This document shows positions 1 to 31,947 of a stretch of DNA of 31,947 bases, one piece after another (the first letter of the stretch is position 1; every line of letters starts with the position of its first letter). The position numbers and the translations under genes are program-made. Below the pieces are notes generated by a model that had not been told where the DNA came from, did not search any database, and saw only the letters and a list, made by a program, of their open reading frames with translations. This DNA comes from Spirochaetaceae bacterium (GTDB lineage: Bacteria; Spirochaetota; Spirochaetia; Treponematales; Rectinemataceae): the NCBI GenBank assembly GCA_016794765.1, contig JAEUJG010000409.1, positions 1 to 31,947 on the forward strand. Reading direction: 5' to 3'.

Positions 1-1104
1 GAGTCCCGGCCCATGTTCCTCTTCACCGTCCCCGCCCTCTCGGGCAACTTCATGAAGAAGATCATCTCCGGCATAGAGGAGAAGGGCGGCCTCATCGAGA
101 AGCTCTTCAAGGCGGGCATCCGCGCCGGCATCGCCTACAACGGCGACGGCTTCCACAAGCCCTCCTTCTCGACGCGCGCCTGGAATTTCCTCCCGCACCG
201 GATCGCCAAGCTCGTCATATTCAACAAGGTGCGGAAGATGATCTTCGGCGACGCCCTGCGCTTCTGCGTCGGCGGCGGCGCCCTCCTCGACGTGAAGCAG
301 CAGGAGTTCTACGCGGCCTTCGGCCTCCCGATCTACCAGGGCTACGGCCTCACGGAGGCGGCCCCGATCATCTCCTCGAACACGCCGGCGCGGCACAAGT
401 ACGGCACCTCCGGCGTCGTCGCGCCCTCCGTGGAGTGCACGATCCGCCGCCAGGACGGCAGCCCCTGCGCCGTCGGCGAGACCGGCGAGATCGTCATCCG
501 CGGCGGCAACGTGATGAAGGGTTACTTCAAGAATCCCGAGGCGAGCGCCCAGGCCCTCCGGGACGGCTGGCTCTGGACGGGCGACTTGGCCCACTATGAC
601 GAGGACGGCTTCCTCGTCGTGGTCGGCCGCGAAAAGGCCCTCCTCATCGCCGAGGACGGGGAGAAGTACAGCCCCGAGGACATCGAGGAGGCGGTCACCT
701 TCTCCACCGACGTCATCGACCAGATCATGGCCTACTGCGACCAGAAGAAGTACACGACGGCCCTCGTCACCCTCGACGAGTCCAAGGTGAAGCGGCTCGT
801 CAAGGACCAGGGCATCGAGAGCGCCGAGAAGCTCCTCGAGGCCCTCAAGGCCGAGTTCTACCGCTTCCGCGCCGATCCCAAGGCCAAGAAGGTCCAGCCC
901 ACCTGGGTTCCCGCCTGCTTCCAGATCGTGCCCCAGGCCTTCGGCGACAAGGACGGCACGGTGAACTCGACGATGAAGATCGTCCGCCACCGGATCGTCG
1001 CGGTCTACAAGGACCTCATCGACTACTCGTACAGCCCCGAGGGCTCCAAGACCGAGAACGCACGCAACCTCGAGACGCTCCGGAAGCTCTTCAAGCTGTC
1101 CTGA
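1..1104 (+). CDS. Long-chain fatty acid-CoA ligase (AMP-binding family), 5'-truncated by the window edge
   Basis: Adenylate-forming motifs [27 protein letters not shown] and WLWTGDL. The frame is open from base 1 ([11 protein letters not shown]...), so the true start lies upstream. Confidence 0.9.
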
Positions 1105-1141
1105 TCCGCGGGCTGAAGGCGCCGCGACGCGGCGCTTGGAG

Positions 1142-1176
1142 CGGGGACCGACCTTTGGGTCGGTCCCCGTTTTTTT
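1142..1176 (+). terminator. Rho-independent terminator
   Basis: 12-bp stem CGGGGACCGACC/GGTCGGTCCCCG, 4-nt loop, then 7 T, just after the ligase stop. Confidence 0.9.
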
Positions 1177-1237
1177 GGACGGTTGGCGGCGATGGTGTCA
1201 CAAAAAGGGCAAAAGGCAAGAAATTATCCATTATTTT

Positions 1238-1266
1238 TAGACAAGGAGGGGAAAGTAACTTAACCT
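1238..1266 (+). promoter_or_regulatory. Putative sigma70 promoter of the MCP gene
   Basis: TAGACA-17 nt-TAACCT in an AT-rich island. GGAGGA RBS at 1290-1295 precedes ATG 1299. Confidence 0.55.
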
Positions 1267-1298
1267 TAACGCAAAGAGTACTATTTCCCGGAGGACCC

Positions 1299-3257
1299 AT
1301 GCGTCTGCGCGCAAAACTATCCCTGTATCTTGGCATTCCCATTGCCCTTGCGCTTCTCGGTCTCACGGTCATCGTCATCCGCCAAAGCGAGTCCAGCCTG
1401 ACGGGGCTGTATATCCAGGCTTCCGAGCAGATCGCCCAGGCGCGGGCGGACGAGGTCTCCCGCTGGCTGGCGGGCAAGTTGGCCGCCGTCCAGCGCGGGG
1501 CCCAGGACCAAACCGTCCGGAGCCAGGACAAGGCCGCGATAAGCCGTTACCTCGAGGAGCGCGCGACCTTCGTCGATCCCGAGGTCGAGATCGAGTGGGT
1601 GGGCGACATCGCCGGCAACTACATGACGACCAAGAAGGCGGTCGGCAACGTCGCCGACCGCGATTACTACAAGGCGATCGTCAAGGAAGGGGCGCCGTAT
1701 TTCGTCGGCAACGCCGTCGTGTCCAAGTCGACCGGCAAGCCGATCATCAACGTCGTCGCCGCCGTGAAGGGGACGGGCGGGGCCACCGCCGGCCTCTACG
1801 CCTACTCGCTCACCCTTGATACCCTCTCGGCCCTCGCCACCAAGGTGAAGATGGGCGCGAACGGCTATGCGGTCCTCGTGGACGGCAACATCCTCCTCAT
1901 CGCCCACCCCAATCCCGCCCTCGCGATGAAGGTGAGCTTCAAGGAACCCTCCAAGCTCGGCTACAAGAACCTGGAGCCGGGCATCGCGAGGATCGAAAAA
2001 CGGGAAGCCGGCAGCCAGGTCTACTTCGACGACAAGGGCGTGGAGAAGCTCTTCGTTTTCGCGCCGATCGCCGGGACGCCGGGCTGGTCCTTCGGCCTCA
2101 TCGTTCCGATGGCGGACATCCGCGCGCCCGCCGTCGCCCTCGGCGGTCTCCTGGCCCTCGTCGCCCTCGCCGTGCTTGTCGGCCTGGTGTTGTTGACCAC
2201 CGTCATCGTCACCCGTCTCGTCCGGCCGATCGCCGGCGTCACCCATGCCCTGTCCGTCCTGGCCTCCGGCAACCTCGACCTCTCTTCCCTCGACAAGGAC
2301 GAGCGGGCCGCGATCCTGGCCCGCAAGGATGAACTCGGCGATTTGAGCCGCAACATGGATCTCCTCTACGACAAGGTCGCCGCCTTCGCCACCGCCGTGA
2401 AGGCCGCCAGCGCCCAGGTCGCCTCCGGTTCGCAGGCGATCAGCTCCACGAGCCAGCAGATGTCCCAGGGGGCGACCGAGCAGGCCTCGAGCGCGGAGGA
2501 GGTGTCCGCGAGCCTCGAGGAGGCCGCCTCGACGACGCATTCGAACGCGGACAACGCGGCCCAGACCGAAGCGATTGCGGTCAAGGCGGCGGCGAGCGCG
2601 GAAAAGGCCGGCGTCGCGGTGCGCGAGGCCATCGGCGCGATGAAGGAGATCGCGAGCCGCATCTCCATCATCGAGGAGATAGCGCGGCAGACCAACCTCC
2701 TGGCCCTCAACGCCGCGATCGAGGCGGCGCGCGCCGGCGAGGCCGGAAAGGGCTTTGCGGTCGTCGCCAGCGAGGTGCGCAAGCTCGCCGAGCGGAGCCA
2801 GAAGGCGGCGGGCGAAATCTCCGCCCTTTCCGTGAAGTCGAGCGCCGTATCGGACCAGGCCGGATCCCTCGTGGACGAGACCATCCCCGCCATCAAGCGG
2901 ACGGCCGACCTCGTGCGGGAGATAGCCGCGGCGAGCGGAGAGCAGAAGCAGGGCATGGACCAGATCAGCGCGGCCTTGAGCCAGCTCGACGGCGTCATCC
3001 AGTCGAACGCCTCGGCGAGCGAGGAGCTCGCCGGCATGTCGGAGGAGTTGGCAGCGCAGGCCGCCACCCTCAAAGAGAGCGCCGCCTACTTCCGCAACGG
3101 CGACGCGGAGGAGGCGGAGCTGCTTCCCGCCGCGGAGGGTCCGCGAGCGCCGCGGCGCCGTCCCCGCCTCGCGGAGCGTGGCGATCGCCGACAGGCCGGC
3201 GGCCCGGACCGGCCCCGCCACCCGGGCCATCGCCCCCCGCGGCGAGCCGCAGGATGA
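1299..3257 (+). CDS. Methyl-accepting chemotaxis protein (TM, Cache-like sensor, TM, HAMP, signalling domain). The real C-terminus appears to be frameshifted and to end at 3276.
   Basis: Hairpin-tip motif [43 protein letters not shown]; two hydrophobic segments; start after GGAGGA. The +1 frame at the 3' end reads ...[18 protein letters not shown]. Confidence 0.95.
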
Positions 3258-3287
3258 CGACTTCGAAACGTTCTAGTCCATCGCGAC

Positions 3288-3321
3288 AAAAGAATAAGCC
3301 GCCCGAAAGGGCGGCTTATTC
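3288..3321. terminator. Terminator between convergent MCP and DJ-1 genes
   Basis: 13-bp perfect stem GAATAAGCCGCCC/GGGCGGCTTATTC with a GAAA loop. The A-run at 3288-3291 gives a U-tract on the minus strand. Confidence 0.85.
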
Positions 3322-3396
3322 AATGGCGGCGGGAAACGCCGTGCGGAACGATGCGCCGGCGGCGATTCGTTCCGCTGATCTTCGCCAAGCGCCGGA

Positions 3397-3972
3397 TCAG
3401 ATAGCCGGCTGGCCGCGGCGGTTCTTTACCCAGTCCATCTCCGCGCGATATTCCTCGTCGGTCCTGACGAGGCCCATCTGCCGGCCCAGTTCCACGGCGA
3501 GCTCGGCGTAGCCTTGGCCGACGGCGGTGATGACATTGCCGTCCACGACGACGGAATCCGGGCTGAGCCGGGCCTTCTTATAGTGCTCGTGGAAGGGATT
3601 CTTCTCGGTGATTCCCGAAGTCCCGCCGGTGCACTCCCGGCCGTCGAGGAAGCCGTAGGCCGCGAGAAGCTCGGAGCCACCGCAGATGCCGGCCACCTTC
3701 TTGCCGAGACGCAAGGCTTCGCCGATGAAGGCCTTGAGCCGGGCGTTTCCGACGAGCGGGGTGACGTCCCCGCCGGGGATGAGGAGAAGGTCGAAGTCGC
3801 TGGCGCGCTCCTCGTCGAGGGTCGAGTCGGGGAGGAGCCGTTGTTGTTCCTCGTTTCGGTACTCCTTGTCCTCGAGCGCGAGGAAGACCACCTCCTCCTT
3901 CATGAACATGAGGAGGCTCAGCGCGATTTCAAACTCGGCGAAGCCTTCGTAATACAACACTCCGATTCTCAT
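3397..3972 (-). CDS. DJ-1/PfpI family protein
   Basis: N-terminal GFAEFE, then DLLLIPGG, the nucleophile elbow AGICGG and VVVDGNVITA. AAAGGA RBS. Confidence 0.9.
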   Translation of the reverse strand: MRIGVLYYEGFAEFEIALSLLMFMKEEVVFLALEDKEYRNEEQQRLLPDSTLDEERASDFDLLLIPGGDVTPLVGNARLKAFIGEALRLGKKVAGICGGSELLAAYGFLDGRECTGGTSGITEKNPFHEHYKKARLSPDSVVVDGNVITAVGQGYAELAVELGRQMGLVRTDEEYRAEMDWVKNRRGQPAI

Positions 3973-3999
3973 GCGGTTCCTTTCCCGGCGGCCATCGGC

Positions 4000-5295
4000 T
4001 CAGTAGCCCGGCAGCCCCGCGTACCATTCGGCGACGACGGCGTCTATCTCGCTCCGCGCCCCGTCAAGGGCGGCGCCGGCTGCCTTGGCCGCCGCGGGGT
4101 CTTCGCGGAGCGCCTCGGCCGCTCGTTCGGCCGCCATCGCGAGGCGGCGCTGGGCTTCGTCGCGGCGGGCGACGAAGGCGGGATCCAGCGACAGGCCGCC
4201 GGCCTTGGCGCGCTTGATCCAGGTCCGCTGGCGGGTCCAGTGCGCGTAGGCGGCTTCCGAGCCCTCGGCGTAGTCGTAGGCGGTCCAGAGAGGCAGGAAT
4301 TCGCCCCCCGCGAGGACCAGGGGCTTGTAGAGGGAGAGGCAAGGATAGGAGGTTCCGGTGAACCAGAGCATGCCCCAACCCGGCTTGTCCCCGAACTCGA
4401 AGGCGAGGCTCGCCGTCGTGGCGCTGTTGACCGGGAAGGCGCCTTCGTGGACGCAGGGGCTTTCCATGCCGCCGCGGCGCCGCGGGTCGTAGGCGCCGTG
4501 GTCGCGGAGGGCGCCGAGCATGGCCGACAGTCCCAGGCTTCCGCGGGCCGCCTCGAGCGAGGCGCGCGTGAGGCCCCGGCGCACGTCGCCCTTCGTGAAG
4601 CGCAGGTAGAAGCGTTTTTCGACGTAGGGGCGCCAGGAATCCTTGTGGCCCTTCCTGCCGGCGTCGGCTTCGTCGGAGCAGGCCGCCCTTTCGTTGACGG
4701 GCGCGATCTCCTTGCGCGTTTGCGTGTCGAGGCGCTTGTAGTCGTCTTCGATCGTGTAGGCGTTGGAGATGGTCGCGCAGTCCTCGACCTGGCGCCAGGC
4801 CCAGCGCCGACCCGCGGTTTCGAGCACGAAGGCGCCCGCGGAGTCGGCGACGATGAAGCTGTTGTCGTAGTAGAGGCTGCCTTTGAAGGCGCCGTTGCCG
4901 CCCTGCCCGGCCGTCTCGACATGATGCGCCAGGTAGTCGCGCGCCTCCTCGGCGCTGGCGGAGGAGGAAAGCGCGGCGCGGAGCAGGTCCATGCCGAGCG
5001 CGCCGTCCTTGGCGGGTTTCCAGCGCGAGAACACGGCCTCGTTGCCGATGGCGACGCCCCTCTCGTTGACGCCCGCCTCGCCGCCCCGCATCCAGGAGGG
5101 GCGGGACAGGGCGAAGGCGTAGCCGCCGTCGGGACCGGGGAAGGCGCGGCCGCCGATCTCGAGTTTATCCGAAGCCGGGCGGCGCGGCACGAGGCAGAGC
5201 GCCTGGGGTTCGTCCGGGTGGCGGTCCGAGTTCTTGGCGAACCAGGATTTGCCGGCGGGGGAAAGCTCGGGGCCGGCGTAAAGGGTGTCACACAT
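4000..5295 (-). CDS. Peptidase C69 / secernin-like Ntn-hydrolase (dipeptidase)
   Basis: N-terminal MCDT nucleophile, FAKNSDR, GGEAGVNERGVAIGNEAV, GMDLLR, YDNSFIVAD. AAGGAGG RBS. Confidence 0.9.
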   Translation of the reverse strand: MCDTLYAGPELSPAGKSWFAKNSDRHPDEPQALCLVPRRPASDKLEIGGRAFPGPDGGYAFALSRPSWMRGGEAGVNERGVAIGNEAVFSRWKPAKDGALGMDLLRAALSSSASAEEARDYLAHHVETAGQGGNGAFKGSLYYDNSFIVADSAGAFVLETAGRRWAWRQVEDCATISNAYTIEDDYKRLDTQTRKEIAPVNERAACSDEADAGRKGHKDSWRPYVEKRFYLRFTKGDVRRGLTRASLEAARGSLGLSAMLGALRDHGAYDPRRRGGMESPCVHEGAFPVNSATTASLAFEFGDKPGWGMLWFTGTSYPCLSLYKPLVLAGGEFLPLWTAYDYAEGSEAAYAHWTRQRTWIKRAKAGGLSLDPAFVARRDEAQRRLAMAAERAAEALREDPAAAKAAGAALDGARSEIDAVVAEWYAGLPGY

Positions 5296-5322
5296 GGAAG
5301 AACCTCCTTCGGGTCGGCCGTA

Positions 5323-5351
5323 AGTCTAGTTTTTCCCCGCCCGCGGGGCAA
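5323..5351 (-). promoter_or_regulatory. Putative sigma70 promoter of the C69 peptidase/DJ-1 pair
   Basis: Minus strand TTGCCC-17 nt-TAGACT. Confidence 0.6.
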
Positions 5352-5363
5352 GGGAATTCCGGA

Positions 5364-5789
5364 TCAGGGGCTTTTCGAATATAGGTCGATGTCCTCGCGG
5401 AGCTTCCAGCCGTTGTTTCGCCAGAAGGCCGCGCCGAGTTCGTTGCCCTTGATCACCATGAGGTGGCATTTTTCGACCCCGGAGGCCTTGAGCGCGGCGA
5501 GGCCGGCCGCCGCGAGCCTTTGGCCGAGCCCGCGGCGCCGATGCTCCCCGTCCACGGCGAGATGGTAGAGGTAACCGCGCCGGGAGTCCGAGCCGCAGAG
5601 CACCGTGCCGACGACCCTGCCGTCGGCGCTCCGCGCGACGAAGGAGAGGCCGGGATTCCGCGCCAGGAAGGCCTCTATCCGTTCGCGGCTGTCGGCTTCC
5701 GACAGGCCCATGCCCGGCGTCCTGCCCCAGAGCTCGCGGGCGGCGTCATAGTCCTTCGGGCTGAAGACTTCGATCGTGGTCGTTTCCAT
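5364..5789 (-). CDS. GNAT N-acetyltransferase
   Basis: RRGYLYHLAVDGEHRRRGLG acetyl-CoA binding motif; FWRNNGW. Confidence 0.9.
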   Translation of the reverse strand: METTTIEVFSPKDYDAARELWGRTPGMGLSEADSRERIEAFLARNPGLSFVARSADGRVVGTVLCGSDSRRGYLYHLAVDGEHRRRGLGQRLAAAGLAALKASGVEKCHLMVIKGNELGAAFWRNNGWKLREDIDLYSKSP

Positions 5790-5813
5790 GGTACTTCCTT
5801 GCGCCGGGCCTTT

Positions 5814-6896
5814 TTAGAGGAGGCCGCGTTCCTTGCCGCCCGCGGCCTTGACCGCGTCGACCGCCGCCTTGACGAGCTGGGTTTCCCCGCGCTTCACGAC
5901 GATGACCGCGTCGGCCGTCTCCACGACGACGAGATCCTCGACGCCGGCCAGGACCACCATCCGGCCGCCCCCGAGGGCCATGCAGTTGCGGGAGGAGACG
6001 GCGAGGGCGCCGGGAGCCAGGGCGTTGCCCTCCCCGTCCTTGGACCGGGCCTCGTAGAGGGCGTCGAAGCTGCCGAGGTCGCTCCAGCCGAAGTCGGCCG
6101 GCACGGTCGCGGCGCGGTCGCTCTTTTCCATCACCGCGTAGTCGATGGAATCCGAAGGGATGGCGAGCATGTCGGCCTCGGCGACGCGGACGGTCGCCTC
6201 GTGACCCTGGGCTTCGCTTTCCATGATGGCCTTGGCGCGGGCGGCGCGGGAGGCCTCGAGGATCGCGGGGGCCAGCTTCCCGAGCTCCTCTAGAAAAGCG
6301 CCGGCGCGGAAGGCGAACATGCCGGAGTTCCAGTAGTGGCGGCCGGAGGCGAGGTAGGTTTCGGCCGTCGCCCGGTCCGGCTTTTCCCGGAAGGCGGCGA
6401 CGCGGAGGTAGGCCTTGCCGGCCGGCCGCTCCCCCGCCTCGATGTAGCCGAAGCCGGTCTCGGGGTGGGCCGGCGCGATGCCGAAGGTGGCGAGGAAGCC
6501 GTCGTCGGCGGCGGCGAGCGCGTGGCCGGCCGCGGCGCGATAGGCCGCCTCGTCCGCGACGAGGTGGTCGGAGGGGACGACGAGGACGCTTTCGTCGGCC
6601 GGGAGGCCGAGGCAGGCCAGGGCGATGGCCGGCGCGGTGTTGCGGCCCACGGGCTCGAGGAGGTACTCGACGACGGCGCCGGCGGGGGCCGAGCGGCGGA
6701 ACTGCTCCCGGGCCAGGTCGCGGTGGGCCCGGTTCGTCACGACGACGTAGCGGCCGCCCGCGGCCGCGTTGCGCGCCACCGTCCGTTCGAAGAGGGAGGG
6801 GCCGCCGAGGAGGTCGCAGAACTGCTTGGGAAAGGCGTTCTTGGAGAGCGGCCAGAGGCGCGTGCCGGCGCCGCCGCAGAGGATGATCGTCGTCAT
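5814..6896 (-). CDS. manC: Mannose-1-phosphate guanylyltransferase
   Basis: IILCGGAGTRLWPLSKNAFPKQF, LEPVGRNTAPA, FREKPD, WNSGMF, SIDYAVMEK, WSDLGSF. RBS AGAAGGAA before ATG 6896. Confidence 0.92.
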   Translation of the reverse strand: MTTIILCGGAGTRLWPLSKNAFPKQFCDLLGGPSLFERTVARNAAAGGRYVVVTNRAHRDLAREQFRRSAPAGAVVEYLLEPVGRNTAPAIALACLGLPADESVLVVPSDHLVADEAAYRAAAGHALAAADDGFLATFGIAPAHPETGFGYIEAGERPAGKAYLRVAAFREKPDRATAETYLASGRHYWNSGMFAFRAGAFLEELGKLAPAILEASRAARAKAIMESEAQGHEATVRVAEADMLAIPSDSIDYAVMEKSDRAATVPADFGWSDLGSFDALYEARSKDGEGNALAPGALAVSSRNCMALGGGRMVVLAGVEDLVVVETADAVIVVKRGETQLVKAAVDAVKAAGGKERGLL

Positions 6897-6954
6897 GGTT
6901 TTCCTTCTCTGTTTCGTCGGCGTCCAGGCCGGAGCCGGCCGCCGCATGGGTGGC

Positions 6955-6983
6955 AGTATAGGGCCGGAGGGCGAAAGGGGCAA
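6955..6983 (-). promoter_or_regulatory. Putative sigma70 promoter of manC
   Basis: Minus strand TTGCCC-17 nt-TATACT. Confidence 0.65.
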
Positions 6984-6996
6984 CGGTGGAAAGACG

Positions 6997-7440
6997 CTAG
7001 CGGCCGGCGGAAGGAAGGCGCAGGACCATCGTGCCGCGAAAATCGCGGAAGCCGAGCTTCAGGTAGAGGGGACGGCCGTCCTCGGTCGGGTGGAGCCTGA
7101 GGCGGAGGAGGTTTCGGATTCGGGCTTCCTCCAGGAGGAGGTCGAGGAGGGTCCGGGCCAGCCCGCGCCCGCGGTGACTCGGGGCGGTATAGACGCTCAT
7201 CACGTAACCTTCGAGGCGGGAGGCCTTGGCGGCGGGATTGTTCGGCGACGCCGCCGCGCCGGCCCCGGCGCGAAGCCGGGCGCGGTCGATGCGGAGGGCC
7301 GCGCTGGCCACCGGCTTGCCCCCATCGAGGGAAAGCCAGGCGGCGAGGCGGTCACGTTCCATCGTTCGGCGGAAATAGGCGGTGAGATCCTTGCGGAGGG
7401 CATCCTCGTCGGGGATGCCGCCGTCCTTGACGATCCGCAT
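6997..7440 (-). CDS. GNAT N-acetyltransferase; the true start is probably upstream of 7440 (possibly 7545)
   Basis: GYVMSVYTAPSHRGRGLA and GRPLYLKLGF motifs. The in-frame upstream codons read LEFRRARPDEAPILAELRLDF, a typical GNAT first strand/helix. Confidence 0.85.
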   Translation of the reverse strand: MRIVKDGGIPDEDALRKDLTAYFRRTMERDRLAAWLSLDGGKPVASAALRIDRARLRAGAGAAASPNNPAAKASRLEGYVMSVYTAPSHRGRGLARTLLDLLLEEARIRNLLRLRLHPTEDGRPLYLKLGFRDFRGTMVLRLPSAGR

Positions 7441-7541
7441 GAAGTCGAGGCGCAGTTCGGCGAGGATCGGAGCCTCGTCCGGGCGCGCCCGGCGGAATTC
7501 GAGGCCGGCCGGGCCGCTTGTGCCCGGGGCGCGGCTGTCGG

Positions 7542-7745
7542 CTATAGCGCGGCTCCGGACTGGCCTTCCTCGGCCTCGTTGCCTTCGTCCTCGTCCGCGC
7601 CTTCGGTTAGGGCTTCTCCCTCGACGGGCTCCGCGCCCTCGGGATGGAGCTTGCGCTCGGCCTTCTTGGCCGCCTTCTCTTCCGCCTTCTTCTTGCGATC
7701 CAGCTCTTTGCGACGCTGTTCGCTATTATACTGATTGGGCCGCAC
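7542..7745 (-). CDS. Small charged hypothetical protein (67 aa; basic N-terminal half, acidic tail)
   Basis: AAGGAGG RBS 4 nt before GTG 7745. Reads MRPNQYNSEQRRKELDRKKKAEEKAAKKAERK... A TG-c-TAAAGT extended -10-like box lies upstream. Confidence 0.7.
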   Translation of the reverse strand: MRPNQYNSEQRRKELDRKKKAEEKAAKKAERKLHPEGAEPVEGEALTEGADEDEGNEAEEGQSGAAL

Positions 7746-7842
7746 GTTGCCTCCTTGATCCGGGTCACGTACGGCCCGATCCACTTACTTTAGCACGCCG
7801 GGCGATTACTTGCTACGGCAAAGCCCGCCCGCCCGGGCGGCC

Positions 7843-9516
7843 TTAGCGCATCTCCCGCAGGGATTCGGAGATGGAGAAGGCGTAGTCGCCGATCTTCTCG
7901 ACATGGCGGACGAGGTCGATGAAGAGCAACTCCGTCTTGACGTCGGCGCCGGCCTTGAGGCGCTTGCGCGCCTTCTTCTTGAGCGAGCTCCGGAAGTCGT
8001 CGAGCTTCTGCTCGAATTCGGCGGCCAGGGCGAGCTCGGCCTCGCTGATGGGCTTGGCCGCGTTCTCCTCGACGAAGCGCAGGAACTCGTCGGCGATGAG
8101 GGTGTAGGGCGCCAGCGCCTCGAGCTCCTCCTTGTCGAGGACGAGGCCCTTGTTGCGGCATCGTTCCAGGAGCAAGGCGAGGCTCATGCAGGAGTCGGTG
8201 ATGTTCTCGAGCTCGTCGACGACGCGGAGCAGGTGCTGGATGTTCGCCTGGGTCTTTTCCGCCGGGCTCTGCCTCGAGACCTCGAGGAGGAAGTGCGTGA
8301 GCTCCTCCTGCATGCGGTCCGCGTAGGTCTCCTCGTCGCGGAACCACTCGACCTCGGCGGCGATGTCCGAGGGCTGCTCCTTCACGTCGGCGCGGAAGCG
8401 GGAGAACATCGTCCGGGCCACGCCGGCCATGGAGCCGATTTCCTTGCGCGCGTTGACGAGGTTGAGCTCGGGTATGTCCAGGACCGGGCCCGCGGAGTAG
8501 GCGAGCTTCTTGCGCGCCTCGGCCTCGCCCGGTTTCTCCTTGATGAGCCAGGAGACCAGGGCGGCGTACTGCCGCACGAAGGGGAAGAGGACGACCGTGT
8601 TGAGGGCGTTGAAGAGGGTGTGCAGCATGGCGATATGGGCGCCGGCCGTCGTCGCCGTGATTTCGCCGGGCGTCACCCAATCGACCAGGCGGAGTATGGG
8701 ATCGAGGAAAAGCACCACCCAGATGGTGCCGAAGACGTTGAACAGGATGTGGGCCCAAGCCGCGCGCTTGGCGTTCGTGTTCGCGCCGAGCGAGACCAGG
8801 AAGGAATCGAAGGTCGTGCCGATGTTGGCGCCGAGGGTGATGGCGGCCGCCATCGGGAAGTCGATGATGCCCTTGGCCGCGAGGCCGATCGTGATGGCGA
8901 TCGTCGCGCTCGAGGCGTTGATGAGCATCGTGAAGACCGTGCCGACGAGGACGCAGACCAGGGTCGCGATCCAGCCCTTGTCCGAGAAGCTTTGCAGGAA
9001 GAGGAGGGCGTCTCCCGTCGGGTCGGGGATGGCCTTGGCCAGGAATTCGAGGCCGAGGAAGATGAGGGCGAAGCCCATGAGGCCGACGCCGTAGCTCGTG
9101 AAGGTGGTGCCGCGCTTCTTCATGAGGGACATGAAGAAGCCGAGGCCGAAGATCGGCACGGCCAGGGCGACGATGCTGAACTTCTTGACGCCGACCGCCG
9201 CGACGATCCAACCCGTCAGGGTCGTACCGATGTTGGCGCCCATGATGACGCCGATCGACTGGACGAGGGAAAGAAGGCCGGCGTTGACGAAGGACACGAC
9301 CATGACGGTGGTCGCCGAGGAGGACTGGATGAGGATCGTGACGAGGACGCCGGTGAAGACCGACATGAAGCGGTTCTTCGTCATGAAGTTCACCGTGCGC
9401 TGGAGGCGGTCGCCCGCCGCGCGCTGGATGCCGTCCGAGGTGAGCTGCATGCCGTACATGAAGAGGGCGAGGGCGCCGGCGAGCTCTAGGCAGATGCGGA
9501 TGATTTCTCCGACCAT
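7843..9516 (-). CDS. Na/Pi cotransporter family protein with C-terminal PhoU-like domains
   Basis: QSSSATTVMVVSFVNAG and GVIMGANIGTT repeated motifs (second copy LGANIGTT); helical C-terminal region ending HVEKIGDY. Confidence 0.92.
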   Translation of the reverse strand: MVGEIIRICLELAGALALFMYGMQLTSDGIQRAAGDRLQRTVNFMTKNRFMSVFTGVLVTILIQSSSATTVMVVSFVNAGLLSLVQSIGVIMGANIGTTLTGWIVAAVGVKKFSIVALAVPIFGLGFFMSLMKKRGTTFTSYGVGLMGFALIFLGLEFLAKAIPDPTGDALLFLQSFSDKGWIATLVCVLVGTVFTMLINASSATIAITIGLAAKGIIDFPMAAAITLGANIGTTFDSFLVSLGANTNAKRAAWAHILFNVFGTIWVVLFLDPILRLVDWVTPGEITATTAGAHIAMLHTLFNALNTVVLFPFVRQYAALVSWLIKEKPGEAEARKKLAYSAGPVLDIPELNLVNARKEIGSMAGVARTMFSRFRADVKEQPSDIAAEVEWFRDEETYADRMQEELTHFLLEVSRQSPAEKTQANIQHLLRVVDELENITDSCMSLALLLERCRNKGLVLDKEELEALAPYTLIADEFLRFVEENAAKPISEAELALAAEFEQKLDDFRSSLKKKARKRLKAGADVKTELLFIDLVRHVEKIGDYAFSISESLREMR

Positions 9517-9757
9517 CGCTGTTCCTTTGGGGGAGGATTGGCGGTCTTGCTTCGGGGCTAATCCCGGTTTTCCACCTTGTGTATAGCCGAAGGACGGCTT
9601 CGCTGAAAAGGGGCTCCGGCGGGCGATCTGGATGGCGCCGGCCTTCCCGCGCTACTATCTTCCCTGCGGCCTTCCCAAGCCTCGTGGCCGCCCATTGCGG
9701 ACTGGTATTGCGGACGCGCCCCGACGGGCGCGATATCGCTAGAAAAGGATTGATTGG

Positions 9758-10609
9758 ATGAACAAGCAAGCAAGCGGCGCGCTGGTGCCCGCGCCTCGCC
9801 TTCGCGTCCTGGCCTTGGCCGGCGCCGTCCTGGCGGCCTTGGCCGCGCAAACCCTCGCGGCCGAGGAGCCGAGTCCCGCTTCCTTCGCCGCCTATGTCCC
9901 GACGGCGCCCGCCGCGGAATTGGCCGCGGGCAAGCCCCTCATCCGGGTGCATCGCGGCGCCGCCGCCTCGATTCTCGACACGACGCCGGGCCACGAGGCC
10001 GCCCGCCGAGTCGCCGCGGAAACCGCCGCCGAGTCGCCGCGCCTCGTCGTAGAGGCCCTGTTCCTCTGGAAGAAGCCCCGCGCCCTGTCCCCGGCGGCCG
10101 AACGCGCCGCCCTCTTCGACACGATGCTCGCCGTTCGCAGCCTGGAGGGCATCGAGTACTTTTCCGCCTCGCGGGGCCGCCGGGAAGTCCTGTTCAAGGA
10201 ATCCTTCCGCGTCGCCGGCCCCGGCGACCTGGCGCCCCTGCCCGACCTCGCGCGGATGGGCGGCGTCGAGAGGGCGGCCTATTACGCCTGGCAGAAGGAC
10301 GCGAGCTTCGGCGGCGTCGTCTACAAGATCGCCGCCGAGGCTGCGGGTGACGCGGTCAGGGCTTCCTTCACGAATGAGACTCCCATCCGCTACTCGATCA
10401 TCCCCCTCGCCGGACCCGGCGGGCTCGTGATGCGCTTTGCCCTGGTCGACACGGCCGAGGGCGTGCTGTTCTACCTGGTCTTGGCGGCCAAGGCCGAGAT
10501 CCCGGGCTTCCTGGCCAAGCGGGTCGAGGATTCCTTCACGAACCGCTCGAGCGCCATGTTCGCCTGGTTCGTCACCCGGGCCGAGGCGGCCTGGGCCGCG
10601 GGCCGCTAG
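9758..10609 (+). CDS. Exported hypothetical protein, spirochaete DUF6675-like
   Basis: Signal-peptide-like N-terminus. SLEGIEYFSASR and QKDASFG resemble, from memory, DUF6675 proteins; not verified by search. Confidence 0.6.
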   Translation: MNKQASGALVPAPRLRVLALAGAVLAALAAQTLAAEEPSPASFAAYVPTAPAAELAAGKPLIRVHRGAAASILDTTPGHEAARRVAAETAAESPRLVVEALFLWKKPRALSPAAERAALFDTMLAVRSLEGIEYFSASRGRREVLFKESFRVAGPGDLAPLPDLARMGGVERAAYYAWQKDASFGGVVYKIAAEAAGDAVRASFTNETPIRYSIIPLAGPGGLVMRFALVDTAEGVLFYLVLAAKAEIPGFLAKRVEDSFTNRSSAMFAWFVTRAEAAWAAGR

Positions 10610-11433
10610 AGCCTGATCCTGGCCGAAATGCCCGTGGGGGCAAGGCTGAGGGAGATCGCCTGGTCTTCCGATTCGGCGAGGTGGAGGTAGGCGTTGAGGC
10701 CGCCGACGAGGAGGCCGAGGCCCGCGCCCGCGGCGACGTCGGTGGCGTAGTGCATGCCGGCGGCGATCCGCGAGGCGCCGACGGCGGCCGCCAGGCCGTT
10801 CGACAGCCCGACCACCGTCCACTTGAGGGCCGGAGACTCGATGAAGCGAAGGGCCAGGACGGAGGCGGCGGCGCTGGAGGCGAAGGCCATCGTCGTGTGT
10901 CCCGAGGGGCAGGAGAGGCGGCTGTCCTCGTCGGCCAGCAGCTCGGCCGGCGTGCCGGCCTGGTAGTTGTAGGGACGCGGCCGCTGGATGAGGACCTTGA
11001 GCGTGTCCTTGGCGCCGAGGGCGAGAAGCTGGGTTTCGGCGACCAGGGCCATGGCCTTCCAGGTCCGGAGTCGTCCGCTTTCGGGTTCCCCGTCGAGGAC
11101 GAAGGCCGTCGCGTAGGGCGCGGCCAAGACCAGCGCCTCGAGGATATCCGAGGCCGTGTCGATGCCGGCCGAGTAGGGCCGGGCCAGGCTCCGGTCGAAG
11201 GCGTTCACCGTGGAATAAGCGGGCAGGGCCGCGGCCGTGAGATCGGCGCCGCGCAGGTAGACCTTCGCGCCGAGAAAGCCGGCCGCGCCCGCCAGGCAAA
11301 GGCCGCCGTCCGCGAAGGGATCGAGGCGGATGCCTGCCGAGTCTCCGAAAAAGGCCGCGCCGCTTGAGGGTTCGGCGAAGGCGCCGCCCGCGAGGATGAG
11401 GGCGAGCGCGAGGGCGATGAGGGAACGCTTCAT
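10606..11433 (-). CDS. PAP2 family phosphatase with signal peptide
   Basis: PAP2 motifs K..IQRPRP, SCPSGH and SRIAAGMHYATDV. Start MKRSLIALAL after GGAG. Confidence 0.9.
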   Translation of the reverse strand: MKRSLIALALALILAGGAFAEPSSGAAFFGDSAGIRLDPFADGGLCLAGAAGFLGAKVYLRGADLTAAALPAYSTVNAFDRSLARPYSAGIDTASDILEALVLAAPYATAFVLDGEPESGRLRTWKAMALVAETQLLALGAKDTLKVLIQRPRPYNYQAGTPAELLADEDSRLSCPSGHTTMAFASSAAASVLALRFIESPALKWTVVGLSNGLAAAVGASRIAAGMHYATDVAAGAGLGLLVGGLNAYLHLAESEDQAISLSLAPTGISARIRL

Positions 11434-11516
11434 GGGAACTAGCTCCGTTCGAGTTCGGATTGCGGGCGTCGGCCCGTGGGACTCGTCATGATATATATCG
11501 TAAAGTATCCGCGTCG

Positions 11517-11771
11517 TCAGTCTTTCGACCGATCTTTCGGGGACGAAGCCCGGGCCTTCCGCCTGCGCTCCCGGACGAGGAGCAGGATGCCGGCCGCAAC
11601 CAAGGACACGCCGATGCCGGTGGAGAGCCAGCCGGCCACGCCCATGGCCTGACCCGTCAGGATCCGCGCCGAATAAAAAAGGTTGAATACGCCCAGGGCG
11701 ATGAACAGCGCGTAGCGCATCGTGTCGCTCATCCCCGCCCGGGGGCTCTTGTCGGTTTCTTCCTCGCCCAT
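11517..11771 (-). CDS. Small two-TM membrane protein (84 aa)
   Basis: Two hydrophobic segments followed by a basic tail; fits between purD and PAP2 on the same strand. Confidence 0.6.
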   Translation of the reverse strand: MGEEETDKSPRAGMSDTMRYALFIALGVFNLFYSARILTGQAMGVAGWLSTGIGVSLVAAGILLLVRERRRKARASSPKDRSKD

Positions 11772-11806
11772 GCATTCCCTGCCTATCTCGTCGTGATCGG
11801 GCCGCC

Positions 11807-13186
11807 TTAGCGGGGCGCGCCGAAAATCCTGTCGCCGATGTCGGGCCTGAACCAGGCCCCCTCGAAGTTCACCTTGCGCGCCAAGGCGTAGGCCCGCTCG
11901 CGGGCCAGGCTCCAGTCGGGACCGAGCCCGACCGCCGTGAAGGAGCGGCCGCCCCCCGTGCGGAGCCGGCCCTCGGCGTCCCTGCCCGTGGCGGCGTGGA
12001 AGAGCAGCGCCGTCGGCTCGGTTTCTCCGGCAAGGGGCGCCGGACCGGCTTGCGCCTCCGGATTGCCCGAATCGCAGCCCGAGTCGATCGCGCCGAGGTC
12101 CACCGGGAGGCCGACGGGGTGGGAGATCGGGTAGCCGGGAGCCGCGACGACGATGCCGCAGGCGTGGCGCCGGGAAAAGCGGGGGGAGGGCAAGCTGCCC
12201 TCCGCGACGGCGGCGCAGAGTTCCTCGAAACCGCTTTCAAGGCGGGGCAGGAGGGATTGGGTTTCGGGGTCGCCGAAACGCACGTTGTACTCGAGGAGCT
12301 TCGGCCCCTCGGCCGTGGCCATGACGCCGAAGAACAGGACGCCGCGGTAGGAGAGCCCCTCGGCCGCCATGCCCTCGAAGCTTGGCGCGACGATCTCGCG
12401 CTCGATCCGGGCCATCAGGGCCGCGTCGGCGAAGGGGAGGGGGCTCACCGCGCCCATGCCGCCGGTGTTCGGGCCGCGGTCGCCGGCCAGGGCCTTCTTG
12501 TGGTCGGCCGCCGGCTCGAGGAGGACATGGCCCTTTTCCGTGCAAAGGCCGAAGACCGACAGCTCCCGGCCGACGAGGAACTCCTCCGCGAGGAGCTCGT
12601 CGGTCTCGAGCACCGCCTCGCCGAAGGCGCGGAGCTCCGCGGGATCGTCCGAGTCGAGGACGCCCTTGCCGGCGGCGAGCCCGGATTTCTTGAGGACGAG
12701 CCGGCCGCCGCGCCGCTCGTCGAGGAAGCGGCGGAGCTCGGCGGCTCCGCGGCCGGGCGCGAAGCGGGCGGTCGCCGCGCAGGGCACGCCGCGGCGCTCG
12801 CAGAAGGAGCGGGCGAAGGCCTTGCTCGCCTCCAGGGCCGCGGCCTTGCGCGGCGGGCCGAAGGCGGCGATGCCCGCCGCGGCGAGCGCGTCCACGAGGC
12901 CGGCCGCGAGGGGGACCTCGGGGCCGACGATGACGAGGGCGATGCCGAGCTCGCGGCAGGCGGCGACGACGGCCGCGGGATTATCCGTGTCGAGGGGGAG
13001 GTTCCGCGCGAGGCCGGCGGTGCCGGCGCTTCCCGGGGCGCAGAACAGCTCGGCGCCGCCGGAACGGTTCCTGGAACCGCCCTTGGCGCCGCTCTTGGCC
13101 GGGCCGGAGGCCTGGTCGGCGCCCCGTCCGAGGGCCCAGAGCATCGCGTGCTCGCGGCCGCCGTTGCCGACGACGAGTATCTTCAT
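11807..13186 (-). CDS. purD: Phosphoribosylamine-glycine ligase
   Basis: MKILVVGNGGREHA, VGPEVPL, LEASKAFA, GLAAGKGV, GPNTGGMGA, LEYNVRFGDPETQ. Confidence 0.97.
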   Translation of the reverse strand: MKILVVGNGGREHAMLWALGRGADQASGPAKSGAKGGSRNRSGGAELFCAPGSAGTAGLARNLPLDTDNPAAVVAACRELGIALVIVGPEVPLAAGLVDALAAAGIAAFGPPRKAAALEASKAFARSFCERRGVPCAATARFAPGRGAAELRRFLDERRGGRLVLKKSGLAAGKGVLDSDDPAELRAFGEAVLETDELLAEEFLVGRELSVFGLCTEKGHVLLEPAADHKKALAGDRGPNTGGMGAVSPLPFADAALMARIEREIVAPSFEGMAAEGLSYRGVLFFGVMATAEGPKLLEYNVRFGDPETQSLLPRLESGFEELCAAVAEGSLPSPRFSRRHACGIVVAAPGYPISHPVGLPVDLGAIDSGCDSGNPEAQAGPAPLAGETEPTALLFHAATGRDAEGRLRTGGGRSFTAVGLGPDWSLARERAYALARKVNFEGAWFRPDIGDRIFGAPR

Positions 13187-13812
13187 TGCCTCCTCCTTCC
13201 CGCCTCGATCCCGTCGAGGAGTCCGAGGACGACCCGGGGGTAGAGCCGGTGCTCTTCCTCGTGGACGCGGGCTTCGATCTCCGGAAGATCCGCGCCCGCT
13301 TCCGTCCTGAATTCACTCTGGGCGATGAGGGGGCCCGTGTCCATACCCGCGTCGACGAAATGAACGCTGACGCCGAAGCGGCGCTCGCCCGCCTCGAAGG
13401 CCCGGCGGATGGCGTGGGCGCCCGGCCAGGCCGGCAGCAGGGAGGGATGGACGTTGACGAGGCGCCCTTCCCGGCGCCGGACGAACTCCGGCGACAGGAG
13501 GCGCATGAAGCCGGCGAGGGCCACAAGCTCGGCGCCGGCTTCCCCGAGCGCGGCGTCGAGGTCGGCCTCGGCCGCCGCCCGCGCCTGCTCCGGATCCGCG
13601 GGGCGGCCGGGGCCTGCGTAGGCGACGTGGAGGGCCGGGATGCCGAGCGCGCGGGCCCGCTCGGCCGCGAAGGCGGCCTTGCGGTCGTAGGCGAGGAGGA
13701 CGAGCTCGTGGCGGGGCGCGAGGGGATCTATCGCGGCCCGGCCGCGGATCGCCTCGGCCAAGGCCTGGAAATTCGACCCGTTCCCGCTCGCGAGGACGGC
13801 GAGCCTAGCCAC
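13183..13812 (-). CDS. purN: Phosphoribosylglycinamide formyltransferase
   Basis: RLAVLASGNGSNFQA, LAGFMRLL, NVHPSLLPAWPG, VHFVDAGMDTGP, EHRLYP. GTG start overlaps the purM stop. Confidence 0.96.
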   Translation of the reverse strand: MARLAVLASGNGSNFQALAEAIRGRAAIDPLAPRHELVLLAYDRKAAFAAERARALGIPALHVAYAGPGRPADPEQARAAAEADLDAALGEAGAELVALAGFMRLLSPEFVRRREGRLVNVHPSLLPAWPGAHAIRRAFEAGERRFGVSVHFVDAGMDTGPLIAQSEFRTEAGADLPEIEARVHEEEHRLYPRVVLGLLDGIEAGRRRQ

Positions 13813-14767
13813 GGACCACGCGGCCGACGCGGAGGAGCTCCGTTCCTTCGCGCTTGGCGACCGCGGTCAGGGTCCCCGCGTCGGCTTCCTTGGCGACGAC
13901 GACCATGCCGATGCCCATGTTGAAGACCGCGCGCATCTCCGCCTCCTCGACCGGTCCGCCCTTCCGGATCTTGTCGAAGATCGGGGGCTCGGGCCAATCC
14001 CAGCTGAACTCGGCGCGGAGGCCGGCGGGAAGGACGCGGTCCACGTTGCCCGAAAGCCCCGAGCCCGTGATGTGGGCGGCCGCGGCGACCTTGTCCGTCG
14101 AGATCAGGGCCAGGAGCTCGCGCACGTAGATGCGCGTCGGGACGAGGAGCTCCTCCCAGGCGGCGCGGTCGCCTTCCGCGACGCACTTCCGGGCCAGGCT
14201 GTAGCCGTTCGAATGGACGCCGGAGCTCGGCATGCCGAGGAGGATGTCGCCCTCCGCGATGCGTTCGGGGCGGGGCAGGGCCCTGGGCTTGTCGACGACG
14301 CCGACGGCGAAGCCCGCGAGGTCGATGTCGTCCTCCGCGTAGAGGTCGGGCATCTCCGCGGTCTCCCCGCCGGTGAGTTCGCAACCGGCGAGCTCGCAGC
14401 CCGCGACGACGCCCTTGATCACGGCGTGGAGGATCTCGTCGCGGATCCGGCCGCAGGCGATGTAGTCGAGGAACTGGAGGGGCTGGGCGCCGCAGACCGC
14501 GAGGTCGTTGACGCTCATCGCCACGAGGTCGATGCCGACCGTGTCCCACCTCCCGAGCTTCTTGGCCACGAGGAGCTTGGTGCCGACGCCGTCCGTGCAA
14601 GTGAGGAGGAGCGGCTCTTCGTAGCCCTTCAGGTTGAGGGGCGAGCCGCCGGCGAAGCCGCCGAGGCCCCGGGATACCGCCTTGGAGGGCAGGCCCTTGA
14701 TGAAGTCCGCGAAGTCGTCGCCCTTCCTGATCGAGACTCCCGCCTTTTCGTAGTCGAGGCCGCTCAT
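13805..14767 (-). CDS. purM: Phosphoribosylformylglycinamidine cyclo-ligase (AIR synthetase)
   Basis: LDYEKAGV, TDGVGTK, VAMSVNDL, GGETAEMP, SSGVHSNGYSL, FNMGIG. The start overlaps the purF stop. Confidence 0.97.
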   Translation of the reverse strand: MSGLDYEKAGVSIRKGDDFADFIKGLPSKAVSRGLGGFAGGSPLNLKGYEEPLLLTCTDGVGTKLLVAKKLGRWDTVGIDLVAMSVNDLAVCGAQPLQFLDYIACGRIRDEILHAVIKGVVAGCELAGCELTGGETAEMPDLYAEDDIDLAGFAVGVVDKPRALPRPERIAEGDILLGMPSSGVHSNGYSLARKCVAEGDRAAWEELLVPTRIYVRELLALISTDKVAAAAHITGSGLSGNVDRVLPAGLRAEFSWDWPEPPIFDKIRKGGPVEEAEMRAVFNMGIGMVVVAKEADAGTLTAVAKREGTELLRVGRVVRG

Positions 14768-16167
14768 CGTCGTTCCTTTCCGCCCGAGTCCGGACGGAAG
14801 GGGTGGTTTCCGTCGAAGCAGGCGGCGCAATAGCCGGAGGGTTTGTCGAGGCCGGCGAGAAGCCGGTCCACGGGGAGGAAGCGCACCGAGTCGGCGCCGA
14901 CCTCGCGGGCGATGCCCGCGGGATCGAGCCGGTTCGAGATCAGCTCCTCCCGGGAGGGGATGTCGATGCCGTAGTGGCAGGGCCACTTGAGCTCCGGGGC
15001 GGCCAGGCGCAGGTGCACCTCCCTGGCGCCGGCCTCGCGGAGGAGGCCCACGATGATGCGGCTCGTCGTGCCGCGCACGAGGGAGTCGTCGATCATGACG
15101 ACCCGCTTGCCGGCGACGACCTCGCTCACCGCGTGGAGTTTGAGCCGCGCGGCGAGCTCGCGCTGGTCCTTCGTGGGCAGGATGAAACTCCGGCCCGCGT
15201 AGTGGCTCCGCGCCAGGCCGAAGTCGAAGGGAATGCCCGCGCGGCGGGCGTAGCCGATGGCGGAGATGTTGCCGGAATCGGGCACCGGCACGACGACGTC
15301 GGCCTCGAGGCCCGCCTCGGCGTCGAGCTCGGCGAGGGCCTCGCCGAGACGGACGCGGGCACCGTGGACCGATTCTCCGAAGACCTCGGAGTCCGGCCGC
15401 GCGAAGTAGATGAGCTCAAAGACGCAGGAGCGGCGGGGCAGGGCCGGTTCGAGGAAGAAGGTGCGCGCCCCGTCCTTGTCCACGATGAGGACCTCTCCCG
15501 GCTCGATTTCGCGGTAGTCCATGGGCCCCACCGCGTGGAGGGCGCAGGTCTCCGAGGCGACGTAGGTCGCGCCGCCCTTCGTGCCGACGTAGAGGGGGCG
15601 GAAGCCGGAGGGGTCGCGGATCGCGACGAGGGCGTCCTCGTGCATGACGGTCAGGCTGTAGGCTCCCTCGAGGGCCGCGAGCGCCTCGCGGAGGAAGGCC
15701 TCGCGCTTCGCTTCCCTCGAGCGGGATATCAGGTGGAGGATCAGCTCCGAATCGGCCGAACCCTGAAAAATGGAACCGGCGGCCGTGAGCTCCTCGCGGA
15801 GGCGGCCGCCGTTCGACAGGTTCCCGTTGTGGGCCAGCGCGAGCCGGCCCTTGTTGCAGCCCACGACGATGGGCTGGGCGTTCTGCAGCCCGCCGCCCCC
15901 CGCCGTGGAATAGCGGACATGCCCTATCCCGAGACTGGACTTGCGTTCCTCGCCGAGGACCCGGCCCAGCACCGGCGCGACCATGCCGAGGTCCTTCCGG
16001 CTGGCGTAACGTCCGCCTTCTTCCCAAGCCATGCCGCAACTTTCCTGCCCCCGGTGCTGGAGGGAAAAAAGCATGTAGAAGAGGCGTTCGGGGATGTTGA
16101 TGGGTTCGGGGGAGAAGAGGCCCGCCACACCGCAGTAATGGCCGAGGCCCTGGTCGATAGGCTCCAT
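14764..16167 (-). CDS. purF: Amidophosphoribosyltransferase (Bacillus-type: 11-aa propeptide, then catalytic Cys; Fe-S cysteines present)
   Basis: MEPIDQGLGHY-CGV, LQHRGQES, GHVRYST, AHNGNL, PVPDSG, DDSLVRGTT. Cys in RSCVFE, WPCHYG and YCAACF. Confidence 0.97.
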   Translation of the reverse strand: MEPIDQGLGHYCGVAGLFSPEPINIPERLFYMLFSLQHRGQESCGMAWEEGGRYASRKDLGMVAPVLGRVLGEERKSSLGIGHVRYSTAGGGGLQNAQPIVVGCNKGRLALAHNGNLSNGGRLREELTAAGSIFQGSADSELILHLISRSREAKREAFLREALAALEGAYSLTVMHEDALVAIRDPSGFRPLYVGTKGGATYVASETCALHAVGPMDYREIEPGEVLIVDKDGARTFFLEPALPRRSCVFELIYFARPDSEVFGESVHGARVRLGEALAELDAEAGLEADVVVPVPDSGNISAIGYARRAGIPFDFGLARSHYAGRSFILPTKDQRELAARLKLHAVSEVVAGKRVVMIDDSLVRGTTSRIIVGLLREAGAREVHLRLAAPELKWPCHYGIDIPSREELISNRLDPAGIAREVGADSVRFLPVDRLLAGLDKPSGYCAACFDGNHPFRPDSGGKERR

Positions 16168-16172
16168 GCGCG

Positions 16173-16202
16173 GTTCTAACACGCGCGGACCGGGAGGGTC
16201 AA
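16173..16202 (-). promoter_or_regulatory. Putative promoter of the pur operon, placed for a leaderless transcript
   Basis: TTGACC-18 nt (ending TG-t)-TAGAAC, then 5 nt and ATG 16167. No SD sequence. Confidence 0.5.
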
Positions 16203-16234
16203 GCGAGGCGGGGGGGCGGGAAAAATTGTCGGCC

Positions 16235-16263
16235 TTGGGTTTTTCTCGGTATCGCGCTATATT
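16235..16263 (+). promoter_or_regulatory. Putative sigma70 promoter of the OMP gene
   Basis: TTGGGT-17 nt-TATATT, in an AT-rich stretch. Confidence 0.55.
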
Positions 16264-16308
16264 ATACGCCGTCAGGAAATTCTGGCAAAAACAATCATGG
16301 AGGTTTCT

Positions 16309-16950
16309 ATGAAGAAACTCGGCATCGCGATGATTTTCGCCCTAACCTTGGCCGCGGCCCTGGCCGCCCAGACCGCTCCCGTCGATTCCAAGGGAGCGAT
16401 GGCCTTGCAGTTCACGATGGATGGCCTTGGGACCTTTGGCATCGGTGGAACGCCGGTGGACCTTCCCAACGGCGCCTATACGGGCACGAACTGGGCGGCC
16501 ACCGGCTACGGCCTCGGCGCCAAGTACTTCGTGATCGACAAGCTGTCGGTTGGCGCGGGGCTCTATTTCAGTTCCGACTCGGTTACGCTGAGCGGTTCCG
16601 CGAACGTGCGCAAGACCGGATACTTCGGCCTGCGTCCCTTCGCGACCTATACGCTCGCCAAGAAGGGGCCCGTGGCCCTCACGGCGGGCGGCTACCTGTC
16701 CATGGGCTTCTACAACGAAGACGATCCCGCCAATACCACGAAACTGGCGTACAGCGTCTTCGGCGGCGGAGCGACCTTTGGCGCCGAGTGTTTCGTCATG
16801 AACGGCGTTTCCCTCGGCGCGGATTACCGTTTCGGCGCGAACTTCTACAAGATGGCCGAGACCAACACCGTAACCAACGCCGTCACGACCAACTCCTACT
16901 CGAGGATCGGAACCGGTTCCGCCAGCGTCTTCCTCAGCTTCTACCTCTGA
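16309..16950 (+). CDS. Predicted outer-membrane beta-barrel protein (small, about 8 strands)
   Basis: GGAGG RBS, signal peptide MKKLGIAMIFALTLAAALAA, alternating aromatic/Gly strands (YGLGAKYF, LSVGAGLYF, VSLGADYRF) and a C-terminal strand SVFLSFYL. Confidence 0.75.
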   Translation: MKKLGIAMIFALTLAAALAAQTAPVDSKGAMALQFTMDGLGTFGIGGTPVDLPNGAYTGTNWAATGYGLGAKYFVIDKLSVGAGLYFSSDSVTLSGSANVRKTGYFGLRPFATYTLAKKGPVALTAGGYLSMGFYNEDDPANTTKLAYSVFGGGATFGAECFVMNGVSLGADYRFGANFYKMAETNTVTNAVTTNSYSRIGTGSASVFLSFYL

Positions 16951-16964
16951 TTTCGCCCAACGCG

Positions 16965-17000
16965 AAAAAAAGCCGCCCGGAGCGTCGGGCGGCTTTTTTT
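16965..17000. terminator. Bidirectional Rho-independent terminator
   Basis: A7-GCCGCCCG-loop-CGGGCGGC-T7 between convergent genes. Confidence 0.92.
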
Positions 17001-17012
17001 CGGGGCGAAGCC

Positions 17013-18692
17013 TCACTGGAACCGCTCCGCCTCGGGGCTGTCCTCGTCGATGTCGGCGACGGGCTCGGCCGCGGGGATCGGAACCTCTTCGCCCTCGCGG
17101 GGGGCGACGGATCCGGGGACGGGGGCCTTCACGTAGGTGAAGTTGCGCAGGACCTTCACGAGGACGTTGATCCGGTCGCGCGCCGCCTGGATCTGGGCGA
17201 TGATTTCCCGGTTGCGGGCGCCGCCGAAGGTGCGGATGTTCGTCACGAGCTCGGGGCTCGAGCGGCGATAGTCCGCGCTGAGTTCGGTCAGGGCTTCGCC
17301 TAGCATGGCGAAGAGGCCGGCCTCGTCCTCGACGATCTCCTTGGCGCGGCCGTTGATGGCGTCGACGAGGCGGGTCAGGAAGGAGGCGATGTCCTTGCCG
17401 CGCCGCATTTCCTCGACGTAGCGCTTCATCGCCACGATGGAGACGCGGCCGTTGCCGAGGAGCTGTTCCTCGAAGTCCGAGATGCGCCCGCCCGAACGCT
17501 CGCACTGGTAGAGGATGTTGGCCAGGTTGTTCTGGAAGCCCTTGTTGTCGAAGTAGCCCTCCACGAGGAGTCGCTTGACCGATTCCTTGATGGAAGGCTC
17601 GAAGACGTCGTGGACGAAGGTCTTGAGGAGGCGGAGCGGCTTGATGTAGGAGAATCCGTTCGGGCTTTCCCGGCGGAGATAGGCGTCGTTTTCGTCGTCG
17701 TAGCCGTCGATCTCGTGGATTTCCGCCTCGCCGAAAAGGTTCTTGATGTCCGCGCTGATGGCGCTCTCGTGGCGTTCCCGCTGGAGCCGCTCGCGGTCCT
17801 TCTCGAACTGTTGGGTGAGCCGCCGGCGGTAGGTTTCCACGAAGTCGTGGCGCTCGCGTCCCGTCGCGGGGAGGAGGTAGGGATCGCCCTTCGTCGCGCG
17901 CGCGAGGGCCAGGAGGAGGTCCGGCGAGAGGCGGCCGCTTCCGAGTTCGATGAGCCGCGCGAAGATCTTGTCGAGCTTCTTCTTCTTGACCTCGTCGAGG
18001 CCGCCGGAGGAGCGCCGCTCGATGAGGCGGAGGAGATTGGCCTTGAGCTCCTGCGAGAAGAAGAATCCCGCCAGGAGGTAGTAGAGGTCGAGGAGTTCGG
18101 GATGCGTCTGCTCGCCCTCGGCCGGCGCGAAGTCGGGGCGGCGGTTCGGGTTGTCGAGGGCGACGCCGGGATCGAAGAGGCCGAGGATGCGTTCGTAGTC
18201 GTGCCGGCAGAGTTCGATGAAGCGCTCGACTTCGCCGAGCTCGAGGTTTAGCTCGCGGGCCGCGAGGGATTCGACCTCGCCGAGGAAGGACTGGAACTCG
18301 TCGGTCAGCGCGTCGATTTCCCGGTCGGGATCGAGGGAGGTGTTGATGCGCTCGGCCATGCCGTCGTAGGTGAAGGAGGCCTTGCGTTCCTGGGTCCCCG
18401 GGGGCAGGCGGCACTCGATGAGGTGGTCGAAGAAGCGCTGCGAGACGCGCGCGTCGCCGGAGGCGACCGTGGCCCGCGCCAGTTCGGCGAGCGGCCGCAG
18501 GGCGCCGCAGAAGCCGTAGAGCGCCTGGGCGAAGCCGGGCAGGACCAGGTTCTGTTTGGGGCGATAGTAGGGCGGGCGGAGCTCGGCGAGGGTCGCGTGG
18601 ACCCGCTTGAGGTCGGCCTTGCGCCGCGCCTCTTCCGGATCGCGGGAGAAGAGTCGGGCGAACAACGTTTTTATAGATGCGAGGAGACCCAT
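17013..18692 (-). CDS. Large helical hypothetical protein, spirochaete DUF5312-like
   Basis: 559-aa ORF with host-like codon usage, starting MGLLASIKTLF. The family assignment is from recollection only. Confidence 0.7.
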   Translation of the reverse strand: MGLLASIKTLFARLFSRDPEEARRKADLKRVHATLAELRPPYYRPKQNLVLPGFAQALYGFCGALRPLAELARATVASGDARVSQRFFDHLIECRLPPGTQERKASFTYDGMAERINTSLDPDREIDALTDEFQSFLGEVESLAARELNLELGEVERFIELCRHDYERILGLFDPGVALDNPNRRPDFAPAEGEQTHPELLDLYYLLAGFFFSQELKANLLRLIERRSSGGLDEVKKKKLDKIFARLIELGSGRLSPDLLLALARATKGDPYLLPATGRERHDFVETYRRRLTQQFEKDRERLQRERHESAISADIKNLFGEAEIHEIDGYDDENDAYLRRESPNGFSYIKPLRLLKTFVHDVFEPSIKESVKRLLVEGYFDNKGFQNNLANILYQCERSGGRISDFEEQLLGNGRVSIVAMKRYVEEMRRGKDIASFLTRLVDAINGRAKEIVEDEAGLFAMLGEALTELSADYRRSSPELVTNIRTFGGARNREIIAQIQAARDRINVLVKVLRNFTYVKAPVPGSVAPREGEEVPIPAAEPVADIDEDSPEAERFQ

Positions 18693-18698
18693 GCGCCC

Positions 18699-18728
18699 AT
18701 TGTAGGCTCTCATGCGCCGCCGCGGCAA
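18699..18728 (-). promoter_or_regulatory. Putative promoter, leaderless arrangement
   Basis: TTGCCG-18 nt-TACAAT-6 nt-ATG 18692. No SD sequence. Confidence 0.6.
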
Positions 18729-18769
18729 GCGTCTTTCGGGCGGCTTCCCGGTGCGGACTCGGCGGCGGG

Positions 18770-19261
18770 TCAGGCCCGATGCGCGGCGAGGAGGAAGTAG
18801 GGCTCGGCGCCCGGCAGGAAGGGGCGGATGGCCGCCTCCGCCTGGGCGCGGGAGCCGAGCAGGGCGCGCTCGGCGCAGATGGGGGCCTTGAGCCGGAGGG
18901 CGAGCGCTATCGCGTCCGAGGGCCGGACCTCGCGGGAGAGGCGCCGGAAGCCCCGGCGGTAGACGAGCCGGGCCAGGGGGCCCGAGCCGGCCAGCTGGGT
19001 CGCCGCTCCTTCGCCGTAGAGCTCGGCGCGCTCGAGGCTCATGCCCCCCTCCCGGAAGAGCTCGGCCAGGAGGTCGTGCGTAAGGGGGCGGGGCGGCGCT
19101 ATGCCCTCGAGTTCGATGATGATGGCGCTCGCCTCGAAGGCGCCCACGGGAACGGGGATTCCCGCCTCGCCGGCCGCGTCGAGAAGGAGGACGATGGGCG
19201 CGCCTTCTCCCGGGTCGACCGCGACGCCGTGCACCCGAACTTCGACGTAGTCCTTGCTCAT
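18770..19261 (-). CDS. Bifunctional nuclease (DUF151/BFN) family protein
   Basis: PIVLLLD, IPVPVGAFEASAI, PPRPLTHDLL, VRPSDAIALALR. Confidence 0.9.
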   Translation of the reverse strand: MSKDYVEVRVHGVAVDPGEGAPIVLLLDAAGEAGIPVPVGAFEASAIIIELEGIAPPRPLTHDLLAELFREGGMSLERAELYGEGAATQLAGSGPLARLVYRRGFRRLSREVRPSDAIALALRLKAPICAERALLGSRAQAEAAIRPFLPGAEPYFLLAAHRA

Positions 19262-19268
19262 ATCGCTA

Positions 19269-19297
19269 AGTATAGCCCGGTGAGCGGCCGCTTTCAC
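19269..19297 (-). promoter_or_regulatory. Putative promoter, leaderless arrangement
   Basis: GTGAAA-17 nt-TATACT-7 nt-ATG 19261. No SD sequence. Confidence 0.55.
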
Positions 19298-19341
19298 TGG
19301 AAATGACCGGATTATGCGGGCTCGCGGCGACTCTTCCGCTA

Positions 19342-19370
19342 TTGACACCCCCCCGGCCCCCGCCTAGACT
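19342..19370 (+). promoter_or_regulatory. sigma70 promoter of cheR-cheB
   Basis: TTGACA-17 nt-TAGACT. Confidence 0.8.
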
Positions 19371-19430
19371 TTTTTTCGACGATATCCGCCCGATCCACGA
19401 GGCTTGCGGGCGGGGAAGGGCGCCACGGGC

Positions 19431-20246
19431 ATGTCCGATTTCCTCGGCGACGCCGATTTCGAGCTCTATAGGAAGCTCATCTACGACGAGAGCGGCATTC
19501 ATTTTTCCGCCACCAACCGCTCCATCCTCGAAAGCCGCCTCAAGGAACGTCTGCGGGAAAAAAAGCTCGACAGCCTCAAGGCCTATTACGACCTCATCCT
19601 CCGGGACAAGGAAGAGCTCAAGACCCTCCTCGATTCGGTGACGACCAACCTCACGCGCTTCTTCCGCAACCAGCCGCATTTTGACGCGATCGAGCATTAT
19701 GTCGTGCCCGAACTCATCAAGATGCGCGGCGCCTCGGGCGACCGGAAGCTGCGCTTCTGGAGCGCCGGGTGCTCGACCGGCGAGGAGCCCTACACCGTCG
19801 CGATGCTCCTCAAGGAGATCCTGCCCCCGGGTTGGGGCTTCGAGGTCGTGGCGAGCGACATCAGCCTCAAGTCCCTGATGGTCGGCAAGGAGGGGTTTTA
19901 CGCGGATTCCCGCATCCAGGGCATCCCCGAGGCCTATCTCCCGAAGTACTTCGACAAGAAAGCGGGCGGCTACCAGATCAAGGACGAGATCAAGAAGCTC
20001 GTGCGCTTCGACTACCACAACCTCAAGAACGACTCTGGCCTCCGGAATCTCGACGTGGTATTCTGCCGCAACGTCCTGATCTACTTCGACGAAGCCGCGC
20101 AGAAGGCGAGCATCGAGCGCTTCTGGGACGCGATGGCTCCCAAGTCCTTCCTGTTCATCGGTCATTCGGAATCGCTTTTCGGCATGAACACGAAATTCGA
20201 ATTCGTGAAGACCGATTGGGCCTGCTTCTATCGCAAATTCATCTAG
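19431..20246 (+). CDS. cheR: Chemotaxis protein-glutamate methyltransferase
   Basis: TTNLTRFFR, WSAGCSTGEEPY, ASDIS, DVVFCRNVLIYFD, LFIGHSESL. Confidence 0.97.
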   Translation: MSDFLGDADFELYRKLIYDESGIHFSATNRSILESRLKERLREKKLDSLKAYYDLILRDKEELKTLLDSVTTNLTRFFRNQPHFDAIEHYVVPELIKMRGASGDRKLRFWSAGCSTGEEPYTVAMLLKEILPPGWGFEVVASDISLKSLMVGKEGFYADSRIQGIPEAYLPKYFDKKAGGYQIKDEIKKLVRFDYHNLKNDSGLRNLDVVFCRNVLIYFDEAAQKASIERFWDAMAPKSFLFIGHSESLFGMNTKFEFVKTDWACFYRKFI

Positions 20247-20256
20247 GGGGATTTCC

Positions 20257-21384
20257 GTGCCGGATCCGGTTTCCGTTCTCGTCGTCGACGACTCGGCGCT
20301 CATGCGCAACCTCGTCTCCAAGATCATCGAAGCGACGCCGGGGCTCAAGGTGGCCGACAAGGCCATGAACGGCGTTTTCGCGCTCCAGAAGATCCCGCGC
20401 TGCGATCCCGACGTCATCGTCCTCGATATCGAAATGCCGGAGATGAACGGCATCGAATTCCTGAAGGAGCGCAAGCGGCTCGGCCTCGAAATGCCGGTCG
20501 TCATCCTCTCCTCGGTCGCCAAGGAGGGGGCCGAGGTGACGATCGAGGCGCTTTCCCTGGGCGCCGTCGACTTCATCACGAAGCCTTCGGGCTCGGTCTC
20601 CTCCGACATCCACACCGTCGCCGGCGAACTCTCCCGCCTCCTTCTCGCCTACGGTTCGCAGTACCAGAAAAAAAAGGGCAAGCAGCCGCCGCAGTACGAA
20701 TTCGAGGCGCCCGAGCGGCTTTTCGAGCCGGCTCCCGTCCTCGAGGGCAGGCAAAAGGCCCGCGAGCGGCCGGAGCCCCCGGTCCCCCTCCGCCAGCCGG
20801 GGCCGATGGAGCTCATCGCCATCGGCATCTCCACCGGCGGGCCGAACGCCCTCCGCGAGGTTTTCGCCAAGATCGACGCCGACCTTCCCCAGCCCATCGT
20901 CGTGGTCCAGCACATGCCGCCCGGCTTCACCGAGGAATTCGCGAAGAGCCTGGACCGGATCTGTCCCCTCGACGTGAAGGAGGCCGCGGAGGGCGATCTC
21001 GTCAGGCCCGGCCGCATCCTCATCGCGCCAGGCGACAAGCACATCGAAGTCGAGCGGCGTCCCTTGGGAGCGATCGCCCACCTGTCCGACGCCCCGCCGA
21101 TGAACGGCCACCGACCGAGCGCCGACGTCCTGTTCGCGAGCGTGGCCAAGGCCTACGGCAACCGGGCCATGGGCGTCATCATGACCGGCATGGGCCGGGA
21201 CGGCGCCCGCGAGCTCGGTTCCATCTTCAAGGAGGGCGGCCTCACCCTGGGGCAGGACGAGGCCTCCAGCATCGTCTACGGCATGCCCAAGGCGGCCTTC
21301 GAGCTCGGCCACGTGACGCAACAGGTGCCCCTCGCCGAGATGGCCGCGACCCTCTCCAGGCTGGGGAAGCAGCACCGTTCCTGA
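20257..21384 (+). CDS. cheB: Chemotaxis response regulator methylesterase
   Basis: Receiver domain (VVDDSALMR, LDIEMP, FITKP) plus esterase motifs GISTGGP, VQHMPPGFT, HRPSADVLF and MTGMGRDG. Confidence 0.97.
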   Translation: MPDPVSVLVVDDSALMRNLVSKIIEATPGLKVADKAMNGVFALQKIPRCDPDVIVLDIEMPEMNGIEFLKERKRLGLEMPVVILSSVAKEGAEVTIEALSLGAVDFITKPSGSVSSDIHTVAGELSRLLLAYGSQYQKKKGKQPPQYEFEAPERLFEPAPVLEGRQKARERPEPPVPLRQPGPMELIAIGISTGGPNALREVFAKIDADLPQPIVVVQHMPPGFTEEFAKSLDRICPLDVKEAAEGDLVRPGRILIAPGDKHIEVERRPLGAIAHLSDAPPMNGHRPSADVLFASVAKAYGNRAMGVIMTGMGRDGARELGSIFKEGGLTLGQDEASSIVYGMPKAAFELGHVTQQVPLAEMAATLSRLGKQHRS

Positions 21385-21499
21385 GTCCCCGCCAACGGCG
21401 GCCGGACGGCGGCCGACCGGCGTTTGCCGATCCGCCGAGAAAGGCTTATCTTTCTGGTAAGGCTTCTTCGCCCCGCGGCGGGAAGCCGGGGAGGATGGC

Positions 21500-21682
21500 A
21501 TGACCAAGGAATCGAAGAACAGCAAGGACGAGGGCAAGCGGGAATCCGCTCGGGACACGAGGATGATGGGAAGCCTGACCAAGGGCCTGGCCGGGATGGC
21601 CATGCCGCCGCCCCACCCGATGACCGCCGAGCAGGATCGCCTCGAGGACGAGGACGGTCCCTTCGACGACGGTGTTCATTGA
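21500..21682 (+). CDS. Small hypothetical protein (60 aa)
   Basis: GGGAGGA RBS before the ATG. It fills the cheB-nifU gap and is followed by a terminator-like hairpin. Confidence 0.5.
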   Translation: MTKESKNSKDEGKRESARDTRMMGSLTKGLAGMAMPPPHPMTAEQDRLEDEDGPFDDGVH

Positions 21683-21713
21683 AGCCGGCGCCGCCAGGCG
21701 CCGCAAAACAAGA

Positions 21714-21740
21714 GGCCGCCCGATCGGGCGGCCCATTTAT
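21714..21740. terminator. Probable terminator between convergent genes
   Basis: 8-bp stem GGCCGCCC/GGGCGGCC with a GATC loop, flanked by AAAACAAG and ATTTATT. Confidence 0.6.
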
Positions 21741-21759
21741 TGTGCGTCAGGCGGGGGAA

Positions 21760-21984
21760 TCAGGCCTGCACGACTTCCTTGACCTCGGGAATGACCTTCT
21801 TGAGGTAGTTCTCGACGCCCTGCTTGAGGGTGATCACGGCCATGGGGCAGGAACCGCAGGCGCCCGTCAGGCGCACCTTGACGATTCCGTCTTCACCAAC
21901 CTCGACGAGCTCGATGTCGCCGCCGTCGGCTTGGAGGGAGGGGCGGACGTCCTGAATGGCGCGCTGGACTTTCTCTTTGAGCAT
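21760..21984 (-). CDS. NifU/NfuA C-terminal domain Fe-S protein
   Basis: VRPSLQADGGDIELV and VRLTGACGSCP (CxxC). AAAGGAG RBS. Confidence 0.93.
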   Translation of the reverse strand: MLKEKVQRAIQDVRPSLQADGGDIELVEVGEDGIVKVRLTGACGSCPMAVITLKQGVENYLKKVIPEVKEVVQA

Positions 21985-22109
21985 GCGGCTCTCCTTTCTC
22001 TACAATTTATCCATCCCGAAGGGCCGTGGTCAAGCCGCGCCTTCGCGCGCGGGCATGGCAGAGGATCGAAAGCTGTGCTAGAATGGCCGAACTTCCGCGG
22101 AGAGGTCCG

Positions 22110-23015
22110 ATGGCACGTACAATCGTATTCGTCAACCAGAAAGGCGGCGTAGGCAAGACCACGACCGCGATCAACCTCGGGGCCTATCTCGCCCTCAAGG
22201 GCAAGCGGACCCTCCTCGTCGATTTCGACCCGCAGGCCAACCTGACGAGCGGCGTGGGCGGAACGCCCGGCGGCAAGGGCGGCAAGGGCGTCTACGAGGT
22301 CGTCATCAGCCAGGCCGGCATCGCCGAGACCGCCGTCCCGACGAAGGTCGAGGGCCTGCACCTCGTGCCCTCCTCGATCGATCTCTCCGGCGCCACCGTC
22401 GAGCTCGTCGACAAGGAAGACCGCAACGGCTACCTGAAACGCGCCCTCGAGCCGGTCCAGGCCGACTACGATTACATCCTCATCGACTGCCCCCCCTCGC
22501 TCGGCGTCCTCACGCTGAACGGCCTGGTCGCGGCCGACGAGGTCCTTATTCCCCTCCAGTGTGAATACTTCGCCTTGGAAGGACTCTCCCTCATCCTCCA
22601 GACCGTGAGCCTCGTCCAGAAGAGCATGAATCCCCGGCTCAAGGTGGGCGGCATCGTCTTCACGATGTACGACTCCAGGACCAAGCTCGCCCAGGAAGTG
22701 GTCCAACAGGTTTCCGAGTACTTCAAGGACCGCGTCTTCCGCACGATCGTGCCGCGGAACGTCCGCCTCTCCGAGGCGCCCTCCCACGGCGTGCCCGTCT
22801 GCCTGTACGACCCTTCCTGCATCGGCGCCAAAAGCTACGAGTCCCTGGCCCGGGAGCTCATCGCCCGGGTGGAGGGCGGTTCGGCCGGCGCCATAACCGG
22901 CCCGCAGGTCGGCGCTCCCAAGGGCCTCGAGAAGGTCGAGCCCGGTCTTTTCGCCGGCGTTGCCTCCGGCGGCGGCGCGGGGAAGGGCTCCCGGGACGGC
23001 GACGCCGATGAGTAA
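22110..23015 (+). CDS. parA: Chromosome partitioning ATPase ParA/Soj with a C-terminal extension of about 48 aa
   Basis: Deviant Walker A NQKGGVGKTTT, DFDPQAN, IDCPPSLG, VPRNVRLSEAPSHG. TG-c-TAGAAT extended -10 at 22076-22084 and GGAGAGG RBS upstream. Confidence 0.96.
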   Translation: MARTIVFVNQKGGVGKTTTAINLGAYLALKGKRTLLVDFDPQANLTSGVGGTPGGKGGKGVYEVVISQAGIAETAVPTKVEGLHLVPSSIDLSGATVELVDKEDRNGYLKRALEPVQADYDYILIDCPPSLGVLTLNGLVAADEVLIPLQCEYFALEGLSLILQTVSLVQKSMNPRLKVGGIVFTMYDSRTKLAQEVVQQVSEYFKDRVFRTIVPRNVRLSEAPSHGVPVCLYDPSCIGAKSYESLARELIARVEGGSAGAITGPQVGAPKGLEKVEPGLFAGVASGGGAGKGSRDGDADE

Positions 23016-23059
23016 GCATTTCGCCGCCGGGCCCGGAGCCCGCGATAGGAACCGCTCGC

Positions 23060-24043
23060 ATGGCTAAGCAATTCGGCCTCGGAAAGGGGCTCGGCGCCCT
23101 CATCCCCGACCCCGATCCCGTGCCGATCGCGCCGGGACCGGCGGAGGGCCAGGTCCAGGCTTCTGACGCGGCCTCCGCCTCCGCCGGGGACGGCCCGGTT
23201 TCCGCGGCCGCGGTCCAGGCGAGCGTCCAGGGCGGCGTCCTCCGCGTGCCCCTTTCCCGCGTCGAGCCCAATCCCGAGCAGCCGCGCAAGACCTTCTCCG
23301 AGGCCTCCATCGCCGAGCTCGCGGACTCGATCCGCCGCCACGGCCTCATCCAGCCCATCGTGGTCGAGGACTCAGGCGAGGGCCGCTACCGCATCGTCGC
23401 GGGCGAGCGCCGCTGGCGCGCCGCCAACGTGGCCGCCCTCCGCGACATCCCCGTCATCGTCCGCTCCTTCTCGCCGGAAAAGCGCCTCGAGATCGGCATC
23501 ATCGAGAACGTGCAGCGCGAGGACCTCAATCCCGTGGAAGAGGCCGAGGCCTACCGCGCCCTGATGGACCTCACCGGCTGCACCCAGGAGGAGGTCGCGG
23601 ACAAGGTCGGCAAGAGCCGCCCCGCCGTGGCCAACGCCCTCCGCCTCCTCAAGCTGCCCGTCGCCGCCCTTGCCTCCCTGCGCGACGGCAAGATCAGCCC
23701 CGGCCACGCCCGCGCCCTCCTCTCCGTCCAGGATCCCGGCTCGCGCGAACTCCTCTTCGCCCGCCTCCTGGCGGAGGAGCTCTCCGTCCGCCAGGCCGAG
23801 GCCGCCGCCCAGGACCTGAACCGCGGCCTCAAGAACAACACCGCCCGCGTCGTGGCGGGCGCCGCCAAGGAGCCCGAGTCCCGCGAGGCCGAGATCGTCG
23901 AGCTCGAGGGCAAGCTCATCGGCGCCTTCGGCACGAAGGTGGCCGTCAAGGGCGACTCCCGGCGCGGCACCATCCAGATCGAGTATTATTCGCTCGAGGA
24001 CCTCGAGCGCATCATCGGCGTCGTTTCGGGAGAAGGCCGCTAG
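23060..24043 (+). CDS. parB: Chromosome partitioning protein ParB/Spo0J
   Basis: GLGKGLGALI, PNPEQPRKTF, IVAGERRWRA, ENVQREDLNPVEEA, HTH region KSRPAVANALRLL, C-terminal GTIQIEYYS. Confidence 0.96.
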   Translation: MAKQFGLGKGLGALIPDPDPVPIAPGPAEGQVQASDAASASAGDGPVSAAAVQASVQGGVLRVPLSRVEPNPEQPRKTFSEASIAELADSIRRHGLIQPIVVEDSGEGRYRIVAGERRWRAANVAALRDIPVIVRSFSPEKRLEIGIIENVQREDLNPVEEAEAYRALMDLTGCTQEEVADKVGKSRPAVANALRLLKLPVAALASLRDGKISPGHARALLSVQDPGSRELLFARLLAEELSVRQAEAAAQDLNRGLKNNTARVVAGAAKEPESREAEIVELEGKLIGAFGTKVAVKGDSRRGTIQIEYYSLEDLERIIGVVSGEGR

Positions 24044-24088
24044 CCCGGGCCCGAAGCGGCGCCGCGCCCCTTCGGGGGAAGGAGCCGC

Positions 24089-24829
24089 ATCATCCACGAG
24101 ACCATCGGTCCCGGTCCGCGCCGCGCGCGGCTCGCCGCCCTCCTCGCCGCCCTCGCGGCGGGATCCTTGTCCCTCGCCGCGGCGGCTTCCGTCGCCGCGG
24201 CGGCTCCCGGCTCCGCCCGGAACGTCCCCGCCCGGAACGGCATCGCGGCCGGCGCGGATCTCGCCGCGCTGGCCCGGCGGCCCGAACTCATCGCCATGGA
24301 CATGCGCCGTTTCAAGGATCCGGCGAGCGGCGAGACGAGGATCGAGGGCGGAGCCGAGGTTCATGGGGTCTTCGACGCCCCCATCGGGCAACTCGTCGCG
24401 GCGATGGACGACCGCGTCGGCCAGCTCGCCTTTTCCCCCCGGCTCCTGAGTTCGAAGGAAGAGCTCCGAGAAGGCCCCCGCGTCGTCTTTCTCCAGGACA
24501 TCGGCATCGACTTCCTCGGCGCGCGGGTCGCCTACGCGGTCCGCTCGGAAGCCTACCGCGAGGAGCTCCCCGGCGGGGCGGTCGCCTTCAGGACCATCCT
24601 CCTCGACAGCCTGGACGGCAAGCTCTTCGCGTCCACGAGCTCCTGGTACTTCGAACCGGTGACGGTCGAGGGTCGGCGGCTCGTCTACATCCGCTATCAC
24701 GCGATGCAGGGAATCAGGAAGCCCGGCTTCGGCATGGAGAGCCTCATCAAGGCCTTTACCCCCTCCGAGATGAAGGGCCTCATGGCCGCCCTGGCCCGGG
24801 AGGCGAACAAGCGCTCCGGCGCCAAGTGA
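24089..24829 (+). CDS. Exported protein, possibly START/SRPBCC-like fold; start uncertain (ATC 24089/24092 versus TTG 24167)
   Basis: The open frame from 24089 gives a full signal peptide (RRAR-LAALLAALAAGSLSLAAAA). AAGGAG lies at 24079-24084. The fold call rests on beta-strand patterning only. Confidence 0.6.
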   Translation: MIHETIGPGPRRARLAALLAALAAGSLSLAAAASVAAAAPGSARNVPARNGIAAGADLAALARRPELIAMDMRRFKDPASGETRIEGGAEVHGVFDAPIGQLVAAMDDRVGQLAFSPRLLSSKEELREGPRVVFLQDIGIDFLGARVAYAVRSEAYREELPGGAVAFRTILLDSLDGKLFASTSSWYFEPVTVEGRRLVYIRYHAMQGIRKPGFGMESLIKAFTPSEMKGLMAALAREANKRSGAK

Positions 24830-24840
24830 GGCGCCTCGTC

Positions 24841-26210
<1,370 letters not shown>

Positions 26211-26220
26211 TTCCTGTCCA

Positions 26221-26317
26221 CGATCGCTCCGACGGGCGATCGCGCAGCCATGGGCGATCCGCCGTTCCGGCGGCGAATCGCCGCGCGGGCCCCGTGAAAA
26301 CGGGGCCCGCGCGTTAT
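26221..26317 (+). other. Three consecutive GC-rich hairpins after eno (3'-UTR structure / likely terminator)
   Basis: H1 26221-26242 (9 bp), H2 26253-26282 (bulged), H3 26282-26313 (14-bp perfect stem, GAAA loop), followed only by TTAT. Confidence 0.6.
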
Positions 26318-26387
26318 CGGGTCGGGCCGATGGGCGCATGCGGCGGAAACGCGAACCAGCCGCTCGGCATCCGGGAGGGAGTGGGGC

Positions 26388-27608
26388 ATGGACAGGCTTT
26401 TCGCGGCGGAGCGGGAATTCGGGGAGAGGCTCGGCGCCGAGGGCCGCCAAGGGATTCTCCGCGACATAGATCGCGCGAACTGGCTTAGGCTCCGGATCTT
26501 CTACGGCCTCACCATGCTCTTTGAGCTGCTTCTTGTCGCGATGGTCGACCTGCCGGCCCTCGTGGCGGGCCGTTCCGGAACCAGCATGGCCGGACGCGGC
26601 GAACCGCCATCCCTGCCCTTGGCGTACATGGCCTGCCATATGGGTATCTTCCTGGCCTGCGGACTGGGACTATTCTCTGCCTTCCGCGGCCTCGGCGCGA
26701 AGGCAAGTCCTCTTGCGTCCAAACAGAGGCTGTCCGCCGCGCCGACCCTCATGCCAAGCCTGATCGCCATGGTGATCCTCACGATCCTGGGCGTGATCGC
26801 CGCCTTGGACCAGTTGCGAAGCGGAGACATCAGCGCATTCACGATCAACATAGTCGTCGCCGCCCTCCTGATTTACATCCGGCCTCCCCTCGGCTTCCTG
26901 GTCTTTACTCCTGGATTCCTCCTCATGTTCGCCGGGGTGGCGTTGCTGCAGCGCGACGCCGACTTGCGTCTGGCCCATCTCGTCAACGGGGGCATCTTCT
27001 ACAGCGCCGTCCTTCTCCTCTCCGCCTATCTCTATAACAACCACTACAGCCAGCTGGCAAAATCCATCCTGATCGAGGATGCCGCGGCCAAGATCCAGGA
27101 CCTGTCGCTTCATGACGAGCTGACGGGCCTTTCCAACCGCCGGGCTTTTATCGCCATCGTCGAGCGGGAGCTCGCGCGGATGAAGAGGGAAGGCCGCCGC
27201 GCCTATCTGGCCGTCGCCGACATCGACCACTTCAAGACGCTGAACGACCGCTGCGGGCACCCGGCCGGGGACGCCATGTTGCGTCTGGTCGCCGAGACCC
27301 TCGCCGATTCCACGCGGGCGGTCGACGCTGTCGCGCGCTGGGGCGGAGAGGAGTTCATTTTCTTCATCGCGGTCGGCGATGCGGAGATGGCGAGGGAGGT
27401 GCTGGAACGGGCCCGCCGGACCCAGGACGAGGCGAGGCTCCGGCACGAAGGCCAAACGCTCTCGTGCACGCTCAGCTTCGGCTTCGCCGAGCTCAAGGCC
27501 GAAGAGGGCGAGGATGCGTTCTCCAAGGCCTATCGCCGGGCGGATGCGGCGCTCTACGCCGCGAAGGAAGCCGGGCGGAACCGCGTGGTCGGGGCGAGCG
27601 CCGAATAA
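26388..27608 (+). CDS. Membrane-anchored diguanylate cyclase (GGDEF)
   Basis: Several TM segments, then HDELTGLSNRR, DIDHFKTLND, GHPAGD, the I-site RAVD and the active site RWGGEEF. Confidence 0.93.
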   Translation: MDRLFAAEREFGERLGAEGRQGILRDIDRANWLRLRIFYGLTMLFELLLVAMVDLPALVAGRSGTSMAGRGEPPSLPLAYMACHMGIFLACGLGLFSAFRGLGAKASPLASKQRLSAAPTLMPSLIAMVILTILGVIAALDQLRSGDISAFTINIVVAALLIYIRPPLGFLVFTPGFLLMFAGVALLQRDADLRLAHLVNGGIFYSAVLLLSAYLYNNHYSQLAKSILIEDAAAKIQDLSLHDELTGLSNRRAFIAIVERELARMKREGRRAYLAVADIDHFKTLNDRCGHPAGDAMLRLVAETLADSTRAVDAVARWGGEEFIFFIAVGDAEMAREVLERARRTQDEARLRHEGQTLSCTLSFGFAELKAEEGEDAFSKAYRRADAALYAAKEAGRNRVVGASAE

Positions 27609-27693
27609 AAGCCGGGTGTTCCGCTCCGGGCCCGGGAACGCGGAACGGGCCGAGGCTGCGGTCTCCTTCCAGTCCCGGCGCGGCGGGAAGACC

Positions 27694-28092
27694 TCAGAGC
27701 TCGCCGAGGGAAAGGTCGCCGTGGATCTTGTAAAGCCGGCCTTCGCGGTCGACCTCCAGCCGGCGCTCGGGGAAGTGTTCGGGGAGGAAACGGCGGAGGA
27801 GCTCGAGGACCTCGAGTTCGATCGCCTCGCGGGCGGCGGGCGGGATCTCCTCGCCGGCGGCCAGGTCGATCTCGACGAGGTAGCCTCGGCCGAGCCTCGA
27901 GCCGAAGCCGGGGTCGAAGAAGACGCCGAGGTTGAAGAGGCCGTCCGCCTCGGGATTGGCCGTCTCGCCGAGGGCGGGTCGGTTCCGCCGGAGCTTCCAG
28001 GCGCCGCCGTGGCGTTCCTCGAGGATCGTGTCGATCCGGTCGAACATCTCCTTCATCCGCGCGTCCCATTCGATCGTCTTTGGGTGGTACAC
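27694..28092 (-). CDS. Hypothetical protein (132 aa), divergent from asnS
   Basis: GGGGAGAAG RBS before GTG 28092. Reads MYHPKTIEWDARMKEMFDRID...GETANPEADGLFNLG. The ORF-track extension to 28344 runs across the opposite-strand leader and is probably spurious. Confidence 0.75.
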   Translation of the reverse strand: MYHPKTIEWDARMKEMFDRIDTILEERHGGAWKLRRNRPALGETANPEADGLFNLGVFFDPGFGSRLGRGYLVEIDLAAGEEIPPAAREAIELEVLELLRRFLPEHFPERRLEVDREGRLYKIHGDLSLGEL

Positions 28093-28122
28093 CGTCGCTT
28101 CTCCCCGGACAACTATAGCGCA

Positions 28123-28151
28123 TTGACCCGGGAGCCGGAGGGCGCTATCAT
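28123..28151 (+). promoter_or_regulatory. sigma70 promoter of the asnS leader
   Basis: TTGACC-17 nt-TATCAT; ATG 28158 lies 6 nt downstream, at the expected +1. Confidence 0.8.
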
Positions 28152-28157
28152 GAGGAC

Positions 28158-28241
28158 ATGCGCATGATCCATCTCGGCGCCGACAACAAGGGCCTCGACA
28201 ACAACGCCCCCGCCAATGGGGGGCGCCGGGTCGTCGCATAG
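28158..28241 (+). CDS. Asn/Asp-rich leader peptide 1 (27 aa: MRMIHLGADNKGLDNNAPANGGRRVVA)
   Basis: Translated by hand. 4 Asn and 2 Asp codons in codons 9-20. It overlaps the 5' strand of the antiterminator of attenuator 1. Confidence 0.75.
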   Translation: MRMIHLGADNKGLDNNAPANGGRRVVA

Positions 28242-28267
28242 CGCGGGAAAACCGCGTGAAGGAAGAC

Positions 28268-28295
28268 CGGCGCCTCGAGGGGCGCCGTTTTTTTT
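28268..28295 (+). terminator. Attenuator 1 terminator
   Basis: CGGCGCC/GGCGCCG 7-bp stem, 6-nt loop, T8. Its 5' arm (28267-28274) can instead pair with GGCGCCGG at 28222-28229. Confidence 0.88.
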
Positions 28296-28342
28296 CGCTC
28301 CGGGATCGCCGCGCGCGCCGCGGGCCCGGGAAAGGAAGTTCC

Positions 28343-28426
28343 ATGATCCACGCCCGAAGGCCGTATCACCCCTTGTCCTTGTTCGCCGTCAACAATACCA
28401 ACTCCAACAATCCCCGTCCGGCCTAG
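28343..28426 (+). CDS. Asn-rich leader peptide 2 (27 aa: MIHARRPYHPLSLFAVNNTNSNNPRPA)
   Basis: GAAAGGAAG RBS; 5 Asn among codons 17-23. The stop lies inside the 5' strand of antiterminator 2. Confidence 0.85.
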   Translation: MIHARRPYHPLSLFAVNNTNSNNPRPA

Positions 28427-28453
28427 CGTCTTCGAACCGTGATCGAAGCGTCG

Positions 28454-28482
28454 GGCCGGCCATTGCGCCGGCCTTTTTCTTT
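28454..28482 (+). terminator. Attenuator 2 terminator
   Basis: GGCCGGC/GCCGGCC 7-bp stem, 6-nt loop, TTTTTCTTT. Its 5' arm can instead pair with CCGGCCT at 28418-28424. Confidence 0.88.
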
Positions 28483-28530
28483 GCCCGCGCGGCCCCGTCG
28501 GGACCGCCGGAGCGACCCCAGGAGCGAACG

Positions 28531-29814
28531 ATGATCATCCATACGACACGATTGAAAGAGCGGGTCGGCGGCGAGGCGAGCCTCCGCGGTTGGCTCGTCT
28601 CCAAGCAAGCGAGGGGGCAGGTCGCCTTCCTGACCTTGCGCGACGGCGAGGGCACCGCCCAGCTCGTCTGCGAGCGCGCCGCCCTCGGCGACGAGGCCTT
28701 CGAGGCGCTCAAGGCCCTGCCGCTCGAGGCGCCGATCCTCGCGACTGGCCTCGTCCGCCTGCCCGAGGGCCGAGATCGACCGGAGCTCGCGCTCCGCGAA
28801 CTCGAGGCCGGGCCCTCGGCGCCCGACTGGCCGATCGGCCGCAAGGAGCACGGTCCCGATTTCCTCATGGAGCGGCGCCATCTCTGGATCCGCGCGCCCC
28901 GGCAGGCGGCCATCCTCCGGATCCGGAGCAGCCTCGAGTTCGCCTGCGTCGAGTTCCTCCACCGCGAGGGCTTCCACCGCTTCGACGCGCCCCTCGTCAC
29001 GCCGACCGCCTGCGAGGGCACGACGGAGCTCTTCGAGCTCGACTACTTCGGCAAGGCGGCCTACCTCTCGCAGAGCGCCCAGCTCTACGCGGAGGCGGGC
29101 ATCGCGGCCCTGGAGCGCGTGTACAGCCTGGGCCCCTGCTTCCGCGCGGAGAAGTCCGTGACGCGGCGCCACCTCACCGAGTTCTGGGGCGTGGAGCCCG
29201 AGATGGCCCATGTCGACGCGGTGGGCAACATGGCCTTCCAGGAGCGCTTCATCCGCGCCGTCCTCCGGAAGGTCGCGGAGGAGCGGGAGGGGGACCTCGC
29301 CTTCCTCGGGCGCGATCCCGAGAGCCTCGTCTTCGGTCCCGAGCCCTTTCCTGTCCTCCTCTACGACGAGGTTCTCGAGCGCCTGTCGCGCCAGGGCCGC
29401 GAGGTACCCTGGGGCGAGGATCTTTCCGTCGAGGACGAGGAGGCCCTGGCCGCGGGCTTCGCGACGCCCTTCTTCGTCTACAAGTATCCGGTGAAGTGCC
29501 GCGCCTTCTACATCGAGCCCGACCCCGCGGACCCGCGCCTGGCCCTCTCGAGCGACTGCCTGGCGCCCGGCCTCGGCGAGATCATCACGGGCGGCCAGCG
29601 GGCGAGCGACCACGACTTCCTGAAATCGCGCATCGTCGAGCACGGCCTCTCGCTCGATGACTTCGCCTGGTACCTCGACCTGCGGCGCTACGGCTCCGTG
29701 ACGCACTCGGGCTTCGGCATGGGGATCGAGCGCATGCTCCGCTTTGTCTGCGGCCTCCGCCACATCAGGGAGGCGATCCCCTTCGCGCGCACGCCCCAGC
29801 GCATCGCGCCCTGA
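28531..29814 (+). CDS. asnS: Asparagine-tRNA ligase (Bacillus/Thermus/archaeal-like subtype)
   Basis: OB-fold N-terminus (LRGW, FLTLRDG), RHLWIR, YLSQSAQLY, motif 2 FRAEKSVTRRHLTEFW and motif 3 HSGFGMGIER. AGGAG RBS before ATG 28531. Confidence 0.93.
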   Translation: MIIHTTRLKERVGGEASLRGWLVSKQARGQVAFLTLRDGEGTAQLVCERAALGDEAFEALKALPLEAPILATGLVRLPEGRDRPELALRELEAGPSAPDWPIGRKEHGPDFLMERRHLWIRAPRQAAILRIRSSLEFACVEFLHREGFHRFDAPLVTPTACEGTTELFELDYFGKAAYLSQSAQLYAEAGIAALERVYSLGPCFRAEKSVTRRHLTEFWGVEPEMAHVDAVGNMAFQERFIRAVLRKVAEEREGDLAFLGRDPESLVFGPEPFPVLLYDEVLERLSRQGREVPWGEDLSVEDEEALAAGFATPFFVYKYPVKCRAFYIEPDPADPRLALSSDCLAPGLGEIITGGQRASDHDFLKSRIVEHGLSLDDFAWYLDLRRYGSVTHSGFGMGIERMLRFVCGLRHIREAIPFARTPQRIAP

Positions 29815-29850
29815 AGCGGGGCGGCGCGGTACGGCCCAGGCGCGGGATCC

Positions 29851-30579
29851 TCAGCGCCGGGTCCTGGCCCGGATGGCCAGGACGCCGGCGCCGAGGGCCA
29901 GGACCGCGAAAGCCCAGGTCTGGAGGAGCGGCGCCGCGGCGGCGGCCAGGTCCGCGCCCCGAAAGAGAAGCCGCGCCGCTTCCACCGCGGCGGCGAAGGG
30001 GAGGACCTTACCGATCGTCGCGAAAAAGCCTCCGGCGGCCGCCGGATCGAAGTAAAGCCCCCCGAAGACGCCGACCGCCGTGACGAGGGCGGAGCCCAAG
30101 CCGGCGATCTGGTTTTCCGTGAAAATGGCGCCCAGGCAGAGGCCGAGGCCGACAAAGCCGAGGGCGGCCGGTAGGAGCGCAACCGCGGCGACCGCAGCCC
30201 CGGCCCCCAGGGGCGCTCCGAAGGCCGCGCCGACCGCGTAGCAGGTCAGGGCCTGGAGGGCCGCGACCGGGAGGAAGGGCAGGGCATAGGCCAGGGCGAA
30301 GTCCCGCGGCTCGAGGGGGGTCGCCAGGAGGCGGCCGAAGAGGCCGCCCGAGCGGTCCCGCGCGAGGAGCATCGCCGAGAACATGACGAGCATCGCGAAG
30401 CTGAAGACGGCGTAGGCGGGCGTCATGAGTTCGATGCGGAACTGTGGGGAGGGGACGTTTTTCCCGAGCGCCGCGAAAAGCGCTAGGAGGGCGCAGGGCA
30501 TCGCCGCGCCGAGCCCCGCGCTCAAGGGGTCCCTCAGGACCTCCGCGAGGTTCCGCCCCGCGAGCGACATCCACCTCAT
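29851..30579 (-). CDS. ABC-2 type exporter permease
   Basis: Six hydrophobic segments, RLLATPL and GLYFD...LPF..AVEAAR patterns. ATGA overlap with the ATPase gene. Confidence 0.88.
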   Translation of the reverse strand: MRWMSLAGRNLAEVLRDPLSAGLGAAMPCALLALFAALGKNVPSPQFRIELMTPAYAVFSFAMLVMFSAMLLARDRSGGLFGRLLATPLEPRDFALAYALPFLPVAALQALTCYAVGAAFGAPLGAGAAVAAVALLPAALGFVGLGLCLGAIFTENQIAGLGSALVTAVGVFGGLYFDPAAAGGFFATIGKVLPFAAAVEAARLLFRGADLAAAAAPLLQTWAFAVLALGAGVLAIRARTRR

Positions 30580-31517
30580 GCCTCGCCTCCCTTCCCGATC
30601 GCGGCGAGGTAGGCCTCGCCGATGCTCGCCTCCCCGACGGAGAAGCCCCGCGGGACCGCCCCCGCCGCCCTGGCCCGGTCGAGGAGCTCGAGGCCGGCGG
30701 CCTCCCCTCCTTCGAGCAGGAGCCGCGCGCCCTCGGCCCGCAGCCCGGGGAAGGCGCCCGCGAGGATTGTCGCGAGCCGCGCGGCCTCCCCTTCGCCCGA
30801 GAGTTCGAGGCGGACGCGACCGCCTCCGCCCGCGCGGCGCCGCATGCCCGCGGGGCTGTCCTCAAGGACGACCCGGCCGTCCACCACGACGGCGACGCGG
30901 TCGGCGAGGGCTTCGGCCTCTTCGAGATAGTGGGTGGTGAGGATCACGGTCTTTTCGCCCTTCGTCGAAGCGATTACTCGCCAAAGTTCCGCGCGCGCCT
31001 CCGGGTCGAGCCCGAGGCTCGGTTCGTCGAGGAAGAGGAGGGGCGGGTCGGCGACGAGGGCCATCGCGATCGAGAGGCGGCGCGTGAGGCCCCCCGAGAG
31101 CGCGGCGGCCCGGTCTCCGGCGCGGTCCACGAGGCCGAGGGCCGCGAGGCAACTTTCGGCGCGGGCCTTCGCGTCCCTGCCGCGAAGGCCGTAGGCTCCC
31201 GCGACGAGGAGGAGGTTTTCCATCGCGGTGAGCCGTCCCGCGACCGCGTTCTCCTGCGGCGAGAGGCCGACGAGGGCGCGGACAGCGCGGGCCTCCCTCA
31301 GGGCGTCGTGTCCGAGCACCGTGACGCCGCCCGAGTCGGGGCGCGCGAGGGCGGCGAGAATCCGTACCGTCGTCGTCTTCCCCGCGCCGTTGGGCCCGAG
31401 GATGCCGAAGACCCCGCCGCGCGGAATCGAGAGATCCAGCCCGCGCAGGGCTTTTCTCCGTCCGAAACTCTTTTCGAGGCCGCGGGCCGTTACGGCCGCG
31501 TCTCCCATGCCTTCCAT
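30576..31517 (-). CDS. ABC exporter ATP-binding protein (DrrA-like)
   Basis: Walker A GPNGAGKTT, signature LSGG, Walker B LFLDEPSLGLD, H-loop LTTHYLEEAE. GGAAGGAG RBS before ATG 31517. Confidence 0.93.
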   Translation of the reverse strand: MEGMGDAAVTARGLEKSFGRRKALRGLDLSIPRGGVFGILGPNGAGKTTTVRILAALARPDSGGVTVLGHDALREARAVRALVGLSPQENAVAGRLTAMENLLLVAGAYGLRGRDAKARAESCLAALGLVDRAGDRAAALSGGLTRRLSIAMALVADPPLLFLDEPSLGLDPEARAELWRVIASTKGEKTVILTTHYLEEAEALADRVAVVVDGRVVLEDSPAGMRRRAGGGGRVRLELSGEGEAARLATILAGAFPGLRAEGARLLLEGGEAAGLELLDRARAAGAVPRGFSVGEASIGEAYLAAIGKGGEA

Positions 31518-31653
31518 GTCCGCTCCTTCCGGGCCGTTTGTCGCCCGCCGCGGCAAATCTAGCCCGGACCGCGACCCGGAGCCCATGGAAAGAAGCTACC
31601 GAAAGGCGCTCCAAAGCCTGGTAGTTTCGTACCAAACGGCCCCAAAGCGGCGC

Positions 31654-31682
31654 TTGCGCCCAAGCTCCGCCCAGCGTAACCT
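31654..31682 (+). promoter_or_regulatory. Putative promoter, leaderless arrangement
   Basis: TTGCGC-17 nt-TAACCT-7 nt-GTG 31690. No SD sequence. Confidence 0.5.
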
Positions 31683-31689
31683 AGACTCC

Positions 31690-31947
31690 GTGCAACACAT
31701 CGCACTTGCCGCCGTTCTCGCCGCCTTCGGGACGAGCCTCGCGACCCTAGGCCTCTTTCTCGGCCTGTATCGCTCAGGCCGCTCGCCCCTCATCCGCTCC
31801 TACCTTGTCTATCTCGCCTGCGGGCTGTTCCAGCTTTTCGCGACCCTCGTGGGCCTCTACCTGTCGGCGGTCGGCTCCGCCCTGGAGCCCGACGGTCTTT
31901 CCCACGCCTTTTATTTCACCGAGGTCCTGGCCTCGGGGGTCCTGACC
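31690..31947 (+). CDS. Membrane protein N-terminus, 3'-truncated by the window edge; absent from the ORF track
   Basis: Open frame MQHIALAAVLAAFGTSLATLGLFLGLYRSGRSPLIRSYLVYLACGLFQLFATLVGLYL... with 2-3 TM segments, running off the window. Confidence 0.65.
   Translation, partial: MQHIALAAVLAAFGTSLATLGLFLGLYRSGRSPLIRSYLVYLACGLFQLFATLVGLYLSAVGSALEPDGLSHAFYFTEVLASGVLT

Follow-up and report, generated by a model that had tools for sequence, protein, structure and literature searches.

A putative tandem asparagine-codon attenuator upstream of an auxiliary asparaginyl-tRNA synthetase gene in a spirochaete

The window analyzed here is a stretch of 31,947 nucleotides from a Spirochaetaceae bacterium. 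It contains asnS2, a gene for an asparagine--tRNA ligase of 427 amino acids. The product matched NF003037 (438.9 bits vs a cut-off of 414) and TIGR00457 (375.1 vs a cut-off of 342.6), and it had an OB-fold anticodon-binding domain (PF01336) and a class II core (PF00152). asnS2 is an auxiliary AsnRS paralog, because a canonical asnS is present elsewhere in the same genome; no Asn leader of the kind described below preceded the canonical gene. The initial annotation had proposed an attenuator on asnS: the gene is indeed an asparagine--tRNA ligase, but it is not the only asnS of the genome. The second AsnRS could serve as a high-affinity back-up or as a copy resistant to inhibitors. Since the next gene is convergent, asnS2 is monocistronic, and since the upstream gene is divergent, the two terminators found before asnS2 end no upstream transcript. 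The features of the locus, all on the forward strand, are the following.

28123..28151, +, sigma-70-type promoter: −35 box TTGACC (28123-28128), 17-nt spacer, −10 box TATCAT (28146-28151); 10 of 12 consensus matches
28158..28241, +, leader ORF 1 (uORF1, unit A): 27 codons, peptide MRMIHLGADNKGLDNNAPANGGRRVVA, stop codon at 28239
28205..28225, +, segment 1:2 hairpin of unit A: 28205-28211 pairs with 28219-28225; predicted fold, −16.5 kcal/mol
28220..28276, +, predicted antiterminator of unit A: segment 2 (28220-28229, GGGGCGCCGG) pairs with segment 3 (28267-28276); −36.2 kcal/mol
28268..28295, +, intrinsic terminator 1: stem 28268-28287, T8 at 28288-28295
28332..28338, +, Shine-Dalgarno-like AAGGAAG of leader ORF 2
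28343..28426, +, leader ORF 2 (uORF2, unit B): 27 codons, peptide MIHARRPYHPLSLFAVNNTNSNNPRPA, ending NNTNSNNPRPA-stop, stop codon at 28424
28418..28459, +, predicted antiterminator of unit B, a long hairpin; −25.4 kcal/mol vs −17.0 for terminator 2
28453..28483, +, intrinsic terminator 2: stem 28453-28474, then T-rich tract TTTTCTTT
28520..28524, +, Shine-Dalgarno AGGAG of asnS2
28531..29814, +, asnS2, auxiliary asparagine--tRNA ligase

The promoter, the two Asn-rich uORFs of 27 amino acids, the two terminators, the Shine-Dalgarno sites and asnS were all where the initial annotation had placed them. It had also stated that each uORF can base-pair, through its 3′ part, with the 5′ arm of the following terminator, and per-sequence folds and pair counts agreed with this.

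TTGACC-17-TATCAT was the sole site of its type in the 2.4 kb between 27600 and 30000, in which shuffled sequences gave an expectation of 0.1. The ATG of leader ORF 1 lies 6 nt past the −10 box, with an additional in-frame ATG at 28164, and, given this short distance, the transcript from which the ORF is translated is probably leaderless. Its four Asn codons are at 28185, 28200, 28203, and 28215. Those at 28185 and 28215 (AAT) are poorly placed for antitermination, and only the AAC-AAC pair is ideally placed.

Unit A has the layout of a four-segment switch (1:2, 2:3, and 3:4). The 1:2 hairpin begins within the last invariant Asn codon of leader ORF 1. Segment 3 is the 5′ arm of terminator 1, and 10 of the 10 columns of the arm pair with segment 2; the resulting antiterminator encloses a small hairpin at 28242-28256.

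Unit B follows a simpler, three-segment design, and its leader ORF 2 contains five Asn codons (28391, 28394, 28400, 28406, and 28409). The 5′ strand of its antiterminator is made up of the final two sense codons of leader ORF 2 (CCGGCC) and of the stop codon of that ORF, and the 3′ strand takes in the 5′ arm of terminator 2, GGGCCGG. Because this antiterminator is more stable than terminator 2, read-through is predicted when unit B is not translated, and the unit would therefore depend on efficient ribosome loading. If the ribosome stalled at the final two Asn codons, it would sit over CCGGCC, which would favour termination. With a leaderless four-segment unit A and a three-segment unit B, the pair is not a simple duplication.

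The G+C content of the genome is 68.6%, and Asn accounts for about 1% of the codons in its long ORFs and for 17% of the leader residues. The binomial probabilities of at least four and at least five Asn in 27 codons were 2e-4 and 9e-6 at the measured frequency, and 4e-3 and 5e-4 at a generous Asn frequency of 2.5%. A genome-wide scan for short ORFs followed by a terminator, with at least four of one residue in eight, returned only two Asn cases: uORF2 of this locus and the leader before an AsnA-like gene on another contig (C612). The AAC/AAT clusters do stand out in this GC-rich DNA, as had been remarked from the sequence.

Comparison of the regions upstream of orthologous asnS genes had been proposed as a check of the original claim. 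The spirochaete AsnRS2 proteins formed a monophyletic clade (support 100/99), from which we compared 16 loci with enough upstream DNA, 15 of them found by protein similarity and one by the RNA model; protein identity was 66-89%. Unit A was present in 16 of the 16 loci and unit B, in addition, in eight. The claim of a tandem pair thus holds for these eight loci, that of the window among them; the remaining ones have a single unit A. Tandem and single loci were not grouped separately in the AsnRS2 tree, so that it gives no choice between an ancestral unit B lost several times and a unit B gained more than once. Six AsnRS homologs of about 50% identity, from Acidobacteriota, Chloroflexota, Eisenbacteria, and others (L042-L047), were checked, and none was preceded by an Asn leader.

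The promoter layout was kept in all 16 loci: a −35 box, a spacer of 17-18 nt, and a −10 box, with the ATG 6-7 nt beyond the latter (9 nt in a single locus). In the 15 aligned loci the AAY-AAY pair (28200-28205) was invariant, with 30 of 30 instances coding for Asn, and its only changes were C/T changes of the third base (AAT/AAC 10/5 in the first codon and 4/11 in the second). Outside the central Asn codons, the unit A peptides were variable.

Pairing was conserved as well. The terminator 1 cells were 95.9% paired (central pair AU:9/GC:6), and the unit A antiterminator cells were 83.7% paired over 15 loci (central pair UA:7/CG:5), compared with 38-50% in slid controls for the antiterminator and 38-60% when terminator and antiterminator counts were taken together. 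Across loci, the terminator's central pair changed in step with the corresponding base of the antiterminator; this covariation comes mainly from one three-way change (G-C vs A-U) and may reflect few evolutionary events. Two of the 15 loci (L039 and L121) had a mismatch at the central antiterminator position.

The 1:2 hairpin was counted from per-sequence folds rather than from MAFFT columns, and the column counts were dropped because loop lengths differ. In these folds all 15 copies of unit A had the hairpin immediately behind the Asn pair, segment 1 beginning 0-3 nt past the pair, and with segment 1 masked the terminator 5′ arm paired with segment 2 in all 15. The antiterminator spanning the stop codon was found in 8 of 8 unit B copies, with an inner helix whose sequence differs from locus to locus yet still pairs. 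The unit B ORF was preceded by GGAGGA/AAAGGA motifs in the other seven loci. Its C-terminal end, NN(x)NSNN-xx-PA-stop, was kept in the eight loci, and its N-terminal part varied in length and sequence.

Open frames and hairpins are abundant in G+C-rich DNA, and two unrelated terminators might in principle lie beside two spurious short frames by chance. The comparative data already contradict this: the arrangement is kept in 16 loci at the protein identities given above, with a conserved promoter and covarying helices, and the scan of the genome was specific. We regard a fortuitous arrangement as scarcely credible, and conservation across orthologous loci is a stronger argument against it than the codon statistics.

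When 69 genomes of the same bacterial family were searched with a covariance model (R1), 32 proved to contain related Asn leaders. They precede three routes of Asn-tRNA(Asn) supply: AsnRS2, an AsnA-like synthetase, and gatC-gatA-gatB-aspS(Asn). The leader of the AsnA-like gene of the genome studied here is likewise tandem. In all 35 units of the family, the strand that pairs with the terminator 5′ arm lay within the 3′ end of the uORF or beside its stop codon, and in most of them it occupied positions −19 to −8 relative to the stop, where a terminating ribosome would cover it. The AsnA-type units have longer terminators, which stood in inconsistent register in the model-based alignment (A4); therefore, pairs were not counted on that alignment, and per-sequence folds were used. 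The model was also run over 150 genomes sampled phylum-wide outside the family, and its one match was a false positive made of a gene end and a terminator.

These data bear on two further explanations. T-boxes control many aminoacyl-tRNA synthetase genes in other phyla, and the AAY repeats are complementary to the anticodon of tRNA-Asn; on this view the AAC/AAU triplets would be recognized by uncharged tRNA-Asn through its GUU anticodon, or be bound by a protein, with the short frames left untranslated. We consider such a switch very improbable, since the leaders bear the marks of translation: an ATG whose distance from the −10 box is fixed in all 16 loci, a frame open from ATG to stop in every case with third-position changes that preserve the amino acid, a stop codon 8-19 nt past the antiterminator strand in most of the 35 units, and a Shine-Dalgarno site in unit B. 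Moreover, neither the T-box nor any other Rfam family was matched at E values up to 10.

The second explanation is that the products of the short ORFs are functional peptides, such as precursors or substrates on which the AsnRS-like enzymes act, and that the hairpins are ordinary terminators or stabilisers. The conserved motifs NNxLxNN and NNNSNN..PA could be read in this way, as could the class II synthetase-like enzymes encoded downstream. Yet outside the Asn codons it is RNA pairing and not the peptide that is conserved (segment 2 copies the terminator 3′ arm), the N-terminal parts are free to vary in length and sequence, and gatCAB is preceded by the same leaders. A terminator and a competing helix between the peptide gene and the enzyme gene are, besides, the signature of attenuation. 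There seems very little room for a functional peptide.

We propose instead, with a probability of about 85%, that the region 28123-28530 comprises two ribosome-mediated attenuators in series, both tuned to asparagine, which gate the transcription of asnS2. Such a layout had been suggested by the initial annotation, which also pointed out that the enriched amino acid matches the downstream synthetase; the conserved uORFs, the covarying helices, the start signals, and the geometry support the former, and the Asn codons before an NF003037 ligase agree with the latter. The ribosome geometry, with antitermination upon stalling and termination with a ribosome at the stop codon, is drawn from trp and his attenuation, and ribosome footprint sizes are established knowledge.

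In unit A, transcription would begin at or beside the ATG of leader ORF 1. When Asn-tRNA(Asn) is plentiful, the ribosome would reach the stop codon at 28239 and cover segment 2 (28219-28230), so that terminator 1 (28268-28295) forms. When it is scarce, the ribosome would stall on AAC-AAC (28200-28205) and cover segment 1 (28205-28211); segment 2 would then be free to pair with the 5′ arm (28267-28276), and the polymerase would continue. In unit B, a ribosome loaded at the Shine-Dalgarno site of that unit would, on reaching the stop codon at 28424, melt the hairpin 28418-28459 and allow terminator 2 to form, and a stall on the first Asn codons (28391-28402) would leave the hairpin intact, with read-through into asnS2. 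The net effect would be that asnS2 is switched on only by a shortage of charged asparagine tRNA. We infer that both units respond to asparagine, and the effects of two units in series would be multiplicative.

The attenuators might alternatively sense the general status of translation or coupling, as in pyrBI-type control, so that any slowing of the ribosome leads to read-through and the Asn codons are incidental. The logic of unit B would indeed answer to any stall or to failed ribosome loading, and unit A of the window has only two optimally placed Asn codons. However, general sensing would not account for Asn codons that are invariant and change only synonymously, for the contrast in Asn content between leaders and genome (17% vs about 1%), or for the same kind of leader before three unrelated gene sets that share only Asn-tRNA(Asn) supply, and we hold it to be unlikely.

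Leader-peptide attenuation tuned to asparagine would belong to a known kind of mechanism, described in textbooks. Unit A resembles trpL, the classical four-segment attenuator of the trp operon, in its 1:2, 2:3, and 3:4 pairings, in regulatory codons directly before segment 1, and in a stop codon just past segment 2; it differs in having no sequence or Rfam relationship to trpL, in its Asn codons, in its leaderless start, and in preceding a synthetase and not a biosynthetic operon. In Escherichia coli, the pheM leader peptide controls the pheST aminoacyl-tRNA synthetase operon, with the same combination of a short leader ORF rich in cognate codons, a terminator/antiterminator choice, and a synthetase of the same amino acid. 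That system reads Phe through a single unit, controls the only PheRS, and has a leader ORF with a Shine-Dalgarno site, whereas here Asn would be read, the gene is a spare paralog, and unit A is probably leaderless. Tandem T-boxes and riboswitches also place two termination switches for the same signal in series, for which lower basal expression and a steeper response are expected, but in them RNA alone senses tRNA or metabolites, and here translating ribosomes would do so.

A further parallel is trpRS1 of Streptomyces coelicolor, which has Trp codons and is not known to have more than one attenuator, in contrast to the Asn codons and two units of this locus. Ribosome-mediated transcriptional attenuation is reported to regulate this auxiliary, antibiotic-resistant TrpRS gene (Vecchione and Sello, J Bacteriol 2010, cited in PMC4787780); there, too, an auxiliary synthetase copy stands under a leader-peptide attenuator that reads the charging of the cognate tRNA. 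In the Salmonella mgtCBR leader, two short ORFs influence stem-loop choice and downstream transcription and are described as reading different signals (Lee and Groisman 2012, PMC3641672). It shares with our locus two short ORFs in a single leader, each influencing stem-loop choice; here, both would read Asn, and an intrinsic terminator belongs to each of them. In mycobacteria, leaderless polycysteine short ORFs are reported to act as Cys-responsive attenuators (bioRxiv 10.1101/834739). These likewise have the sensing ORF at the 5′ end of the transcript, rich in codons of the amino acid supplied by the operon, and they differ in the amino acid (Cys) and in the phylum.

No published case of asparagine as the sensed amino acid was found in Rfam or the literature, in line with the view of the initial annotation that no Asn-codon attenuator on asnS had been characterized. 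A cmscan of 27600-29000 against Rfam (E up to 10) gave only chance-level matches to unrelated families; the curated leader families (Trp_leader, His_leader, Thr_leader, Leu_leader, and others) and the T-box were not matched. The literature search returned no description of an Asn leader; Naville and Gautheret (2010) did not mention asnS or asparagine, and an earlier mention in Lopatovskaya et al. (2010), on attenuation of aminoacyl-tRNA synthetase operons, or in Vecchione and Sello (2010) is possible.

For the family as a whole, we think it fairly likely that one spirochaete family, probably Rectinemataceae, runs its asparagine regulon wholly on Asn-codon leader peptides. These would come in at least three unit designs (leaderless four-segment, Shine-Dalgarno-driven three-segment, and a variant before AsnA-like genes), used singly or as same-signal tandems before a spare AsnRS, an AsnRS-derived asparagine synthetase, or GatCAB with a non-discriminating AspRS; the tandem pairs would act as two-stage switches, steeper than single ones. 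If this is true, asparagine joins the amino acids sensed by classical attenuation, a case apparently undescribed in the literature.

The case is clean and richly conserved, and it ties attenuation to a spare synthetase and to two further means of Asn-tRNA(Asn) supply in sister genomes, giving a testable picture of asparagine management in uncultured spirochaetes of sludge and sediment. The two structurally different units for the same signal offer a natural system in which to test whether serial ribosome-dependent attenuators sharpen a response, and the regulation frames the question of the role of the second AsnRS. Annotators gain a covariance model and a rule (an Asn-dense short ORF plus a terminator) with which to find such leaders. 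In the only metatranscriptome that held this DNA, where the leader had no coverage, a 200-nt contig matched exactly inside asnS2, at 28804-29003.

The gene at 28531-29814 of the window (asnS2, encoding the auxiliary asparaginyl-tRNA synthetase AsnRS2) is preceded by two Asn-rich units, A and B, each made up of a short leader ORF and a terminator. The elements of the leader are listed below; segments 1-4 are the parts of a trp-type switch, in which 1:2 is a hairpin, 2:3 the antiterminator, and 3:4 the terminator.

28123-28151: promoter-like site TTGACC-17-TATCAT, the sole such site in 2.4 kb (0.1 expected from shuffles)
28158-28241: leader ORF 1 (unit A), product MRMIHLGADNKGLDNNAPANGGRRVVA
28205-28211: unit A segment 1
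28219-28230: unit A segment 2
28242-28256: small hairpin 3' of the unit A stop codon
28267-28276: unit A segment 3
28268-28287: terminator 1, a G+C-rich hairpin, then T8
28280-28287: unit A segment 4
28343-28426: leader ORF 2 (unit B), product MIHARRPYHPLSLFAVNNTNSNNPRPA, with an AAGGAAG motif ahead of it
28453-28474: terminator 2, a hairpin with a T-rich tail
28531-29814: asnS2, 427 codons, with AGGAG ahead of it

The initial annotation had described this order (promoter, uORF1, terminator, uORF2 with its SD, terminator, SD, asnS), and it was accurate in every detail, all elements lying at 28123-28530. Because the upstream neighbour is divergent and the downstream one convergent, the leader serves asnS2 alone, and no other transcript is ended by its terminators. 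A divergent 132-residue ORF without a Pfam or NCBIfam match adjoins the promoter (27694-28092, minus strand), and the same ORF seems to adjoin asnS2 in a metagenome locus (L116). Both leader ORFs and asnS2 open with similar words, ATGCGCATGATCCAT, ATGATCCAC, and ATGATCATCCAT (28158-28172, 28343-28351, and 28531-28542), giving the peptide starts M(RM)IH, MIH, and MIIH; ATGATCC also opens several orthologous unit A ORFs. The similarity may reflect a shared initiation context or a past duplication.

AsnRS2 has an OB-fold anticodon-binding domain and a class II core, and it scored above both curated asparagine--tRNA ligase equivalog cut-offs (NF003037, 438.9 bits vs 414; TIGR00457, 375.1 vs 342.6). 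The source assembly, a spirochaete MAG (3.7 Mb, 651 contigs, 90% complete, 68.6% G+C), also encodes a canonical asnS on a 2.9-kb contig (C650, 44-1396, minus strand; 617.5 bits vs TIGR00457), with neither an Asn-rich uORF nor a terminator upstream of it. The canonical type, roughly 37% identical to the window protein, was the sole type in nearly all of 60 relatives; only two encoded an asnS2 ortholog (85% and 73% identity), and both kept the canonical copy. The spirochaete AsnRS2-type proteins formed one clade in the protein tree (100/99 support), with homologs from other phyla as nearest neighbours. The gene asnS2 encodes an auxiliary, patchily distributed paralog of AsnRS.

The initial annotation had proposed comparing the upstream regions of orthologous asnS genes. 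The search of species-representative genomes and metagenome contigs gave asnS2 orthologs at 66-89% identity and 15 distinct loci, window included, with enough upstream DNA; a 16th (in genome G082) was recovered with the RNA model. All 16 have a short Asn-rich ORF with an intrinsic terminator behind it, and such a leader was found in 0/6 examined homologs of about 50% identity from other phyla.

Unit A is the one present in all 16 loci, adjoining a promoter with a -35 TTGAC(N), a spacer of 17-18 nt, and a -10 box. In each, 6-7 nt (9 nt in a single locus) separate the -10 box from the ATG. Transcription would be expected to start on this ATG or next to it, which makes a leaderless ORF probable. 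The unit A peptides have 22-29 residues, of which Asn makes up 17%, and share only the motifs NNxLxNN or LNNNG. Two adjacent codons are Asn in 15/15 aligned sequences, with AAC/AAT interchange only. Unit B, placed after unit A and before asnS2, is present in eight loci (the window, L036/L117, L038, L041, L116, L120, L122, and L135). It has a Shine-Dalgarno motif, a peptide whose N-terminal part differs in length and sequence while the C-terminus is kept as NN(x)NSNN-xx-PA-stop, and the terminator GGCCGGC...GCCGGCC. Tandem and single loci are interspersed on the AsnRS2 tree.

The uORF 3' part was claimed to be complementary to the terminator 5' arm in both units, and the folds bore this out. 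Unit A has the classical four-segment layout. The ORF-internal segment GGG(T/C)GCCG duplicates the terminator 3' arm and can therefore pair with the 5' arm CGGC(A/G)CC. In the MAFFT alignment, 95.9% of the terminator cells were paired, with the central pair A-U in nine loci and G-C in six; the proposed antiterminator was 83.7% paired, with the matching central pair U-A in seven and C-G in five, against 38-50% for controls in which the partner was shifted by 1-3 columns. Of the three loci that deviate at the central pair, L040 is misaligned by one column, and L039 and L121 have true mismatches. When each sequence was folded alone, a 1:2 hairpin began 0-3 nt past the invariant Asn pair in 15/15 loci. 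With segment 1 omitted and the 3' arm absent, 7-10 of the 10 arm columns paired with segment 2 in all 15 minimum-energy folds.

Unit B forms a long hairpin (28418-28459) whose 5' strand runs from the final two sense codons (CCG GCC) through the stop codon to roughly 15 bases beyond it, and whose 3' strand ends in the terminator 5' arm. This stop-codon-spanning antiterminator formed in 8/8 loci (-17.7 to -25.4 kcal/mol) and was usually stabler than the terminator; its inner helix varies in sequence among loci and keeps its pairing. A ribosome at the stop codon would have to open the hairpin, and one held at the first Asn codons, 24-33 nt before the stop, would spare it, so unit B would work without a segment 1. 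Without translation, its predicted default is read-through.

The proposed steps are those of trp and his attenuation. Stalling at hungry codons would cover segment 1 in unit A, or leave the antiterminator whole in unit B, and permit read-through; completion of the peptide would mask segment 2, or melt the antiterminator, and lead to termination. We infer that both leader ORFs are translated, that transcripts have 3' ends at the leader U-tracts, that Asn limitation induces read-through, and that the combined read-through of the two units in series is the product of their separate probabilities. The Asn codons at 28185 and 28215 in unit A, and the final two in unit B, occupy less than ideal positions. 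The only metatranscriptome found to contain window DNA yielded a single exact 200-nt contig, inside asnS2, and none over the leader. The conserved tandem of asparagine-codon leaders before a spare AsnRS gene is very probably (about 0.85) a pair of leader-peptide attenuators acting by this mechanism.

Regulators of this kind are well known. Unit A shares the switch architecture of trpL. In function, the leader is closest to the pheM-pheST attenuator of E. coli and to the auxiliary trpRS1 gene of Streptomyces coelicolor, for which a title cited in PMC4787780 indicates ribosome-mediated attenuation. Less usual are the leaderless first unit, the two structurally different units in series for the same signal, and the auxiliary synthetase as target. 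Leaderless sensing ORFs have been reported in mycobacteria for cysteine (bioRxiv 10.1101/834739), and tandem short-ORF attenuators for Salmonella mgtCBR (PMC3641672). No Rfam family matched the leader region and a full-text literature search found no paper on an asparagine leader peptide, in agreement with the earlier statement that no characterised Asn-codon attenuator on asnS was known.

The asnS2 leader pair is part of a predicted family-wide Asn regulon. R1, a covariance model built on unit A, had matches in 32 of 69 genomes of the same family and nothing real in 150 genomes sampled across the rest of the phylum. The weaker matches were also leaderless Asn-rich ORFs with terminators (e.g., MKRNVFNANSNLLNNNNGTAAAVPELCA), with other genes downstream. 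In about 15 genomes the leader precedes the gene for an AsnA-like protein of 412-427 residues (419 in several). Among protein families it matches only the archaeal-type, AsnRS-derived "asparagine synthetase A" models (111-121 bits, below the cut-off of 309). Two genomes of one genus (G007, C38:24500-30800, minus strand; and G067) have a leader, MMFLSIEFSPTNSNNNNRPSAAAGPVQRA, with a terminator, before a gatC-like/gatA/gatB/aspartate--tRNA(Asn) ligase operon, whose products make Asn-tRNA(Asn) by the tRNA-dependent pathway. Leaders of one kind thus stand before three distinct routes of Asn-tRNA(Asn) supply, a distribution that would be hard to account for if the Asn codons were not the sensor. 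The partner of the terminator 5' arm lay inside the uORF 3' end or beside the stop in 35/35 family units, mostly 8-19 nt before the stop, the zone that a terminating ribosome would cover.

The window's own genome has a second tandem Asn-leader pair, each with a terminator (contig C612, about 1230-1680, minus strand): a leaderless MAMTIGRLASSNRNNRNPPSAAGPASRA and an SD-driven uORF containing DPDNNN. Behind it is the gene for a divergent AsnRS-core protein, for which "asparagine synthetase A" models gave the only matches (111.8 bits vs a cut-off of 309). Neither asnB above cut-off nor gatB was found in this 90% complete genome. A scan of it for short ORFs with terminators and at least four of one residue in eight gave uORF2 and the C612 leader as the only Asn cases.

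In L144, L145, L147, L150, L153-L157, and L163, the stretch from the leader terminator to the AsnA-like gene contains a second conserved uORF (MIFSYGILMGNA.., MKHSGRILMGNA.., MLHGGHILAGNG.., MTERICVPSGNG..), whose ribosome-binding site, AGGAGG..GGAGG, is strong. Near codon 11 this uORF has one invariant G-N-[AG], and it is not followed by any obvious terminator. It may encode an arrest peptide or sense Asn at the level of translation. Another contig of the window's genome (C643, 1001-1072, minus strand) has a possible Phe/His-type leader, the short ORF MPLEYNYRSKSFAFHFFHASVES with a hairpin resembling a terminator behind it.

Follow-up and report, generated by a model that had tools for sequence, protein, structure and literature searches.

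A putative leaderless leader-peptide attenuator for asparagine, the first of two in series before asnS in an uncultured spirochaete

Introduction

In the genome of an uncultured spirochaete, the gene for asparagine--tRNA ligase (asnS) is preceded by a short open reading frame (ORF) rich in asparagine codons, which is itself followed by an intrinsic terminator. This arrangement raises the question of what a terminator does ahead of a synthetase gene, and whether translation of the short ORF could decide if RNA polymerase passes it. The window referred to below is the whole stretch of DNA that was analysed, 31,947 nt of contig JAEUJG010000409.1 (assembly GCA_016794765.1, Spirochaetaceae bacterium, family Rectinemataceae), part of a 3.7-Mb metagenome-assembled genome of 651 contigs with 68% G+C that is 90% complete. 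This genome carries three genes for FlaA flagellar-sheath proteins and is most probably spirochaetal by them; the best solved match of its ribosomal protein L2 in the PDB is, by a small margin, chain 8fmw, a Borrelia ribosome, with scores too flat to be decisive by themselves. The asnS gene lies at 28531-29814 on the plus strand, as do all leader features described here, and its 427-aa product was assigned with NCBIfam and Pfam: it scores 438.9 bits against NF003037 (cut-off 414) and 375.1 bits against TIGR00457 (cut-off 342.6), and combines a tRNA-synt_2 domain with an OB anticodon-binding domain.

Leader-peptide attenuation is textbook knowledge for Trp, His, Phe, Thr, Leu and Ile/Val, and the pheM leader of the Escherichia coli pheST operon is an attenuator of an aminoacyl-tRNA synthetase. 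A sequence-only reading of the window had proposed a similar device for asnS, namely a leaderless Asn leader, possibly also reporting Asp, with a four-segment switch. The comparisons and foldings reported here indicate that the locus very probably carries a ribosome-mediated leader-peptide transcription attenuator that would report tRNA-Asn charging, with a leaderless 27-codon leader, and that it is the first of two such elements in series before asnS.

Elements of the leader in the window

A consensus scan of 27900-28700 returned one sigma-70-like site, TTGACC-17-TATCAT at 28123-28151 (shuffles expect 0.0), in which the -35 hexamer TTGACC (28123-28128) is followed after 17 nt by the -10 hexamer TATCAT (28146-28151). 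Six nucleotides past the -10 hexamer, as the sequence-only reading had noted, is ATG 28158, which opens a leader ORF of 27 codons and a TAG stop codon (28158-28241), translated as MRMIHLGADNKGLDNNAPANGGRRVVA. Asn accounts for 4 of these codons, for which the binomial P is 0.0017 at the genome's Asn frequency of 1.9%. As the gene downstream is asnS, the enriched codons are cognate to the enzyme that would be regulated. Upstream of the leader, a divergent ORF on the minus strand starts near 28056-28098.

Two adjacent control codons, AAC AAC (Asn15 and Asn16, 28200-28205), adjoin the 5' side of segment 1 and overlap it. Segment 1, CGCCCCC (28205-28211), is the 5' arm of an anti-antiterminator and pairs with GGGGGCG (28219-28225) in segment 2. 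The whole of segment 2, GGGGGCGCCGG (28219-28229), is a copy, inside the ORF, of the 3' arm of the terminator, and its possible partners are segment 1 or segment 3. Its arm of the 2:3 helix is GGCGCCGG (28222-28229), matched by segment 3, CCGGCGCC (28267-28274), which doubles as the 5' arm of the terminator and the 3' arm of the antiterminator. Enclosed within the 2:3 helix is a spacer hairpin, CGCGG-GAAAA-CCGCG (28242-28256, -10.3 kcal/mol). Segment 4, GGCGCCG (28281-28287), is the 3' arm of the terminator, which forms an 8-bp G+C stem at 28268-28287 (arms 28268-28274 and 28281-28287) and is followed by a T8 tract (28288-28295). The sequence check and the terminator scan recovered the ORF, segments 1 and 2, both arms of the 2:3 helix, the inner hairpin and the terminator with its T8 tract at the positions first given for them. 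The extension of the 2:3 helix by GTC/GAC, described earlier as lying across a bulge, does pair, in the form of two 2-bp steps across 1-nt bulges.

Downstream is a second attenuator (28343-28483), with an ORF at 28343-28426, MIHARRPYHPLSLFAVNNTNSNNPRPA, a terminator stem at 28453-28474 and a T-rich tail. This second leader is preceded by a purine-rich Shine-Dalgarno sequence, and an AGGAG-like Shine-Dalgarno stands ahead of the second leader, of asnS and of the asparagine synthetase A-like gene described below. Within the 800 nt of 27900-28700, four terminator-like sites were found against 0.6 expected from shuffles; the promoter-like site, the ORF, the helices and the first terminator all exceed what shuffled sequence yields in the scans and folds. 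Seven public runs share words with the region, one of them RNA, and their contigs cannot show RNA ends; the RNA run contributed nothing more than one 200-nt contig that lies within asnS (from 28804), together with two foreign pieces.

Conservation at orthologous asnS loci

Of 401 genomes sampled from the order, 11 have orthologues of the window's AsnRS (66-85% identity), which were also found on 12 metagenome contigs, two of which are duplicates of genome loci. The AsnRS tree groups these orthologues with 100/100 support, and a long stem leads to their clade, whose distribution within the order is patchy. At every orthologous asnS locus with enough upstream DNA, an Asn-rich small ORF, a hairpin and a run of T were present. 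The first-position leaders at these loci, 18 in number, are the ones analysed below; examples of their peptides end in ...LNNNGSPLGCRFVA, ...NTGLGNNRPSNEGRRAVV and ...NNNRNNNRASRSGA. Tandem leaders, as in the window, occur at several of the loci, and the pattern of the second leader, NNxNSNN..PPA*, is kept in L002, L119, L121, L123, L033 and L037.

Loci outside this clade served as controls and were clean. Distant AsnRS controls (<60% identity) gave weak, chance-like matches at 4 of 148 loci, and a leader search at 12 other class-II synthetase genes of the relatives (33-35% identity) gave no match. Among the matches listed, AsnRS from other phyla with at most 51% identity served as negative controls and outgroups only.

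The closest analogues of the window leader are L121 and L123, which also have 27 codons and share with it the residues N10, G12, L13, N15, N16, P18, G22, R23 and R24. The spacer hairpin is replaced by a hairpin of different sequence at the equivalent place in L002, which is of the same genus as the window, and the spacer is variable in the other relatives.

A second asparagine locus in the same genome

Additional support comes from elsewhere in the genome. A scan of the whole 3.7-Mb assembly for an Asn-rich small ORF with a terminator returned the two asnS leaders and one further case, on contig C612. The C612 leader has the form TTGACC-17-TACCAT-6-ATG, encodes the peptide MAMTIGRLASSNRNNRNPPSAAGPASRA and ends in a terminator with T9. 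Behind it comes a second, Shine-Dalgarno-led ORF with the motif DNNNF and then another terminator. The two leaders precede a gene for a 426-aa asparagine synthetase A-like protein, referred to here as asnA-like, whose product reaches 113 bits against NF005054, below the cut-off of 309, and has no Pfam match. The Asn_synthase family (PF00733) has its sole match in this genome at 24.4 bits, just above the family cut-off of 21.

The asnA-like gene has orthologues in 31 of the 401 genomes, and 30 of these, G000 included, belong to the same family as the window. All 28 asnA-like loci with upstream DNA carry an Asn leader and a terminator, and in 26 of the 28 a TTGAC or TTGAT box is 27-33 nt ahead of the start codon of the leader itself; for L210 and L220 the search picked out a box within the ORF, ahead of an internal GTG. 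The switch described below could be reproduced in silico in 21 of the 28 asnA-like leaders.

Other matches of the genome-wide Asn scan were the tmRNA region and an unrelated basic small ORF on C448, and the widest criteria added an Arg/Ser-rich frame on C371. A scan of the genome for leaders of other amino acids gave noise only; its candidates on C586, C643 and C451 were rejected as the ends of ordinary genes or as lacking a plausible target.

The start of the leader

Every one of the 18 asnS leaders has TTGAC or TTGAT and, 17-18 nt further on, a TAnnnT-like -10 hexamer, and the distance from this hexamer to the ATG is 6-7 nt, rarely 9. Most of the asnA-like leaders show such a placement as well. 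The spacing of ATG and promoter was no part of the leader search criteria. A conserved purine-rich motif between the -10 hexamer and the ATG was not found in the 18 orthologous leaders. For the window, the 5' end of the transcript is predicted at 28158 or within about 3 nt of it, and because +1 is predicted at ~28158, the transcript has no room for a Shine-Dalgarno sequence; the GAGGA at 28152-28156 would lie outside it. The first asnS leader is thus probably translated from a leaderless or near-leaderless 5' end, as the sequence-only reading had proposed, a suggestion that gains from the retention of a promoter directly ahead of the ATG in 18 of 18 leaders.

The attenuator could be real and the leader nonetheless start in the ordinary way, from a transcription start site further upstream, with the in-frame ATG 28164 (MIH...) as the initiation codon and GAGGA 28152-28156 as its Shine-Dalgarno. 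The GAGGA is 7 nt ahead of ATG 28164, and the second leader (28343), L121 and L123 also open with ATGATCC (MIH or MIR), both of which would suit such a start. In L121 and L123, however, the ATGATCC is itself 6 nt past TATACT and lacks a Shine-Dalgarno, so that in these relatives it is the leaders' own beginning that follows the promoter at this distance. Their leaders have the same 27 codons that result when the window peptide is read from 28158, and this favours ATG 28158 over ATG 28164. The same-genus L002 has a single ATG, 7 nt past its -10 hexamer. Together with the sole sigma-70-like site in 800 nt, which places +1 at ~28158, and the -35/-10 pair directly ahead of the ATG in every one of the 18 leaders, these observations make the upstream start unlikely.

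The sensed amino acid

The codons of the leader suggest what it would sense. Across the 18 leaders, Asn makes up 15.8% of 462 codons, against 1.9% genome-wide, and every leader has at least three. AAT and AAC interchange in the leaders, in a ratio of 45 to 28, and AAT is 13% of the genome's Asn codons; this interchange points to selection on decoding, not on RNA sequence. In 17 of the 18 leaders, the last Asn-Asn pair is 14-20 nt ahead of segment 2.

The window leader also contains Asp codons (28182 and 28197), and the sequence-only reading had taken this pattern as a possible report on Asp-tRNA, in which case stalls at the Asp codons would relieve termination as well and the leader would be a dual sensor of Asn and Asp. 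Asp14 (28197-28199) is indeed one codon ahead of the Asn pair, and a ribosome stalled there would, in the footprint model, cover part of segment 1. The relatives speak against this reading: V and N replace Asp9 and Asp14 in L002, as R and G do in both L121 and L123, the number of Asp codons per leader varies from 0 to 3, and 7 of the 18 leaders have none, whereas all have at least three Asn. As Asp is not conserved in the leaders, an Asp read-out is not supported, and with the two regulated genes, asnS and the asnA-like gene, both specific to Asn, a dual sensor seems quite improbable. As a conserved feature, the Asp read-out was rejected.

Folding energetics and the switch

Folding of the window leader supports a competition between two structures. 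A 140-nt RNA folds to -72.7 kcal/mol, compared with -55.3 +/- 4.0 kcal/mol for 200 dinucleotide shuffles (z = -4.3), none of which is as low (0/200), and its minimum fold holds the 1:2 hairpin, the spacer hairpin and the terminator. For the window copy, the 1:2 hairpin has -15.4 kcal/mol, the 2:3 composite including the spacer hairpin -34.6 to -36.2 kcal/mol, and the terminator between -15.9 kcal/mol (core) and -19.3 kcal/mol (with its A-U extension). The comparison of 1:2 plus 3:4 with 2:3, which had been suggested as a check, shows that the free RNA favours the terminator state, at -68.7 kcal/mol versus -61.2 kcal/mol with 2:3 enforced.

Ribosomes were introduced into these folds with an assumed footprint of the A site plus 12 nt, with the upstream part masked. 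For the window copy, the terminator was obtained with no ribosome and with a ribosome at Asn10, Asn20 or the stop codon, and the antiterminator with stalls at Asn15 and Asn16. With either of the latter codons in the A site, the footprint lies over segment 1 and the antiterminator is the minimum-energy fold of the model; for a ribosome on Asn16, the antiterminator has -39.1 kcal/mol versus -36.9 kcal/mol with the terminator enforced. In the model, 1:2 survives when the ribosome halts at 28185, and a ribosome halted at the fourth Asn (28215) sits on segment 2 and favours termination. The earlier claim that a ribosome paused at Asn codons 28185-28205 would block segment 1 therefore holds in the model for the pair at 28200-28205 and fails for the codon at 28185, and the accompanying claim, that a ribosome at the stop codon would cover segment 2, agrees with the terminator state obtained there. 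Only two Asn codons of the window copy are well placed, and the antiterminator margin under a stalled ribosome is just 2.2 kcal/mol.

The relatives fold in much the same way. The minimum-energy fold of the free RNA keeps the terminator in 17 of the 18 leaders, and in 17 of 18 the free RNA has at least four nucleotides of segment 2 paired with positions that would lie under the stalled ribosome. Stall folds across the 18 leaders were computed for the transcript as made before segment 4 emerges. When a ribosome occupies the last Asn-Asn codon, segment 3 has 5-7 of its 7 core nucleotides paired to nucleotides ~55-77 of the ORF in all 18 leaders; with the ribosome at the stop codon, structure of between -0 and about -7 kcal/mol is left and pairing of segments 2 and 3 is prevented. 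Because the terminator stays the full-length minimum-energy fold in most relatives, the model needs kinetic, that is co-transcriptional, control, as in trp.

From these elements we infer the start site, the translation of the ORF, the stalling and the regulated read-through as follows. Transcription would start at the A of ATG 28158 or a few bases from it, and the 27-codon leader would be read without a 5' untranslated region. When Asn-tRNA(Asn) is plentiful, the ribosome would reach the TAG at 28239 and cover segment 2, so that segments 3 and 4 pair and transcription ends at the T8 tract (28288-28295). If no ribosome is present, 1:2 and 3:4 would both form, again with termination. When Asn-tRNA(Asn) is scarce, the ribosome would stall with Asn15 or Asn16 (28200-28205) in its A site, covering segment 1 and leaving segment 2 free. 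Segment 2 could then pair with segment 3 before segment 4 exists, the terminator would not form, and transcription would read through into the second attenuator and asnS.

Covariation and readings without a translated leader

Covariation was computed on alignment A3, which comprises the 18 leaders. In the terminator, 89.5% of cells are paired, compared with 37-68% when the partner is slid, and the covariation score of 0.230 (0.144 in shuffles) was not reached by any of 500 shuffles (0/500). Each of the antiterminator's 7 core pairs is kept in 13-18 of the 18 sequences. Column 74 pairs with column 138 (segments 2 and 3) as U-A in 10 sequences and as C-G in 6, and tracks the terminator pair of column 138 with column 150 (A-U/G-C), so that segments 2, 3 and 4 covary as U-A-U or C-G-C. 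On the AsnRS tree, the GGCGCC and GGCACC terminator types require 1 to 4 changes; the compensatory signal thus appears real and is thin, with few events behind it. For the 1:2 helix in fixed register, 63.8% of cells are paired, and the covariation score, which 115 of 500 shuffles attain, is not significant. Because the register of this helix varies across the alignment, the support for 1:2 comes from per-sequence folds and not from covariation.

T-box and riboswitch leaders, too, have alternative terminator and antiterminator folds as their output stage, and T-box control of asnS is known in Firmicutes. The locus could accordingly be a translation-independent RNA switch, such as a tRNA sensor of the T-box kind or a leader that binds a metabolite or a protein, and the ORF would then be incidental. 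An Rfam cmscan of 27900-28700 at E up to 10 found no T-box or other cis-regulatory family and no amino-acid leader family, and returned just four weak, unrelated matches (E 0.96 to 2). Only ~130 nt of RNA lie between promoter and terminator, and most of this is ORF. Furthermore, the ORF, its in-frame Asn codons, the stop codon and the promoter-adjacent ATG are kept in the 18 asnS leaders plus the 28 asnA-like leaders while their surroundings diverge, and we regard a switch that ignores translation as very improbable. The same low standing belongs to the view that the element is an independent small gene or small RNA that merely adjoins asnS, for although a promoter, a short ORF and a strong terminator make a complete transcription unit, and attenuator-derived RNAs can act in trans (rnTrpL of S. 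meliloti, PMC7298713), the consensus scan of 27900-28700 found no further promoter-like site between the first terminator and asnS, the element accompanies the asnS clade and the asnA-like gene and no further gene of the genome, and a stand-alone gene would have no use for a segment 2 that duplicates the terminator arm and covaries with it.

The Asn-codon leader and its four-segment switch, as first read from the window, are thus borne out by the energetics, by 18 orthologous loci and by the second Asn attenuator locus of the genome. Taken together, the leaders suggest conserved Asn-responsive attenuation in two gene families, at about 45 loci of one lineage.

Relation to known attenuators

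The mechanism proposed for asnS is classical, and by its sequence features the leader joins the class of leader-peptide attenuators. Like pheM, it comprises a short ORF rich in cognate codons, an intrinsic terminator and a mutually exclusive antiterminator ahead of the synthetase that charges the sensed tRNA. There is no sequence relationship between the two, and pheM, a single, Shine-Dalgarno-led, proteobacterial attenuator, senses Phe, whereas the asnS leader would sense Asn. The resemblance to the E. coli trp attenuator lies in two adjacent control codons just ahead of segment 1, in a ribosome that covers segment 2 when it is at the stop codon, and in four segments of which 1:2 with 3:4 terminates and 2:3 reads through (PMC4007540). 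The Firmicutes asnS T-box would have the same input (uncharged tRNA-Asn) and the same output (read-through of a terminator), but a T-box works without an ORF, through direct binding of the tRNA to the RNA; the asnS leader has no T-box match.

Leaderless leader peptides have precedents. The trpL RNA of Sinorhizobium meliloti has the leader ATG at its very 5' end (PMC7298713), as is predicted for the asnS leader. In both trp systems the target is a biosynthetic operon and the control codons are Trp, whereas here the target is a synthetase and the codons are Asn, and asnS has two attenuators in series, of which the second is Shine-Dalgarno-led. For Deinococcus deserti, a dRNA-seq study reports 14 predicted leaderless leader peptides before tRNA synthetase or amino-acid genes, cysS for example (PMC4007540). 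The likeness extends to a transcription start site at the leader ATG directly past the -10 element, a leader rich in the cognate residue and a synthetase gene downstream; the phylum is a different one, and the start sites were measured there, whereas that of the asnS leader is a prediction. In mycobacteria, leaderless short ORFs with polycysteine are described as cysteine-responsive attenuators (bioRxiv 10.1101/834739), and they too are leaderless upstream ORFs whose cognate codons set downstream expression. The asnS leader has a canonical intrinsic terminator with T8. A literature search, with the D. deserti gene list outside the comparison, found no paper on an Asn leader peptide or on attenuation of asnS, and a full-text literature search found none on leader-peptide attenuation in spirochaetes.

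The asnS leaders offer a comparative case for translation of a leader peptide from a leaderless 5' end, and they provide a rule for annotation: TTGAC-17-(-10)-6-ATG, then an Asn-Asn codon pair, then a copy of the terminator arm inside the ORF. Two properties would set them apart from known cases, the presence of two serial attenuators with different modes of initiation and a target that may be the genome's only route to Asn-tRNA. The latter possibility arises because GatB was not found in the 90%-complete assembly, leaving asnS as perhaps the sole Asn-tRNA route in the genome. Serial attenuators ahead of what is possibly the sole route would make the locus a useful test of how tightly an essential synthetase can be throttled.

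A broader proposal is that this family of uncultured spirochaetes runs an Asn regulon, composed of asnS and the asnA-like gene, on tandem attenuators of which leader 1 is leaderless and leader 2 Shine-Dalgarno-led, with the terminated leader RNA perhaps acting in trans as rnTrpL does. In this full form the proposal is speculative and we consider it doubtful. If it were true, expression of the Asn regulon would be set by two separate reports on Asn-tRNA charging that use two modes of initiation.

Distribution of asnS and its attenuator

The AsnRS type encoded in the window (28531-29814) is patchily distributed, being present in 11 of the 401 genomes sampled from the order, yet its sequences all fall into a single clade with a long stem. 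At every locus with enough upstream DNA, this enzyme is accompanied by the attenuator, while other relatives carry a class-II enzyme, 33-38% identical, without any Asn leader. This pattern suggests that asnS and its attenuator form an accessory or transferred module.

Probable serial attenuators before asnS and on C612

A second Asn attenuator lies in series with the first on the plus strand of the window (28343-28483), and consists of a Shine-Dalgarno-led ORF and its own terminator. The ORF contains NNTNSNN, five Asn within seven codons, and a leader of the form NNxNSNN..PPA* is common to the orthologous asnS loci L002, L119, L121, L123, L033 and L037. Free folding of the 28343-28483 RNA gave a z of only -1.5 versus shuffles. 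Three successive plus-strand start regions in the window share ATGATC(C/A): ATGATCCAT at 28164, in frame within leader 1 (the first, predicted leaderless, Asn leader), ATGATCCAC at 28343, where leader 2 starts, and ATGATCATCCAT at 28531, the start of asnS. ATGATCC is also the start of the L121 and L123 leaders, the closest analogues of leader 1.

The genome holds a second tandem Asn attenuator of this kind, on the minus strand of contig C612 (L203, 2460..736). There, a predicted leaderless-type leader (2397..2311) is followed by a Shine-Dalgarno-led leader (2229..2062), and downstream of both lies a gene for an asparagine synthetase A-like protein of 426 aa (2016..736), orthologues of which are preceded by Asn leaders in 28 relatives. 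In the whole 90%-complete assembly, GatB_N (PF02934) was not found, and Asn_synthase (PF00733) gave a single match of 24.4 bits, barely above the family cut-off of 21. On these two results, AsnRS and the AsnA-like enzyme may be the sole route to Asn-tRNA in this organism.

Across 18 aligned first-position asnS leaders, AAT makes up 45 of the 73 Asn codons, and in long ORFs of the window's own genome it makes up only 13% of them. Judging from these codon counts, sensing positions may favour the rarer Asn codon.

Other features of the window and genome

A divergent ORF (MKEMFDRIDTILEERHGG..., 27694-28098), without a Pfam match, lies on the minus strand, its start some 60-100 nt away from the promoter of the leader. 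Its frame is open across the attenuator as far as 28344, and gene callers could be misled. The genome-wide scan for Asn ORFs also returned a false match in the tmRNA region of contig C536 (5412-5765, complement), due to the Asn run of the tag, ANNNGTLALAA; this run is similar to the leader motif LNNNGT, a likeness that is probably coincidental. The genome most probably belongs to a spirochaete, even with its G+C content of 68%: three genes for FlaA, the spirochaete flagellar sheath protein, are found on contigs C578 and C139 (best 241 bits), and the family matched in 0 of 14 control genomes.

Follow-up and report, generated by a model that had tools for sequence, protein, structure and literature searches.

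A predicted asparagine-sensing leader-peptide attenuator, second of two in series, upstream of an accessory asparagine--tRNA ligase gene in Spirochaetota

We describe a leader element, attenuator 2, that very probably acts as a leader-peptide (ribosome-mediated) transcription attenuator sensing Asn-tRNA(Asn). It lies near one end of a 31,947-nt stretch of DNA from an uncultured Spirochaetaceae bacterium (the whole stretch is referred to below as the window), where the leader transcript of an accessory asnS gene, asnS2, is predicted to carry two attenuators one behind the other, attenuator 2 being the second. Most likely, a low level of charged tRNA-Asn would switch asnS2 on. Attenuator 2 would be an Asn-specific addition to the classical leader-peptide attenuator class, its function being deduced from sequence and comparison. 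What was computed directly are the elements themselves, the two folds that exclude each other, the conservation and covariation of these, the conservation of the Asn codons and the link to Asn genes.

The asnS2 locus and its leader

The genome (G000) comprises 3.70 Mb in 651 contigs, is 90% complete and has 68.6% G+C; Asn accounts for about 1.5% of the residues in its long ORFs. The features of the leader and of the regulated gene, in positions of the window, are the following:

28123..28151, + strand, sigma-70-like promoter TTGACC-17-TATCAT (10 of 12 matches, 0.0 expected in shuffles)
28158..28241, + strand, uORF1 (attenuator 1), peptide MRMIHLGADNKGLDNNAPANGGRRVVA
28268..28295, + strand, terminator 1, a hairpin (28268-28287) and a run of 8 T
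28332..28336, + strand, uORF2 Shine-Dalgarno AAGGA, 6 nt 5' of the ATG
28343..28426, + strand, uORF2, ATG 28343, 27 codons, TAG 28424-28426, peptide MIHARRPYHPLSLFAVNNTNSNNPRPA
28391..28411, + strand, regulatory codon run AAC AAT ACC AAC TCC AAC AAT (5 Asn in 7 codons)
28418..28459, + strand, predicted antiterminator hairpin, 42 nt, outer helix 28418-28424/28453-28459, inner helix 28426-28435/28443-28451
28453..28482, + strand, terminator 2, stem 28453-28474, core GGCCGGC/GCCGGCC, loop CATTGC, T-tract TTTTTCTTT to 28482
28520..28524, + strand, asnS2 Shine-Dalgarno AGGAG, read from the sequence
28531..29814, + strand, asnS2, accessory asparagine--tRNA ligase, 427 aa, class II, start backed by orthologue N-termini

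The regulated gene was assigned with family models. asnS2 scores 438.9 bits against NCBIfam NF003037 (cut-off 414) and 375.1 against TIGR00457 (cut-off 342.6), and its domains are PF00152 (class II catalytic core) and PF01336 (anticodon-binding OB). Because the regulated gene is an asnS, the Asn codons of the leader are the cognate signal. The housekeeping asnS is found on contig C650 (L196:41-1432:-), encodes 463 aa and scores 651.7 bits, and its leader of about 70 nt contains no uORF and no terminator. Asn-codon control would therefore appear to act on the accessory asnS only and not on the housekeeping copy. Close orthologues of asnS2 are rare: they were found in 2 of the 40 relatives searched, in 10 species of the genome collection and on 12 metagenome contigs. 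All of them belong to Spirochaetota where named, and the next relatives (43-50% identity) are in other phyla. As to expression, a 200-nt Logan contig from a sludge metatranscriptome matches 28804-29003, within asnS2, at every position, which is at most a hint of asnS2 transcription, DNA carry-over being possible; among the Logan contigs of public RNA runs, none lies over the asnS2 leader.

The asnS2 frame is open upstream as far as ATG 28216 (532 codons), across terminator 1 and the entire attenuator 2, so that gene callers can annotate an over-long asnS and thereby hide the switch. The Shine-Dalgarno at 28520-28524 and the N-termini of the orthologues favour 28531 as the true start.

Two kinds of Asn-rich leader

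An Asn-rich uORF is present 5' of asnS2 in 21 of 21 loci (at least 66% identity, with enough upstream DNA), and in 0 of 21 when the reverse complement of the same upstream stretches is used. In the more distant set of about 135 loci from other phyla (43-50% identity), only a few score, about as often as their reverse-complement controls do. The leaders are of two kinds, type 1 (..LNNNG..G.R..V-stop), which is attenuator 1, and type 2 (..NN.NSNN-P.PA-stop), which is attenuator 2. Wherever enough upstream DNA is available, an asnS2 orthologue has a type-1 leader 5' of it. Type 2 occurs in seven loci: the window, L035 (= L115), L039 (= L120), L043, L044, L117 and L119. In order, the type-2 module consists of the Asn run, four to five codons, CCGGCC-stop, an inner hairpin, G[G/A]CCGGC...GCCGG[C/T]C and a T-run. 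The genes behind it are orthologous asnS, and in a maximum-likelihood protein tree its carriers are spread over three subclades. Given the clear homology of the modules, this points to an old module with several losses.

Further copies were looked for in two ways. A covariance model (R1) was built from the type-2 copies, with the middle arm of L117 and L119 shifted by one base in the alignment, and on the other loci it found no type-2 copy beyond the seven known. A strict three-arm DNA pattern run on 401 genomes of the order returned the window, G055 (which is L039), G067 (which is L043) and one match in G052; this pattern is too strict, as it missed G001. Among the remaining matches, the one in G052 is likely due to chance, the R1 match at 3288-3392 of the window is a chance match, and a weak R1 match to the first terminator of the contig C612 leader described below (E 0.17) was set aside.

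The locus L003/L036 (G024) has attenuator 1 only, and its terminator 1 is separated from asnS2 by about 200 nt. This spacer carries an open frame with neither an Asn run nor a terminator, possibly a decayed second attenuator.

One promoter-like site upstream of both attenuators

The earlier note on this DNA had proposed that attenuator 2 is transcribed only after attenuator 1 has been passed. Within 27500-30200, the site at 28123-28151 is the only sigma-70-like one, judged by an E. coli-type consensus that may not fit the host, and it would drive both attenuators. With the same type of consensus, no promoter-like site was seen between terminator 1 and uORF2 (28288-28342), a segment of about 75% G+C, and the spacer 28296-28342 has zero TA dinucleotides. 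Scanning by the same criteria gave one promoter equivalent before uORF1 in each of L035, L039, L044, L117 and L119, and none between the two attenuators in L035, L044, L117 and L119; the scan of L043 gave no site anywhere. Type 2 lies downstream of a type-1 leader with its own terminator in 7 of 7 loci and is never found alone. The single promoter-like site before uORF1, the lack of one in 28296-28342 and the constant presence of type 1 upstream thus uphold the earlier proposal, and transcription of attenuator 2 in series behind attenuator 1 is the supported prediction.

Alternatively, attenuator 2 could have its own promoter and operate in parallel to attenuator 1, in which case the sensing would be unchanged and the wiring would differ. 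In favour of such a promoter, our scans use an E. coli-type consensus that may not match the promoters of this uncultured host, and the AT-richer locus L039 shows weak promoter-like matches between its attenuators. We nevertheless judge it unlikely given the empty, GC-rich and TA-free spacer in the window, the position of the only site before uORF1 in four other loci (and the empty scan of L043), and the absence of any type 2 lacking a type 1 upstream.

The -10 box TATCAT ends 6 nt 5' of the uORF1 ATG at 28158, and translation of uORF1 may thus be leaderless. The same layout of -10 box and ATG is seen in G001, where a second ATG is located 7 nt 3' of the -10 box.

Asn codons in uORF2

The Shine-Dalgarno sequence of uORF2 and its five Asn codons in seven at 28391-28411, first pointed out in the earlier note, were all found in place. 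In order to see how unusual such a frame is, all six frames of the 3.7 Mb were scanned for at least 4 Asn in 7 codons located at most 25 codons from a stop. Only four such clusters exist genome-wide, meaning that Asn-rich frames are extremely rare in this genome. A terminator follows 3' of two of the four, namely uORF2 and a cluster on contig C612, and both are 5' of AsnRS-family genes.

Comparison of the seven type-2 loci separates what is kept in uORF2 from what is not. A Shine-Dalgarno at 5-7 nt together with a start codon is found in 6 of the 7. The Asn run persists, with 4-8 Asn codons, through AAC/AAT wobble swaps, and the choice of wobble base tracks host G+C (AAC in the GC-rich loci, AAT in L039 and L043). 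The last Asn codon is always 4-5 sense codons 5' of the stop. Over its N-terminal two thirds, the peptide shows no relationship from one lineage to the next. Wobble-tolerant retention of Asn next to a drifting remaining peptide suggests that uORF2 is read as codons. The last four codons are also kept, being Pro-rich (P-R-P-A, R-P-P-A, S-P-P-A, H-P-P-V), and here the fact that the same nucleotides form the CCGGCC arm of the hairpin is a sufficient explanation for the conserved Pro/Ala-rich end of the peptide.

This Pro-rich end is nonetheless what a different signal would draw on. The leader might respond to the overall capacity for translation, or to decoding or termination being slow at the end of uORF2, with the Asn run being incidental, and the three-segment design described below would indeed read through upon any failure to finish uORF2. 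We find a signal other than Asn quite improbable. The Pro and Ala codons are accounted for by the arm they encode, and Pro-Pro is missing from the window, L117 and L119. The Asn run, on the other hand, is the sole coding feature retained across wobble changes, and it recurs in leader peptides with different C-termini, namely those of type 1 and those preceding the asparagine-synthetase-like gene.

Antiterminator and terminator folds

The earlier note had drawn an extended antiterminator hairpin that sequesters the 5' arm of the terminator, and RNAfold yields the identical structure. More specifically, CCGGCCU pairs with GGGCCGG and, past an A/C mismatch, GCG-(U bulge)-CUUCGA pairs with UCGAAGCGU to close a 7-nt loop. 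The free energy of 28418-28459 is -24.9 kcal/mol (z -4.14), and none of 200 dinucleotide-preserving shuffles (mean -13.4) was as stable. The hairpin starts 6 nt 5' of the TAG and its outer helix takes in the first base of the stop codon. The stem of terminator 2 (28453-28474) has 8 pairs, 7 of which are G-C. Positions 28453-28459 are common to both structures, so the sequestration holds and antiterminator and terminator cannot coexist. When translation is left out, no other fold of the window's leader is as stable as the antiterminator.

A pairing of the uORF body with the 5' arm (1:2 helix) was searched for in the seven loci, and none was better than shuffled controls (the fraction of shuffles as good ranged from 0.05 to 0.84). 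We therefore describe attenuator 2 with three segments, the terminating ribosome taking the part of the anti-antiterminator. An Rfam scan of 27800-28800 with E up to 10 returned chance-level matches only, with no leader, T-box or riboswitch family.

All seven loci have an equivalent of the hairpin, with free energies between -17 and -25 kcal/mol and z between -2.9 and -5.1; no more than 3 of 200 shuffles were as stable, and a terminator is located 3' of it in each locus. Pairs were counted after the three arms had been anchored at the stop codon and at the G[G/A]CCGG core. In six loci, the first base of the stop and the six bases preceding it all pair with the middle arm (7 of 7 positions); in L044 the outer helix contains a single A/C mismatch and is in a shifted register. 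In the terminator core, the middle arm pairs with the 3' arm at 6 of 6 positions in all seven loci. L043 reads CCGGUC / GACCGG / CCGGUC, so that one change is compensated in all three arms and hence in both alternative helices, and in L039 a C-to-U change retains a G-U pair. Since the outer helix is near-invariant (CCGGCC/GGCCGG), covariation there rests on one lineage (L043) and one wobble. Each lineage has an inner-helix sequence of its own, and a hairpin is present every time. Overall, these seven sequences from about five lineages, with thin statistics, give good qualitative support for conservation of the predicted structure.

The least credible alternative leaves the ribosome without a role: the element would be an insulator or a constitutive terminator next to a fortuitous open frame, or its hairpin would be a protein-binding site (e.g., in AsnRS autoregulation). 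GC-rich DNA does abound in open frames and hairpins, and the wider fold 28380-28485 is unexceptional compared to shuffles (z -1.15), but the hairpin itself stands out from shuffles in every locus, conservation extends to the start codon, the Shine-Dalgarno, the frame, the Asn run and the position of the stop within the arm, Asn-rich frames hardly occur elsewhere in the genome, and the loop sequences are not conserved and bear no resemblance to the tRNA-Asn anticodon loop.

Proposed switching mechanism

The preferred reading remains an Asn-responsive attenuator read by a translating ribosome, for which we infer ribosome positions, folding order and the response to Asn as follows. Counting from the first base of the A-site codon, a ribosome shields about 12-14 nt on the 3' side. 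Polymerase that has passed terminator 1 would transcribe uORF2, and a ribosome would load at AAGGA/ATG 28343. If Asn-tRNA is plentiful, the ribosome would proceed to TAG 28424, reach to about 28436-28438 and cover the whole 5' strand of the hairpin (28418-28435). With that strand covered, 28453-28460 would pair with 28467-28474, terminator 2 would form and transcription would stop at the T-tract. If Asn-tRNA is scarce, the ribosome would stall at the early Asn codons (28391-28402). With 28391, 28394 or 28400 in the A site, it would reach only to about 28403-28414 and leave 28418 onward naked, free to fold with 28443-28459 into the antiterminator, which would block terminator 2 and allow read-through into asnS2. 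No separate 1:2 helix would be required, as the terminating ribosome takes that role. The contrast between stalling and termination put forward in the earlier note agrees with this footprint arithmetic, based on textbook ribosome sizes.

Two consequences follow from this geometry. First, only the earlier Asn codons can give read-through, because a ribosome stalled at 28406 or 28409 covers part of the 5' arm. Second, as the antiterminator is the most stable fold, the untranslated default would be ON and termination would depend on tight coupling of translation to transcription, which to our knowledge has not been demonstrated in Spirochaetota. The two gates in series would be expected to multiply, giving a low basal level and a steep response; if the model is true, this arrangement on a single leader transcript would make the response ultrasensitive.

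A homologous tandem leader and the supply of asparagine

Contig C612 carries a homologous tandem Asn leader (L195:1975-2450:-) 5' of the gene for protein P0003 (L195:736-1977:-). Aligned with the asnS2 leaders, it has the promoter box, the terminator 1 region and the GAUCCCGACAAUAA stretch in common. It contains two Asn uORFs, MAMTIGRLASSNRNNRNPPSAAGPASRA and ...DPDNNNFRAASPLPAPPEGRRPR, each with a terminator. P0003 (413 aa) is an AsnRS-core protein lacking the anticodon domain; its family matches are to archaeal-type asparagine synthetase A models only, below their cut-offs, and among solved structures it is closest to 1NNH and 3P8T, the AsnRS-related asparagine synthetases of Pyrococcus. Orthologues of P0003 in G001, G003, G005, G010 and G012 are likewise preceded by Asn leaders with terminators. 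This 90% complete genome yielded neither gatB nor a bacterial asnA, nor any asnB above cut-off, and P0003 is the sole candidate asparagine synthetase that we found there.

The same kind of switch thus stands before a likely Asn-making enzyme and a spare Asn-charging enzyme, the pattern expected of an Asn-tRNA sensor. We lean towards the view that in this Spirochaetota family Asn-codon attenuators define a small asparagine-starvation regulon, with homologous tandem switches acting on an archaeal-type (AsnRS-derived) asparagine synthetase and on a second AsnRS that is induced by starvation, and with the housekeeping AsnRS left unregulated. If true, the regulon would be the first in the published literature for Asn-specific ribosome-mediated attenuation. 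The predicted co-regulation of the accessory AsnRS and the candidate synthetase suggests a way to cope with asparagine shortage in the apparent absence of asnB, bacterial asnA and GatCAB.

Comparison with known systems

Textbook cases of leader-peptide attenuation concern Trp, His, Phe, Thr, Leu and Ile/Val and come nearly all from Proteobacteria, with some predictions in Actinobacteria. Attenuator 2 would resemble trpL, hisL, thrL, leuL, pheL and ilvL in that a stall at the starved codon frees the antiterminator and a ribosome at the stop permits the terminator; as in these leaders, the regulatory codons are kept while the remaining peptide drifts. The trpL/hisL type has four segments including a 1:2 pause/anti-antiterminator helix, whereas three are supported for attenuator 2, with read-through as the predicted default when untranslated. 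None of the Rfam Trp_leader, His_leader, Thr_leader and Leu_leader models matches attenuator 2.

In Firmicutes, asnS and asnA have T-box leaders with tRNA-Asn-dependent antitermination, and T-boxes and riboswitches also occur in tandem. Attenuator 2 would share with the asnS/asnA T-box the signal (uncharged versus charged tRNA-Asn), the target genes and the choice between terminator and antiterminator as output. The predicted sensor is a translating ribosome, unlike the T-box, which binds tRNA directly, and no T-box match was obtained.

The closest parallels have an aminoacyl-tRNA synthetase as target. Classical attenuators are predicted for Streptomyces trpS2 and leuS (PMC1262725). Attenuator 2 is like these and like pheM-pheST of E. 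coli in its leader peptide with cognate codons, its choice between terminator and antiterminator and its target, and like S. avermitilis trpS2 it serves a second synthetase copy (a status that for trpS2 is indicated by the name). It is unlike pheM-pheST and trpS2/leuS in being specific for Asn, in the series of two, in that no 1:2 helix was detected, in its occurrence in Spirochaetota and in having the stop codon embedded in the antiterminator arm, and there is no sequence similarity. A full-text literature search, with subscription journals outside its scope, found no Asn leader-peptide attenuator of asnS or of an asparagine synthetase. The locus described here adds an Asn-specific predicted attenuator in Spirochaetota with comparative support, a compact three-segment design with the stop codon inside the antiterminator arm, and a series arrangement of two attenuators.

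Other features of the leader region

Upstream of the promoter, a divergent frame occupies 27694-28095 on the - strand, with a probable start at GTG 28095 behind GGAGAAG; on paper it is open to 28344, across attenuator 1. Neither this frame in its full extent (27694-28344, -) nor the frame at 27379-28167 (+) has a Pfam match.

The start ATGATC(C/A)... is common to the internal ATG of uORF1 (28164-28172), to uORF2 (28343-28351) and to asnS2 (28531-28542), the encoded peptides beginning with MIH, MIH and MIIH, respectively. It may be a trace of an origin of the leaders by duplication of the asnS2 start, or may reflect a shared initiation context.
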